Shown here: positions 1 to 64,000 of the stretch, piece by piece
How positions within the stretch are numbered: the stretch's first letter is position 1
How the letters are laid out: every line of letters begins with the position of its first letter
NCBI GenBank assembly: GCA_963813715.1
Contig: CAWFAK010000008.1
Location: 602,585 to 666,584 of the forward strand
From: an uncultured Planctomycetaceae bacterium
GTDB taxonomy: Bacteria > Planctomycetota > Planctomycetia > Planctomycetales > Planctomycetaceae
DNA length: 64,000 bases
Direction: 5' to 3'
Notes under the pieces: generated by a model
The model's input: only the letters and a program-made list of their open reading frames with translations
What the model was told of the DNA's origin: nothing
Database searches by the model: none
Made by a program: the position numbers and the translations under genes

Positions 1-26
1 CAAGCGGAGTGTCGACCGAGCTCAAG

Positions 27-511
27 CTAGCGGGCGATTTCCAGCCGGGCGATCTGACCACCAACGTCAAAGATTCGCACGAGGCTGCCCTCTCTGTCGG
101 GCCGCCGTGAGATTGCGTGTTATTGAAGCCGGCGGTGACCATGAAGTCCGCGTATTCGTAATGGTGCCCGTTCACGGTGAACTGCTCCATCACATGTCCC
201 TCCGGCGGCATTGGGACGAAATCGACCACCTTTCCTTCGACGACTTCAAAGTGACCCAATCGAATTGCTTCGCGAAGCCTCCAATAGTCCGAAAAGGTGC
301 CCAGAAAGGTTGCCAATACCCAAAGGATCGAGAAAGCGGCTCCACAATAGGCAATAGCCCGCTGCATGGGATTGAGTCCATGGGTCTTCGCGGTCGTGGA
401 TTACAGCGCCACGAAAATCGCGACTAGGATTAGGCCGAACGCAGGAAACCACCAGTTTCGGTATCCTGCCTGGCCGGCGTCAAAGACAAGTTCGTAGGTC
501 GCTGGGGTCAT
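27..511 (-). pseudogene. Membrane-anchored hypothetical protein, interrupted by an in-frame TAA (401-403) and a frameshift (~98)
   Basis: Manual translation from ATG 511: MTPATYELVFDAGQAGYRNWWFPAFGLILVAIFVAL*...VEGKVVDFVPMPPEGHVMEQFTVNGHHYEYADFMVTAGFNNTQSHGGP, then a frame change to REGSLVRIFDVGGQIARLEIAR* (TAG 27-29). Two hydrophobic segments. Absent from the ORF track. Confidence 0.6.
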
Positions 512-687
512 GGCGAGCACGCATCACGGAGGTCTAGCCGGGACATTCTAGCCAAAAAGGCGGCTCCTTCTCTCGCTCCGAAGCGGTGCTTGGGACGGAG
601 GTCAGCGCTCCGGGGCTTCCGCAAAGCGGAGCGCCCGGGCACCCCTGTCCCGTCAGACTGATCCGTCGGGCCCGCGCCGGGGGCCGA

Positions 688-2173
688 TCAGATCGCCGCG
701 ACGAGTTCTTCGCGCGGGGACTCTTGGCTGACGATTGTCGCCGGGCGGACGGGGATCGGTTCGGTTCGCACGGCGGGGCGGCGTTGGAGTAGCACGCAGG
801 TCGCCAGGAACCAGACTGTCGTGCCCAGCCCCAGCAGGCCGACTCGGCCGCTGTTGGGCAACAGGCAATAGTGCAGCCACACCAGGACGACGGGAATCCA
901 GGCCACGAACTCGGAGGCTCGCAGTCGACTCAGTTCGACCAGTCGCTGGCAGACGAACGGAATCGCCGGCAGGAACAGCACGTAATAGCAGCCGCGGGCG
1001 ACCGGGCAGACCACGAGCGTGGCGACGCAGGCCAGGCCGAAGACTGTTCCGCGTCCGACCGGGTCGTTCGCAAATCCGGCTCGCAGCACGAACCACAGCA
1101 GGATCGCCAGGGCCAGAATTCTTCCGGCGACGATCAACATGCCGGAGTCGCCAATCGTCCATTGGCAATCGCAACGACGCATCGTGCGGGTGATCGATCA
1201 GCGTGTCGTCCGGTCCGTAGTCGAGCTTGCGCGGTGAGGAAGTTGCCGAAGCGGTAGGCGGCATTGTCGAGACTTTGATTGCGAATGGAGCGGACGTCCT
1301 CGCCGAAGTCGGACGTGCGGACGTCGACCACTTTGGTCACGACTTTGGAGAACCAGGTGTGCAGATGGTGGAGATTGCCGTTCCAGCCGGTGAGCGCCGC
1401 GGGGATCAGGAAGGCGAAGAGCAAGAGGCCCACGGTGAGTCCGCCGCCCAGCACCGCGGGCCGCTGCCAGGCCTGTCTGAGAGGTTGTCCCTGTTTCCAG
1501 GCGACCCAAGCGAGCCGCGCTTCGTACAGCAACAAGCAGCCGACCGGCAGCAGCGGGGTGAGCTTGAGAATCCCGGCCAGCGCGAAGACCAGGCCCGCGA
1601 GCGCCCAATGGCGGGCTCGTGTTCCCGTGAGCGCGATGCGGAAGCCGAGCATCAAGCAGGTAGAGTTTGAAAACCTCGACCTGGCCGCGCTGCAGGCAAT
1701 TGAAGGCGGGCAAGATCGCGGCAGCGATGGCGGCCGTGCACAGGCACATGTTGAGCTGGGCGGGATCCTTCGCCGTGCTGGGCCGTGTGAGTCAGCACAA
1801 AGGCGAGGATTCGCCTCAGCTCGAAGTAGCAGCCAAACACCATGCCGACGCTGAGCACGAACCAGACGCCGACCTGCCCCATCGGCGGCAGGACGTGCAG
1901 CGGCGCGACCAGGATGGCGAACATCGGCGGATAGAGATACCGCCAGCCGCGCGGATTGCTCACCTGGTAGGGGTCGCGTCCGTCGAAGAACGCGGCCCCC
2001 GCTTCGGTGTAGACGGTGAAGTCGGTCCGGTGCTCGTTGATTCGCTGGTGATTCACCATGCCCCGCGGCACGACGTCCAGCCAGCCCCAAATCGCAAAGG
2101 CAATCAACAGGCCCAGGTAAATCCAACGATAGCGGAAGACTTCCTCCGCAGGACGAAATCGCGGCATCGTCAC
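688..2173 (-). CDS. GT87/DUF2029-like GT-C membrane glycosyltransferase (about 3 frameshifts)
   Basis: Motifs TDFTVY..AG, YLYPPMFA, QRGQV, GILKLTP, NQSL and SPVARGCYY-like, spread over ORFs 1652-2173, 1198-1749, 1134-2126 and 688-1182; polytopic. Confidence 0.75.
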
Positions 2174-2199
2174 GGAGTTCCTTGGTCAGCGCTTCTCGG

Positions 2200-3183
2200 T
2201 CAGTCGTGCAGTGTTTCCATCGGCCGGGGCGCGTTCGCCTGGACGGCGGCGTCGGTCGCCAGCTCGAGGTCGGCCCGGGCCACCGGATGGTCGGAGGCGG
2301 GGTTGGCGATCCACTCGGCCCGCACCGTCCGCAGTCCGCGAGTGAAGATCCAGTCGATCGGATTCTTCTTCACGGTGGGGCCGGGAATGTCGGCCAGCGC
2401 GTTGTGCACGCCGGGCGTGTGCATCAAGCGGACCATTTCGGGGTGCGTGCTGAACTCGTTGAGGTCGCCCAGGAGAATGGCCGGCTCGTTCAGCGAGAGG
2501 AACAGGTCGAACGCCGTCCGCAGCTGGATATCGTGCGTGTCCCCCTCGGTGTCCTTGTCGATGTGCACCGTCAACACGTGCACGGTCCGTCCCCAGTGGG
2601 TGAAGTTGGTCAGCAAGGCGGCCCGGAATCGCTGGCGGCTGGGAGTGGGGAGCGGAATACGGACGTAATCGCTGAGCGGCAAACGCGTGAGCAGGGCGTT
2701 GCCGTAGTGGTCGTGCCACCAGCGGCGTTCGGCGGGCACGAAGATCCAACCCATCTGGAGCCGCTCGGCGACGTCGGCGACCTGCGGGCCAGTGAATTCA
2801 AACGGCGGATTGCGGACCTCCTGCAAGGCGGCCAGGTCGAGATCCTTCAACGCCTCGGCCGTGCGTCCCAGGTCGCGGATGCCGTCGCGGCCGACGCCGG
2901 CGTGCGTGTTGAACGTGGCGACCCGCAGCGGAGCCGACGCCGCGAGCGGCGCCAGGCGTTCCGTTTCGTGCAGCACGAGCGGCTCGACCGGATCGGCCGG
3001 CTTCTGGATGGCTCCGTCCGCGAACAGCCCGGTACCGACGGCGACCAACGCAGCCAGAATCAGCATTTTGCGGCTGGTCAGCCGCGCCCAGGTCGACGTC
3101 GGCTTTGGAGCGGTGGCGTTCGGCTGCGGGGTGTTCGGCCGGGGAGCGTTCGGCTGTGGGGTGTTCGACTTTGCTTTGGTCAT
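2200..3183 (-). CDS. Endonuclease/exonuclease/phosphatase (EEP) family protein with N-terminal membrane anchor
   Basis: ATFN, LQEV, GNALL, GDLN, IDWIF and SDH motifs. Confidence 0.9.
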   Translation of the reverse strand: MTKAKSNTPQPNAPRPNTPQPNATAPKPTSTWARLTSRKMLILAALVAVGTGLFADGAIQKPADPVEPLVLHETERLAPLAASAPLRVATFNTHAGVGRDGIRDLGRTAEALKDLDLAALQEVRNPPFEFTGPQVADVAERLQMGWIFVPAERRWWHDHYGNALLTRLPLSDYVRIPLPTPSRQRFRAALLTNFTHWGRTVHVLTVHIDKDTEGDTHDIQLRTAFDLFLSLNEPAILLGDLNEFSTHPEMVRLMHTPGVHNALADIPGPTVKKNPIDWIFTRGLRTVRAEWIANPASDHPVARADLELATDAAVQANAPRPMETLHD

Positions 3184-5161
3184 CGCGTGGTCCTTTCGTC
3201 GCTCTCGTGATAGCCGACGGGCGTGACGAATTGTTTGGGGAATGGGCCGGGCTCGCCGAGGATGACGTCGTCCTCGTAGGGAACCAGCGGGCCCGGACGT
3301 CGGTGCATGGCCTGCAGCGGCGAGATGCGGAGGTAGTGGACGGCGACCCGTTTGACGTCCTTGCGGAACTTCAGGCGATAGAGCGTGAGCTGGCCGGCGT
3401 GGGGCACGCCCCGATCGATCGACGGGCTTTGGTCGAGCTTTTCGACCGTTCCCCAGTGCTTGAGGTGCTCCTGCTCGAACGACAGGCTGATCAACAGGAT
3501 TTCGGAAGCGTGGATTTCGGCCGCGTCCAGAAATGACAGATCGTGGAGCAGAGTTGCCGAGTCACGCTGGTAGAAGAGTCCCAGCATGCCGTGAAACGGA
3601 TGTGTTCCCATGTCGACGAAGACGGGCAGCTGTTCGTGGTCCGCCCGCACGCGGACGGCCTTTAGGAATTTGACGTCGTCGCGATAGCGGTCGAGATATT
3701 CGGCGCTGTACAGGTGGCTGCCGCAGTAGGCGATCGCCAGTACGGTAAACACGGCCGCGCCGGCCCGACGCGGGTTCGGATTGAGCGCGCCCCACGTGAT
3801 CAGATAGGCGGCCACTGGCGCCGCCACCATCAGGGCGTAAGGCAACCACACGGGGCCCGGAATCTGCTTGTGGAAGATGACCAGCGCGACGATCGCCGGC
3901 AGGGCGACCGTCACCAGGCTCAGGCTGGGGCTCCGCAACAGTCGCGGCCAGGTCGGGACGACCTCGCGTAGCTTTCGTGCTCCCAGAATGCCGAAGATGG
4001 CCCAGGGCGAAAGTGCGTGCAGCAGGTAATGATGGTGTTTGCCGCCGGGGATCGAAAAGACGATCGGCACGACGAAGGCCCAGCACCAGAGAAACCGCTC
4101 GGGCGACGTCGGCTCATTCCAGCAGCGCTTCCAGGTGGCCCACAGACCGAAGGGGACGAGCACCGTCCACGGGGCACACATCCACAGCATGTTCACCGGG
4201 TAGTACCAGAGGGGAGCGTTGGTGACCGTGTAGTTCCCGCTTACCCGCCCGCCCAGGTCGAAGAACCAGAGGTCGGTCACGTCGGGATAGCGGGCGTAAA
4301 TGGCCGCAGGCCAGGCGAACATCACGACGGTGTAGGCGAAGCGCCCCAAACCCAAACGTATTTGGCGATCCGGCGGAAGTCGCGCGTCCCCAGCAAAAAG
4401 ACGGCGATCGGCGCACCGGCCATCACGGCACCGAACAGAAGTCCCTTGACCAGATTCGTCACGCCCAGGACGACGAAGAATGCCAGCAACCACAGCGAGC
4501 GTTTGCCGAACAGTACACGGAAGAAGCCCAGGCGCGACAGGGGCGGCTCGGCCTTGCTGCTCCAGCCAATGTTCGGCAGACCGAACTCGTTCTTGACGAA
4601 GAGCGCCATCACCACGGCCATGATGCCGCAGAGGTGAATCTCGTCTTCGGAGCTCCAGGCGTAGCGGGTAAACTCGAGGGTGGTAGCCATTGCCAGTCCG
4701 GACAGCACGCCGATGCCTCGGCCAAACCACAGTGCGGCCACCCAGGCGACGCAGAGCACGGTGAGGATCGAATAGAGCGTCGGGCCGATTCGCACGATGG
4801 CTTCGGTGTCGCAGCGGCCGAAGAGCGAAGCGATCGCCACGGTCGACCATTGCGGCAGGGGCGGATTCTCCAGCCACGGGGCGGGCGGCATCGTCGCTTC
4901 GCCGGCGCTCGGACGCTTGGCGTCGATCTTGGGAACGACGAAATCGTGATCGGCGAACATCGACCGGGCCGTCTGCGGCAGCACCGCTTCGTGCAAAGAG
5001 AGCGGCCGGCCGCTGACGATGGCGATGCCAAACACGATCGCCGAGTAGACGGTGAGCAGGCATAGGTCGCCGCGCGTCAGGCGTCCGCCGGCACACATCG
5101 CGGGTCGTGCGGAGGGCGTCTCCGCGGACAGAGCGCGAGCCTCGCTGTCTGGTGCTGCCAT
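3180..5161 (-). CDS. ArnT/GT83-PMT-like GT-C glycosyltransferase (frameshift ~4345)
   Basis: HE...TARSM...DFVVP, WLENPPL, LVKG and GKHHHYLL motifs; ORFs 4322-5161 plus 3180-5096. Confidence 0.85.
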
Positions 5162-5400
5162 TTGATCGCTCCCCAGGGTTGCTCGATCAGGTCCGGCAAC
5201 CGCATCACAAGCGCGTCGAGCAGGCGGAGCGAATTACGCCCCGCATGAAGTCCAACTGCCCGAAATCGAATCGCCCAAAATCGAATCGCGGAATCCAATC
5301 GCCCAGCCGGCGCTCCGCTCCAGGCATTCGCCGGCTCGTCGGGCCGCGAAAATTAGGCCGATTCGCCATTTCCGTCAACGGCAAGTCGGTTGATCTTTGT

Positions 5401-7135
5401 TTAGAAACGCATGCCCTCGGGCACGATGCCCCGCGCGGTCACCGTGTCATCGCGACGGCCGACGATCATGATTTCGGTCGGATCGGAACTGCGGTTGCGA
5501 TCGCAGGAGATCGTCGCGACCAGCTTCCACGGAAAGCACAGGTGCACGATGTCGTTCCCTTTGACCCACATGCAGAAGTAGCCGTCGTTGCCCCACGTGT
5601 CCGGGTCCTGCGCGTCGAGCCGCAGCAGCCGCACGTTCTCGGCGTAGTGCAGCAGGAACAGGTGGTGGGCCGCTCCCAGGCTGACCAGCGATTCCCCCGG
5701 TGGCAGCTTCTGTTTGAGATCCAGGACGGCTTGCCGCGCGTCTTCGCTCGACTTCTGCCGGATGTTGACCACGACGGAGGCTTGGCTCAGCCCGAGAAAG
5801 CAGGCGACGAGGGAAAAGGTCACGGTGAGTGCGGGCGCCGTCATCCGTGCCGAAAATCGCCACACGACGGCCGCGGCCGCGACGCAGGCGACGAGATAAA
5901 CGATGGCCAGGCTCGCCGGCTGCGCCAGAACCGAATCCGCCTTCCAGAAGGAGATGCCGACGAGGACTACGCCGGCCGCGACCATGACGACGGCCAACAG
6001 TCGCTGGTACCAGCAGATGAACGCGCTCCAGCCACCGCGGTCCGATGTCCTGAGAAAGCCTTCCACGACGATTCCGACCAGGCAGGCGACGCAGGGAAAC
6101 ATGGGCATGTAGTAGCGCAAGCTGGCCTGCGGAGCCAGCCAGACCGACGGAAACGTGACGGCGAGGCAAATTGCCAGGTAGAGCGCGTCGTCTCGGAACG
6201 CCCGCAAGCGTTCCCGCACCCGCCGGCTCAGGAGCAGCACAAACCAGATCGACCAGGGGAGCAACGATCCGCCGAGCAACTCGGCCGGGTACGTCACCAT
6301 GTGCACCAACATCGACTTGAGCGACAGCTCGTAGAACCGCGGGCCGACGTCGTGAAAATAGAGCTTCACCGAATCGGCCAGCCCCATCCGCAGCGTGTAG
6401 GGGACCTGCCACACGCCGACGACGGCCAGTCCCGTGACGATGCCGGCCAGATGCGGGAGCGAAAACAGCTCGCGCCACCGCCGCGTCAGCAAGCAGTAGA
6501 TGGTCACCGAGCCGACGAAATAGAGGGGCGCCTGCGGTCCCTTGGTCAACGTCGCCAAGCCGCCCAGCGCGTAGCCCAGGCACCACTTGGTGTAGGGCGA
6601 AACGCCTTTGTTTTCGCACCATTTCCAGACGAAGAGCGAGCCCGACAGAAAGAGCATGAAGAGCGCATCGGTTTCGCCCAGCCGCCCCAGTTCCAGCACT
6701 TGTCCCAGGCTGGCGAGCGCCAGCGCCGCAGGTGAACGCGCCGAACCGCGAGAGAAAGCTCCGCGCGTATCCGTACGTGATGCTCACGATCAGCAGGATC
6801 GCGATGACGCTGGGGATCCGCAGGGCGGCCGCGTCGACCGTGCCGTGGACCGCGCCGATCAGGGCGATCAGCCAGTTTTGCAGCGGCGGACGGAAAAAGA
6901 CCGGCTCGCCTTGGATGCGGGGGACGATCCAGTCGCCGTTCTGCCAGATTTCCCAGGCGATCCGTCCACGACGCGATTCTTCGCCGCGGACCGAAAGCGC
7001 GGTGACTCGGAGACCGAAGAACGAGGCCGTCAGCAGCAGGAGCAGGCCGAACTGCCACTCGAGCCACCAGGGACGCGAGCGGGCCTCCGTGCGACTGGCT
7101 TCAGTGCCGTCTGCCGCAGTCTCCGCTTCAGCCAT
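5401..7135 (-). CDS. ArnT/GT83-PMT-like GT-C glycosyltransferase (frameshift ~6720)
   Basis: GEESRRG..WEI..GDWIVP..GEP..FRPPL, ALRIPS, ETDALF, LTKGP and RYYMP motifs; start uncertain (7135 or 7177). Confidence 0.85.
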
Positions 7136-7468
7136 TTGCCCCAAAGTGCCCGGAGCTTTTTCGCACGCCGACGCCATTGCTCCCCCGCTTCCTGCCGGTC
7201 GCGGTCCGTCACGAAGCCAACCCGTTCGCAAAAGCGGGGCAAATTAGTGCAATTCGACGAATGCGCGAAGGCGAGAAGACGAATTGACGGATCTGGGAAA
7301 CAAAGCTAAAGAATGCCCGTTTTGAGCGGGCGGTTCTCACGCCCATCCGGAAGTCCGAGCGGAGGACTTCTCTCAGGGACTTGCCGATCGAGCGAATCCC
7401 CGGATTTGTCTCGAGCACGTCGTTCGCGACTTCCTCCAATCCTCAGTTCAGCGGGTCGATCGCCACGC

Positions 7469-8287
7469 ATGCATCCATCTGCCGACATCATCAAGCTTCC
7501 CTCTCGCGGGCCCGATCACGAACTGACGCTGATCATTCCCGGATATAACGAGGAGAAGCGGCTGCCGCGGACGCTCAGCCAGGTGCAGGACTATCTGGAT
7601 CGCTGGGGCGTCGATTACCGCGTGATCGTCGTCGACGACGGGAGCCGCGACGGCACGGCGGCTGCCGCCGAAGGATTTGGGCCGCACTTTCGCGTCATTT
7701 CGCTGCCGACCAATCGAGGCAAAGGGGCCGCCGTTCGCTCGGGAGTCTCGAGCGCAACGGGCCGCGTGATCGCCTTTACCGATGCCGATCTGCCCTATTC
7801 GCTGGACAGCTTGCGGGCCGGCTTCGACCTGATCCGCGCGGGTCAGTGCGAAGTGGCCTTTGGTGCCCGCGACTTCGAGGGATCGCGCCAGCTTGTGCGT
7901 CGCCGCACGTTGCGACGGGCGGCCTCGGTCGTCTTCAGTCAGATCGTCCGCTTCCTGGTCTCCCGGGACGTCACCGATACGCAGGCGGGCCTCAAGCTGT
8001 TTAGCGCTCACGCCGGCCAGGCAATCTTTTCGCGGACCGTGATCGACGGCTTCGCGTTTGATGCCGAAGTCGTCTTCCTCACGCATCACCTGGGCCTGAC
8101 GTATCGACGGATTCCGGTCGACCTGATCAACGAAGAGACCTCCAGCCTCTCGGTCTGGCGGCACACGCTGCCGATGTTGCGCGAAGTGTTTCAAATCCGG
8201 CTGCGGGCGCTCCGCGGAGCATACGAGGCCGCCGCGCCGGTGGCGGCTCGCGACTTCGACGACTCGCGCAAACGTCGGGCGGCATGA
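7469..8287 (+). CDS. GT2 polyprenyl/dolichyl-phosphate sugar synthase
   Basis: IIPGYNEE, VDDGSRDGT, NRGKGAAV, FTDAD, DTQAGLK and FAFDAEV motifs. Confidence 0.9.
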   Translation: MHPSADIIKLPSRGPDHELTLIIPGYNEEKRLPRTLSQVQDYLDRWGVDYRVIVVDDGSRDGTAAAAEGFGPHFRVISLPTNRGKGAAVRSGVSSATGRVIAFTDADLPYSLDSLRAGFDLIRAGQCEVAFGARDFEGSRQLVRRRTLRRAASVVFSQIVRFLVSRDVTDTQAGLKLFSAHAGQAIFSRTVIDGFAFDAEVVFLTHHLGLTYRRIPVDLINEETSSLSVWRHTLPMLREVFQIRLRALRGAYEAAAPVAARDFDDSRKRRAA

Positions 8288-8329
8288 CGATCTCGCTCCC
8301 CACGGTGGGATCGACCTGAGGCACATCTT

Positions 8330-9628
8330 TTGGCTCGCGACCTGTCACTTTCCTCTCCCGGCTACCTCACGCGGACCGCTCCTTGGGCGGATCGCGCCGC
8401 TTGGACGGCCTGGGCGGCGCTGTTCGCGACGATCAGCATTCTGATTCTGGCGGGCAGCGATCACAGCGTCGTGTCCGCATACCGGGACGCGACCCGACAA
8501 TGGTTCGCCGGCGGCGACATCTACACCGACACGGGGCACGGCTTTCTCTATCTGCCGATTGCCGCCATCCTGTTCGCGCCGTTCGCCTGGCTGCCGACGG
8601 CCGCCTCGGAAATTGGCTGGCGGTTCGTCGCAATCGGCGGCTTCGCAGTCGGCATCTATCGACTGTGCCGGCTGGCTGAAGGGGGCCGCTCGGACACGAA
8701 GTTCGCCCTCTTGACGCTGGCTTCGTTGCCGCCGGCCTTAGCTTGTGCTCGCAACGGGCAATCGACCCTCGTCATGTCCGGCCTGATGATGCTGGCGTGC
8801 GTCGATCTGGCCGAAGAACGCCGTGGTTGGGCCGCCCTGTGGGCGACGCTGGCCGTCGCGCTCAAGCCGCTGGCGATCGTCCTGCTGCTGTTGGCACCGT
8901 TCCTGGATCGCCGTCTGGCGTGGCGGGTTGCCGTCGGACTGGCCGTCATTCTCTGCGTGCCGTTTCTGGCCGGTCGCCCCGCGTACGTGATGGATCAGTA
9001 TTGGAAGTGCACACAAATGTTCCGCGCATCGTCCTACTGCGGAATCATCGAGCTCTGGGCACAGCCGTTCTGCGTGCTGGGTCTGCTCGGAGTCAAATTG
9101 TCGGAATCGACGCAGACGGTGATCCGCGTCGTCGCGGCCGGCGGTGCGATCGGACTGTGCCTCGTCGCCCGCTTCCGCTCGACTCCCGCGCGAGCCGCGG
9201 AATATCTGCTGGCGATCTCCGCGCTTTACATTCTGCTGTTCAATCCGCGGACGGAAAACAATACGTATGCGATGCTGGGACCGGTGATCGGCCTGCCGTT
9301 GCTCGCGGCTCTTGCGGCAAACCGCCCGAGCCGCGCGGAGGTGACCTTTCTCTCGGTGCTCTTAGCAGGGATGGCGCTCGGGGACGCGCTGGTTCGCCCT
9401 CTCGCAGGCGACGGCGAGCACATTTGGTTGACCCCCTCGTTGGCCGTCGTCTTTTCGCTCTATCTGATGCATCGCCTGTTTTTCCGCGAGCCGGGCCGGG
9501 CCACGGCGCGGCGGGAAACCAACCAATCCGCGGCGGCACGACGTCTTGCGCGGTCCGCACGCGCCGATGATCGGGTCGACGTCAGGAGTTCGGTGACACT
9601 TTGGGTACGACGTTCGACCGCTACCTGA
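8330..9628 (+). CDS. GT87/DUF2029-like GT-C membrane glycosyltransferase
   Basis: GFLYLP..ILFAPF, RNGQST, LKP and FNPRTENNTY motifs; many TM segments. Confidence 0.8.
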   Translation: MARDLSLSSPGYLTRTAPWADRAAWTAWAALFATISILILAGSDHSVVSAYRDATRQWFAGGDIYTDTGHGFLYLPIAAILFAPFAWLPTAASEIGWRFVAIGGFAVGIYRLCRLAEGGRSDTKFALLTLASLPPALACARNGQSTLVMSGLMMLACVDLAEERRGWAALWATLAVALKPLAIVLLLLAPFLDRRLAWRVAVGLAVILCVPFLAGRPAYVMDQYWKCTQMFRASSYCGIIELWAQPFCVLGLLGVKLSESTQTVIRVVAAGGAIGLCLVARFRSTPARAAEYLLAISALYILLFNPRTENNTYAMLGPVIGLPLLAALAANRPSRAEVTFLSVLLAGMALGDALVRPLAGDGEHIWLTPSLAVVFSLYLMHRLFFREPGRATARRETNQSAAARRLARSARADDRVDVRSSVTLWVRRSTAT

Positions 9629-10720
9629 TCGCCCGCTATCTGCAGATCTTCGTGATCCTGTACCTGAGCGTGTTCGGCCTGTTCGTCGTCATCGACGGCT
9701 TCTCGAACCTCGACGAATTTCAGGATCACGCCAAGAACGCGGTCGAGCTGTTGATGCTGATGGGGGGCTACTACGCGAACCAGTCGACCCTGTTCCTGGA
9801 TATGTGCGGACCGACTCTCACCGTCGTCGACGCGATGGTGGTGTTCGCACTACTCATGCGCAACTCCGAGCTGCATCCGATCCTGGCGGCCGGCGTTCCC
9901 GCGTGGCGGCTGCTGGTGCCGATCACGCTCAGCACGGCCCTCGTCAACGGGTTCATGTGCGTTAATCAGGAGTTGATCATTCCGCGGTTGGCCGGCGTGC
10001 TGGCTCCCGGGCGCGACTCGCTCTTCAAGGGGGCCATCGAAATCGAGCCGCTGACGGACCCGTCGAGCGGGGTCTACATCGACGGCCAGGAGCTGTCGCT
10101 CAATCCCCAGATGATCAAGAACGCGGAATTTGTGCTTCCGGCGCCCGAAATCGCCCAAGCGCCGACCAGTATCAAGGCGGGCGAAGCGGTTTACCTGGGC
10201 GCGACGGAAAGTCGGCCCGCGGGCTGGTTACTCCGCAATGTCGACAAGCCCTTCGCGAAGCTGGCCCTCACCACCGAGGGAGCGCAGAAAGTTCACGCGC
10301 TTGGAGGGGCACCCGAAGGAAATCTTCATCGTCAGCGATTTGCCGTTCGACCAGCTCTTCAATCGCCTGCAAAGCTCGAAGCTGCTGTCGACGTCGGAGT
10401 TAATTTATCGGCTCCGCAGCCCGGCGTTCGGGCAGGCGACCGCGCGATTGGCCCAGACGCTGCACGCCCGGCTGGTGCGGCCGCTCGCGAATTTGCTGGC
10501 GATGCTCGTTTCGATCCCACTGATTTTGCGGAAGGAGAGCCGCGGCTTGATCGCCAACATGGCGATCGCCTCGGGAGTGTTGGGCACGCTCTTTGGTCTG
10601 TCGGAGGCGTCGGCCTTCTGCGGACAATCGGGCATGATGTGGCCCGAACTGGCCGCCTGGGTCCCGGTGATCGTCACCGGAATGCTCTTCGCCTGGCTCA
10701 CGCCTTACATGCAGACGTAG
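9601..10720 (+). CDS. lptG: LptF/LptG family LPS export permease, LptG-like (frameshift ~10308)
   Basis: TTFDRYL start, RNSELHPILAAGV, C-terminal PELAAWVP; ORFs 9601 and 10130-10720; AGGAG upstream. Confidence 0.75.
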
Positions 10721-10727
10721 GCCGCGC

Positions 10728-12318
10728 TCAAGCCGCCTTGAGCGTGCGTGCGTGGCGAGCCGACTCGATCCACCCCGTGACCACGTCGAGGTCCGGCTGG
10801 TGTCCGCCGCCGCGGATGGCCCGCTGCCCCTCGGAAGTGGAAATGAACAGGTCGACCCGATCAAGCAGCTCGAGCGCTTCGCACTTGGCCAGGTCTTCCG
10901 GCTCGCAGATGCCGCAAGCCACCAGGATCTTCACGTCGAGCACGCGCAGATTCGGCACGCGGCAGGCCAGCCGCGACTGAATCTGCCATTCGCGAACCGT
11001 GTCGGCCTTGATGTGCCCGAGCTTGAGCCGCAGGGCGACGTCTTCCGGGCTGCGGGCCAGGAGCTGCGCCACGGTGCGGACGCCGATCGCCTCGAGCTTT
11101 TGAGCCGTCCGATTGCCGACCGAAGGCGCGTCGGCCAGCGACGACGTCGGATCGAGATGGAACTTCGACAGCCGGGGGACGGGCTTCGATTGACGCGGCG
11201 CGGCTTCCGCCGTGGCGCCGCCCGCGGACTTCTTCGACGCGCCGACGGGCGTTCCCGCCTCGGTGCCATCGGCTTCGATCGCCTCTCGATTCATCTCGAT
11301 CGAGACTACGGGGGCCGTAGCGGCGCTCATCGGTCGCAGGTAGGTTCCGGTGCCATGCTTGGTTCCCACCAGCCGGGGCTTGATCGCATCGAGTGTTTCC
11401 AACGTGGTGCCGAGCACGTCTTCGGCGTGCAGCTTCCGCACGGTCTTTTCGTCTTCCGGCAGGGCCTTGGTGACTTTGCCCGACTTGCGGAATTCCTTGA
11501 AGGCCGCTTTGACGATCCGCCGTTCGCGGGCGCCGGCCCGATTCCGCTGCCAGCGCAGCGCCGGGATACGGAACCAGGCTCGCATGCCGGCCATCGCGAT
11601 GCCGCACTTGGGCGGCGTGACGCCCGAGGCGTCGATGGCCCGCTCGAGAATCCGCGCGATGCCGATTACCGCGTTGCCCAGGCATTCGGCCAAGCTCACC
11701 CGCAACTCATCGTCCAGTCCCGCGGGCGGATTCTTCCAGCCTTTTTGAATGTTGTAGTGATCGATGACGACGTCGTAGTGTTCGTGCGACAGCCGCGCGC
11801 CGTTTTTCACCAGTTCGGCCAACCAGCGGGGTCCGTTGGAGACTTTGATCTCGGGATAGCCGCCCAGGTCACGTTCGAGGATCGCGGTCAGCAGGTCGTA
11901 CGAACGAAAGACGCTGCGATCACAGGCCCGGTGGACGATGCCCGCCTCTTCGGTCTGAGCCGTGTGCAGCGGCATCAGCGGATCGGCGTAATAGTGGCTG
12001 AGCACGCCGGCGGCATACGCGGCTTTGACCCATTGTTTGCCGTGCAGCGCGTCGACGGTGTGACGGTACCAGGTCTCCGCCGCCTCGACCGCCCCGCCCC
12101 AACACTTCTCACGCACGTGGACGACGTGATTGCGAAAATCTTTGAATTTGTCGTCCGGGGCCGTGGCACCAGCGAGCAGCGATTCGCCGTGCTTGAGGAA
12201 CATGCGGCGCCAGGCTTCCGCGTCATCGCGACGCAGGTGCCGCAGGGCGTCCAGAACCAGCTTGTGATGAGTGCTCGTGCAGCGATGCGAGAACAAGAAC
12301 GTTCTGAAGCACTGACAT
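10728..12318 (-). CDS. Zn-dependent phospholipase C/P1-nuclease-like domain fused to a C-terminal DUF4332 (HhH-like) domain
   Basis: THH, GATAPD, NHV, SHYYAD..PLHT; C-terminal PSVGNRTAQKLEAIGVRTV and WQIQSRLACRVPNL. Probable start ATG 12318 with a frameshift at ~12297. Confidence 0.75.
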
Positions 12319-12555
12319 CCGTGTCCTCCGGGGCGCAGAGTCGCCGGCGTCGCCAAACAGCATCCGTTCCGGGCGTCTCCTCAATTTTCGGCCAAAGCGA
12401 CAGAGCGATCTGACTTTCGATGTCGACCGCGGCATAACCAGACCGTGTGTTTGAGTCTCTGCGACCGATAGTGGCCGCGGCCCGATCCGTCGGATAACTT
12501 AGAGAAACGCCTGGAACCCTGCCGCCTTGCCCCCCGCCGTTTGTGGAGACCTTCC

Positions 12556-13880
12556 GTGCTCGCTGGAAATGGGCTCAAGTTCGCGCTCGTGCGGCGCAAT
12601 GTTTCTTGCGTCGCTGGCGCCTCTTCCCGCCCGCGGCGACGCCGTCGATCGCCTCAAGCCCGACTACTTGAAGGCGCTGCACGCGGCGATCGAAGGCCTG
12701 AAGCAGGATCGCCAGGCCATCTCGCTGCCGAGCAAGTTCACCGACTATCGCGGGGCGATGCACGTGCACTCCGGTCTGTCGCACGACAGCCGCAGTCAGC
12801 TCTCCGAAGTGATCGCCGGGGCCAAGAAAGCCGGCATGCGCTTCCTGATGTTTACCGAGCATCCGGTGCCGCATCACGACTACTTCAAGGAGGGACATCA
12901 CGGCCTGGTCGACGGCGTGCTCTTGATTCCCGGGGCCGAGTTGACCGGCTTGCTCGCCTTCCCGATGAGCAGCGTGCCCGAGGGATCGACCGATCCGCAG
13001 GCCGAGGTCGACGCCGTGCTGAAAACTCACGGCCAGATCTTTCTCTGCCACCTCGAAGAGCGGATGGACTGGGACTTGAAGCGGCTCACCGGCAGCGAGA
13101 TCTACAACCTGCACGCCGACTTCAAAGACGAAACCCGCCTCATCAAGTCCATGCGGGGCCTGACCGGCCTCTTGAGCCTGTTGCCGGCGAGCCGCAAGTA
13201 TCCGCAGGAGACGATGGCCAGCCTGATGGACTATCCGGCCGATTACTTGCGCCGCTACGACCAACTGTGTGAAAAGTCGCGACTGACCGGGATCGCCGCC
13301 AACGACGCGCATCACAACAACTCGATCAAGGGCATCATGCTCGACGACGGGCGGCTGCAACTGGTCGACGCATTGGGGACCAAACTGGCCAAGATCGATT
13401 CCAAGGTCGTGGCGGCCCTCAAGCCCTACGTGCCGGACAACCTGCATCCGGGCGAGACAGCGGTGCTCCTCGACCTCGACCCGTACGAGCGGAGTTTCCA
13501 CCACGTTTCCACGCATCTGTTCCTGCCGGAACTCAGCGAGCGAGCCGTCCGCGACGCACTGACGGCGGGGCGGGCGTTCGTCTCGTTCGAGTGGATCGCC
13601 GACCCGACCGGTTTCAACTTCCAGGCCGTGCGCGGCGCCGGACGTTTACGAGATGGGGAGCGAGGTGCCTTTCGCCAAGGGGCTGTCGGTCCGTTCGGTC
13701 TCGCCGCTGCCGGCCCGCTTTCGGCTGATTCGCAACGGCAAAGAGGTCCACAGCGCGCTCGGCCGTTCCTATTCGCATCCGCTCGAATCGCCCGGCAACT
13801 ATCGCTTGGAAGTCTGGCTCAATTTGGGCGAAACGCCCGAGGTTTGGATCCTCTCCAACCCGATCTACGTCCGCGGCTGA
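12556..13880 (+). CDS. Secreted PHP-domain metallohydrolase, CehA/McbA-like (frameshifts ~12590, ~13645)
   Basis: HVHS..SHD, FTEH, GAE and NDAH motifs; C-terminal WILSNPIYV in ORF 13653-13880. Confidence 0.8.
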
Positions 13881-13903
13881 CGTCCGGCTCCCTTAAGGTG
13901 CGC

Positions 13904-16900
13904 ATGATGCGTCAAGTGCTGCAGATTCCCAAAGTCGCGAGCCAGTCTCGCCGAACGCGGGGAATCTGCGCAAGTCGCCGGCCTGACTTGTTGCGACGAG
14001 CGTCTTCCTCGGAGCAGGCCGCTGTCGGGCCGACGTCCCCTCCGGTGCGGCCGTCGAGCTTTTCGAGAAGAAAGTCCGGCCGATCCTGGTCGAAAAATGC
14101 CAGCGCTGCCACGGCAGCGCAGCTGCAAAAAGGCGGGCTGCGGCTCGATTCGCGGGAATCGCTGCTAAAAGGGGGCGAGAGCGGCCCCGTGGTGAACCCG
14201 GGGCATCCGGAAAAAAGCGAGCTGGTCCGCGCGATCAATTACGAGGCCGACGGCTTCCAAATGCCGCCGACAGGCAAGCTCGACGCCGACTCGATCGGCG
14301 CGCTGACTGAATGGATTCGTGAGGGAGCCGCCTGGCCGGCGAGTTCGTCCGGCGGTGGCGGTCCCTCGGCGACGCGAATGGATTTTGCCAAGCGGGCCGA
14401 GCACTGGTCGTTCCAGCCGTTGCGACGCTCAGTCGTGCCGCGGGTGGCCGAAGCGGCCTGGCCGCGCAATCCGGTCGACGCCTTCCTGGCCCAGCGCCAA
14501 CAGGCCGCCGGCTGCGGGCACGCCGACCCCGCGGACCGCCGCACACTCTTGCGCCGGGTCACGTTCGATCTGATCGGCTTGCCGCCGACGATCGACGAGA
14601 TCAACGCGTTCTTGGCCGACGATTCGCCGCGGGCTTATGAAAAGGTCGTCGACCGCTTGCTCGCGTCGCCGCACTACGGCGTCCGCTGGGCCCGGCATTG
14701 GCTCGATCTCGTGCGGTTTGCCGAAACGTACGGACACGAATTCGACTACCCGATTCCGGAAGCGTGGCGGTATCGCGATTATCTCGTCCGCGCGTTTAAC
14801 GACGATCTTCCCTTCAACCAGTTCGTCACGGAGCACATCGCCGGCGACTTGATTCCGCGGCCTCGCCGCAATGTGCGCGACCGCACGAACGAGTCGGTCG
14901 TGGCCACCGCTTTCTGGTGGTTCGGGCAGGCCGTTCATTCGCCCGTCGATTTGCGGGTCGAGGAGTGCAATCAGCTCGACAACCAGGTCGACGTGATGGG
15001 CAAAGCGTTCCTTGGGTTGAGCATCGCGTGTGCCCGTTGCCACGATCACAAGTTCGACCCGATCCGCGCCCGGGACTATTACGCGTTGACCGGGTTCCTC
15101 CGCAGCTCGCGGCAACAGTTCGCGTTTCTGGCCGATCCGCAGCCGGTCACGCAGTTTGCCAATTGGCGGCGGTCGTGCGAACCCCGCTGCACCGAGCTCG
15201 TCGCCCGGCTGCTCAATCCGCAGCGCTGGAGCGACGGTTCGCCGAATGACGAAATTCTGCGTCCCTGGCGGGAGTTGAAGGAATTGGCGTCCGGGCCAGC
15301 CTTCGTCGCCCGGCGACAGCAGCTGGCCGAGGAGTACAAACGAGTCGCACACGCGGCCGCGACGGACGAGCAAAAGAGCGTCGTCTTCGAGGATTTTTCG
15401 TCCGCGTCGTTCGCCGGGTGGCGTTCCTCCGGCAGCGCGTTCGTAAGTCGTCCGACGCGCGCGGGGGACTTCGTGCTGGGCACGTCGATCGAGCAACCCA
15501 TCCTCGAGTTTGCCGCCCCCGGCGCCGCGCACAGCGGGCTGATCGCACCGCGACTGCGGGGCGCCCTCCGCTCGAAGACTTTCACGATCACGAAGCCCTT
15601 CATTCAGTATCACGCCGAGCGGCGGGGCGCGACGGATGCCGCGGCGCGGCCCTACAAAGCGGGCCAGCTCAACGTGATCGTCGACGGCTTTCAGATCATC
15701 CGGGACCCGCTGTGGGGCCAGCTGTCACTCAACGTGGAAAATGACGCCCCCGCCGCCTGGTACACGCAGAACGTCTCCAAGTTGATCGGCAGCCAGGCGT
15801 ATCTGGAAATCGTCGACGAAGACGACGGCTGGATTGCCGTCGATGCGATCCGCTTCTCGGACGATGCGCGTCCGCCCGTCGATCGGCCGAATGACCTGGT
15901 TCTGAGCCTGCTCGACGACCCGGCGATCGACGGCCCCGCCGAAGCTGGCGGATGGTTACTCCAAGATCTTTCGCGAGACGGTCTCGCTCTGGTCGTCGGG
16001 ACAACTGGCGGCCGACCGTTTCGCGAGGTCGCGAGTTGCCTGGCTCAATTCGCTCTGCTCGCACTGCGAACGGCGGACCGTCCGCGCGAGGCGCACGAAC
16101 TGGCCCGCCTGCTCGACGAAATTCGCCGGCGTGAAGCCACGCTTGACCGCTCGCCGCGAGTGCTGGCGCTGGCCGACGGCTCGGGCGAGAACGATCACGT
16201 GCTGATTCGCGGCAATCCCAGAAAGGCCGGCGAGGAAGTGTCGCGGCGATTTCTGGAAGTCTTTCACGGTGCCGAGATGCCCGCCGCGGAAGCGGGCAGC
16301 GGACGTCTGGAGCTGGCCCAATCGCTGACCGGTTCGGCCGCCCCGCTTGTCGCGCGGGTGATCGTCAATCGGCTCTGGCATCATCATTTCGGCCGCGGGC
16401 TCGTGGCCTCGACGGATGACTTCGGCAAGATGGGCGAACCGCCGACGCATCCCGAGCTGCTCGATTACCTGGCTCGCGAGCTGATTCGCAGCGGCTGGTC
16501 GATCAAACGACTGCAGCGGCTGTTGGTCACGTCGGCCGCGTATCGCCTGTCGAGCCACGCAGCCGATCCGCGATCCGACGCCGTCGATCCGGAGAATCGC
16601 CTCGTGCACAAGGCCCGCGTCACGCGGCTGGAAGGCGAGGCCATTCGCGATTCGATCCTCGCCGTTTCCGGCCGTCTCGACGAACGGCTGGAGGGTCCGA
16701 GCGTCCCCGTGCATTTGGATGATTTTATGACGGGCCGCGGCCGCCCGGGAGTTTCCGGGCCGCTCGATGGCGGCGGGCGCCGCAGCATTTATCTCGAAGT
16801 CCGCCGCAACTTTTTGAATCCGATGTTTCTCGCTTTCGATTTCCCGATTCCCGCGACTGCCGCCGGCCGCCGCGCACAGTCCAACGTTCCGGCGCAGGCG

Positions 16901-17187
16901 CTCACCCTGCTCAACGATCCGTTCGTCGCCCAGCAAGCGCGGCTGTGGGCCCGAGGCGTGCTCGCTGGTCGCCTCGACCAGGCCGAGGACGCACGTCTCG
17001 ATCGCCTCTACGAAACGGCCTTCGCACGCCGGCCGACCTCCGCGGAGAGCGCGCTCTCGCCAAGCAGTTTCTGCAGCAATCGAGTCCGAACCGGTCGAGT
17101 TCAATCCCGGAGACGACGGACGAACGGGCGTGGACCGAACTCTGCCACGTGCTGTTGAACGTCAAGGAATTCTTGTACGTGAAGTGA
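13904..17187 (+). CDS. Planctomycete cytochrome c / DUF1549 (PSCyt2) / DUF1553 (PSD1) protein (several frameshifts)
   Basis: CQRCHG (shifted frame), GGLRLDS, HWSFQP, ARHWLD, CARCHDHKFDPI, NRLWHHHFGRG, PTHPELLD, PAQAL..LN; terminal LLNVKEFLYVK in ORF 16945-17187. Confidence 0.9.
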
Positions 17188-17995
17188 TCGCGGCAAAGTG
17201 CGCGTGTGCGTTCCTCGCGTGGTGCCGTTCTCGCGGGCGTCGGTCAAGCTGGCGGACGCGCCAACATCGCCGCTCGGCTGCGCGACAAAGCGATAACCCG
17301 TCCCGCGCACGGACAGAATGTGTCGCGGCTCGGCGGGGTTGCTCTCGATAATGCGTCGCAAGCGCAGCACGAAGTTGTCGATGGTCCGCACGGTGACGTC
17401 GGGATTGTGGTTCCAAACGTCGTCGAGGATGTCCAGCCGCGACAGGACCTTGCCTTCGTGAGTGATGAAATAACGCAAGAGCTGCATTTCCTGCGTCGTC
17501 AGGCTGCTGAACCTTGTCGCCGACGGTCACCTCGAACTTGTCGAAATCGACGTGGACGGAGCCGAAGTCGAACGTCGAGTCGGCCGCGGGCGGCGGCGGA
17601 GCCGGTCGCGGCGGTGCCTGGCCGGTGCGGGCCGTGCGGCTGAGCAGGTTGCGGACGCGGCTCAACAGTTCGGGCAGCTTGAACGGCTTGGTCATGTACT
17701 GGTCGGTGCCCGCGTCGAAGGCCAGCGTGCGGTCTTCGCTCAGCGAACGGGCCGACAGCGTGAGAATGGGGACCAGCTCGTCGATCTGCCGAATGGCGCG
17801 GCACGTTTCGTAGCCGCTCATCCCGGGGAGCATCAGGTCGAGGATCACGACGTCGATCGGCTTGGTCTCGTCGCGGAAATAGTTGAGGGCCGTCGGGCCG
17901 TCGCCCGCGTGGAGAACGTCGTACCCCTCCTGCTCGAAGTTGAATTTCAAACCCAACGCGAGGGGATCCTCATCCTCGACGATCAGGATTCGCAT
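17101..17995 (-). CDS. OmpR/PhoB family response regulator (frameshift ~17505)
   Basis: MRILIVEDE, LDLMLPG, KPF; winged helix RTIDNFV..LR and SVRGTGYRF. Confidence 0.9.
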
Positions 17996-18904
17996 AGCTC
18001 GGCCCTGCCGGGAAGACTCACCTCGAAGATGCTTCCCTTCCCGCTCTCGCGGTTCTGGACGGTGATCGTGCCTTTGAGCATGTGAACCAGCGTGCGGACG
18101 ATGTACAGGCCCAGGCCCGTCCCCTTTTGCGTCCGCTCGAGTTCGCTGCCGCCGCGATAGAACATCTTGAAGATTTTCTTGCGCTGACTGGGCGAAATGC
18201 CCTCGCCGTTGTCGCAAATGCGGGTAACGACACGTCCCCGCGTCCCAACCCGCACGTGCACGTCGACGGCCGGCTCCGTCGCCCCGTACTTGATCGCGTT
18301 GTCGATGAGGTTGCCAAAGATCATCTCGAGCACCATCGGCCGCGCGTGGACGACGACCGGCTCGACGTCGAAATGAAAAACCCGCTCCTCGTCCCGCTTG
18401 TGATGCACGCTGGCCGACTTCGCGCATTGCCGGAGCAGCGGCTCGAGCGGCACGTCGACCGGCTCGTAGCGGTGGCCGATCGCGTCCAGTCGGCCGACTT
18501 CCAGCAGCTGGTTGATCAGGCTGTTGAGCCGGTTGAGCTCCGCCTCCATGACGCCGTAGAACTGCTCGCGCTGCGGCCCTTCGATCTCGCCGCATCTGCA
18601 GCGTTTCCAGGTAGAGCCGCAGGGTGGCGATCGGCGATTTGAGCTCGTGGGTCACGCTGTCGACGAAGTTGGCCTGCCGCTGGTTGAGGCGGATTTCCTT
18701 GACGGCGATCACCATGTAGACGGCGATGCCGCACAGAATCACCGAGAAACCGACCGTGCCGATCGCCAACCCGCCCCACTGCTGCTGCCGAGCCAAGAGG
18801 ATGATCCAGAACACCATCAGGAGGATGTTGAGCGTGACGAGAATGACGGACAGCGTGATCGGCAGGTGCAGCGACCGCTTCTTGCGCAGACGAAATTCCA
18901 CCAT
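17983..18904 (-). CDS. Sensor histidine kinase, two TM helices with a minimal loop (frameshift ~18585)
   Basis: H-box VTHELKSP, N-box NLIDNAIKY, DNGEGI and GTGLGL. Confidence 0.9.
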
Positions 18905-19091
18905 GTCACGCCTCGTTCGCGAGCAAAAGCCCGTCCTGTGCCGGGCCATTTGCAGGATAGCAGAGGCGTTTTTGCTTCGCGACCTCTCGTCAACTTGGGC
19001 GACGCAACTCCTCAAAGGGGGCGAGGCGGCGGCGTTGCGTCCCGGTTCGCTTTGTGCCAGAGTGCAAATTGCCATTTTTTCACGAGCCGTC

Positions 19092-19909
19092 ATGGATTAT
19101 TTGCAGCTAGCGGGCAAGAACATTCTGGTCGCTGGGCCTCGCCAATCGGAAGAGCGTCGCCTGGCACGCGGGGTCGCTCCTGCGCGAAGCGGGGGCCCGC
19201 GTCCTCTGGTCGGTTCGCTCGGAGGAACGTCGCGCCAGCGTGAGCAAGCTGGTCGGTCCGGACGAGCCGCTCTTCGTTTGCGACGTCGAACGGCAAGGCG
19301 AGATCGACCGCCTGCGGCGAGCAAGTGGCGGAAGCCGCGCCGACTTTGCACGGGATCGTCCACTCGCTCGCCTACGCCGACTATTCGTTCGGCCGCCGGC
19401 CCTTCCACCAGGTGCCCCGCGCGGCGTTTCTGCAGGCCGTCGATATTTCCTGTTACTCGTTGATCGCGCTGGCCGAGGCCTTTCGCGAGCGGCTCGATCC
19501 CGCGACCGGCAGCGTGGTGACCGTCTCCATTTCGACCACACGAATGGCGGCGGAGAACTACGGCTACATGGCGCCGGTCAAGGCGGCCCTCGATTCGACC
19601 GTCTGCTTCCTGGCGAAATCGTTCGCCGAATTCTCGCGCGTGCGGTTTAACGCCGTCTGCCCCGGTTTGCTCAAGACGTCGGCCTCGGCGGGGATTCCCA
19701 ACTACGTCGACAGCTATCTGTTCGCCGAACGGGCCACGCTCCGCAAAGAGGCCGTACGCACCGAAGAAGTGGCCGCGGCGATCGCGTTCCTCTTGAGCCC
19801 GCGTTCCTCCGGCATCAACGCCCAAGGGTTGGTGCTCGACGCGGGGATGGGAATCAACTACTTCGACCGCCAGATCGTTCAGCCGCCCGCCGGCAATAAG
19901 TCGAGCTAG
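19092..19909 (+). CDS. fabI: Enoyl-ACP reductase, FabI-type (frameshifts ~19136, ~19320)
   Basis: [32 protein letters not shown] and catalytic YGYMAPVK (YxxMxxxK). Confidence 0.8.
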
Positions 19910-19935
19910 CGCGACCAGCTCCATTCCGGCAGGAC

Positions 19936-21234
19936 TTATTCCGAGGCGCCGGTTTGGGCGAACGCGGCCTCGTCGATCGGCGGGCTCGAGCGCAGGGCCG
20001 ACACCAAAAAGACGCTCAAGGCCATGACGCCTGCGCCGCACCAATAGGGCAATGTGAGCGAGTGTTGCAGCAGCGTCAGCCCTGCGACGGGCCCGAAAAT
20101 CCGCGCAATGGCCGCGATTCCCTGGCCCACTCCCAAAATGCCGCCCTGTTCGGAGGCGTCGCTGCGACGCGACAACAGCGACTGCAGCGAGGGCGTGACC
20201 GCGGCAAACCCGAGCACGCAGACGGGGATCACCGAATACAGAATCGGCAGCGACTCCTGGTGGGCCGCCCAGGCGACTCCCACCAGGCCGACAGCCATCA
20301 GACCTGTGCCGGCCAGGCTCATCCGGTACTCGCCCACTCGCGTCACCAACCGCCGCACGATCACGCCCTGGCTGATTGTCAGGATCGCACCGATATAGGC
20401 GAAGACGAAGAAGTTCGAGCGATCGGGCAGTCCCAACGTCTTGGTGAGCAGCGCCAGCGTCGTCTCGAACTGCGCGAACGCGAACGTCGTGAAGAACATC
20501 GAAGTCAGGATCAGCCCGATCGAGGGGCGCTCGATCGCCACCCGCAGGTTCGAGAGCAAGAACCAACCGCCGCGCGAAGGAGTTGAGCCGGGTCGCAGAG
20601 ACTCGGGCAGCATCGTGATCGCCCAGATCAAGGCGATGCCGGACAGCGCCGAGGCCACGTAGCCGGCGGCCGGGCTGGGAGGCGCGGTCGGGTCGCTGGA
20701 GACGCAGGCCGCACCGATCAGCGGACCAAAGGTGAATCCAATACCGAAGGCGGCGCCGATCAGTGCCATGCCGCGGGCCCGCTGCTGAGGACTGGTCTTG
20801 TCAGCGATGTAAGCCTGGGCCGTCGAAATCGTGGCGCCGGCGATCCCCGCACCGATGCGGGCGATGAAGAGCCAGGTGAGCGGTGCCAGGCCCAGCATTC
20901 GCGACCCCGCTTCGAGCGACGAGGCGATGCCGAAGACCGCGTAGGAGGCGGTCGAGCCGGCCAGGCCCAGGATCAAGATGGGTCGGCGGCCGACGTGGTC
21001 CGAGACGCGGCCCCAGATCGGCGAAAAGATAAACTGCATCGCCGAGAACGAGGCCATCAGCAGGCCGAGCACGGCCCCGTTGGCATGAAAATATTCGCCG
21101 TACCGCGGCAACAGCGGCAGGACGATCGCAAAGCCCAAGAGGTCGATGAAGACCGTGACGAAGACGATGCCCAGGCTGTTGCGGCTATGCCCGTCCGCGG
21201 GTTTTGCGGCTTCCGCGGATTTCGCCTCAACCAT
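19936..21234 (-). CDS. MFS transporter (TetA/DHA1-like)
   Basis: DLLGF..LP, motif A GRVSDHVGRRP, motif C GFTFGPLIG. Confidence 0.9.
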   Translation of the reverse strand: MVEAKSAEAAKPADGHSRNSLGIVFVTVFIDLLGFAIVLPLLPRYGEYFHANGAVLGLLMASFSAMQFIFSPIWGRVSDHVGRRPILILGLAGSTASYAVFGIASSLEAGSRMLGLAPLTWLFIARIGAGIAGATISTAQAYIADKTSPQQRARGMALIGAAFGIGFTFGPLIGAACVSSDPTAPPSPAAGYVASALSGIALIWAITMLPESLRPGSTPSRGGWFLLSNLRVAIERPSIGLILTSMFFTTFAFAQFETTLALLTKTLGLPDRSNFFVFAYIGAILTISQGVIVRRLVTRVGEYRMSLAGTGLMAVGLVGVAWAAHQESLPILYSVIPVCVLGFAAVTPSLQSLLSRRSDASEQGGILGVGQGIAAIARIFGPVAGLTLLQHSLTLPYWCGAGVMALSVFLVSALRSSPPIDEAAFAQTGASE

Positions 21235-21460
21235 GAACAAACCAGTACGCAAGAAGACACAACAAGGGAAAGACGACGAAGACCAAGGCCAGCGTCGTCA
21301 CGGTCGCACGCGTATCGTCAGGCCAGCGGGCCATGGAACAGTCTGGGCATCAGCGAGCAGTCTCTGCGGGCACGCGGTCCCAACAAGCGGGCGGCGTGAT
21401 TGTAACAGACAAAGGGCGGCCCCTCGTCCCGGCACGAGCACCGGGACGAGAAGACTGGCT

Positions 21461-22996
21461 TCAGCCGATCACGTCGTGATCGGTTTCGGGAACGGCCGGC
21501 GAATCGGGATCGAACCATTCCTTCTTGAAGACGACCCGCCTCTTGTGCTTCATCGCCAGGTTGGCCGTCAACGCCATGATGGCGTCTCCCATCGCGACGG
21601 TGCCCGGGCAACGCAGGCCGCCCTCTTGCGGCGACTTGTGGATGTTGTGGCGGACGCAGTAGCAGAAGTGCTCCATCTCCTCGGTGTAGCCGCGGCTCAC
21701 CGATTTGGGACCTTCGGTCGAGGCGTGCCCGCCGGTGTTGGTCTCGTAAGCTTCGAGCACCGGGCCGCTTCCCTTCGCCGAATTGACGACGTAGATCCGC
21801 TGCTCGAGCCCGCCGCCGGCGGAAGTCGGACTTTCCTCCTTGAAGAGAAGGGCGTCTTTCTCCGTCCGCACCATGAGCGTGCCGCGGCTGCCGAAGACCG
21901 TCTCGCCGTAGGGCTCGAGGCGGTTCGTGCTGACCGACGAGTAAGTCACGATGCAGATGTCGTTCGGATCCTGCTCGTAGTGCGGACCGGGGAACTCGAA
22001 CGTCACGTAGATGTGGTCGTCGATCTCCCGATCGTCGTGCTGCTTGTCGACCGAGCCGACCCCTTTGACGCCGTAGAAATTCTTCCCGCCGTAGCCCTGC
22101 ACGGCCAGCGGATGCTTCTTGCCGAGGAAGATGCTGCAGGCGTCCATCTGGTGACTGCCCAGCTCGGCCATCAGCCCCCCGCCCGTGTCATTGAACAGCC
22201 GCCAGTTGATCAGCCGTTCCATCGACTCGAAGCCGTACTCGTTGATGCGGCTCTCGAGCGCTTGCTGATCCGCGGGAGGAATCGGCTTGCGCCAGCTGTC
22301 GCGGCCGGGGAAGCTGTTGTTGCGGTGCCATTGGGCACGGATGAATTTGACGTCGCCCAGCGCGCCGCCCGACACGATGTGATTGGCGTTGTCGTACAGC
22401 ACGCTGTAGTGCCGCTGATGCCCGACTGCCAGCAGCAGGTTCTTCTCGCGGGCCTTCTTGATCATCTGCTTGCACTGGCTGACGTCGTGCGCCATCAGCT
22501 TTTCGGTCAGCACGTGCTTGCCGGCATCCAGGGCCTCAATCGCCAGCGGAGCGTGCCGATTGAGGGGCACGGCGATGACGACCGCCTCAATGTTCTTGTC
22601 GGCGAGCAGCTTGCGATGATCGTCGTAGACCTTGATCTTGCTGGCCCGGTCTTCGCCCAGCTTTTTGACGAGGCCCATGCGGTCTTCGTTGCCGTCGCCG
22701 ACGAAGGCCCGCGCCTGGTTCGAGGGACGAATATCGGCAAGAGCCACGATGTTCATGTACTCGGGCGGGTGTTGAGTGAGGAGGATGTTCCCCTCGTCCC
22801 CCGTGCCGATGAAGCCGACGCGCACCGGCTCGCCTTCGAGCTTTTTGTAGCCGAAGTAGAGCGCGCCCAGTCCGAGGCCGCCCGCCGCGGCGGCTTTCAT
22901 GAAGTCGCGACGCGTCACGTCGCCGTCATTGAGCCCTCCGGAAACCCGGTTGAAGTTCTCCGAGCCGATTTGCACTTGTTCCGGCGTCAATTGCAT
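21461..22996 (-). CDS. Tat-exported Gfo/Idh/MocA oxidoreductase
   Basis: [10 protein letters not shown] plus hydrophobic stretch; GFIGTG, HVLTEK, VGHQR and ELGSHQMD motifs. Confidence 0.9.
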
Positions 22997-23025
22997 AAGC
23001 GCTTCCCCTCGATCCGGCGGTAAAG

Positions 23026-24268
23026 TCAGGTGCGTGCCGTTTGCTGCGGCACTGACCGCCGCCGGCGAAATGCCGCTGAAAGCACCTGATCGAACCCAAA
23101 CCAGCGGCCCGTCGGCATCGACGCAATGGCAAGCAGGGCAATCACTTCGATCAGGTTCTTATTGATGATGTAACTGTGCTCCGGGCCGGCCGTTTCGGCC
23201 AAGTCTTCTACGCCCGGCCACGGTGGAACCGCGAGATAAAAAGACAGTAAAAGCACCGCGGCTGCGAGCGCCGTCGCCCGGGACAGGAGCCCAGCCAAAA
23301 GCAGGCAGCCGAGCGCGATCAGCGCCCAAATCGTCATGTGGTCGATCCGCTGCTGGGACGTCCAGGGCTCGGGGACCGGGCCTCGGGCCAATTGATCGAC
23401 GGTCAGCAGCTTGCGGGCGTCCTGATGAAAATCGGTCTCGAGCGCCCGGACTGGGGCCACCAGGTCGGAGCGCAGCTTCTGGATTTCGTCCCACTGCGTA
23501 TCGAGGTGCTTGACCTCGAAGGCCTGCCGCACCTTGGGCAGCTCTTCGCTGTAGCGCGACAGGAGTTCCTTGTACTCGGTGATCTTGCCTTTGCGCTCTT
23601 CGACAACTTCCTTGGTCTTGTCGTCGCGGTACACGAGGCCGACGCGCTCGGGGTCGATCTTGAGTAGGACCGCCAAGCGTTCCTTGTAGCTCAGGTGCGA
23701 CGACAGCTTGAAGAGCTGGTCAACCGCGCTGTTGAATCGCTTGATGTCGTCGGCAGAAGCCGATTTGAGTGCCTCGCGCCTGTTTCTGCAAGTCGGCCCG
23801 CTCCTTGGGCAAGAGGTGCATCTTGCCGTCGACGATCAGCCGCTTGGTCTCGGGATCGAAGGAGATCACCTTTTTCAGGTTGCCGTCGATCTTCAAGCCT
23901 TGCGGCAAGTGGTCGAGGCGGACGGAGAATTGGGGCGGACCGTCGACCATCGCGTCGAGCTGGGCCTTTTGCTCGTCGGTCAGGTCGGGATTCTTGGCGA
24001 GCAAGCTCGCTTTGTAGGCGTCGAAGCCGGCGGCCACTGCGTCGTAGTCGAGCCAGTGCAGGTCGTCGGGATCGCCGGTCATCTTGCGGTAGACGTTGCG
24101 CATCGGCCCACGGGCGGCGCGCAAATAGCCCGCGGAGGACCAGGGCTTGGCCGTGGACAGCGTGTTGAGCTTCCAGAGGCCTTCGTAGAGAAACTGCCAA
24201 CCGATGGCCATCCGCAGCAGGACCAAAAATGCTACGGCGATTCCCGATAATCGCCAGCTATCTCGCAC
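23026..24268 (-). CDS. DoxX family membrane protein with a large periplasmic insert (frameshift ~23760)
   Basis: [26 protein letters not shown]-terminal YIINKNLIE and GRWFGFD. Confidence 0.8.
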
Positions 24269-25388
24269 GAGTCGGGACCTCCACTTGCACGTCGGTTTCG
24301 AAAAAGAGCGAAGTCTCGGGGATGCCGTGAACCACCAGGCTCAACGTGCGTCCCCGTTCCGGCGGACGAACGAAAATCGCCCCAATCTCCGGGTGATTAT
24401 CGCAATAGCGCAGCGAGTTTTCGACTCCCGCGACGAAAAAGGCGGTGGACAGCGCGTCGGCGACCGCGGCCGTCCGCGCCACGACGCTGACGGACAAGAG
24501 ATGTGACGGCGGCCAGCCGGTGCGCGGGTCGAGGATGTGTCCATAACGCTGCCCCGCGTGCCTGAAATATTGCACGTTCGATCCGCTCGTCGACAGCGCC
24601 TGATCGCACAGCATTAGCGTGCCCAGCCGCTCGTGCGGCAGGAGCGGATTGCGGAGACCGACCGGCCACCCATCGCGGCCGGCATGCGGCCCGCGCACAA
24701 GCACGCTGCTGTAACCGCCATGAAAGAGCCAGGCGTCGAGGCCCTCTTGCACCAGGAAATCAGCCGCGCGGTCGACCGCATGCCCCTTGCCGATCGCGCC
24801 CAGGTTCAGCTCGACCCCGGGACGATCGAATGCGATCGTTTTTTGATCCGGCTCGAAGTGCACATGAGGCATGCCGACGATCGCGAGGGTGTCGGCGATC
24901 TCGGTCGGCGTCGGAATGCGTCCTTCCCCGCGGCACCGTCGCCAGAGCGCGATCAGCGGACCGGACGTCGGATCGAAGGCGCCGCCGGTTTCGTAGGAGA
25001 GATCGCGAGCTTGGAGCAAGAGATCAAAAAGCGTTTGCTCCACGGCGACCGGCTCGGCCGCGGCCCGCCGATTGAGCTGCGAGAGTTCGCTCTGCGGCCG
25101 ATAGACGGTCATCTGGGCTTCGAGCGCGTGGATCATGTCGAGCGAGTCGGAAGCCACCATCACCTGCCGAGGCGGTCCCGGGTTCATCACGACCGCGAAT
25201 TCGCAGGCCATCGCCCGCGTCTGCACGCGCACGGTGGGGCCAGCGTCGGGAATCTCGCGCCTGGATTGGTCCTCCAGCAGGGCATCGGCCAGCGACGCGC
25301 CCGATTCCTCCAACTGCCCGCGCAGCGCGCGGCCCGAGAGAAAATCACGCCGGGTTGGTGCTGCCGGGGGGCGGGGGCGGGACGACAT
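24258..25388 (-). CDS. apbE: FAD:protein FMN transferase ApbE
   Basis: SELSQLN, GAFDPT, NLGAIGKG, TSG, GHILDPRTG and ADALSTA motifs. Confidence 0.92.
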   Translation of the reverse strand: MSSRPRPPAAPTRRDFLSGRALRGQLEESGASLADALLEDQSRREIPDAGPTVRVQTRAMACEFAVVMNPGPPRQVMVASDSLDMIHALEAQMTVYRPQSELSQLNRRAAAEPVAVEQTLFDLLLQARDLSYETGGAFDPTSGPLIALWRRCRGEGRIPTPTEIADTLAIVGMPHVHFEPDQKTIAFDRPGVELNLGAIGKGHAVDRAADFLVQEGLDAWLFHGGYSSVLVRGPHAGRDGWPVGLRNPLLPHERLGTLMLCDQALSTSGSNVQYFRHAGQRYGHILDPRTGWPPSHLLSVSVVARTAAVADALSTAFFVAGVENSLRYCDNHPEIGAIFVRPPERGRTLSLVVHGIPETSLFFETDVQVEVPTRAR

Positions 25389-25415
25389 TGAGAATGCTGC
25401 CGGGGCGGGGGGTAG

Positions 25416-25438
25416 GCGGCCTCCATTATAGAGGCCGC
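25416..25438 (-). promoter_or_regulatory. TATAAT -10 box (25425-25430) enclosed by an 8-bp inverted repeat, upstream of apbE
   Basis: + strand GCGGCCTC-CATTATA-GAGGCCGC. Confidence 0.5.
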
Positions 25439-25538
25439 AGCCGCCTGCGTCCCGAGTCAGCGGGTGGTCTTTTTTGACCGGGCTGAGTTTTGCCTCAGCC
25501 GGGCCGAGTCGTGCGCGATCTGCCCGTTCGGCGCATCG

Positions 25539-25919
25539 TCAAAACGCGACCGCGGTTGAGTTCATGACCATGGGCGCACCCGCCATCGGAGTTTGGGCGG
25601 TCCACATTGGCATCCCGTTGGGGCCATAGGGCATGCCGTTAGGACCACAAGCCGGGTACGTTGGCGGAGCCGGACCAAAATAGGGCGGCGAAGCGGGATT
25701 CAAATACTGCGGCGGACAGGGAGGGACCATGCGGTAAGGATGCACGCCCGGATAGTCCTTCGCGAAGCCGTAGTAGGAGCGGGTGACGTAGAAGCGCTCC
25801 TGCGGTCCCCAGCCCCATTGAGTGGGGTCGTACGGAGGCGCATTCAGCGGAATGCGGCACGTAATGCAGCCGGACAGTGCGGCCGACACCAACGCCGCTG
25901 AGATGAAGAGAGCGCGCAT
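25539..25919 (-). CDS. Pro/Tyr-rich hypothetical lipoprotein
   Basis: MRALFISAALVSAALSG-C lipobox. Confidence 0.65.
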   Translation of the reverse strand: MRALFISAALVSAALSGCITCRIPLNAPPYDPTQWGWGPQERFYVTRSYYGFAKDYPGVHPYRMVPPCPPQYLNPASPPYFGPAPPTYPACGPNGMPYGPNGMPMWTAQTPMAGAPMVMNSTAVAF

Positions 25920-26062
25920 CGATAGCCTTGAATGGCCGGCGCCCTCCACCCGGAACCATCCTCTATGTCGGCAAAGTTTGAGGCGCAAATCGAGGAAATC
26001 CGAAAATTCCGCGCGGATTCCCGCCAGTTTCTTAAAGGCGGTTCAAGCGCAGTTCTTCAGGC

Positions 26063-27266
26063 TCAGGGAACGCTCGGCGACGAGCTGCCCGATTTGGGCC
26101 CGAGCACGACCGCGCCATTTGCGAAGCGAAACGTCAGTCCGTGCGGATCGAGCAGTCTGCGCAGAAACTCGGCCGCCGGCAATCGTGGCAGATCGACGGA
26201 CACCTTGCGGTCCAGATCGATGCCCGCGTTCCGCAGTTCTTTCGCGTTGTATTCGAGCGGCAGGCCCTGCTTCTTCAGTTCCTCGAACAGTTCTTGCAGG
26301 CTGACGCCCTCGGCCTGCAGCTTGAACGCTTCCTTCTCGACGGGCAGCGCCGACTTCTTGATCAGCGTCGGCTGAGCATTCTTGGGAGCGCGGAGTGCGG
26401 CGGCCACCATCTCATGCTGCTCGAGTGTACCGCGGACGACGAGCTTGTTGCCGTGAGCTGTCGCGTCGAGCCCCTCGATCAACGAGTGCAACATCCGTAA
26501 TGTTTGGGGCGCCGACTTGCCGCGGAGTGTGTAAGTCCGCTCGACCGCGACGTGTTCCGGCACATGGACCAGGCGCACGCCGGATTCGCGGGGCAGCCAT
26601 TCGAAGGTCAGGTCGAACTGGTTGAGTACCAGCGAGAGGGCCTCCGACGCGGTCGCCTCGGGGATCGTGGCGCCGGCCCACAGATCGTGCGGAATTTGTT
26701 CAAGGCCCGCGATCGACAGGCCGAATTGCCGGCCGATGCGGGATACGATGTCGCTCGGGCGATCGAAGTCGCCCCACGTCACCGTGCTCCGGTGCCCGCG
26801 CAGCTTGGGAGAGCACTTCGGTGCCCACCGCCGCCCGCTCCAATTCCCGCTCGCGGAGCGCGATTACCGTCCGCAGCCGCAGCACGGGGACGGACGGGGC
26901 GACGATCAGACAATTGCCGACCTGGGTGACGCCGAGCTGGATCGACTGGGCAATTTCGTTGACGGCGGCCCGTAGCGGGCGGTCGCCCGTTTCGATCTGC
27001 AGTTCTTGCTCGGGATCGACCCGCCGGTCCAGCAGGATGGCGATTTGCCGCTCGTGGGAGAGCCGCCGCAAAATCGCCCGGAGCGGCACACCTTTCCAGG
27101 ACCCCGAAATCGGCTGCTCGAGGGCCGTCGTGAAGCGGCGAGCGGTCCGATAGTGCGTGGGGAGCGGGTCCGGGAAGAGACTCGTCGGCGCCTCGCTGGG
27201 GGCAGCGGCAGCGGACGCCCACAGGCAAGCGCAGAGCGTCATTTGCCTGTAAAAAGTGGATCGCAT
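26063..27266 (-). CDS. Secreted hypothetical protein with STN/secretin-N-like repeats (frameshift ~26790)
   Basis: Signal peptide; repeats of the type GVPLRAILRRLS..ILLDRRVDP and GVSLQELFEEL..KVSVDL. Confidence 0.6.
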
Positions 27267-27306
27267 GGTTATTCCGTCGCCCAGGACTTCGCAATACAAT
27301 GGTAGC

Positions 27307-29337
27307 ATGCCCGAGCAGACAGGTCCTACGCAGGCGGTTCAGGCGGTCGGCATCGACCTGGGAACGACCTATTCGGTCGTGTCCCATCTCAACGAAAGCG
27401 GCGAACCGGTCACCATCCCCAATCAGGAAGGGGAACTGGCGACGCCGTCGGTCGTGCTGTTCGAGGGAGAGCAGCCGATCGTCGGCACCGAAGCGCTGCG
27501 AAATTCGATCCGCTTTCCGGATCGCGTGGTCGAAAACTCCAAGCGCTTCATGGGTGACGTCGGCAAGCGCTGGTGGATCAACGGCCGCCCCTATGGGCCC
27601 GTCGACATCGCCACGCTGATTCTCAAGAAACTGGTCTCGGCCGCGCAAGATAAGATCGGTCAGATCTCGCAGGCCGTCATCACGGTCCCCGCGCAGTTCA
27701 GCGACGCGCAGCGGCACGCCACGATTCAAGCCGGCCACGCAGCCGGTCTGGAGCGGGTCGACGTCATCAACGAGCCGGTGGCCGCGGCGCTCTGCTACGT
27801 GCTGGGGAGCGAAGGACTCTGGTTTAGCGAGCTGGCGGGTGAGCAGCGGATTCTCGTCTACGATCTGGGCGGCGGCACGTTCGACCTGTCGCTCGTCCGC
27901 TATCGCCAGGACGAGGTCACCGTCATCGCCAGCAGCGGCGATCTGCATCTGGGCGGCATCAATTGGAACGAAGCGCTCGTCGATGCGATTGCCGGCCAGT
28001 TCGCCAAGTCGTTTCGCGACGATCCGCGCACTAATCCGGAAAGCCTGCAGGCCCTGGCGCTCGAAGTCGAGCAGGCCAAGCGCGGACTATCGGTGCGTCC
28101 CCGCGCCGCGTTGACCTGCAACCACGGCGGCCACCGCAAGACGTATCAGGTGGAGCTCGAGCAGTTCCAGCGATTGACCAAGCCGCTCGTCGATCGCACC
28201 GAAGAAATCACGCTCAAGCTGCTCAAGGACAACAAGCTCGGCTGGGCCCACGTCGACGTGGTGCTGGTCACGGGCGGCGCCTCCCGCATGCCGATGATCC
28301 GCGGGCGGCTCAAACAACTGAGCGGCCGCACGCTGAATACCACGCTCTCGCCGGACCTGTCGATCGCCCACGGCGCGACGTACTACGCCGGCATGCTGCT
28401 CGCGAACGACAAGTTCGCGCGCTCGATCCTCACGGAGGATGCCAACCGCCGCCTGGCGAAGGTGAAGCAACAAAGCGTCAACGCGCGCGAGCTCGGCATC
28501 TTGATTCGCGACATGAAGACACAGACCCGCGTGCCCCATTATCTGATTCCGGCCAACACGCCGCTGCCGACCGAATCGACGCAGCAGTTCGGCACGGTGG
28601 TCGAGAATCAGCGGCGCGTGCACCTGGTGATCGTGGAGAGCGGCACGTCGCCCGATCAGCCGTACGTGGTGCTGGGCGACTGCCGGGTCGACGGACTGCC
28701 GCCCAACCTGCCGGAGGGCTCCAAGATCGACGTGACGATCAGTTACGACCCGCAGGCCACAGTGCACGTATCGGCCAAAGATGCGGCCAGCGGCAAGTCG
28801 GCGCACACGGAGATTTTGCGACAGGAGAATATCGTCGCCCAATTGACGTCGGACCCGCGGGTGGCCAGCTCGGATTCGGTCGTGCTGGCGGAGGCAAATC
28901 CCAATCCGTTCAAGAAAACGGGGCCGGGCGCGACCGGGGTCCGCGTCCCCGACCTGGCGAACGATCGCTGGGAGGCGTTCTTCGATCAGACGCCGTCCAA
29001 GCCCATTCCGGTGTGTCACGAGTGCGGACGTCCGCTCGACGAGAAGGGGATATGTCCCACCTGCGCGGCGGCCGCCCTGGCGAAGAGCAAGCCCGTTCCA
29101 GCGGAAAAGTCACCCGTGGCCAAATCCCCCGCAGACCGAACGCCGAGCCGTCCGCAGCCCGGTGCACGAACTGCGGGCGTGAGGCCGGCTCCCAAGCCGC
29201 CGACGCAGGAAATGGTCAAACCTCCGTCCGCCCAACCGCAGCGCAAGCCGCCGTCTCCCGAGCGGCCTAAGCGCAAGCCGTCGTCGGCCCCGCAAGATGA
29301 GGGCGAAGACGAATTCTGGAAGTACGTCGGCGAGTGA
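27307..29337 (+). CDS. Hsp70 family protein (DnaK paralogue) with C-terminal CxxC-CxxC motif and Pro-rich tail
   Basis: GIDLGTTYS, VITVPA, INEPVAAAL, YDLGGGTFD, VTGGASRMP; CHEC...CPTC. Confidence 0.92.
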   Translation: MPEQTGPTQAVQAVGIDLGTTYSVVSHLNESGEPVTIPNQEGELATPSVVLFEGEQPIVGTEALRNSIRFPDRVVENSKRFMGDVGKRWWINGRPYGPVDIATLILKKLVSAAQDKIGQISQAVITVPAQFSDAQRHATIQAGHAAGLERVDVINEPVAAALCYVLGSEGLWFSELAGEQRILVYDLGGGTFDLSLVRYRQDEVTVIASSGDLHLGGINWNEALVDAIAGQFAKSFRDDPRTNPESLQALALEVEQAKRGLSVRPRAALTCNHGGHRKTYQVELEQFQRLTKPLVDRTEEITLKLLKDNKLGWAHVDVVLVTGGASRMPMIRGRLKQLSGRTLNTTLSPDLSIAHGATYYAGMLLANDKFARSILTEDANRRLAKVKQQSVNARELGILIRDMKTQTRVPHYLIPANTPLPTESTQQFGTVVENQRRVHLVIVESGTSPDQPYVVLGDCRVDGLPPNLPEGSKIDVTISYDPQATVHVSAKDAASGKSAHTEILRQENIVAQLTSDPRVASSDSVVLAEANPNPFKKTGPGATGVRVPDLANDRWEAFFDQTPSKPIPVCHECGRPLDEKGICPTCAAAALAKSKPVPAEKSPVAKSPADRTPSRPQPGARTAGVRPAPKPPTQEMVKPPSAQPQRKPPSPERPKRKPSSAPQDEGEDEFWKYVGE

Positions 29338-29371
29338 GCGGGCCACCGGTTGCGGGCAAACCGGGCGGCGA

Positions 29372-29545
29372 TCATTTCGTGGCGGGAGCCGTCGTGGGAG
29401 GCGTGGCCGGCTTGTCGCCCGGTTTAGCTGGGGCTCCGAGGTCAGATTTCGGCACCTCTGGGGGCTTCGGCTTCGCCGCTTCCTCACACCCGATCGCGAT
29501 CGCTCCGAGACAGATCGTCAGAGCCACTGCCAATGTCTTTCGCAT
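29372..29545 (-). CDS. Small Pro/Lys-rich lipoprotein
   Basis: MRKTLAVALTICLGAIAIG-C; AGGAG RBS upstream. Confidence 0.7.
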   Translation of the reverse strand: MRKTLAVALTICLGAIAIGCEEAAKPKPPEVPKSDLGAPAKPGDKPATPPTTAPATK

Positions 29546-29672
29546 GATTTGAAGCTCCTTCTGCGTTGCCCGAGTGTTGGCCAGTCCGGAGACGCCGGAG
29601 TTTCCTCGCGTTTCTTGCAAGTGGCGAGGTCCGAGCTGTCCCAAGATTAAACGAACTGTAACGAACAAAGAG

Positions 29673-29701
29673 TAAGACCGCGGTCGGGCGGACTTATTCC
29701 C
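29673..29701 (-). promoter_or_regulatory. Putative ECF promoter GGGAATAA-N15-GTCTTA driving the lipoprotein gene
   Basis: Matches the motif upstream of the ECF gene on the opposite strand. Confidence 0.5.
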
Positions 29702-29931
29702 CGAATCTTCTCTGGTCGACCGAAGCTGCCCGTCCGACGAAATTGCCTGTCTGACGGAAGTTCACTGTCGTGACGAGAGATGTTGCCGGTCTATCCGACG
29801 ATCGCTCCCATTCCGGCCGAAACTTGCGGATTCTCCCGATTGGGCACAGACTCAAAGCGCGGAGGGATCCGACCCGCCGACCGCCGCGATCGAGTTTCCT
29901 GCTCATAAGGGGACTCCTTGCATGCGGCTGC

Positions 29932-29961
29932 GGGAATAAACCGGCCCGCTGGGATGTCCTA
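29932..29961 (+). promoter_or_regulatory. Putative autoregulatory ECF promoter GGGAATAA-N16-GTCCTA
   Basis: ECF-like GGAA../GTC architecture ending 18 nt upstream of the sigma ATG. Confidence 0.5.
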
Positions 29962-29979
29962 GAGTTGTGAGGTTTCGCT

Positions 29980-30492
29980 ATGGACGACAGTCGATCCACT
30001 CCGAGCCTATCGGAGTTGGCCCGTCTGCATTACGCGCTAGTTTACCGCTACGCGTATCGTCTTTGCGGCTCGGCCGAAGAGGCGGAAGACCTGACGCAGC
30101 AAGCATTTCTCACGGCCCATCGGCGGTTGCATCAGCTTCGTGACCCGCAGTCCGCCAAGTCGTGGTTGTGCGCGATCGTGCGAAACACGTTCCTCACGCG
30201 TGTTTCGGCCCAGCGGGGCGCCCGGATGGTCCCGCTGCACGGCTACTGGGATCCGGTCCGGGAAGAAACGCCGTCGGCGAATTTTGACTCGAACGACCTG
30301 CAGCAGGTGCTCAACGAGCTCCCGGAGGAATTTCGAGCTCCACTGGTCTTGTACTACTTTGAAGAGTTCAGCTACAGGCAAATCGCCGACCAACTCGGCG
30401 TGCCGATCGGCACGGTGATGAGCCGGCTGGCTCGGGCCAAAACGCATCTCCGACGGCGGTTGGAGGCGCTGCAATCCGCTCCGGCGCGCTAG
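29980..30492 (+). CDS. ECF sigma factor
   Basis: EAEDLTQQAF, SWLCAIVRN, YRQIADQLGVPIGTVMSRLARA. Confidence 0.95.
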   Translation: MDDSRSTPSLSELARLHYALVYRYAYRLCGSAEEAEDLTQQAFLTAHRRLHQLRDPQSAKSWLCAIVRNTFLTRVSAQRGARMVPLHGYWDPVREETPSANFDSNDLQQVLNELPEEFRAPLVLYYFEEFSYRQIADQLGVPIGTVMSRLARAKTHLRRRLEALQSAPAR

Positions 30493-30513
30493 TCGGACGG
30501 TGCTAAGGTGGGC

Positions 30514-31449
30514 ATGATGGACTGTCGACAGGCTCTGCAAATCCTCGAATTCGACGTGCCAGACGCGGACGGTCTGCCGGAGGAGATCTGTTCGGCGGAG
30601 GAACACGCGGCCGCCGTGGCGCATCTCGAGAGCTGCCCGGCGTGTGCTCGCACGGTGCGCAATCGCCGCGAGCTCGATCGCACGATTGGCCGCGTAATGC
30701 GGACCGTGGCGATCCCCCGCGGAGCCCAGCAGCGGCTGCTCGCACAAATCGCGGAACTCGAAGCGGCTGGGACGATCGCCTCAACCACGGCGAACGATCA
30801 CGGCTCGTCTGACGCGAACGATGGCATCGCAGCCGGAGCGGGGCGGTCGCCCGCCGTGGACAGCGAAGTGCCGTCGATCATTCCCGCGAAGCCGCTGAGC
30901 CGACCCACGCGGCGGCGATTCCTCAAGAGCCTGATTCCATTGACAGCTTCGGCCGTGGCGCTCACCGGGTTCTTCGGCGTCGTTTGGTTCTTCTCGCCGC
31001 GGTGGAGCGTTGCTGAAGTTTCTCAATCGCTGACCGAGATCGACTTCGCCTCGCTTCAGGCTCTGCCGAACTTCACCGGCGGTGGTAAAGCGACGCAACT
31101 TCCGGGCGAGGCAGGCTGGGAACACCTCAAGTGGCAATGCGACAAGCAGGCCAAGGGGCTGCCCCTGGCCGCGAACGTGATTGCGGTCTACGGATTTGAC
31201 GTCCGTACGCGGCAACCCGAACCGATTCAGGGACTGATTGCCGTCATCCCGCGGAATCGCGTGCGCAATCCGCCGGCCGAAACGTCGTTGACCATGGCCG
31301 TGCCGACCAGCGGCTACCTGACGGCGCGAATTGGGGAATCGGTCTGCGTGGCCTGGCAGGAAGGCGACTACGTCTACGTCTGCCTGGTGCGAGGCGGACC
31401 CGATTCGTTGTCGAGGCTACAGCAAGCCCTCGAGCAGCCAGCGGCCTAG
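30514..31449 (+). CDS. Zinc-binding (ZAS) membrane anti-sigma factor
   Basis: MDC...HLESCPAC (HxxxCxxC), one TM helix, directly downstream of the ECF gene. Confidence 0.8.
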   Translation: MMDCRQALQILEFDVPDADGLPEEICSAEEHAAAVAHLESCPACARTVRNRRELDRTIGRVMRTVAIPRGAQQRLLAQIAELEAAGTIASTTANDHGSSDANDGIAAGAGRSPAVDSEVPSIIPAKPLSRPTRRRFLKSLIPLTASAVALTGFFGVVWFFSPRWSVAEVSQSLTEIDFASLQALPNFTGGGKATQLPGEAGWEHLKWQCDKQAKGLPLAANVIAVYGFDVRTRQPEPIQGLIAVIPRNRVRNPPAETSLTMAVPTSGYLTARIGESVCVAWQEGDYVYVCLVRGGPDSLSRLQQALEQPAA

Positions 31450-31610
31450 CCGACCGTGCTTCCGCCGCAGCTTGGTTTTCGCGGCCGTCTCCCGCCTTGT
31501 CGGCCCGCAGCTGGCAAATTTCGCCTAAACTCTCTGACCGGCAGGACCGATACAGATGATACGGCGTTCGTTCGGGGCGCCGATTGACGGCGGCTTGGCA
31601 GGAGGCACAC

Positions 31611-31937
31611 ATGCGGACGCTGATGATCGGACTGGGACTTTCGGCGATCGTGTCCTGCGGCAACATGGCCCAGGCGCAGTCGCCCGGTCAGCAGCTTTAC
31701 GAAAAGGACGAAGCGCGGGCCGCCGTCCACCAGGCGACCCCCGCCGAGCGTGTGCACGAACGCGCCGCCGAGGAAGCCAAGGCACGACTGAGCCGGATCG
31801 AGTACCGGCACGCCATGGGCATTTCGCCGCAACGGCCGACGATGTATGCGCAGCCGTTGCACCAGAACGTGCTTTACGTCGCGCCCTGGGGCATGTACGG
31901 AGCCTGTCCGGTACCGTACGCCGTCTGGGTGCCGTGA
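31611..31937 (+). CDS. Secreted hypothetical protein
   Basis: GGAGG RBS; signal peptide ending AQA. Confidence 0.65.
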   Translation: MRTLMIGLGLSAIVSCGNMAQAQSPGQQLYEKDEARAAVHQATPAERVHERAAEEAKARLSRIEYRHAMGISPQRPTMYAQPLHQNVLYVAPWGMYGACPVPYAVWVP

Positions 31938-32037
31938 TTCCGGGTTCCGGGATTCCGCGACGGAACGGCTGACGCGCGCTCTCAGAGCGAACGAACCCGC
32001 CATGCACTGAGTCCGACGCAACCAGTGTCGAATTCGG

Positions 32038-33663
32038 TCAGAGGACCGATTTGACCTTGGCCAGGAAGTCGGCGTTGGTGGGGAACCGCTGCAGCGTCTT
32101 GATGAGCTGCTCCATCGCTTCAACCGGGCTCATCGCCACCAGGCTGCGACGCAACATCACGATGCTCTCGAGCGCTTCGGGAGGCAGAATTTTCTCCTCG
32201 CGACGCGTGCCGGACAGGGTGATGTCGATCGACGGCCAGATGCGGCGGTCGGCCAGGTCCCGGCTGAGCACCATTTCCATGTTGCCCGTGCCTTTGAACT
32301 CCTGAAAGATCACCTCGTCCATGCGGCTGCCGGTGTCGATCAAGGCGGTGGCCGCCACAGTGAGCGAGCCGCCTTCGTCGAAGCGGCGGGCCGTTCCGAA
32401 CATTTTCTTCGGAATGTCCATCGCCTTGACGTCGAGACCGCCGGACATCGTGCGGCCGGTGTTGCCGACCCACTTGTTGAAGGCCCGCGCGGTTCGCGTG
32501 ATGCTGTCCAAGAGCACGAAAACGTCGCGTCCCGACTCGGAAATTCGCTTGGCCCGCTCCATGATGAGCTGGCTGGTGCGAACGTGGCTTTCGACGTCGC
32601 GGTCCATCGAAGAGGCGATGACTTCGCCGCGCACGTTACGGCGCATTTCGGTCACTTCCTCAGGACGCTCGTCGATCAGCAGCACGATCAGGTGCACTTC
32701 CGGGTGATTGCGGCTGACCGAGTCGGCAATCTGCTGCAGCAGAATCGTTTTGCCGGTCCGCGGCGGGGCCACGATCAGCGCCCGCTGACCCTTGCCGATC
32801 GGCGTGAGCAGGTCCATGACCCGCATGCTGATCGGCTGCGGCCCCGTCTCGAGCTTGATGTGCTCGAACGGATTGATGGCCGTCAGTCTCGTCGAAATGC
32901 TTGATCTTGGCGATATTCCTCGAGCGTGCGGCCGTCGACCGATTCGATCGATCCGCAAACGCGGGACCTTGCGAATTGGTGCCGGGGCCCGACGTCGCCG
33001 TGAATCAGCACACCCGGTCGCAGCTGATATTTCTCGATCAGCGAGCTGGAAACGAACGGGTCGGTTTCCTGGGCGGCATAGTCGCGCTTGATGTCGCGCA
33101 AGAAGCCGTAACCCTTGGGATGCAGCTCGAGCACGCCCTCAGCCGCGCCGGACACTTCCTGGCCGTTCGTGCGAACGGCCGGGCCGGAACGCATCTGGTT
33201 TTGCTGCATCGGCCGGGGGCCTCGGGGGCGATTGTTGCGGTTCTGGTGGTGCGGGAAATGACCGCCCCGTGGGCCACCGCCGCCGCCGCGATGCTGCTGG
33301 CTGGGTCCCTGGTCGTTGTAGCCACCCTCGTTCGGCCGACGACGACGTCGACGACGCCGACGGCGACGGGGCATTCCATTGGCGTCGTAATCGCCGCCTC
33401 CGCCTCCCCCACCGCCTCCGCTGTAGTGAGGCCGGTCGCCCCCTTGCGGGGCTGGGCCCGCCGAATCGACATCTGCTTCGGCAATATCGGGCTCGAAGTC
33501 GTCGGAGTGGTTGTCCCACGGCTTGACGGGATCATCCACGCCTGCGCCGAAGTCGTCCTCGTGGGACGGGGTTTCCTGGACGGGCTGTTCTTCCACAACT
33601 TCCGGCGCGGCGCGGCGTCCGGCGACGTCCCCTGGAGGGGGAACCGGAACTTTGTTCGGTCAT
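32038..33663 (-). CDS. rho: Transcription termination factor Rho with a low-complexity N-terminal region (several frameshifts)
   Basis: GYGFLR, PIGKGQR, PPRTGKT, IDERPEEVT, LDSITR, FKGTGNME and SGTRREE motifs; start ATG 33663 or GTG 33596. Confidence 0.93.
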
Positions 33664-34558
33664 TCGCAAATCCAAAGAGAAAGGTTCGGCCAATTTCCTA
33701 GGCCGAAAAAACAGGGGCATCTCGAGTCCATCCGGTTCGCACCAGACATCGACCCAAGGAACAAGTTTCCATCGAGACCGATCGTTTCCGGATTCAATTC
33801 AATGACCGGAAACAACCCTCAGGCCCGCGCGAATTCTTGCGGTGGGACGCAATTTGAGGATCGCAAACGTGACCCTGAATCGGCGACGCCGAGTCGGCCT
33901 GGTTGGCGTTGATCCTTCGACCAAAGCACGTGGCCTTGATCGTCCGAGCAATGCAAAAAGGCTGCCAGCGAGCGCTCAAATTCTTCGCTATCCCCACGCG
34001 CTCTCGTCTCGCGTGATCGCAGAAAACTGCTTTTGCGGCCGCCCGGAACTTTAAAACTGGCGGCACGCACTGCTTATTTCGTGCTGACGATTGGGCATCG
34101 TCTGTCGCAATTCGGGCGGATGGGATCCGCCGGATTGCCGGTATTCCGGGTCGGGCCGCTGGTTCGGCTGACCCGCGTGCCTCGAAACAGTGCCGGACGG
34201 TTCTGGATCCCTACAATCCGACCGTGCGAGCGAGCCGATTCGAGGCAGCAATCGTCCGGCAGTGTGCGCCGGACCTTGTCTTTTCCAAACGAGTCCATCG
34301 AGAAAAACGGGCCGCCCTGACACCGCGATTCCCGCACGTGCAATCTGGGCTCAGAAAGCCGAGGAAGGCACGTATTGGGCTGACGGATTCGTCACTTAGC
34401 CCGAAAGCCAAAACGGTGGGCCACCGTGACGCGAACTTCCACAAGCGGGGAAGTCACTTAGCCGGTGAGTCGCTGCCTTTTGGTTGCTCGTTCCGCAGAA
34501 GTCATCGGGGGAAAAAGCAAACAGTTCTAGGAGGCCAGCGGGCTCCAATGCTGCCCCT

Positions 34559-34586
34559 ATCATAGCTTCTGGCGGGTTTGTGTCAA
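34559..34586 (-). promoter_or_regulatory. Sigma70-type promoter facing rho (TTGACA-N16-TATGAT)
   Basis: Near-consensus -35 (34586-34581) and -10 (34564-34559). Confidence 0.7.
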
Positions 34587-34715
34587 TTCATTCTCTTTTG
34601 ACGCCTGCGAAGAAATCGCCGAATCCGAGCCGGTCGTGCGGAACGTCCCGTAACAGGCCTCCCAACGTCCGTCACTCACATGGCTTCTGCCACGGCCAGG
34701 CGACCGGCGGCGGCG

Positions 34716-35711
34716 CTAGTCCAGACGCTTGCCCTGCAGGTCGTCGATGTTCAAAACGTGCTTGGTTCTCACGAACCGATCGGGATCTTCGCGGAAGGTT
34801 TGCCGCGACTTTTCACTGACGAACAGGTACAGCTCGCCGTCGAAGAACGCGGCATAACGGATGTCTCCGGAGACCGCGCGGTCCGCAATATCCAGGATCA
34901 CCGGATCGCAGCCGAGGACCTGCGGAGCGTAGCGATCGGGGCCGTCTTTGAACAGCTGCAATTCCTCGGCCGACGTCATGTAGTACGTGACCCCTTTGTG
35001 CTCGTACTTCCAATGATCGTCACCCCGCATCCATTTGCGGTCGCCCACCAGCGCGACCGGGCTGAACCCACGGAGGCCGAGCGACGCACCCGCATGCCGT
35101 AGCGGGCCGGGATGTCCCACGCCCGGCGGGGACGCGGACGCAATCATCGGTCGATCTTCGATTGTGCGTCGGACCGGATTGGGAGCGATGGGGGCTGGAG
35201 TCGGCCGAGATAGGGGCGCCGGTTCGCGAAGGGCGGGCTTGGACTGCATCGCGATATGGGTCTTATGCGTCTGGGCGAATCGCGAGTCGATCCGCGCGAT
35301 CAGCGAAACATAACGCTCGCGATCCCGCATCCCCGACGAGCGGTCCATCACGAAGCCGCTGGGGTCGAGGAAAATGTCCGTCGGCAGCGATTCGACGCCG
35401 AACCGTTGAATCAGGTCGGGGCGCTCATCGGCGTCAACTTTGACGGCGACGACGGACACGTCGAGTTGCCGGAGCACCGACGGATCGCCGAGGACGTCGC
35501 GGTTCATGATCTGGCAGGGACCGCACCATTTCGCGTGGAAGTGCACGAGCAGCGGCCGGTTGAGCCGCCGGGCTTCGGTTTCGGCCGAGCGAAAATCATG
35601 TTTCCAGGTCGGCGAGCCGTATTCCGTCCCCACGGCGAACGAGGTGGCCGTGGACACTGCGCAAAAGAAGACACTCCAGAATTTGAGAGACTGCATTCGC
35701 AGCGCCTTCAT
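34716..35711 (-). CDS. Secreted thioredoxin-family protein with a C-terminal YHS-like region
   Basis: Signal peptide, WCGPC, SLPT; GFSPV..W..G..Y..F..P.RYAP repeated twice. Confidence 0.85.
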   Translation of the reverse strand: MKALRMQSLKFWSVFFCAVSTATSFAVGTEYGSPTWKHDFRSAETEARRLNRPLLVHFHAKWCGPCQIMNRDVLGDPSVLRQLDVSVVAVKVDADERPDLIQRFGVESLPTDIFLDPSGFVMDRSSGMRDRERYVSLIARIDSRFAQTHKTHIAMQSKPALREPAPLSRPTPAPIAPNPVRRTIEDRPMIASASPPGVGHPGPLRHAGASLGLRGFSPVALVGDRKWMRGDDHWKYEHKGVTYYMTSAEELQLFKDGPDRYAPQVLGCDPVILDIADRAVSGDIRYAAFFDGELYLFVSEKSRQTFREDPDRFVRTKHVLNIDDLQGKRLD

Positions 35712-36093
35712 GAAGCAGAGATTTCGAGTGAACTTCGCCCCAGGACGAACGGCAGGCCGTCGGAATGGACGCCAAGAAACCGCCGAAGGGAGAGCTGGGC
35801 GGGCCCGCTACGACCGGGACGATTTGGCTCTATCTCTAGTATCGAACCGATTCCCTGCGGCAGATGCTGCCAGTGGGGTGGGTCGGACCAAATCTGGTCG
35901 GAGACTTTAGGGCAAATTCGGCACTTGACGGCGCGAAATGTCAAAGCCGAGAAGAGTTGGCGGATTTTCCGTGCGAAGGGGCGCCGGCGCTGCGTTTGCC
36001 GGACGCGGTCAGTGGCGAGCTAGACCGGCGTGTCGCGGGGAACCGGAGAACCGATCGTACGGCTGCAGCCTGCAGGAAGGGGTCGCTCGCGGG

Positions 36094-38035
36094 TTAGACG
36101 TCGAGGTCGTCGGCGAACGACGCCTCTTCCATGATCACCCGATAGCGTTCGGACGCGTCTTTTCCCAAGAGCTGAGAGAACGTTTTGTCCGTTTCCACCT
36201 GACTTTCGATCTCCGCCTGCAGGAGCACGCGGGCCTTCGGATCGAGAGTCGTTTCCTTGAGCTGCTTGGCGTCCATCTCGCCCAGACCCTTGAAACGGTA
36301 GACCTCGAATTTGCGATGACTGCCGAGCCGCAGCAGGATCTCTTCCTTGGCGGCATCGTCCTGCGCGTAAAAGGTCTCGCTCGAGGTCACAATGCGGTAG
36401 AGGGGCGGCTGGGCGATGAAGAGTTTGCCCTGTGAGATCAGCTCGCGCATGTGGCGGAAGAAAAAGGTCAAAAGCAGCGTGCAGATGTGATAGCCGTCGC
36501 TATCGGCGTCCATCAGCAGGATCACGCGGCCGTAGCGGAGTTTGTGGATGTCGAACTGCGCTCCGATACCCGTGCCGAGCGCTTCGATCAGATCCTTCAC
36601 TTCTTGATTTTCGAGAATCTTACTGAGGGACAGGGCCTCGGTGTTGAGGATTTTCCCGCGCAGCGGGAGTACGGCCTGCGTGCGGTTGTCGCGGCCCATC
36701 GCTGCTGTGCCGCCGGCCGAGTCTCCTTCGACGATGAACAGCTCCGTCTTCGCCGAGTCGGTCTGCCGGCAGTCGAGCAGCTTGCCGGGAAGATTCGTGC
36801 GGCGGGAACCGGGCGACTTGCGGCGAACTTCGCTGGCGGCGTCGCGACTGGCGAGCCGTGCCCGCGCAGCCAGCACGATGCGGCCGATGATCGCGTCGGC
36901 GATCGAGGGATTGTTGTTGAGCCACGTTTCGAGCCCCGGCCGCACAATTCCTTCGACGAGGCCGGTTAACTCAGGATTGTTGAGTCGCTCCTTGGTCTGC
37001 CCCTGGAACATGGGGTCCGGATGGAAGACCGAGAGGACGCCGATGGCCCCTTCGCGGACGTCCTCGCCCGTGATACTCAGGCCTTTGTGCTTGATGTCAT
37101 GCACTTCGAGGTAGCTGCGGACTGCCCGCACGATGCCGTTGCGGAAGCCGTTCTCGTGCGTGCCGCCGGCGTGCGTGCGAATGCCGTTGACGTAGCTGCG
37201 AATATTTTCGTCGGTCGACTCGCTCCAGCGAAGGACGACTTCGATCCGCGTGGTCCCTTCGTCTTTTTCGGTCGCGTAAATCTGCTCGTGGCTGGGACGC
37301 TTCTGGCTCTCGGTCGTCAGTTTTTCGAGGAAGCCGGCAATTCCCTCCGGGTGCACGAAGTCGATTCGCTCGTTCTTCGCCTCGTCGACAAGCGTGATCC
37401 GCAGGCCGCCATGAATGTAAGTGATGTCTTCGAGATGAAGGCGGATCGTCTCGACGTTGAACTGCACGCGGCGAAAGATCTCGTCGTCGGGCCGGAAGAA
37501 GATGCTCGTGCCGTGCCCGCGGAAAGGGCGAACCTTTTTCACTTCGGTGGTCGGTTTGCCCCGCTTGTAGCGCTGGCTCCATTCGTAGCCGTCGCGATGG
37601 ACGGTCGCCTCCAGCTCGATCGATAGCGCGTTGACCACCGACGCGCCGACGCCGTGCAAGCCGCCGCTGCGGAGGTAGTTTTTGTCCGAGAATTTGCCGC
37701 CGGCGTGCAGCGTCGTGAGGATGACTTCGAGTGCCGACTTCTTGATCTTCGGGTGCTTGTCGACGGGAACGCCGCGGCCGTTGTCGCTGACGGTGATCGA
37801 CGTGCCATCTTTATGCAGTGTGACCGAAATGTGATCGGCCGCCTCGGCCAAATATTCGTCGACAGAGTTATCGACAATTTCCCACAGCAAGTGGTGCAGG
37901 CCCCGCGCATCGACGCCGCCGATGTACATCGACGGACGCCGCCTGACGGCCTCGAGCCCTTCGAGCACCTCGATGTCGGCCGCGGCGTAATTTCCGCTCG
38001 GCTTGAGGCGCGTTGTTCTTGGATCCAGTCGCCAC
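36094..38035 (-). CDS. parE: Type IIA topoisomerase B subunit, topo IV ParE-like (N-terminal frameshift ~38000)
   Basis: IEVLEGLEAVRRRPSMYIG, EIVDNSVDE, GGLHGVG, EGDSA, PLRGKILN, DADSDG and RFKGLGEM motifs. Confidence 0.85.
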
Positions 38036-38040
38036 TCGCC

Positions 38041-40506
38041 CTAACCCTTCGTCGCAGGTTTTTCTTCAAATTGGTCCCAGTCCACCAATTGGATCGGCGG
38101 CGGGACGATCTCTTTGAATCCAGTCCGAGTGCTGGTCTTGATGCCTTTGCCGCCCCGGGCCGTGACGCCGTATTTCATTTGTCCAAAGCTGAGCGGCTTG
38201 TCGTTGTCGTTGATGACGTGCAGGCAGTCCGACGGGCGGGCCAGCTGAATCGCGCCCAGCACTTCGTCGTCGGGTGCCAGCTTGATTCCCCGTACGCCCT
38301 TGCCGGGTCCACCGAGAATCGGCACGTCGCCGATCTTGAAGTGGATCACGCGGGCGTCGCGAGTGGCCAGAAACATCGTCTCCCCCTCGCTCACCAGCTC
38401 GACGAAGATCACGCGATCTTTCTCGCGGAGCCGGCAATAGCGGCGGCCGGCCTTCGTCGACGGAGCCCGAAACGCGCTGAACGAGAGTTGCATCACCTGG
38501 CCGAGACGTGTCGCGATCAGCAAATAGGGCCGCGGCGGCTGATTCTTGCGGACGACCCCGTCGGCGGCCGTGAACCGCGGATCGGTGCTCGTCGCCCAGA
38601 TCGGCCGGGCGCCATCGCCCACGCGGACAAGTTTGGAGATCGGATCGCCGTAACCCGACGACGCCGGAACCTGGTCGATCGGCAGCGTGAACGCCACGCC
38701 GTCGCTGGAGAAGACGACCACGTTTTCCAGCGTACTCCCGGGAACGACGGCCAGCACGGCATCGCCGTCGCGGACCCGTGTGCTCTCGACCTTCTGCAGC
38801 CGGCCGACGCGCTTGAGCCAGCCGTCGCGGGTGAGCACGACGTTCGTGTTCTCGCGGACGATATAAGCCTGCGGATCGAACTCGGTGACCTCTTCTTCGG
38901 AGCCGATGGCCGTGCGGCGATCGTCTCCGTATTTCTCGGCGATCTCCTCGAGCTCGGTTTCGACGACTTTCCACAAGCGGGCCTTCGAGGCGAGGATCTT
39001 GCGAATCGACTCAGCCTCAGCCCGCTTTTCCTTCAGCTCCTCGAGAATGCGATCGATTTCCAGCGTGGAGATGCGGTACAAGGCCAGCTCGAGGACCGCT
39101 TCCGTCTGCTCTGCGTCGAGCGGGAAAGCCTTCATCAGTTTCTCGGCCGCGTCCTGCTTTCCCGAGCTGCCGCGAATGATTTTGAGGGCCAGGTCGAGTC
39201 CCTTGAAGATGATCGCAAAGCCTTCGAGCACGTGAATGCGACGCTCGAGCTGACGCAGCTGGTACTCGAACCTCCGCGTCACCGTCTTGAAGCGGAAGTC
39301 GAGGAAGTGACGCAGCAGCTCTCTCAGGCTGAGACGCGCTGGGACGAGGGCCCCGTGTTCGTCGGGCACCAGGCAGGTCGTGTTGAAGGCGAAATTCTGC
39401 TCGAGCGAGGTGTGGCGATACATGTACGCCATGATGGCCTCGGGGTCCGCCCCCGGCTTGATTTCGAGCGTCAGTCGGAGCGGGTGCTTTTCGCTGCTTT
39501 CGTCGGCGACGCTCACCAGCTGCGGCAGCTTCCGCGCGTTGATGATGTCGCCGATCGCCGTCAGCAGCGGCCCCGTCTCGACGCCGTAGGGAACGGACGA
39601 CAACACGATCCGCGTGGTCGCCTCGGACTTGCGATCCTTCTCCAGCTTCCATTCGCCGCGGACTTTGATCGAGCCGCGCCCTTCTTCATACGCTTCGCGG
39701 ATCGAACGGCGATCGGTGACGATGCGGCCGCCGAGCGGAAAGTCGGGGCCTTTCACGTATTTCATCAGCTGCGCCACGGTGGCGTCGGGCTCGTGGATCA
39801 GGTGGACGCAGGCTTTGACTGCTTCCCGCAGATTGTGTGGCGGGATGTTCGTCGCCATGCCGACGGCGATCCCCTGCGTGCCGTTGACGAGCAGGTTCGG
39901 GAACCGCGCGGGGAGGACGATCGGTTCTTGTTTCGACGCGTCGTAGGTCGCGCGCGTATCGATCGTCTCGAACCGCAGCTCGTTCATGAGCTGGTCGGCC
40001 ACCGCCGTCAGCTTCACTTCCGTGTAGCGGGCGGCGGCCGCGGGCAGCCCGATGATCGAGCCGAAGTTCCCTTGGCCAATCACCAGTGGATAGCGGAGGC
40101 TGAAATTCTGGGCCATCCGCACGAGAGCGTCGTAAACGGCCATGTCGCCGTGCGGGTGGTAGTTGCCCGTGGTATCGCCGCAAACCTTGGCGCTTTTGCG
40201 AGTTTTCGCATTAGCCGTCAGCCCCAGATCGTGGTGCATGACGTACAAAATGCGGCGCTGCACGGGTTTCAGACCGTCGCGGGCGTCTGGCAGAGCCCGC
40301 GACGTGATGACGGAGAGCGCGTAATTGAGGTATCTGCGGCGAGTTTCCTGGCTGAGCGAGACGTACGTGATCTGGTCGCCGTCGTCCCCGTTTGCCCCGT
40401 TGTTTCCGGTGCCGGGCCGGCGAGCGGGCGGGCTACCGGCGTTGGCGTCGGCGTCCGGATTGGACGCCGACGGATCGCCGGCTGATCGAGATCCCTTCTT
40501 GGACAA
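38041..40506 (-). CDS. parC: Type IIA topoisomerase A subunit, topo IV ParC-like
   Basis: RALPDARDGLKPVQRR, YHPHGD, catalytic AAARYTE; no GyrA-box at the start of the CTD. Confidence 0.85.
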   Translation of the reverse strand: MSKKGSRSAGDPSASNPDADANAGSPPARRPGTGNNGANGDDGDQITYVSLSQETRRRYLNYALSVITSRALPDARDGLKPVQRRILYVMHHDLGLTANAKTRKSAKVCGDTTGNYHPHGDMAVYDALVRMAQNFSLRYPLVIGQGNFGSIIGLPAAAARYTEVKLTAVADQLMNELRFETIDTRATYDASKQEPIVLPARFPNLLVNGTQGIAVGMATNIPPHNLREAVKACVHLIHEPDATVAQLMKYVKGPDFPLGGRIVTDRRSIREAYEEGRGSIKVRGEWKLEKDRKSEATTRIVLSSVPYGVETGPLLTAIGDIINARKLPQLVSVADESSEKHPLRLTLEIKPGADPEAIMAYMYRHTSLEQNFAFNTTCLVPDEHGALVPARLSLRELLRHFLDFRFKTVTRRFEYQLRQLERRIHVLEGFAIIFKGLDLALKIIRGSSGKQDAAEKLMKAFPLDAEQTEAVLELALYRISTLEIDRILEELKEKRAEAESIRKILASKARLWKVVETELEEIAEKYGDDRRTAIGSEEEVTEFDPQAYIVRENTNVVLTRDGWLKRVGRLQKVESTRVRDGDAVLAVVPGSTLENVVVFSSDGVAFTLPIDQVPASSGYGDPISKLVRVGDGARPIWATSTDPRFTAADGVVRKNQPPRPYLLIATRLGQVMQLSFSAFRAPSTKAGRRYCRLREKDRVIFVELVSEGETMFLATRDARVIHFKIGDVPILGGPGKGVRGIKLAPDDEVLGAIQLARPSDCLHVINDNDKPLSFGQMKYGVTARGGKGIKTSTRTGFKEIVPPPIQLVDWDQFEEKPATKG

Positions 40507-40928
40507 CTCACCCTCCTAGACGCCGACTCACCTCGCGGGCCACTGATTGAGTATGGCGGCGGCGGCGGACTTGGCAATTTGGCCGGATTTTAGCGATTGC
40601 ACCGGCGAAGTGCAGCGCCCGATCGCAGAGGTGGTTTTGGTCCCCCCAAGAATTGCCCGGCGATTATGCATTTCCTGCCTGGCGAGCGAGCCCGTTTGTG
40701 GCGGCGGCTTAGCGATTTTTCCGGTTGTAAGGTTTAACCGGGACGTCGATTCCTGGGGCACGACCGCTCCCGCCGTTACGGCCCGAAAAACTGATTCGTG
40801 CGATTCGATTCACCCGAATCTTGTATTGCTCACGTGAGGACAGATCGCCCTCGCCCGGACGGCCTGTGCATGGATGTTACTCGCCTCCGAGCGTGACGGC
40901 CGAGTGGAAATGATTCAGGGAGGAATCG

Positions 40929-41582
40929 ATGGTCCGTACCACGCTTCGAGCGGCTGCCTGCACGGCGATCGTGTCGGCGTTTTCGCTCAATTGCTGCTTC
41001 GCTCAGTCTGACTCGGCGTCTCTCTCTCCGGCGGCCAGCGCGCCGGCCTCAGCTGCAAGCCGGAGAGTTTCCTCCCAGCCCGAGGCGGTCCCCAATCCGC
41101 CGGGTTATGCCTACGACCGGACGGTCCAGCAGACCGGCGGCGACGTGCAACACAACGTGGTGGTGCATGCGGCCGGCCCGGTTCCCGCTCCGCTCTATTT
41201 GCCACCCACGGCGCCCAACATTACGCCGAACGGCTACCCGTCGTTGAACGCTCCGATGTATCCGTGTCCGCTGCCGTACATCCCGTACCAGGTCGGCGCC
41301 ACGTTCATCACCAACCAAGCGTTCGATCCGCACGAGATGCTGTACCCGCACACGTATCGCTCGCTCTATCCCCCGTACTACTACGAAGTCTCCGGGGCGT
41401 GGAAGGTCTTTCCCTGGGGCGTCGGCCAGACCGAACACTGGAAACTGCGTGGCACGTACGTCTCGGTGAAATACCACTCGTCGTGCGGCCTGTTCAGCGG
41501 TTGGTGCCCGCCGGCTCTGCCGAAGAGCGGCAATCCGCCCTTGTGCCAGACCTGGTCCGGCCAGCGGTGGAGCGAAGAGTAG
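40929..41582 (+). CDS. Secreted Pro/Tyr-rich hypothetical protein (cluster gene 1)
   Basis: GGAGG RBS, signal peptide, aromatic-rich C-terminal domain. Confidence 0.8.
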   Translation: MVRTTLRAAACTAIVSAFSLNCCFAQSDSASLSPAASAPASAASRRVSSQPEAVPNPPGYAYDRTVQQTGGDVQHNVVVHAAGPVPAPLYLPPTAPNITPNGYPSLNAPMYPCPLPYIPYQVGATFITNQAFDPHEMLYPHTYRSLYPPYYYEVSGAWKVFPWGVGQTEHWKLRGTYVSVKYHSSCGLFSGWCPPALPKSGNPPLCQTWSGQRWSEE

Positions 41583-41688
41583 TGCGCCGCCTCGAATTGC
41601 CTTGCTGACGCGTGCCGACGGCAGTTGGCACGCAGTCGGCAAGCGACCTCGCCTGTTCGCCGCGATTTGCACTCAGAAAGCTTCTGTT

Positions 41689-42099
41689 ATGACGACCCCT
41701 TACTCCAAAGCGCTGTCGACGATCGTCTGTATCGGTGCTCTGGCCGGCCTGGCCCTGAGCACGGCTCACGCCGGCGACTGCGAAAGCGATCGCGTCCTGC
41801 AGTACTACGAGCGTTGCTACGGCCCAAACGGTTACTGCATCAGCTGCGATCGGTGTTGCCGAAATGCGCAGGCCAACTGCCCCGACGAAAATGCTTGTTG
41901 CTGCCAGCGGAGCTGCTGCTACCGAAAGCTGACCCAGTTTTTCGGCCCCGGCAGTTGTCCGCCGTCCCGCTTCTGGGACATCTGTGTGTATCGAGCCTGT
42001 TTTCCGATGAGTCCTTGGTATTCCAACCCGCGAGACGGGATTCACTACCCCGCCTACGGATCGAAGTCACCGGGCTGCATGCCGGCTAGAAACTACTAG
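41689..42099 (+). CDS. Secreted Cys-rich hypothetical protein (cluster gene 2)
   Basis: Signal peptide ending AHA; 16 Cys in the mature part; PWYSNPRD motif. Confidence 0.75.
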   Translation: MTTPYSKALSTIVCIGALAGLALSTAHAGDCESDRVLQYYERCYGPNGYCISCDRCCRNAQANCPDENACCCQRSCCYRKLTQFFGPGSCPPSRFWDICVYRACFPMSPWYSNPRDGIHYPAYGSKSPGCMPARNY

Positions 42100-42146
42100 A
42101 GCGATGCACGGCGGCTCGCGGCCTCTCAGAAAGTTCAGGGAAGAAC

Positions 42147-42803
42147 GTGATGTTCACACGCAATAAAATTGCCCTCCCCGCTATGGCGATCGCCCAGACG
42201 ATCGCCGCACAAATCACCCGCAAGTCCGAACTCCTGACGGCCGCCGCCGTATGCGGATTGCTGCTCTGCGGCAACGCCCGCGGTGAAGACTCGCCAGGAG
42301 CGATGCGGATCAGCGCGGCGACCACCGACCAGGCCACTCCGGCGCCTGCTCCCGACGCGGCCCCTGTCGGCCGTGTCGGCTTGGGACACGGCGAAGCCTG
42401 CGACGGCGCCGCCTGCAACGGCGCTTGCGGACCGGCGCAGTCGCACTGCGGCATCTGGCACACCTGCCTCTGTGGCGGTCCGGACCACGGCTACGGCTGC
42501 CGGTTCCTCGACTATCACTGCTACACGATGACCTACCCGGTCAACCCGTGGTACTACGATCCGCGCGACACGCGGGTCTACGCAGCCGTCGGTTTCGGCG
42601 CGCCGATGACGGTTCCCCTGGCTCCGACCGTGCAGACGCAGGTCAACTACGGATGGGGCATTCCGGCCAGCCGTATCACGCCGATCTCGCGAGTTGCGTA
42701 CCAACCCGGCGCGATGATGGGCGCGATGGCTCCGCTGGCCGCGCCCTACGGTGCCCCGGCCGCGCCAGTTCCCCCCGTGATGCCCACTGCTGCTCCTCGT
42801 TAA
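42147..42803 (+). CDS. Secreted Pro/Tyr/Cys-rich hypothetical protein (cluster gene 3)
   Basis: Signal-like N-terminus; CDGAAC and PWYYDPRD motifs. Confidence 0.8.
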   Translation: MMFTRNKIALPAMAIAQTIAAQITRKSELLTAAAVCGLLLCGNARGEDSPGAMRISAATTDQATPAPAPDAAPVGRVGLGHGEACDGAACNGACGPAQSHCGIWHTCLCGGPDHGYGCRFLDYHCYTMTYPVNPWYYDPRDTRVYAAVGFGAPMTVPLAPTVQTQVNYGWGIPASRITPISRVAYQPGAMMGAMAPLAAPYGAPAAPVPPVMPTAAPR

Positions 42804-42878
42804 CGGTTTAAGACGAGCGCGAGTCGACAACCGCTTCGCCGATCGATCCGAATGCTCTTCGATTTCAGGAATCACGCG

Positions 42879-43622
42879 ATGAAAGCATGGACCAAAGCTT
42901 GCTGGGCCCCGTTGATCGCGGCGAGTTTCGTCGCGGCGGCCCAGGCCGACGACATGGCCGTTGTGCATATTTCGGATCGGCCGGCCCCCGTGCCCGATCC
43001 CGGACCGGCCGCGGCGCCCGCCGCCAACGGCGCGGTCGCCGGCGCCCCCTGTGACGGCGCCGCCTGCGGCACCGGCGCGTACGCCGGAGGTGGCTGTTTG
43101 TTCAACCCGACGCGCGGCTTTCAGCCTTACGCGGCCGCACCCGTCAATCGCGATGCGATCGTCTACTACCGGTATTGGCCGGATAAGTGGTACGGCCAGC
43201 CGGGCTTCAACCTGCATCCGATGTTCGCGCAGGTCTACATGCCCACCGATACGACGCAACTCGGCTTCTACTACGCCCGCGTGCCCCAGTGGATGCCGAA
43301 CCCCAACATGTATCCGCCGGCCCCGCGGCCCGAGGATTGGCACCGTCACGTGATCTATGCCGGCGGCGGTGGTGGCGGCGCCTGCAACACTGTGACCGCG
43401 GGAGTGGCCGTCGGCCCGGCCGCCGGACCGAGTGTTGGTGCGGGAGTCGAAGTCAACAGTCCGAGCCCGGCTCCCGCTCAGCCGTCGAACAACTGGCCGA
43501 CTGTGCCGGCCGCCCCGAGCTCGCCTCCCCCGGCCGCTCCGGCACCCCATCCGATGGCGCCCAGTGCGATGAACCAAGGCAGCCAAATCCAGCCTGCCTC
43601 TGCCGACGGCGAGCGCCACTAG
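42879..43622 (+). CDS. Secreted Pro/Tyr/Gly-rich hypothetical protein (cluster gene 4)
   Basis: AGGA RBS, signal peptide ending AQA; CDGAAC and YYRYWPDKWY motifs. Confidence 0.8.
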   Translation: MKAWTKACWAPLIAASFVAAAQADDMAVVHISDRPAPVPDPGPAAAPAANGAVAGAPCDGAACGTGAYAGGGCLFNPTRGFQPYAAAPVNRDAIVYYRYWPDKWYGQPGFNLHPMFAQVYMPTDTTQLGFYYARVPQWMPNPNMYPPAPRPEDWHRHVIYAGGGGGGACNTVTAGVAVGPAAGPSVGAGVEVNSPSPAPAQPSNNWPTVPAAPSSPPPAAPAPHPMAPSAMNQGSQIQPASADGERH

Positions 43623-43706
43623 GTCCTCGACGACATTCGCAACGGCATTTCCAGCAACTAAGCCTCCCCGAAGAACTGACTCGCGAGCAAGTGCTCGCTA
43701 CTTTCC

Positions 43707-43741
43707 AACGCAGCGGAGCATTTGGCTCCGCTGCGTTTTTT
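43707..43741 (+). terminator. Intrinsic terminator closing the four-gene cluster
   Basis: AACGCAGCGGAGC-ATTTG-GCTCCGCTGCGTT followed by a T-tract. Confidence 0.85.
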
Positions 43742-43928
43742 GTTGGACCACCTGCATGGGAGACGACCGCCCAACTGGGCGGGCCAATTCGATCTTTGAG
43801 CACAGCCAACCGCGCACTACGATATAAGCGGCGCGACCGGGGAAGCTCGCGAGCAGGAACGTCGGCCGCAACTGTCCCCGGAACCTCGCGGTTTGCCGTT
43901 TTTCAAGTTCGTGCGTGAGATGAAAGCA

Positions 43929-44546
43929 ATGCAGCAGTCGATTCGCGGCCTGTCACGGCGGATCCTGCCAATGTTGCTGCCGGCCGCCGTCCTGTTTTCC
44001 TGCATCGGTTGCGATCAGTGGACGAAGAGCCTGGCGACCGAACACCTCCGCCAGGCGCCCGCGATGTCGTTCCTGGGTGGCACCGTGCGGATCCAATACG
44101 CGGAAAACCCGGGCGCGTTTCTCGGTGCCGGCTCGCAGTTGGCCCCCAACGCACGGTTCGCGATCCTCGTCGTCGTGAATGCCGTGTTCCTGGTGCTGAT
44201 CGCTTCGCTGGTCTTCTTCAAGCGTCCGGCCGGCCGCGTGCAACATTTGGCGGTGGTGCTGCTCCTGGCGGGGGGCATCGGCAACTTGATCGACCGCCTG
44301 TTTCATGGCGGACTGGTCATCGACTTTCTCAACGTCGGCATCGGTCCCGTGCGAACGGGGATCTTCAACGTCGCCGACATGGCCATCATGGCGGGCTTCG
44401 GCATCTTGATCCTCTATCGCGGCCCGAGTGCCGACACCTCCGCGACCAGCGGCACCGGTGATCGTTTGCCAATGGGCGATCGTTCGCCAACGGACGATCG
44501 CAGCGAAACGGCCGCCGCGCCCACCTCGCCGCCGATCGGCGCCTAG
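43929..44546 (+). CDS. lspA: Lipoprotein signal peptidase II
   Basis: DQWTK, NPGAF, GGIGNLIDRL, VIDFL and FNVAD motifs. Confidence 0.93.
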   Translation: MQQSIRGLSRRILPMLLPAAVLFSCIGCDQWTKSLATEHLRQAPAMSFLGGTVRIQYAENPGAFLGAGSQLAPNARFAILVVVNAVFLVLIASLVFFKRPAGRVQHLAVVLLLAGGIGNLIDRLFHGGLVIDFLNVGIGPVRTGIFNVADMAIMAGFGILILYRGPSADTSATSGTGDRLPMGDRSPTDDRSETAAAPTSPPIGA

Positions 44547-44698
44547 CGTCGCTTTCGCATTTTGATGTCGGCCGCTTTGCACGGCCTGAACGTGCCGAAC
44601 TATCGCGCACCCGTGGCTTTTCCTAAGATCGAACCGACCGATCGAGCTGCGTGGCCGCCATTCGGATCATCGTCGTGCCGCTGGGAGTGCGCTGAAAC

Positions 44699-45151
44699 AT
44701 GCCGTCGCTGGAAGCCTCCGTTACGATTCGCTGCCCCGTCGAAAAAGCTTTCGACTTCCTCACGCAGACCGAGAACCTGTTTCAGATCATTCCGGACGAG
44801 TTGAAGCTCCGCGTGGTTAGTGCGCCACCGCAGTTGCAGCTGGGCTCTCGGCTCGAAGTGCAAATCCTGGCCTTCGGACCGCCGCAGAATGTCACTTACG
44901 AAGTGACCGACTTCACGCGGCCGCATCACTTCACCGAAACGCAGGTCAAAGGCGTGTTGCCGCAGTACGTGCACGAGCATCTCTTTTCAGTTCAGGACGG
45001 CGGCACTGTTCTGATTACCGACCGCATCGACTTTGAGCCGCCCGGCGGATTGCTCGGCTTCATGCTCACGGCCGACCGGCTGCGGACGACGCTCAACCAA
45101 GGTCTCGTCCATCGACACAGCTCGCTCAAGCGTATACTGGAAGGGACATGA
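44699..45151 (+). CDS. SRPBCC family protein
   Basis: PVEKAFDF..ENL..IP, FTETQVKG..Y.HEH.F and DRIDFEPP motifs. Confidence 0.8.
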   Translation: MPSLEASVTIRCPVEKAFDFLTQTENLFQIIPDELKLRVVSAPPQLQLGSRLEVQILAFGPPQNVTYEVTDFTRPHHFTETQVKGVLPQYVHEHLFSVQDGGTVLITDRIDFEPPGGLLGFMLTADRLRTTLNQGLVHRHSSLKRILEGT

Positions 45152-45390
45152 GCAGACCGGCTCAGAGCAACGCGCCCACGATCCTCGCCCTCTTGGCGCT
45201 GTTGGCGGTTGGCGCGGGACTGCTGGGCCTGACTGCGCTCGTGATGCCTCAAGCCTTCGGCTTTCTAGCGGTCATCGTCGGCTTCTTCGCGTTCGGGGCG
45301 ATCAACTACCTCATCTGGGGCTGGTGGCTGCAGCCGATCGCCATCGACGACGACTCCCACGCCGAAATCCCCATCTCCGACCGCGACTAA
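45148..45390 (+). CDS. Small two-TM membrane protein
   Basis: ATGA overlap with the upstream gene; two hydrophobic helices. Confidence 0.7.
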   Translation: MSRPAQSNAPTILALLALLAVGAGLLGLTALVMPQAFGFLAVIVGFFAFGAINYLIWGWWLQPIAIDDDSHAEIPISDRD

Positions 45391-45537
45391 CCAGGGGCGT
45401 GCCCCTGGACCCGGTGCGGCTGGAGCGGAATGTCGATCCCTTGCTGTTTGCCGCGGGTGGGCTGGTTAGGCCCTGAAGAGCATCAGGGGCGTCCGCGCAC
45501 GGACGTTCCGGCTGGGTCGGTACGAATCGCGGAGGGG

Positions 45538-45603
45538 AAAATAAAAAAACCTGCCGGTGGCCGGACAGCCACAGCGGGAACGCTGTCCGGTTCATCGGCA
45601 GGT
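45538..45603 (-). terminator. Long-stem hairpin with a T-tract on the minus strand, between convergent genes
   Basis: ACCTGCCGGTGGCCGGACAGC...GCTGTCCGGTTCATCGGCAGGT next to an A-tract on the + strand. Confidence 0.6.
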
Positions 45604-45724
45604 CGCAGCCAGCCGCGAGACTGGCTTTTCAGTGAACGGATTTGCGGTGGCGGTCAGCGAGACTCGTTTTCGGCAGGCTCGCCGGTCGGCTTCCTTTGTG
45701 ATATCGCCCTGGGCGGGTTCCGCA

Positions 45725-46392
45725 TCATTGTGGTCGACCGAAAAGGGCATCGCGCCGATGTGAAGAAAATCGTTGGGTTGCCAGCCGAAGCCCGATCTCC
45801 GTATCGGCCCCCTCCGGAAAACCCAGGCCGTCGGCTTCATTGACGATGGTTTTGAGTCGCAAGCTGATGATGTCGTCTTTGGCCTTCTTGCGTTTCTCGA
45901 TTTGATCGCGGAGCTTCTTGACCCGAGTTTCGACGTCGGAGATTTGCTTCTCGCGCCGCTGCATGTCGCGCTCGAAGGATTTGTCGAGGAGCTGCGAGAT
46001 TTGCTTCGTCAGGGCCGCTTTGTCGGTGTCATTCTTCGCCGACTTGAGCTTGCCGATTGCCTGGTGCAAGGCTTCGAGGTCCTTGATTTCCGCCTCGGAC
46101 TGGGCGTGAGTGTGGTGCCGTCCACGCAGGCCGAGCCCACCGCGGCCGCCACCAACTCCGAAACTGCTCCCGAATGCGGCGGGCGGTGCCGGGACATCCG
46201 GTGCGGCGGGCGGATCCGCCGGTTCGCCGAGTGGGTCCTGGTCGGCCGATGCTCCGGCGGGAGGTTGTGCGAGCGGGTGAGGGTCGTCGCCCGCTGGCGG
46301 CGGGCCCGGCAGTTGTCCCCAGACTTGCGAGAGGGTCAGCAGCGTGCCGGAGCCGAGCACGAAGGCGAACAAGGCGCGTCGAGCCGTTTGAT

Positions 46393-46396
<4 letters not shown>
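45725..46396 (-). CDS. Secreted coiled-coil hypothetical protein (3' end uncertain)
   Basis: GAAAGGAAG RBS; signal MNQTARRALFAFVLG; Pro-rich linker followed by a Lys/Glu-rich helical region. Confidence 0.7.
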
Positions 46397-47969
<1,573 letters not shown>

Positions 47970-47980
<11 letters not shown>

Positions 47981-48575
47981 GATCGTCCTCCATCTGCCGA
48001 ACTTCGTCGCGCAGTCGAGCCAGCACCCGTGCGCGAGCGATATAAACAGCGCCGGCCGACAGCCCCAGCGTCTCCGCCGCCTCCTCGACCGGGCACTGTT
48101 CGACGCTCGTCATCCAAAACGCCCGCCAGGTCGTCGGCTTAAACGTCTGCCGTACCCGCGCGGCGGCAAAGCGGAACAGCGTTTGTCGATGTTCGAGGGC
48201 CAGCTGCTCGGCCAACTGATCGGGAGCCGGCTGCTGCTGGAGCAGATCGATGAGACTGCTCGACCCGCTGCGGACCGGTTGCCGCCGCCGCTTCTTGGCG
48301 ATCAGGTCGAGAAATTGGTTGCGGGCGATCGTGAAGAGCCAGGTGCGAAAGCGGGCCCGCTCGGGGTCGGCCTGCCAGCGTCCCACTGCCTTAACCACTG
48401 CCAGCAGAACGTTTTGCACCAACTCGCGGGCGTCCGCTTCTTGGAAGCCGCTACGGCGGGCAAACCGATACACGAACGGCTCGTAAATCGCGACGAACTC
48501 GCGCCAGGCCTCGGCATCTTCCGTGCGAGGCAATCGCAAAATCAAGCTGGCACGAGTCTCGGGAACGCCCGGCAT
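47970..48575 (-). CDS. ECF sigma factor, kinase-associated planctomycete type
   Basis: TRASLILRL..AWREF..Y, FRTWLFTIARN, AVYIARARVLARLR; overlaps the kinase start. Confidence 0.92.
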
Positions 48576-48709
48576 AAAGCCTCCGTCTTCATCTATACAC
48601 GAACGACGAAGGCAAATCTTTCAGCGCTTTCGCAACGTTTCGCCAGCTGCCATCCGGGGCGGCCCCCGCTGGTGGGACGGATGTTCGCTCTCCGTGAGGG
48701 CGCAGCTGG

Positions 48710-49081
48710 CTAGTTTCTCCTCTTCTTCTTCTTCTTTCTCGGTGCGGGGAGTTTCTTCTCCGGGTATTTCCGGTCGAGGTGTTGCTCGAGGGCGTCCAGC
48801 CGCGCGTTCCAGAAGGCGCGAAACTCGTCGGCCCAGGCCCAAACTTCTTGGAGCTGATCCGGATGTAGCTGATAGACCCGGTTGCGGCCCTCACGGCGTT
48901 CAGCCACCAGGGCCGCCTCTTTCAAAATCTTGAGGTGCTGCGAGACGGCCGAAAACGAAACCCCGAACGGTTCGGCTAGCTCGCTGGCTCGTTTCTCTCC
49001 TGTTCGCAGCAGAATGAGAATCGTCCGCCGCGCCGGATGCGCGATGGCGTGAAACACGTCGTTTTGCTGCAGCGGTCGCAT
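48710..49081 (-). CDS. ArsR/SmtB family regulator
   Basis: FHAIAHPARRTIL, AVSQHLKIL and REGRNRVYQL motifs. Confidence 0.92.
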   Translation of the reverse strand: MRPLQQNDVFHAIAHPARRTILILLRTGEKRASELAEPFGVSFSAVSQHLKILKEAALVAERREGRNRVYQLHPDQLQEVWAWADEFRAFWNARLDALEQHLDRKYPEKKLPAPRKKKKKRRN

Positions 49082-49084
49082 GCG

Positions 49085-49615
49085 CTACTTCTGCCATTGA
49101 GGATAAAGGGCCATCAGCTCCTCGAACCGCGGCATCCATTGCGGCAACGGCTGCCCATCGAGCTGCGCCTCGAGACGATCGAGCAATACGTGCGTCCCCG
49201 GCGCGAAGCCGCGGGCTGTTTGCGCGGTGAGCCGTTGATAGGTGACGGTGAGCAATGTGTGGCTTCCCTGCGGAGCCAACTCGTAGCGAAAGATGGCATT
49301 CTCGCCCTTGGGCATGGGAGGGACCGGGGCGACATTCCATTCGTGTTCGTACACGCGAGGCGGATCCCACGTCAGAATCTTTCCCGTCGCGTGAAACTGG
49401 GCGGGACCTGAGACCATGTCGATGCTGCCGCCGGTTCGCCCGTCGATCGTGGCCCGCGAGCAGAAAAGCCATTCTTTCAAATCGGCGGGACTCGTGATCG
49501 CTTCCCAAACTCGCTCGGGGGAATGGCGGAGCAGCCGCTTGAAGACGATCGTCGCGTGATCGCCTTCGATGATCAGCTGTCCCTTCCGCGTTTCGTCAAC
49601 TGAGTTGATGCTCAT
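49085..49615 (-). CDS. SRPBCC/AHSA1 family protein
   Basis: ERVWEAITSP..L.EW and WDPPR motifs; typical ArsR partner. Confidence 0.85.
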   Translation of the reverse strand: MSINSVDETRKGQLIIEGDHATIVFKRLLRHSPERVWEAITSPADLKEWLFCSRATIDGRTGGSIDMVSGPAQFHATGKILTWDPPRVYEHEWNVAPVPPMPKGENAIFRYELAPQGSHTLLTVTYQRLTAQTARGFAPGTHVLLDRLEAQLDGQPLPQWMPRFEELMALYPQWQK

Positions 49616-49679
49616 CGTTTCTGGCTCCTTGCGGCTACAGGGTTTGATTGCTCAAGCGCTCTCTCGATCAGGCGCTTTA

Positions 49680-49708
49680 ATATTATTTAGTTATAACTAA
49701 AATGTCAA
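49680..49708 (-). promoter_or_regulatory. Sigma70 promoter TTGACA-N17-TAATAT with a perfect 16-bp palindrome in the spacer (probable ArsR operator)
   Basis: TTTAGTTATAACTAAA at 49686-49701. Confidence 0.75.
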
Positions 49709-49764
49709 GGGCATTTGTTTCTTCGTGACACTCGAATTGGTGCGGCGTCGCGTGCTCGAGCTTC

Positions 49765-52700
49765 CTAACGGTTCGCTTCGCCCGGCTTCCGTTGCTTGAG
49801 CAGATAGGCCAGCAAATCGTTTAATTCTTGCGGCGAGAGTTGCTCAGCGACGTTGGCAGGCATCGGGGAGAGTTTGGTCTGCGTCCGCTGCTCGATCTTG
49901 CTCTTGGCGATACGCTGCTCCGCGCCTTTGCTGTCGACAAGCACCAGGACCGGCCCCTCTTCGCGAACGACGATGCCGTTGGCCACCTGGCCGTCGTCGA
50001 GGGCCAGGATCGTCGCGCGAAAGGCGACGTCGACATTGCGATTGGGATCGAGCACGTCTTCCAATAGCCGTTCGACGCCGCGATTGCCCGCCCCGTCGAG
50101 CTGCGGGCCGACGCGATTGCCTTTGCCCGCAATTTGGTGACAGGCCGCGCAGCTCTTCTGAAAGACCGCCACGCCACGCTCGGCATTCGGGGACGCCTTG
50201 GCGAATTCGGCCGCCCGCGTGGCGATCAGCTGGTTGATCCGCTCGTCGAACTTCGGCAGGTTCTCCAAAAGTTTCGCCGCGCGATCTGCGAGCGCGGGCC
50301 CGGCCATCGCTTGCAGCCGCGCCCGCAGGGCCGGGTCGGCCAACAGTTGCGGTGAACAGTGCCCCTTTTCGACGGCCTCGATCAGGGCGGCGACTCCGTC
50401 GCGGCTGCGGGCCAGCGTGTCGACGACCGAAGTCGCCAGTTGCTGCGGTGCGACCTGCAACAAGGCGACCAGAAACGCCCGGCTGGCCGGATCGTTCGTC
50501 TGTCGCAAGGTCTCGACCACGCTGCAGCGGATTTTCAGCGGACTCTCGGCGTTTCGCACAGCCACTTCGATGGCCGGCAGCGCGGCCGCCGCATCGATCC
50601 GCACGAGCGCCTCGGCCGCCGCCGGCTGGAAGCGTTGCTGGCGCGTCGTGTTCAAAATCTTCACCAGCACCGGCACGGCCGACGTGAGCTGGGCTTCCTC
50701 GGCCAGGCTGATACCGGCGCGAAGGCTGCGGGCGTTGTGCCCCTCGAACAGGCTATGAGCGACCGCGTCGGCCCAGCTCTTGAGTTCGTCCGGAATGGCC
50801 GCGCCCCGTTCGCGGCTCGCGCGGAAGAGCGACTTGAGCAAGCCGGCTTCGAGGTCGCGATCCTTGCCGCGATACGCGAGCGCCATCCGATCGACCTCGG
50901 GCATCCGGGTAACTTCGACGGTGTTGGCGATGTAAGCCAGCGAATCGGCCAAACGCGGCGTCACGTGCAAATTGGCGGTCAAGAAGGCAAGCGCCAGCCC
51001 CGCGGCCGCGGGCGTGTGGATGCCCATGCAAACGTCGATCAGCCGCGTCTGCGTATCGGCCGCGGCCTGATAGTGTTGCCGCAATTCGTCCCACTGATGC
51101 CCCGACGCGCTCTGCACGGTATTGCGTAGCGCGATCCGCGTCACGTGGACGAGCATCGTGTCGGACGCATCGGTGGTCCGCCACAGCTCGATCAGTGGGT
51201 CGATGTTCCGCAGGTCCGGATGTAGTCCGAGCACTTCGGCCGCCGCCCGCCGCACAAACGGATCCTCATCGGTCAGTTGTGCGCTCGCCAGAAATCGCTC
51301 GTATTCGCCCCACCGCATTTCGCCAATGGCCTTGATCGCGTGAATTCGCACCAGCGGATCGGCATCGCGGACGGCGCGCCGTGTCAGTTTGCTGTCGAAT
51401 GCTCCCAGCCGCTGCAGCACCCAGATCGCGTGGACTCGGGCGGCGGGGCTGCGTGTGGTTTCCAGCGCATTGAGAATCACGGGGATCGCCGGCTGGCCGA
51501 TCCGATCGACCAACTCGTGCGTCGCAAAAGTGCGAGTGGGCAGATTCTCGCTGGAGAGCGAAGCCACCAGCGTCTCCACCGAAGCTCGCGAGAGGTCCAC
51601 CATCTTCGGCTGCGGCGTCCGGCCGTCCTTGCCGACGTACGAAATTCGCCAGATGCGGCCCCGAGTTTTGTCGCGGAGCGGATGCGTCAGCGGCACCTCG
51701 TAGTGGCCGATGATGCAGTTGTAGAAGTCGGCCACGTAGATCGAACCGTCCGTCGCCAACTGCAAGTCGACCGGCCGGAACCACAAGTCGTCGCAAGTCA
51801 TGAAGTCGGGCAGCTCGACGCCGAAATGGGTCGACCCGTGCGTCGTGATGCGATCGTGATTGATGATCCCCGTCACCGGGTTGCCGAGAAAGATCGTGTT
51901 GCGATACTCGGCCGGAAGCGGGCCGCCGGTGTAATAGACGATGCCGGCAATGCCCGTCGAACCGTGCTCGTGCGTCATGATCTCTGGCGCGAAGCCGAGT
52001 CCGTCGTGCGGCTTGCCGAAGCTCGAATAACAGCCGCCGCGCAAGACGAGCATGCCGGGCCGGCTGTGACAGTCGGCCGTAAACATGTCACCGCGAGGAT
52101 CGAAGGTCATGCCGAACGGATTGACCTGGCCGAACGAGAATTGATCGACGTGCGAGCCGTCGATCCGCACGCGAAACGTGTTGCCCGACGTCATCGTGAT
52201 CTGCGAACCGTCGGACGCTTTGACGGTCGAGGTGTTCGAGTAGCCGTGGCAGCAGTAAACCCAGCCGTCGAGCCAATAGTTGAGACCGTTGACCATCCCG
52301 TGCGTGTCGCGATGGCCGAAGCCGCTGTACGCGATCTCCCGCGTGTCGGCCACGCCGTCGCCGTTCTTGTCGAAGAAGCGATAGAGGTTCGGCACCGAGT
52401 AGCCAAAAACGCCGCCGGGAATCGGCGTCACGCCGATGGGGATCGACAGTCGGTCGGCAAAGACCGCAACCTTGTCGGGAATGCCGTCGCCGTTGGTGTC
52501 GACGATCCGCCGAATCGTATCGCGGCCGGGCGCTCCCTCCGGATGGGGGAACGGATATTCGTACGACTGCGTGACGTAGAGCCGCCCGGCCGAATCGAAC
52601 TTCATGTTGATCGGCTTGACGATGTCGGGCTCGCTGGCCACCAGCTCGATGCGAAAGCCCGGCGGCAGGTGAAACATCCGCTGTTCTTCCTTCGCCGTGT

Positions 52701-52839
52701 GCGGCGGCGTGCGAGCGATCAAGAGGTCGGCATCATCGCGGGCGACGGCAGGAGTCGACACCGTCGGCCATGCGAAAGTGAAGAGGGCAACCGTCACGCC
52801 GCAAAGAATTCGATTACGGCAAAACGAACGAATCAACAT
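49765..52839 (-). CDS. PVC-type heme-binding CxxCH protein (beta-propeller dehydrogenase-like domain, HEAT repeats, cytochrome c)
   Basis: LPPGFRIELVASEP, WFRPVDL, DFYN..IGHYE, RGRIWRI, CAACH, GPQL and SPMP motifs. Confidence 0.92.
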   Translation of the reverse strand: MLIRSFCRNRILCGVTVALFTFAWPTVSTPAVARDDADLLIARTPPHTAKEEQRMFHLPPGFRIELVASEPDIVKPINMKFDSAGRLYVTQSYEYPFPHPEGAPGRDTIRRIVDTNGDGIPDKVAVFADRLSIPIGVTPIPGGVFGYSVPNLYRFFDKNGDGVADTREIAYSGFGHRDTHGMVNGLNYWLDGWVYCCHGYSNTSTVKASDGSQITMTSGNTFRVRIDGSHVDQFSFGQVNPFGMTFDPRGDMFTADCHSRPGMLVLRGGCYSSFGKPHDGLGFAPEIMTHEHGSTGIAGIVYYTGGPLPAEYRNTIFLGNPVTGIINHDRITTHGSTHFGVELPDFMTCDDLWFRPVDLQLATDGSIYVADFYNCIIGHYEVPLTHPLRDKTRGRIWRISYVGKDGRTPQPKMVDLSRASVETLVASLSSENLPTRTFATHELVDRIGQPAIPVILNALETTRSPAARVHAIWVLQRLGAFDSKLTRRAVRDADPLVRIHAIKAIGEMRWGEYERFLASAQLTDEDPFVRRAAAEVLGLHPDLRNIDPLIELWRTTDASDTMLVHVTRIALRNTVQSASGHQWDELRQHYQAAADTQTRLIDVCMGIHTPAAAGLALAFLTANLHVTPRLADSLAYIANTVEVTRMPEVDRMALAYRGKDRDLEAGLLKSLFRASRERGAAIPDELKSWADAVAHSLFEGHNARSLRAGISLAEEAQLTSAVPVLVKILNTTRQQRFQPAAAEALVRIDAAAALPAIEVAVRNAESPLKIRCSVVETLRQTNDPASRAFLVALLQVAPQQLATSVVDTLARSRDGVAALIEAVEKGHCSPQLLADPALRARLQAMAGPALADRAAKLLENLPKFDERINQLIATRAAEFAKASPNAERGVAVFQKSCAACHQIAGKGNRVGPQLDGAGNRGVERLLEDVLDPNRNVDVAFRATILALDDGQVANGIVVREEGPVLVLVDSKGAEQRIAKSKIEQRTQTKLSPMPANVAEQLSPQELNDLLAYLLKQRKPGEANR

Positions 52840-53117
52840 GCTGGCGGAATCCTCGACAAGTACGACTGCCGTCCATCCCGGCCGCTCATCGGCCGGCGAC
52901 AGAAACAGCCCGAAAATGCCAGATTAGCGGGCACGCGGCGCACCGCCCAGTAATCCCTGATTGGAGTGCGTCTCTCTGGCCCATCATGCCGCGGTCGCTG
53001 GGGGGATTGCTCGAAGACTCGCGTGTGGCAATGATGTGATTGCCTCGGGCTGAATGATGCCGACAATTTGCCGGTTGCGAGATTTCTTCAACCGCTGAGC
53101 GACAGGAGCAGCTCGCC

Positions 53118-53690
53118 ATGGGTGCGGATCGTTGGGAACAGCTGGCACCGTGGAACCCGGACCCTTCCGTCGCGCTCTTGCAACTGCAAGCGAGGTTTCT
53201 CGCCGACAACGTTGATTTTGCGAGCGAAGTACGCGGGTCCCTCGTGAACGTCAAAGAGTCCGTGCGGTTCACGCGTGAAGAAGGCGATCCTTACAACCTG
53301 CTTCCCATCTACCAGAGCGACCTGGAGTACCTGGAAGAAATCTCTTCGCGCCCCCTCCCAACCGATCCACAAGAGAGGATTGCGGTCCTGCGGCGGATTT
53401 ATGCGTCAGGCGCTCAAGGGCTCGGCAACATCCTCGATATCGAGTCTGTCGAGGGTTTTGGCGTCGAATCCGATGACGACGGTTGGCCGTTGATCAGCCG
53501 GCCGCTCACGGAAAAGGAGATTCAGGCCGGACTCGGGTCGGCAACGCCAACGATCGAGGAGGCGAAAAAAGGCGGCTACAAACTCTCTCGCTCACTCTCA
53601 CTCGACCGGGGTGAGAGCATCTGTTTTCCGGTATACGATGAGAGCCGGCAACCCGTCGGCTGGTGGTTTATCGGCTACACCGTGGACTGA
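53118..53690 (+). CDS. Hypothetical protein
   Basis: AGGAG RBS; 190-aa acidic ORF. Confidence 0.7.
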   Translation: MGADRWEQLAPWNPDPSVALLQLQARFLADNVDFASEVRGSLVNVKESVRFTREEGDPYNLLPIYQSDLEYLEEISSRPLPTDPQERIAVLRRIYASGAQGLGNILDIESVEGFGVESDDDGWPLISRPLTEKEIQAGLGSATPTIEEAKKGGYKLSRSLSLDRGESICFPVYDESRQPVGWWFIGYTVD

Positions 53691-53711
53691 ATCTTCGTCA
53701 AGGCTGCCTCA

Positions 53712-54611
53712 ATGAAAAAACTCGCTCGGATATACTTTGCCGCGGTCACCTGCGTCGCCTTGATCCTCGGCTTTGGGACCGCAGCGCGCGCGGCTGACGA
53801 CGTTGCGTCCAAAGACGAGCAGGCCCGACTCGAAGGCGTCTGGAGCTTCGCGTCCGTGAAGGTCAACGGGCAGCCCCAACCCGTCGCGGGGCACGAAGCC
53901 GATCGCATGATCTTTCAGAAGGACGGCCGCTTTACCGTGGTGCAGCGGCCGGGGATCACCCACGGCACGTTCAAGGTCAATCCGGGCCACACGCCCAAGC
54001 AATACGACGTCCGGATCCAAACGGGTCGCCTGAAAGGCATTTCGGTGCCGGCGATCTACGAGTTGGCCGGTGACACGTTGACCATTTGTCTGCCCCTGGG
54101 AGGCAGCGAGCGGCCGACGGTGCTCGAGAGCAGCCCCAACGACGGCCATCTGTTCGAGGTCTTCAAGCGCGAGCACGAAACCGTCAAGGACGCCCTGATC
54201 GCCGCCGGCCACCGCGACCTGACCGGAACCTGGCAGGCCGAGTCGTACGCCCTCGACGGCAAGCCGGCCCCGGCCGACGACTTCAAGAAGATCCAGCTCG
54301 TCTTCGATGCCGAGGGTAACACCAAGGCTCTCAATGACGGCAAACTCTTCATCGCGAGTTCGACCAAGATCGATCCGACGGCCAACCCGGCGACGATCGA
54401 CATCATCTTCACCGGCGGCGAAGGCAAAGGCGGCACGGCGCTCGGTATCTACAAACTCGAAGGCAACCTGCTGACGATCTGCCGCGCAGCCCCCGGCAAA
54501 CCGCGGCCGACGGAGTTCAGCTCCAACCCCGGCAGCGACCTGACGCTGATGTCGTATCGCAAATCCGTCACCGGACCGAAGCACGTGCGGCCAATGCTCC
54601 GCACGAAATGA
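53712..54611 (+). CDS. Secreted protein with two TIGR03067-type domains
   Basis: Two copies of L.G.W...G....D.....P..ID...GIY.L.G..LTIC...RPT. Confidence 0.85.
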   Translation: MKKLARIYFAAVTCVALILGFGTAARAADDVASKDEQARLEGVWSFASVKVNGQPQPVAGHEADRMIFQKDGRFTVVQRPGITHGTFKVNPGHTPKQYDVRIQTGRLKGISVPAIYELAGDTLTICLPLGGSERPTVLESSPNDGHLFEVFKREHETVKDALIAAGHRDLTGTWQAESYALDGKPAPADDFKKIQLVFDAEGNTKALNDGKLFIASSTKIDPTANPATIDIIFTGGEGKGGTALGIYKLEGNLLTICRAAPGKPRPTEFSSNPGSDLTLMSYRKSVTGPKHVRPMLRTK

Positions 54612-54631
54612 CGGGTCACGCCAAGCGGACA

Positions 54632-55570
54632 TCAGGTCGCGGCAGGCGCCGGCTGCTTCTCGGGGTGCAGGTAAATAAAACTCTTCCCGAGTCGGCCGTT
54701 GTAATTGCCGGCAGAGATCCGCAAGAGGCCGGGCGTGTGGACCGAGGCTTTGATTGCGGCTTGTGTCGCCGTAATGATCGAGGCCAGGTCACGGCCGTTG
54801 ATGATGATCTCCTGCACCGAGCGGACGCCCGGCGGCAATTGCGAGTTGGCTTTCGGATCGTCAGCCAAGAGCGGGCAGAACTTTTCGTACGTGCTGGCGA
54901 ACATGAATTTGTACTTGCTGCCCGCCTTCGAGCCGCTGCCGGCGATGCCGCCGGGGAACGGCATGATCACGCCGGGGCACTTGGCGACGGCCGCCACGCC
55001 CGCCTCAGCCGCGTTGAGTGCCGCGTCTTCGCTTTCGCCGAAGTACCAGAGGTTGCCTCCCATCAGGCCGTCGGCGTAGCCCAGTCGGCGGTCGAGGATG
55101 AATTCGCCGCCCAGCGTCGGGATCCACCACAGCTTGCGACCGAAACGTTCGATCCGCTTCTGAAAGCCGTCGCCGAAGAAGGCGATCTTCTTCCCCATGC
55201 GGTAATAGTTGGGCGAGTCGATGAGGTTGAAGCAGGCTGCCGTCGGGCAGGTGAGCACGTTCTGACTGATGCGGACGAGTGCCGATTTTTCCAGCGCCTC
55301 GACGCGATCTTTGCGAAACCGCGGCACGTGCAGTTGCACGATTGCCCCCGGCCGTCCGTCGGGTGTCGCAAACGATTCGTCACCGCCGCTCCCCGGCCCG
55401 ACGAGCCGATCGAGCCCGGCTTCGCAATCGCACAAGATCGTGCTCGACGCGTTGCCGGTCGCGGCGTCGACCGCGTGCTGCACCCAGCGGCGATCGCGGG
55501 CCGTGATCAAGAACTCGACGTAAATGCTGCGGAACGCCTCGGCGTAGGTATCGTCGATGATCGCGGGCAT
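54632..55570 (-). CDS. fhcD: Formylmethanofuran-H4MPT N-formyltransferase (Ftr/FhcD)
   Basis: IDDTYAEAF, CEAG, TPDGRPG, QNVLTCPT, FFGDG, GGN, PFPGG..SGSK.GSKY and SAGNY.G.LG motifs. Confidence 0.95.
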   Translation of the reverse strand: MPAIIDDTYAEAFRSIYVEFLITARDRRWVQHAVDAATGNASSTILCDCEAGLDRLVGPGSGGDESFATPDGRPGAIVQLHVPRFRKDRVEALEKSALVRISQNVLTCPTAACFNLIDSPNYYRMGKKIAFFGDGFQKRIERFGRKLWWIPTLGGEFILDRRLGYADGLMGGNLWYFGESEDAALNAAEAGVAAVAKCPGVIMPFPGGIAGSGSKAGSKYKFMFASTYEKFCPLLADDPKANSQLPPGVRSVQEIIINGRDLASIITATQAAIKASVHTPGLLRISAGNYNGRLGKSFIYLHPEKQPAPAAT

Positions 55571-55677
55571 GAGTTCTCGTAGGTGTGACAAGGTCGCCGG
55601 GCGGCCGCAGGCACACTTTCTTTTGCAATGGTGTTGCCTGCGCTCGCTGCGCGAGACTGGTCACACTCTACTTTTCT

Positions 55678-56289
55678 TTATCGTTTGCAACGACGGCCGT
55701 CGTAAGTGGCCCGCTCGGTGACGACCTTGTCCATGAAGACGTCGTGCGGACCCATGATCAGATCGTCGAACAACTGGGACTCGTAGCAGAGGCCGACGAG
55801 CACACAGTCCGGCCGCACGTTGGTGAGCAGGCGATCGTAATAGCCTTGCCCGTTCCCCATTCGGCCCCCGTCGCGGCTGAAGCCGACCCCGGGAACGATC
55901 ACCAGGTCGAGCTGCTCGGCCTGGAATTCCTTACCCGGCTCGGCCCAGCGGTCGTGAGGCGGCTCGAGAATCTTCCACTTGCCGACGATCATTTCCTCCA
56001 TCCGCTCGAGCCGCCACAGGCCGAGCTTGTTCGCACCGGCTTCGTCGACCGTGCAGTAGGGAACGATGATCTGCTTGCCGCTCTCGAGCGCGGCCGGCAG
56101 CGCGTGCTTCGTCCGCAGTTCGCTGCGGCAATCGATGTACCAGAGGATCGTCTTCGCGGCCTGATACTCGGGGAGCTGCATCAGCGAGGCGACGGCCGTT
56201 TCGCTGATCGGGTCCTTATCCGGCTGGGCGTTCCGCGCGTCGTAGGCAGCGCGGCGCATGGTGGCCTTAGGGTCCAGCAGTTCGGTCAT
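55678..56289 (-). CDS. 5-formyltetrahydrofolate cyclo-ligase family protein
   Basis: ILEP and DLVIVPGVGF..GGRMGNGQGYYDRLL, PHDVFMD motifs. Confidence 0.9.
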   Translation of the reverse strand: MTELLDPKATMRRAAYDARNAQPDKDPISETAVASLMQLPEYQAAKTILWYIDCRSELRTKHALPAALESGKQIIVPYCTVDEAGANKLGLWRLERMEEMIVGKWKILEPPHDRWAEPGKEFQAEQLDLVIVPGVGFSRDGGRMGNGQGYYDRLLTNVRPDCVLVGLCYESQLFDDLIMGPHDVFMDKVVTERATYDGRRCKR

Positions 56290-56374
56290 GTCTCACTCGA
56301 AAGAACGGAGTTGCGAGGGCGGCAAATTGCGGCCGCTCCAGATGTCTCAACAATGCAAACCGGCCCCGCGAAAG

Positions 56375-58050
56375 TCAATCAGCCCGTGACCCGTGCGGAC
56401 GGTGGCCGCGGCCAATCAGTACCACTGGTACGCGTACTGTTTGAACTGCGTCCACGCTGCCCGCCGGGCTCGGTTGTCGGCGAAGCGAGGAATGGAGGCC
56501 GACTCGAGGCGCGCGCGATCGAGGAACAGCCGTTCGGCTAACTGGTACGCGGTCCAATGGCGCGATCGGGCGCTTGGTTCTCGAAGTCGTCCCGTCGTTC
56601 GTCGATCAGCGCGGCGACACCCCGATTGATGACAGGATCTCGGGCCTCGAGCAGAGGGAACAGCGCCAGCAGCCCTTCGGACGAAATCGGGTGCTCCGTA
56701 ATTTGCACCGAGGGAGCCGCGTCGCCGGCGAGGACGCGGGCCACGTTATAACGCAACGACACGTAGTCGAGTGGGGTGAGTGCGTAAAGATAGATGGCAA
56801 AGCCGAGCGCCCACAACTGACGCTGCAACAGCCAAGCAAAATCGTATCGCCGAGCGGTCTTGACCATCACGAGCAGGAACCCGACCACGACCGCCGTAAC
56901 TCCGTAAAAACCGAGGATTCGCAACGGCGTGAGCCCGTTGAAGCCGACGTAGATCGACAGTCGGTGGTAGACGGCGGCCGCCAGCAACAAATTCTCGACC
57001 GACCAGATCCAGGCCAACTGTTGCAGCCGCTCCAGGCGGGCGTCGTCGAGCGTGCGGCCGCGAAAGATGACCGAGAGAACCGCCGTCGCCTGTCCCAAAG
57101 CAATCGTCAGCCAGGCGGCCCCTTCGTGTGCGTAGCCGGCGTAATAAAAGCCATGTGGAAACTGCCGGAACCAAAGAGTCCACAATTCGAAGACGAGGTA
57201 AACCGCGTAGAGCAGCACAACCACGGCGAGCGAATTTCGCCAGGAGAGATAGAGGGGCGCGACGGTTGGCGTTCCTGCGCTCGCGGAAGGTTGCGCCACC
57301 GGGCCCGGCGCTGCGTGCGCCGCTTTTCGCGAGGCTCTCTCGACGAGGCGTCCCCGCAAGAGCGCCACCGCGATCCAACCCACGCACGCCAGGAATGCAC
57401 ACTCGCCCAGCGGGAAATCGAGGAGCCAGGCTTGAAGTCGTTCTGCGAGGTGGGAGAACGTCTCAGTGACCGCAGTCACCAGGTCGGGGTTGGCAAGGAG
57501 AAAGAGGAGGCTGAAAGCGGCTCCAATCGCTAGGGGGAGCCAGACTGCAATTAACGTCGCGGGGGAGACGCGTTGTTCGAAGCTCAGCAAAGCGTGGCCG
57601 TAGGCGGCCAGGCCGCGCGCACCCAGATAGGGAATCCGACATGTGAAGGCAACCACCCCGGAGAGGTAAGGCGCGTCACCGGACACCGCGAAGGCAAAAC
57701 ACGGCAGCAAGGCCAGTCCGACCAATCGCTCCACGTCCGATCCGCACCACACGAGCCGAACGGCCAGCAGCAGGAGCATCGCGCCCAGCAGGATCTGACT
57801 GGCGTGGACTCGCCGCCGCGCGGCTCCCACGTAGAGCAACAGAGGCGCCGCACCGAGCAATGCGGCCCAGCCGGCGTAGGCCGCGCCGACTCCCCGGTAG
57901 ATGGCCAGGTCGGCGAGAACGAGGATCTCGATCAGGCTCGAGAGCTCCGCGAGCCGAGGCGGCGGATCGATCGACGCAGTCGCGGCGGCCGGTCGGTCGG
58001 CAGGCGCAATCGAGCGCGGGATTGAGGGTGGGCTGATTGGCGTGATCCAT
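56375..58050 (-). CDS. DUF4153/DUF4173 polytopic membrane protein (frameshifts ~57950, ~56555)
   Basis: FLLANP, YAHEG..L, RLSIYV..NGLTPLRI and RYNV motifs. Confidence 0.8.
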
Positions 58051-58101
58051 TGGGTCTTCCGAGCTGCCCGTGTCTTTACGTTTCCCGGTTATAACAGTTC
58101 A

Positions 58102-58118
58102 ACTTTGCAATGCAAAGT
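58102..58118. promoter_or_regulatory. Palindromic operator ACTTTGCA-A-TGCAAAGT between divergent genes
   Basis: Perfect 8-1-8 inverted repeat about 50 nt upstream of the DUF4153 start. Confidence 0.6.
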
Positions 58119-58219
58119 GCGATCGGTGAACGATCGCGATACACTCAACGCAGAAACACACGGCCCCAAGTTCTTGCTCAGGTCACCAGACGAGGAACCC
58201 AGCGATGCGAAGCAGAACG

Positions 58220-59116
58220 ATGCGCCCGTTCTTGGCTTACGCCCTCCAGCTTGCGGCCATTCTGGCGGTCTCCCCGCCCGTCGCGTCGGCGGCCGACAGC
58301 CCGATTCGCCACCGCCTCGCGTTCTTCGAGTACGGCAACTGCCCGAATCGGTTTGTCGAGCTGGCTGCGGACGGCACCATGATTCGCGAGTTCCGGCCGC
58401 TGAGCATCGCCGTCATCTTTCAGACGCTGCCTAATGGCAATCTTGTCTACGCCTACGGCGGCAAGCCGACTGGCGTGGTGGAGATCGACGCCCGCAACCA
58501 GACGGTGTGGAACTACGTCAGTCACTGCCCGCAGGTGCTCGGCTGCGAGCGATTGGCGAACGGCAACACGCTTGTGGCCGAACAGGGGCCTTGCCAGGTG
58601 GTCGAGGTCGACAACGGCGGAAAAGTGGTCCACGTGACGAAGCTGTTCACGAACCAGGCCGCCTATCACCTGCAGGTCCGCAATATCCATCGGCTCGAAA
58701 ACGGCGACATCCTGGCCGCTCACGAAGGGGACGGAGCGATCCGCGAATACAGCCCGAGCGGGCAGATTGTCTGGCAGTACACGGGTGTCGAGAACACGGG
58801 CGACGCACGTCGCCTGACCAATGGCAACACGCTGATCGGCGGCGGGACGCAGAAGCGCCTGATCGAAGTCTCACCCGACGGCAAAATCGTCTGGGAGTTC
58901 ACTGCGGCCGACGCACCGCAGCTCAACATCGTCTGGGTGTCGAGTATTCAGATCCTGAAGAACGGCAACTATCTCGTCGGCAACTTCCTCCGCAATCACG
59001 AAGGGCACGGCGCGCACGCCTTCGAGATTACGCGGGACAAAAAGGTCGTCTGGACCTTCGCCGACCACAAGCGATTCAAGTCGGTGACGACAATCCGCGC
59101 GATCGAGGACGAGTGA
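58220..59116 (+). CDS. Secreted beta-propeller protein (arylsulfotransferase/PQQ-like repeats)
   Basis: Signal peptide; repeats RL.NGNTL....V.EV...G.IVW. Confidence 0.8.
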   Translation: MRPFLAYALQLAAILAVSPPVASAADSPIRHRLAFFEYGNCPNRFVELAADGTMIREFRPLSIAVIFQTLPNGNLVYAYGGKPTGVVEIDARNQTVWNYVSHCPQVLGCERLANGNTLVAEQGPCQVVEVDNGGKVVHVTKLFTNQAAYHLQVRNIHRLENGDILAAHEGDGAIREYSPSGQIVWQYTGVENTGDARRLTNGNTLIGGGTQKRLIEVSPDGKIVWEFTAADAPQLNIVWVSSIQILKNGNYLVGNFLRNHEGHGAHAFEITRDKKVVWTFADHKRFKSVTTIRAIEDE

Positions 59117-59172
59117 CCCTGAGTGATGCTTGGCCGGAACCGACCATTCGCACTCGGGCGAATGCGGGATGG

Positions 59173-60897
59173 TTACTTGTCGTGGTCGTGGTTGCGGTCG
59201 TGCTCCTCGTGACTCTCGATGTGGCTGGCGGCGCCGTGGCCGCCACCGCCGTGACTGCCTCCGAGTCCGGACAAACCTTGGCGAATGGCGTCCAAGTGCA
59301 GCACTCCGCCGCGGCCGGAAGAGCCGCCGGCGCTTGGCGAGCCCGGGAAACGGGTCGGACCCTGGTAGCTCATCCGTCGACTCCAACCGGCCGTGTCGTG
59401 GGTGATGGCCGCCCCGGTCGCGGCGTGGGAATTTCCCTCGATCCACGCAGTGACTTCCGGGCTATGGCCCACGGGCTGGGAGACGATCGGAGGACTGACG
59501 GAGCCCGGTTTATGCGGACCAGCGTTCGACCCCGCATGGCGGGGGGTCGGGTTGATCTGGATCAAGCCGATCAAATCGCCCCAGAAGTAGCAGACGCCAT
59601 CCCCGCTCTCGAAGGCCCAGCTTTCGATCGTCGGATCGAACTGCTCTCCGTCGATTGCCGGGTCCTGTTGTGCCGCATTTTGATCAAAGGGAGCGGTGAG
59701 GTAGTCGAACGACCAAAGCGCCCCTCGTTGCGCCTGGTTCCATTCGCTTGGGGCCAGTCCGCTTGAACTTGCCTCGGGAGCGTCGCTTTGCGCGGCGACC
59801 TGGTTGACCGGCGCGGCATCGGGCCGGGATCCGTTTGGCAGGCGAGTCAGGTCCCAAATTCGGACGGTACGATCGCGGCTGCCGGAAACCAGGAGAGTGG
59901 CATCGGTCGAAAGCGCGACGGTGCGGACGGCCTCGCGGTGCCCGACGAGACGGCCGATTTCGCGCTTGGTTTGCACGTCCCACAGGCGAATCTCTTCGTC
60001 CTGTGCCTGGTGCGTGCCGGTCGAAACGCCTTTTTTGGCGTCGACGCGAAGTGTCCGTGCGTAACGGCTACCGCTGCCGATGGCGATCAGCCGGCCCTGT
60101 GGCGTATAGCGGGCGGTCCACCAAATCGCGCCTTTCTCCCGGGACGGCAGATCGAGGCGATGTACGGATTGGGCCGCGTCCCAAACTTCGACGACGCTCG
60201 AAGTCGTGACGGCCAGCTCCCGGCCGTCGGGCGAGAACGCCAACGAGACGATCGGTCCATGCTTCGGGCGCTGCCGCAGCGTCTCGCGGGTCTCCTCGGT
60301 GCCTCGCTCGACGTCCCAAATTTTGACGGATTCGTCGGAACTGCCCGAGGCGAGCGTTTTGCCGTCGGGCGAGAAGGCGAGACAGAAGACGCCCCGCGCG
60401 TGCCCTTCCAGAATCTTTTTCAGTTCGCGCGTCTTAGCGCTCCAGATGCGGATCGTCCGGTCGGCGCCTCCCGAAGCCAGCCACCGATCATCGGCTGAAT
60501 AGGCCAGGCAACGGACGATGCCGCGATGGGCGGCCAAAGTCGTCGGCTCCTCGCTGGAACTGCTATCCCAAATGAACACACTCCCATCCTGGCTGGCCAT
60601 CGCCAGGTTACAGGCGTTCGAAGAAATCGCGACCGCCGAGACGACGCTGAACTCCTTGGAGAGCGTCGCCAGCGCCGCGCCCGTGGCTACATCCCACACC
60701 CGGACCGTGTTGTCGTTGCTCGCGGAGGCCAGCACTTGACCGTCGCGCGACAAGGCGACCGAAAAGACGCCGGCGACGTGCCCTCTCAAGACTTTGACGC
60801 CGTCGCCTGCCTCTGCGGATGACCGCCGGAAAGAACAGGCCAGGGGTACCAGGAAGACGAGGATCGTCGCCACTTGCCGATGCGCTGATCGCCTCAT
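59173..60897 (-). CDS. Secreted WD40-repeat protein with a low-complexity Gly/Ser/His-rich tail
   Basis: About seven GH...V..FSPDG..LASGS.D..V.IWD repeats. Confidence 0.9.
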   Translation of the reverse strand: MRRSAHRQVATILVFLVPLACSFRRSSAEAGDGVKVLRGHVAGVFSVALSRDGQVLASASNDNTVRVWDVATGAALATLSKEFSVVSAVAISSNACNLAMASQDGSVFIWDSSSSEEPTTLAAHRGIVRCLAYSADDRWLASGGADRTIRIWSAKTRELKKILEGHARGVFCLAFSPDGKTLASGSSDESVKIWDVERGTEETRETLRQRPKHGPIVSLAFSPDGRELAVTTSSVVEVWDAAQSVHRLDLPSREKGAIWWTARYTPQGRLIAIGSGSRYARTLRVDAKKGVSTGTHQAQDEEIRLWDVQTKREIGRLVGHREAVRTVALSTDATLLVSGSRDRTVRIWDLTRLPNGSRPDAAPVNQVAAQSDAPEASSSGLAPSEWNQAQRGALWSFDYLTAPFDQNAAQQDPAIDGEQFDPTIESWAFESGDGVCYFWGDLIGLIQINPTPRHAGSNAGPHKPGSVSPPIVSQPVGHSPEVTAWIEGNSHAATGAAITHDTAGWSRRMSYQGPTRFPGSPSAGGSSGRGGVLHLDAIRQGLSGLGGSHGGGGHGAASHIESHEEHDRNHDHDK

Positions 60898-61144
60898 ACA
60901 AAACTCCCTTCGAGCGCTGCCCCCATGACTCGAGCGCAGCCCAATGATCGAGGTCGGCCGTCTGCCGACGCGGGTCGGGAGTGTAGCAGCAGACGTTTGT
61001 TCAGAAAATGTCGGAAATTTAGCCAGGTTCAGGCGTTGCGCACGGTTCGCGGGGGCTCGCTCGTTGAATTCCATCGACCCCGAACATACGCTGGATTCGG
61101 GCTCGGCCGTTCTGCCACTTCAAAGCCCGGCCGCGGAATGCAGC

Positions 61145-62602
61145 GTGAAGATTGTTCTCCTCCGTCTCCTGCTCCGATTCAGGGCAAAACTCTCGCGATG
61201 GCTCGAGGTGCTCCCGAGCCTGCTTGCCAGTTTTGTGCTGCACGGGTTCGCATTGCTGCTCCTGGGGCTGATCGTGCTGCGGTTTTCACCGCCGGCCAGT
61301 GAGGCGATGTCGGTCGAGGCGGTCGCCAACAACGCGCCGGAGGGGCCAGCCGAAGCCATCGATCGCGTCGATTTCGTTGACGACTCTCACGATAAAACAG
61401 AGACGAAGCTCGTCGACGACAAGAACGATCCCGCCGGCCTCGCACCGAAAAAACTGCCCGATTTGAGCAGCGTGCCGCCCATCGACTTTCAGGACACGAG
61501 TCTGAAGGCTGCCGAGAAGGTCGAGCTGACTGTCGAACCGACGGTCAAATTAAACGGCGAGCTCAGCGGCCGCGGTGTGGGCGTCCGCTCGAAGATCGCA
61601 ATCAAAGGAGGCGGGTCGACCGAGAGCGAGCGCTCAGTCACGCTGGGCCTGCGCTGGCTCGCGCGGCACCAGCAAGCGGACGGCTCCTGGAGCTTTCATC
61701 ACGGGGCCGACGATCCCGGCTCGCTCGAAAAATGCACCACGGGGGCGACCGGACTTGCCATCCTGTCGTTTTTGGGCGCCGGGCACACGCACCGTAGCGA
61801 TGTTCGCTTTCAGGGCACCGTCGACAAGGGTCTGAAATACCTGGTTTCGCAAATGAAGCGGAGCCGCGACGGGGGCGACCTGCGGGGCCAGGTCGTCTCG
61901 AATGAAGGCATGTACGCGCACGCGATCGCCACGCTCGCCCTCTGCGAGGCCTACGGCCTCACGCAGGATGAAAAACTCCTGGAACCGGCGCAGCAGGCGG
62001 TGAACTTCATCGTCTTCGCTCAGGATCCGAAGAAGGGCGGCTGGCGCTATTCGCCTCACGAGCCGGGCGACACCACCGTGACCGGTTGGCAGGTGATGGC
62101 GCTCAAGAGTGCCAGATCGAGCGGCCTCAAGGTTCCCGCCCGCACGCTCGCGGCCGCCGGCCGCTTCCTCGATACCGTTCAGGCGCACGGTGGCAGCCGC
62201 TACGGGTATGTCAGCTCGGACAGCACGCCGCCGATGACGGCGATCGGCCTTTTGTGCCGCATGTATCTCGGCTGGAAACAAAACACGCCGGCACTCAAAC
62301 GGGGCGTGCAGTTTCTCAGTCAGACGGGCCCATCGCTCGGCGACATTTATTACGACTATTACGCGACCCAGGTTCTGCACCATTGGGGCGGGCCCGAGTG
62401 GAAGAAATGGAACGAAGCGCTTCGCGATCAGTTGATCCAGTCGCAGGTCATGGCGGGAGACGCCTTCGGCAGCTGGAAGCCGTCGGGCGACCGCGGGGCC
62501 GCAGCGGGCGGCCGGCTCTATCAAACGTGCCTGTGCATCATGACCCTGGAGGTCTACTACCGCTATTTGCCGCTGTACCAAAAGGAAACGGCGGGCCAGT
62601 GA
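61145..62602 (+). CDS. Membrane-anchored prenyltransferase/squalene-oxidase-repeat protein
   Basis: SFVLH anchor; WLARHQQADGSW, GGWRY, DTTVTGWQ and GGRLY.T..LEVYYRY motifs. Confidence 0.85.
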   Translation: MKIVLLRLLLRFRAKLSRWLEVLPSLLASFVLHGFALLLLGLIVLRFSPPASEAMSVEAVANNAPEGPAEAIDRVDFVDDSHDKTETKLVDDKNDPAGLAPKKLPDLSSVPPIDFQDTSLKAAEKVELTVEPTVKLNGELSGRGVGVRSKIAIKGGGSTESERSVTLGLRWLARHQQADGSWSFHHGADDPGSLEKCTTGATGLAILSFLGAGHTHRSDVRFQGTVDKGLKYLVSQMKRSRDGGDLRGQVVSNEGMYAHAIATLALCEAYGLTQDEKLLEPAQQAVNFIVFAQDPKKGGWRYSPHEPGDTTVTGWQVMALKSARSSGLKVPARTLAAAGRFLDTVQAHGGSRYGYVSSDSTPPMTAIGLLCRMYLGWKQNTPALKRGVQFLSQTGPSLGDIYYDYYATQVLHHWGGPEWKKWNEALRDQLIQSQVMAGDAFGSWKPSGDRGAAAGGRLYQTCLCIMTLEVYYRYLPLYQKETAGQ

Positions 62603-62827
62603 CTCGTCGCTGATGTGTCTTCGCCAGTCGCCTTGTTTCGCCCCTCCTCTCGCTCCCGCCTGAGCCGTGATTTAAGATCCGAAGACTGGGCGAAAATTGA
62701 GGCCAAGATCGGGCCCGCGGCAGCGAATACCCGACGGACAGGGTTTTCGGCCCAGCGTTTTGGCAACCGTCGTTTGGCATTCGCCCCGTCAATGGGGCCC
62801 GTCGCTTAAATTGGGGAGAAGCGGGCG

Positions 62828-63163
62828 ATGAATCAGATCCTGGTGAATCCGTGGCTGGCGCTCGGCACGTTGGCCAGTGTCGTCATCATCGCTTGCACGC
62901 TGATCGTCTTCGTCACCGAGTACCTGCGAAAGACGCAGCAAGCGTCGATCGACGCCTACCTCAAGCAGGAGATGATCAGCCGCGGAATGTCGGCGGCCGA
63001 CATTAAGACGGTCCTGGAGAGCAGCTCAGACGCCGAGGCCGCCCGCCTTTCCAATTGCGCCAACCAGGGCGTCCAGGTCGGGTTGGGGAAGTTCCACATC
63101 AAAGTCGGCGAACTCCGCAAGACAGCGTCGGAACTGGAAGACTCGGTTGCGTTGAAGAACTAG
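62828..63163 (+). CDS. Small membrane hypothetical protein
   Basis: GGGGAG RBS; one TM helix; LKQEMISRGMSAADI. Confidence 0.75.
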   Translation: MNQILVNPWLALGTLASVVIIACTLIVFVTEYLRKTQQASIDAYLKQEMISRGMSAADIKTVLESSSDAEAARLSNCANQGVQVGLGKFHIKVGELRKTASELEDSVALKN

Positions 63164-63351
63164 GCGTGTTGAAAAGCTAGCTATTCCCGCGGCGAGGCGG
63201 CTGGAGAGCCTGCCCGCGGCGCATTCGCGGCGAGCACTTAGCTTCGCTTCGGACGGGTAGCCCAGTGCCTGCGGCCGAGGGCGTTACAATCTGCGATCCG
63301 CAAATCCGCGTCCCCGCCCGCTGCTCTTGTATGAGCGGCCCCAACACTCTT

Positions 63352-63357
63352 TATAAT
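63352..63357 (+). promoter_or_regulatory. -10 box (TATAAT) of the tRNA locus
   Basis: Perfect TATAAT 8 nt upstream of the tRNA 5' end. Confidence 0.6.
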
Positions 63358-63365
63358 CCGAGCGC

Positions 63366-63404
63366 GCACCCGTAGCTCAGATGGATAGAGCAACGGATTT
63401 CTAA
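63366..63404 (+). tRNA. 5' half of tRNA-Arg(UCU), truncated after the anticodon loop
   Basis: GCACCCG-TA-GCTC-AGATGGATA-GAGC-A-ACGGA-TT[TCT]AA. The expected TCCGT, T-arm (GTTCGA) and CGGGTGC do not follow within the window. Confidence 0.8.
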
Positions 63405-63559
63405 TTCTTGCGGGGTGATTGCTCCAAAACGCTCCGAATGCCTTGTTTTGTAGAGCCCATTTGTCGTGACCAAGCCCACGCACTAAACGCCGTGATGAAC
63501 GCATAACACGTCACCCATTGCCAAGGTTTCAGGTAGGGCTTTCTCGGTTCGTCGCTCAT
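63401..63559 (-). CDS. Small membrane protein MSDEPRK... (52 aa)
   Basis: One TM helix; its TAG lies on the tRNA anticodon loop. Confidence 0.5.
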   Translation of the reverse strand: MSDEPRKPYLKPWQWVTCYAFITAFSAWAWSRQMGSTKQGIRSVLEQSPRKN

Positions 63560-63563
63560 GCCG

Positions 63564-63818
63564 TCACTCTGCCGATTCCACCGTGGGTAGTCCGTGTTTG
63601 AAACCGGGTTTGTGCCGATTGGCACGGGAGTTCAGCGCCATTCCGATTGCTAGACCGATTAGTGCACCGCCCACGGTGTAAATCTCCGGCGGCGCCCGAT
63701 CCCAATGATCCAGCGCATTTCCTGGCCTGGGGGAAAGGACGTAGCCGATCCACACGCCGGCCAACATTGAGAGCGCTAGGCGAATTGCTCGCGACCGTTT
63801 CTTCGGTTCGTCGCTCAT
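63564..63818 (-). CDS. Small two-TM protein MSDEPKK... (84 aa)
   Basis: Two hydrophobic segments; start region identical to that of the neighbouring ORF. Confidence 0.55.
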   Translation of the reverse strand: MSDEPKKRSRAIRLALSMLAGVWIGYVLSPRPGNALDHWDRAPPEIYTVGGALIGLAIGMALNSRANRHKPGFKHGLPTVESAE

Positions 63819-63863
63819 GTTGTCTTCGTTTCGCGTGCCCGGAAAGTCAGTGGCGAGAGGGGC

Positions 63864-63914
63864 TTTGCACAAAAACCCCCGTTTGCACAATAAGTCGCGC
63901 GGCTGCACAAAAAC
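63864..63914 (+). repeat. Three TGCACAA direct repeats
   Basis: TTTGCACAAAAAC, TTTGCACAA and CTGCACAAAAAC, spaced 18 and 20 bp apart. Confidence 0.7.
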
Positions 63915-64000
63915 TCGGGGCCTTAATGCTCCGGGCGGTCTCGTGTCAGATACCCCACCACAATGGCACATCCGACTGCGACAGCTGGTGCGACGAGGAC

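Follow-up and report, generated by a model that had tools for sequence, protein, structure and literature searches.

We analysed a cluster of four genes, g1 to g4, within a DNA stretch of 64,000 nucleotides, which is called the window in the following. The four co-oriented open reading frames were found where the first-pass annotation had placed them. A divergently transcribed pair of topoisomerase genes precedes them, and a hairpin and lspA follow:

36094..37968, minus strand: topoisomerase B subunit (623 aa; Pfam DNA_gyraseB, Toprim, HATPase_c), downstream of the A subunit
38041..40506, minus strand: topoisomerase A subunit (820 aa; Pfam DNA_topoisoIV, E 8e-134), divergent from g1
40507..40928, no strand: divergent intergenic region of 422 bp, with a strong Shine-Dalgarno sequence GGGAGG (40918-40923) before g1
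40929..41582, plus strand: g1, family A, 217 aa; conserved core at residues ~100-197 (41226-41519)
41689..42099, plus strand: g2, truncated family B paralogue, 136 aa; the reading frame opens at 41602, with the ATG at 41689 as probable start
42150..42803, plus strand: g3, family B, 217 aa; start at 42147 or 42150; core at residues ~120-185 (42507-42704)
42879..43622, plus strand: g4, family C, 247 aa; start at 42852 or 42879; core at residues ~72-160 (43092-43358)
43707..43737, plus strand: intrinsic-terminator-like hairpin with 13 pairs (9 G-C), a loop of 5 and a T-run, ending the g1-g4 unit
43893..44546, plus strand: lspA (signal peptidase II; Pfam Peptidase_A8), a genus-level neighbour only

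The gaps between the four genes measure 106, 50 and 75 bp, and the hairpin behind g4 agrees with the terminator that had been proposed to close the group. A scan for hairpins returned 2 terminator-like sites compared to 3.3 ± 1.6 in shuffled sequences. Since this number is unremarkable, the site distal to g4 stands out by its stem length alone. Contigs from metatranscriptome libraries (4 runs) bridged the g1-g2, g2-g3 and g3-g4 gaps, these being assembled contigs and not single transcripts. One RNA-library contig spans the divergent promoter (40400-41129), such that DNA carry-over into the RNA libraries is possible. Judged by orientation, short gaps, a single terminator and the RNA-library contigs, g1 to g4 very probably form one transcription unit. 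Of the 9 own-genus loci that extend to lspA, 8 have this gene behind family C, an arrangement seen in no other genus. In the 422-bp divergent region no Rfam family reached its gathering score.

Signal peptides had been assigned to all four proteins. Read by eye, each N-terminus indeed shows a basic n-region followed by hydrophobic residues and a site resembling A-x-A, and signal-peptide-like N-termini were seen in the same manner in every aligned family member. AlphaFold2 (AF2) predicts an N-terminal helix in g1 (residues 2-19) as well as in a fused homologue of B and C (see below). The proteins encoded by this gene set, referred to as the module, are probably secreted. Searches of Pfam and NCBIfam at E ≤ 1 gave no match for any of g1 to g4, in agreement with the previous statements that they carry no catalytic motif and lie outside the named families. 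By every available test the proteins are non-enzymatic.

Sequence families of the four proteins

The four proteins had been regarded as related, paralogous subunits. This view held for g2 and g3 and for the N-terminal motif of g3 and g4, and it failed for g1: sequence comparison assigns the genes to three unrelated families, A, B and C, with g2 as a genus-level duplicate of B.

In g1 the putative signal peptide is followed by a variable Pro/Ala-rich linker and then by the conserved core. Family A comprises 565 cluster representatives at E ≤ 1e-3, and the residues P114, P134, E136, L138, Y139, H141 and V180 (g1 numbering) are invariant. None of 73 members matched Pfam, and the Pfam scan of 15 longer members revealed no accessory domains. 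Comparison of g1 with g2, g3 and g4 gave BLASTP E values of 0.36-6.3 and hhalign probabilities of 4-11%, i.e. g1 is unrelated to them. In the AF2 model of g1 (mean pLDDT 60) a long beta-hairpin at residues 141-182 (41349-41474) is predicted confidently and the remainder with low confidence. Such a poor prediction for the protein alone may mean that A is largely disordered or that it needs a partner.

For g2 and g3 the gapless alignment quoted earlier was reproduced, with 13 of 32 positions identical and a BLASTP E value of 2e-8. In the alignment g2 corresponds to the 'FP-x-SPWY-x-NPRDG' half of the B core, and the C-terminal 'VPLAP...NYGWG-PSSR' half is missing. Its Cys content is as had been counted, 16 in 108 mature residues. 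Among 19 related loci compared (L001 being the window itself), the g2 copy was confined to 10 loci of its own genus. The g3 protein carries a putative signal peptide; its N-terminal motif reads GAMRISA (42294-42317) and its Cys motif CDGAAC (42399-42416). All of its 72 homologues are annotated as 'hypothetical', and apart from one marginal DUF6520 match Pfam returned nothing for 67 family B members. Within the B core R175 is invariant and 20 further columns are nearly so.

The family C protein g4 has a putative signal peptide, and its N-terminal motif reads MAVVHISD (42954-42977). It further contains a CDGAAC motif (43050-43067), a core with the segment 'MPTDTTQLGFYY-x-VPQW' and a tail rich in Pro and Ala. 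Invariant residues of family C are P122, T125, Q127, G129, P136 and W138; none of 31 members matched Pfam. The likeness of the YYRYWPDKWY segment of g4 to the g2/g3 core, to which attention had been drawn, was not significant in BLASTP and profile comparison. The N-terminal segment shared by g3 and g4, on the other hand, was recovered in a profile-profile comparison (96% probability, E 3.4e-9, 13 columns). In a strict form this 'GVVRISD'-type motif is present in 17 of 27 proteins of family B and 13 of 27 of family C; three members of family A have the motif as well. The CDGAAC motif was likewise confirmed in g3 and g4 together with its shared DNA, an exact 15-nt identity at 42402 and 43053 with no other copy in the window. 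Taken alone CDGAAC is not significant between the two proteins (E 0.17), and the DNA identity would be expected from codon bias in a GC-rich genome. B and C have only the N-terminal motif and the Cys motif in common.

As a general sorting signal 'GVVRISD' was considered and dropped. A regular expression, for which the window's own copies are too degenerate to be caught, gave 24 matches over all open reading frames of the window's genome, 0 of them behind a hydrophobic stretch. A degenerate DNA pattern gave 7 matches in 5 complete relatives; one of these hit the C gene of the module itself, and the remaining 6 were chance-like. Since the test is insensitive, the idea was abandoned. The UniProt-derived names 'YXWGXW repeat' and 'Stig1' were not reproduced in the Pfam scans of the families.

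Distribution, gene fusion and predicted fold

Family A was found in 282 of 288 Planctomycetaceae genomes that are at least 90% complete and in 73 of 74 genera, mostly with one match each. The order A-(B2)-B-C was the same in all 35 related Planctomycetaceae loci checked (L002-L004, L006-L015, L019-L038 and L128; L006 has just the first 25 residues of C). The A-B-C order is thus kept as single copies throughout the Planctomycetaceae. Neighbours other than the topoisomerase vary across the loci and gave no functional hint. At the phylum level, A occurs in 24 and the fused form of B and C in 23 of 401 genomes, in 3 of about 103 sampled families only.

In Pirellulaceae and Thermogutta the B core is followed by the C core in one putatively secreted protein of ~125 aa, and a short A is encoded by another gene. 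The N-terminal motif and the linkers are absent from these forms. Proteins that are fused elsewhere are predicted by gene-fusion logic to form a complex. For B and C this Rosetta-stone relation was found at the loci L016-L018, in 947 homologues of the fused protein (E ≤ 1e-3) and in 107 of 121 Pirellulaceae genomes. Since their cores share one chain elsewhere, a B·C complex is predicted for the split-gene Planctomycetaceae. As in other Rosetta-stone heterodimers, B and C are adjacent genes in one lineage and one polypeptide in others. Unlike in plain pairs of this kind, each split partner gained a putative signal peptide, an N-terminal motif and a Cys-rich linker, and B was duplicated once more to give g2.

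AF2 confidently predicts the fused protein (125 aa; mean pLDDT 84.5, pTM 0.65) as one small, closed, beta-rich domain, with strands at residues 58-62, 68-73 and 79-83 in the B-like part and 118-122 in the C-like part. A Foldseek search of the PDB with this model gave a best E value of 2.9, and VIA-align found 0 of 48,161 PDB chains at Z ≥ 2, i.e. no similar solved structure. Profile searches of PDB sequences (A2, A3, A4, A6) returned nothing but one match at E 0.8, and the ESM Atlas only Planctomycetota clusters without names. A complex prediction for the A, B and C cores, based on our own alignments, reached a score of 0.01 (mark 0.32), which carries no weight either way.

The neighbouring topoisomerase genes

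The genome of the window contains a second gyrB-like gene on an unlinked contig (C5), whose reading frame measures 888 aa compared to 623 aa at the locus. A second gyrA lies on contig C16 and has the canonical QRRGGKG box, which reads TARGGKG in the window copy. The genome contains two sets, and we label the window pair a second type IIA topoisomerase and not ParC. Such a pair adjoins the module in 9 of 16 Planctomycetaceae genera, the window included. In the other 7 it is not adjacent, such that adjacency is not obligatory.

In Pirellulaceae the same slot is occupied by the gene for Topo VI-B, which lies divergently beside the module in 72 of the 78 genomes having both. Where fetched Pirellulaceae genomes gave no match to Topo VI-B, the module stood beside a type IIA pair in 11 of 11. 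Planctomycetaceae differ in a related manner: two type IIA sets without Topo VI were found in G012 and G016, compared to a single type IIA set together with Topo VI in G026, G031 and G036. Conserved synteny by itself is no proof of co-regulation. A search for conserved DNA motifs in 18 divergent intergenic regions revealed nothing except the ribosome-binding site, in particular no operator-like motif. The Shine-Dalgarno-type word CAGGGAGGGA (≤ 1 mismatch) was the sole 10-mer common to 10 of the 18 regions.

In situ non-orthologous gene displacement and supercoiling-coupled divergent promoters are general principles. The exchange of Topo VI for a second type IIA enzyme in the same slot beside the same neighbour resembles the former. 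We know of no described case in which a secreted protein module is the fixed partner, and literature listings yielded nothing on a link between such a module and a topoisomerase.

Possible functions of the module

Our best reading takes the locus as the variant, found in Planctomycetaceae, of a lineage-specific module encoding A and a B·C complex that are secreted to the envelope, a proposal for which we see the chances as evenly balanced. B and C would be exported by Sec, lose their signal peptides and pair via their C-terminal cores, which would rebuild the single domain made from one chain in the fused homologues. A would bring its long beta-hairpin and a Pro-rich segment and may join as a third subunit. 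The strand-like 'GVVRISD' motif and the variable Cys/Gly-rich linkers, both particular to Planctomycetaceae, could act as tethers or cross-links of the complex within the periplasm or envelope. In the most speculative step, divergent transcription with the second type II topoisomerase would provide shared regulation with decatenation late in the cell cycle.

The first-pass annotation had favoured paralogous subunits of a disulfide-crosslinked fibre or stalk. An extracellular heteropolymer of this type, possibly pilus-like and with the N-terminal strand motif as donor strand or zipper, would suit secreted, Pro/Tyr/Gly-rich, non-enzymatic proteins. The motif, present in B, C and sometimes A, could mediate subunit contacts, Cys-rich linkers occur in g2 and in many B and C proteins, and the isolated hairpin in the model of A is what one expects of a protein that folds upon assembly. 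Small secreted subunits encoded in a row are also found in chaperone-usher and type IV pili that use strand complementation, to which the module adds its short strand-like motif. Cys-richness is, however, not a family property: B proteins contain between 0 and 35 Cys and C proteins between 0 and 28, and the minimal fused form lacks any conserved Cys column, such that disulfide cross-linking cannot be the core mechanism. Motif and linkers are missing in Pirellulaceae and Thermogutta, and the predicted structure of the fused form is a small closed domain, not a repeat or solenoid. Unlike pili, the module has no Ig-like pilin domain, and its fold is unmatched among the PDB representatives. The pilin methylation motif PF07963 is absent from g1 to g4 in Pfam scans that detected it in DUF1559 neighbours, i.e. 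with a working model, and no usher, chaperone, secretin or sortase-type gene was among the 37, 20 and 50 neighbouring open reading frames scanned. Near-universal presence in Planctomycetaceae and Pirellulaceae and occurrence in Thermogutta, which presumably differ in stalk formation, give the stalk link no support, and the distribution does not appear to track stalk-forming genera. Altogether we consider a fibre quite unlikely. Even less probable, and in our view barely credible, is a role of periplasmic proteins in handling metals or redox equivalents, in which Cys-rich linkers and conserved His and Glu bind metal ions. Family A does contain a P-H-E-x-L-Y-x-H segment with E136 and H141 invariant and H135 nearly so, the fused protein conserves His to at least 90% in 'PWHG' and 'HQF', many linkers of B and C contain CxxC-like motifs, and thioredoxin-family genes lie near the module in the window and at L013. 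These neighbours are limited to the 2 loci, though, Planctomycetaceae B has Y and S/R in place of the His residues found in the fused form, the Cys residues are not conserved, and no metal-binding family or PDB relative was detected.

A further possibility is that the proteins are independent small periplasmic proteins and that selection acts on the divergent arrangement, by local supercoiling at the topoisomerase promoter or by a shared regulator. In twin-domain coupling, the local supercoiling at a promoter is determined by the transcription of a neighbouring gene that is strongly expressed. The strong Shine-Dalgarno sequence before gene A in 10 of 18 loci fits such a role, as do the survival of the arrangement through the swap of non-homologous topoisomerases in Pirellulaceae, the corresponding set differences in Planctomycetaceae and the fact that the topoisomerase genes are essential and the module is not. 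The missing operator-like motif argues against it, and a purely cis-acting role leaves the strong conservation of the core sequences unexplained. Moreover, the 7 of 16 genera that lost adjacency yet retained the module indicate that the proteins are selected on their own account. We rate selection on the arrangement as unlikely.

The A plus B·C reading can be extended. A together with B·C (or fused BC) would be a hitherto undescribed secreted complex of a new small fold, ancestral to Pirellulales and Planctomycetales and functionally coupled to chromosome decatenation. With the decatenating type II topoisomerase it would form a conserved divergent regulatory unit that survived the replacement of Topo VI by type IIA and acts on the envelope when and where the daughter cell (bud) separates. 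In this full form the proposal is improbable to us.

The machinery for division and envelope building in planctomycetes is largely unknown, and most conserved lineage-specific genes have no assigned role. Few features are conserved as faithfully in the two orders as this module, which is single-copy, near-universal and without known family or fold. Our analysis provides three defined families, a binding prediction from the split and fused forms, and named orthologues in the tractable Planctopirus limnophila. A functional link to decatenation would be a new kind of connection between chromosome topology and envelope biology. If there is only frozen synteny, the locus is a clean case of in situ non-orthologous displacement.

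The P. limnophila orthologues, Plim_0107, Plim_0108 and Plim_0109, tolerate transposon insertions, with insertion indices of 0.123, 0.107 and 0.131 compared to 0.003-0.004 for the adjacent topoisomerase genes (cut-offs 0.013, 0.022 and 0.25; PMC10632474). They are dispensable in culture, as is usual for appendages, which neither proves nor excludes a surface structure. A search for literature on these three genes found no papers. Since they are non-essential in a tractable species, deletion, localisation and structural work are feasible.

YTV proteins (PF07639) are reported in a review from cell-wall fractions of Planctomycetia (PMC12673574). Like the module proteins, for which secretion is probable, they are secreted, restricted to Planctomycetia, Cys/Pro-rich in some members and devoid of enzymatic domains. 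None of g1 to g4 and none of the 73 A, 67 B and 31 C members gave a YTV match, and the module cores consist, unlike YTV proteins, of aromatic/Pro motifs without conserved Cys. At L036 a true YTV protein is encoded ~3 kb from the module by a separate gene.

Genes of the module and kinship of their products

The module comprises four co-oriented genes, g1-g4, which were delimited by an ORF scan and lie beside a divergent type IIA topoisomerase pair:

36094-37968, opposite strand (-), upstream of g1: type IIA topoisomerase B subunit
38041-40506, opposite strand (-), upstream of g1: type IIA topoisomerase A subunit
40929-41582, co-oriented with g2-g4: g1
41602 (ORF start; probable ATG 41689) to 42099, co-oriented with g1, g3 and g4: g2
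42147/42150-42803, co-oriented with g1, g2 and g4: g3
42852/42879-43622, co-oriented with g1-g3: g4
43707-43737, 84 bp 3' of g4: hairpin of 13 pairs with a T-run

The intergenic gaps within the module are 106, 50 and 75 bp, and lspA lies downstream of g4. Each of the four proteins starts with a segment that, judged by eye, resembles a signal peptide, and none gave a Pfam or NCBIfam match at E ≤ 1. Two long ORFs run antisense to the topoisomerase gene (37654-40485, +, 943 aa) and to g3/g4 (42135-43619, -, 494 aa); with their Arg/Gly/Ala-rich translations they look like GC-rich shadow frames rather than genes. The window further encodes (27256-29337, 34716-35711, 45725-47980 and 49765-52839) a protein of the Hsp70 family, a thioredoxin-like protein that bears a YHS domain, a Ser/Thr protein kinase, and a DUF7133-HEAT-cytochrome c protein.

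The proteins g2 and g3 are paralogues (BLASTP E 2e-8): the gapless segment aligned in the first-pass annotation contains 13 identical residues out of 32, and g2 breaks off halfway through the g3 core. A count confirmed the 16 Cys in the 108 mature residues of g2. The similarities noted between g3 and g4 were also found, namely CDGAAC with an exact 15-nt DNA match at 42402 and 43053, and a common N-terminal motif directly after the signal peptide (profile-profile comparison, 96% probability, E 3.4e-9). The claim that all four proteins are related had to be given up: g1 showed no relationship to g2, g3 or g4 by BLASTP and profile-profile comparison, and in the latter comparison g3 and g4 did not align over their conserved C-terminal cores. 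We therefore distinguish three families: g1 represents A, g3 represents B together with g2 (named B2), and g4 represents C.

Distribution, fusion and predicted fold

Within the Planctomycetaceae the gene order A-(B2)-B-C was found by tblastn in all 35 related loci fetched (L002-L004, L006-L015, L019-L038 and L128), with L006 reaching only to residue 25 of C. Among genomes of this family that are at least 90% complete, 282 of 288, from 73 of 74 genera, matched the family A profile, mostly once per genome. An exhaustive profile search returned 565 cluster representatives of A at E ≤ 1e-3, the 15 longest of which carry no Pfam domain. Of 19 related loci compared, B2 occurred solely in the 10 that belong to the window's genus, and among the fetched Planctomycetaceae loci lspA was seen next after C in this genus only. 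Exact-sequence names, all 'hypothetical protein', place the family in Lacunimicrobium, Thalassoglobus, Caulifigura, Gimesia and Planctopirus; it also occurs in Schlesneria and Planctomicrobium. Automatic naming derived from UniProt called a Gimesia A protein 'YXWGXW repeat (2 copies)' and a Thalassoglobus C protein 'Stigma-specific protein Stig1'; Pfam scans at E ≤ 0.01 reproduced neither name. In one genus (g34; L026, L027 and L030) the A protein also bears a 'GVVRIVSH' motif directly after the signal peptide, such that the N-terminal motif behaves as a movable handle common to the subunits. In two loci of the window's own genus (L019:7026-7584 and L020) A or B frames are interrupted, with split tblastn hits and stops inside the matches, which may stem from misassembly or from gene decay in MAGs.

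In two other families (L016-L018) the module consists of only two genes, a short A and a single protein in which the C core comes after the B core (fused BC). At E ≤ 1e-3 fused BC yielded 947 homologues, most of them 119-130 aa long, and it was found in 107 of the 121 sampled genomes of family f3 (81 of the 85 of high quality). Exact look-ups identified f3 as Pirellulaceae (Blastopirellula, Roseimaritima, Crateriforma, Stieleria, Novipirellula, Pirellula, Aureliella) and placed Thermogutta in family f8. When the phylum was sampled evenly (401 genomes, with only 8-11 first-look candidates scored in each), A turned up in 24 genomes and fused BC in 23, and the positives came from these three families alone. 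The minimal fused BC ends in ...YYVRGPW and has neither a conserved Cys column nor the 'GVVRISD' motif nor a linker.

The AF2 model of a 125-aa fused BC (82 sequences) was confident, with a mean pLDDT of 84.5 and a pTM of 0.65, and contains short strands contributed by both the B-like and the C-like part. We take the cores of B and C to make up one domain. Since the two cores are fused in one chain elsewhere, the products of g3 and g4 should, by gene-fusion reasoning, bind each other. The fused BC model found no match in the PDB with Foldseek (best E 2.9), none of 48,161 representative chains reached Z ≥ 2 in an exhaustive structural alignment, and profile searches of PDB sequences were empty. 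The predicted fold may be new, although an absent match is no proof. For g1 (73 sequences) the model was poor overall (mean pLDDT 60), its sole confident element being a long beta-hairpin at residues 141-182.

The topoisomerase neighbour

The most unexpected result is the link to a topoisomerase. The window's genome holds two type IIA sets: the adjacent pair beside the module (A 820 aa, B 623 aa) and an unlinked set with gyrA and gyrB on different contigs (C16 and C5). The unlinked copy has the canonical GyrA box QRRGGKG, the window copy TARGGKG. Among the 27 Planctomycetaceae loci with enough flank, a type IIA pair is divergent and adjacent to gene A in 14, from 9 of 16 genera. In L016-L018 the divergent neighbour is Topo VI subunit B instead. 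In the Planctomycetaceae genomes G012 and G016, two PF00521 genes are present and Topo VI is lacking; the genomes G026, G031 and G036 carry Topo VI and a single PF00521 gene.

Topo VI-B was found in 86 of the 121 Pirellulaceae genomes, 78 of which also hold the module. Comparing place tables by hand, we found both within 2.1 kb on one contig in 72 of these 78, nearly always divergent; in four of the six exceptions (G731, G733, G774, G777, G793, G801) the genes are on different contigs. A further 29 Pirellulaceae genomes have the module and no Topo VI-B match, and in all 11 fetched (L129-L139) a type IIA A subunit is divergently adjacent, followed by a B subunit in 10. The slot beside the module is thus held by a second type II topoisomerase, whichever kind is present, and the alternation within the Pirellulaceae suggests that one decatenase was displaced in situ by a non-orthologous one. 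Apart from the topoisomerase, all neighbours vary among the ORFs scanned. Three explanations may account for the link: common regulation of the two units, coupling through supercoiling, or synteny that stayed frozen while the enzyme was displaced in situ. A comparison of 18 divergent intergenic regions turned up a strong ribosome-binding site as the sole shared DNA motif, and the titles and abstracts listed on Topo VI in Planctomycetes contained nothing on this neighbourhood.

Expression, dispensability and nature of the module

Metatranscriptome contigs from four libraries of four studies match all of g1-g4 at 92-100% identity and span g1-g2, g2-g3 and g3-g4. One also crosses the divergent promoter, so this signal may stem from DNA in the libraries. 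P. limnophila carries A, B and C as Plim_0107, Plim_0108 and Plim_0109, respectively, next to both topoisomerase genes; the literature searched held no mention of these three locus tags.

Insertion indices in P. limnophila, from supplementary file 5, sheet 'Fig. S1', of a transposon study (PMC10632474; cut-offs stated there: 0.013, 0.022, 0.25)
Plim_0104 (neighbour): 0.167
Plim_0105 (topoisomerase B): 0.0031
Plim_0106 (topoisomerase A): 0.0043
Plim_0107: 0.123
Plim_0108: 0.107
Plim_0109: 0.131
Plim_0110 (neighbour): 0.148

Set against these cut-offs, the values in that sheet indicate that the module is dispensable in laboratory culture but the adjoining topoisomerase is not.

The first-pass annotation took the four proteins for paralogous subunits of a fibre or stalk heteropolymer. 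This reading is now unlikely, having lost its main props: the proteins are not all paralogues, the Cys number of family members ranges from 0 to 35 with none conserved in the minimal fused form, no assembly machinery is linked to the module among the neighbouring ORFs scanned, and some module-bearing lineages are not known to form stalks. The evidence best supports a heteromeric module that is secreted and has no enzymatic role. The data show how its genes are ordered and fused, which fold is predicted, where it occurs and that it is dispensable; its export, binding and location we infer. In such a heteromer a B·C pair would restore the domain that the fused homologue forms and A would be a third subunit alongside it, while the Planctomycetaceae-specific N-terminal motif and the Cys/Gly-rich linkers would serve for tethering or cross-linking. 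We file the module as new in kind.

At a single locus (L027:3748-6162, -) a protein with an animal-haem-peroxidase domain and RTX repeats is encoded directly downstream of C on the same strand, which would fit Tyr cross-linking of Tyr/Pro-rich proteins there. Pilin signatures are absent from g1-g4, and usher and secretin signatures from the neighbouring ORFs scanned. The nearest planctomycete envelope proteins described are the YTV cell-wall proteins (PMC12673574), whose Pfam model matches none of the module family members scanned. In one genome a true YTV-repeat protein (L036:663-2585, +, Pfam E 7e-41) is encoded about 3 kb from the module. A TPR protein of about 830 aa neighbours the module in L015, L018 and L036.
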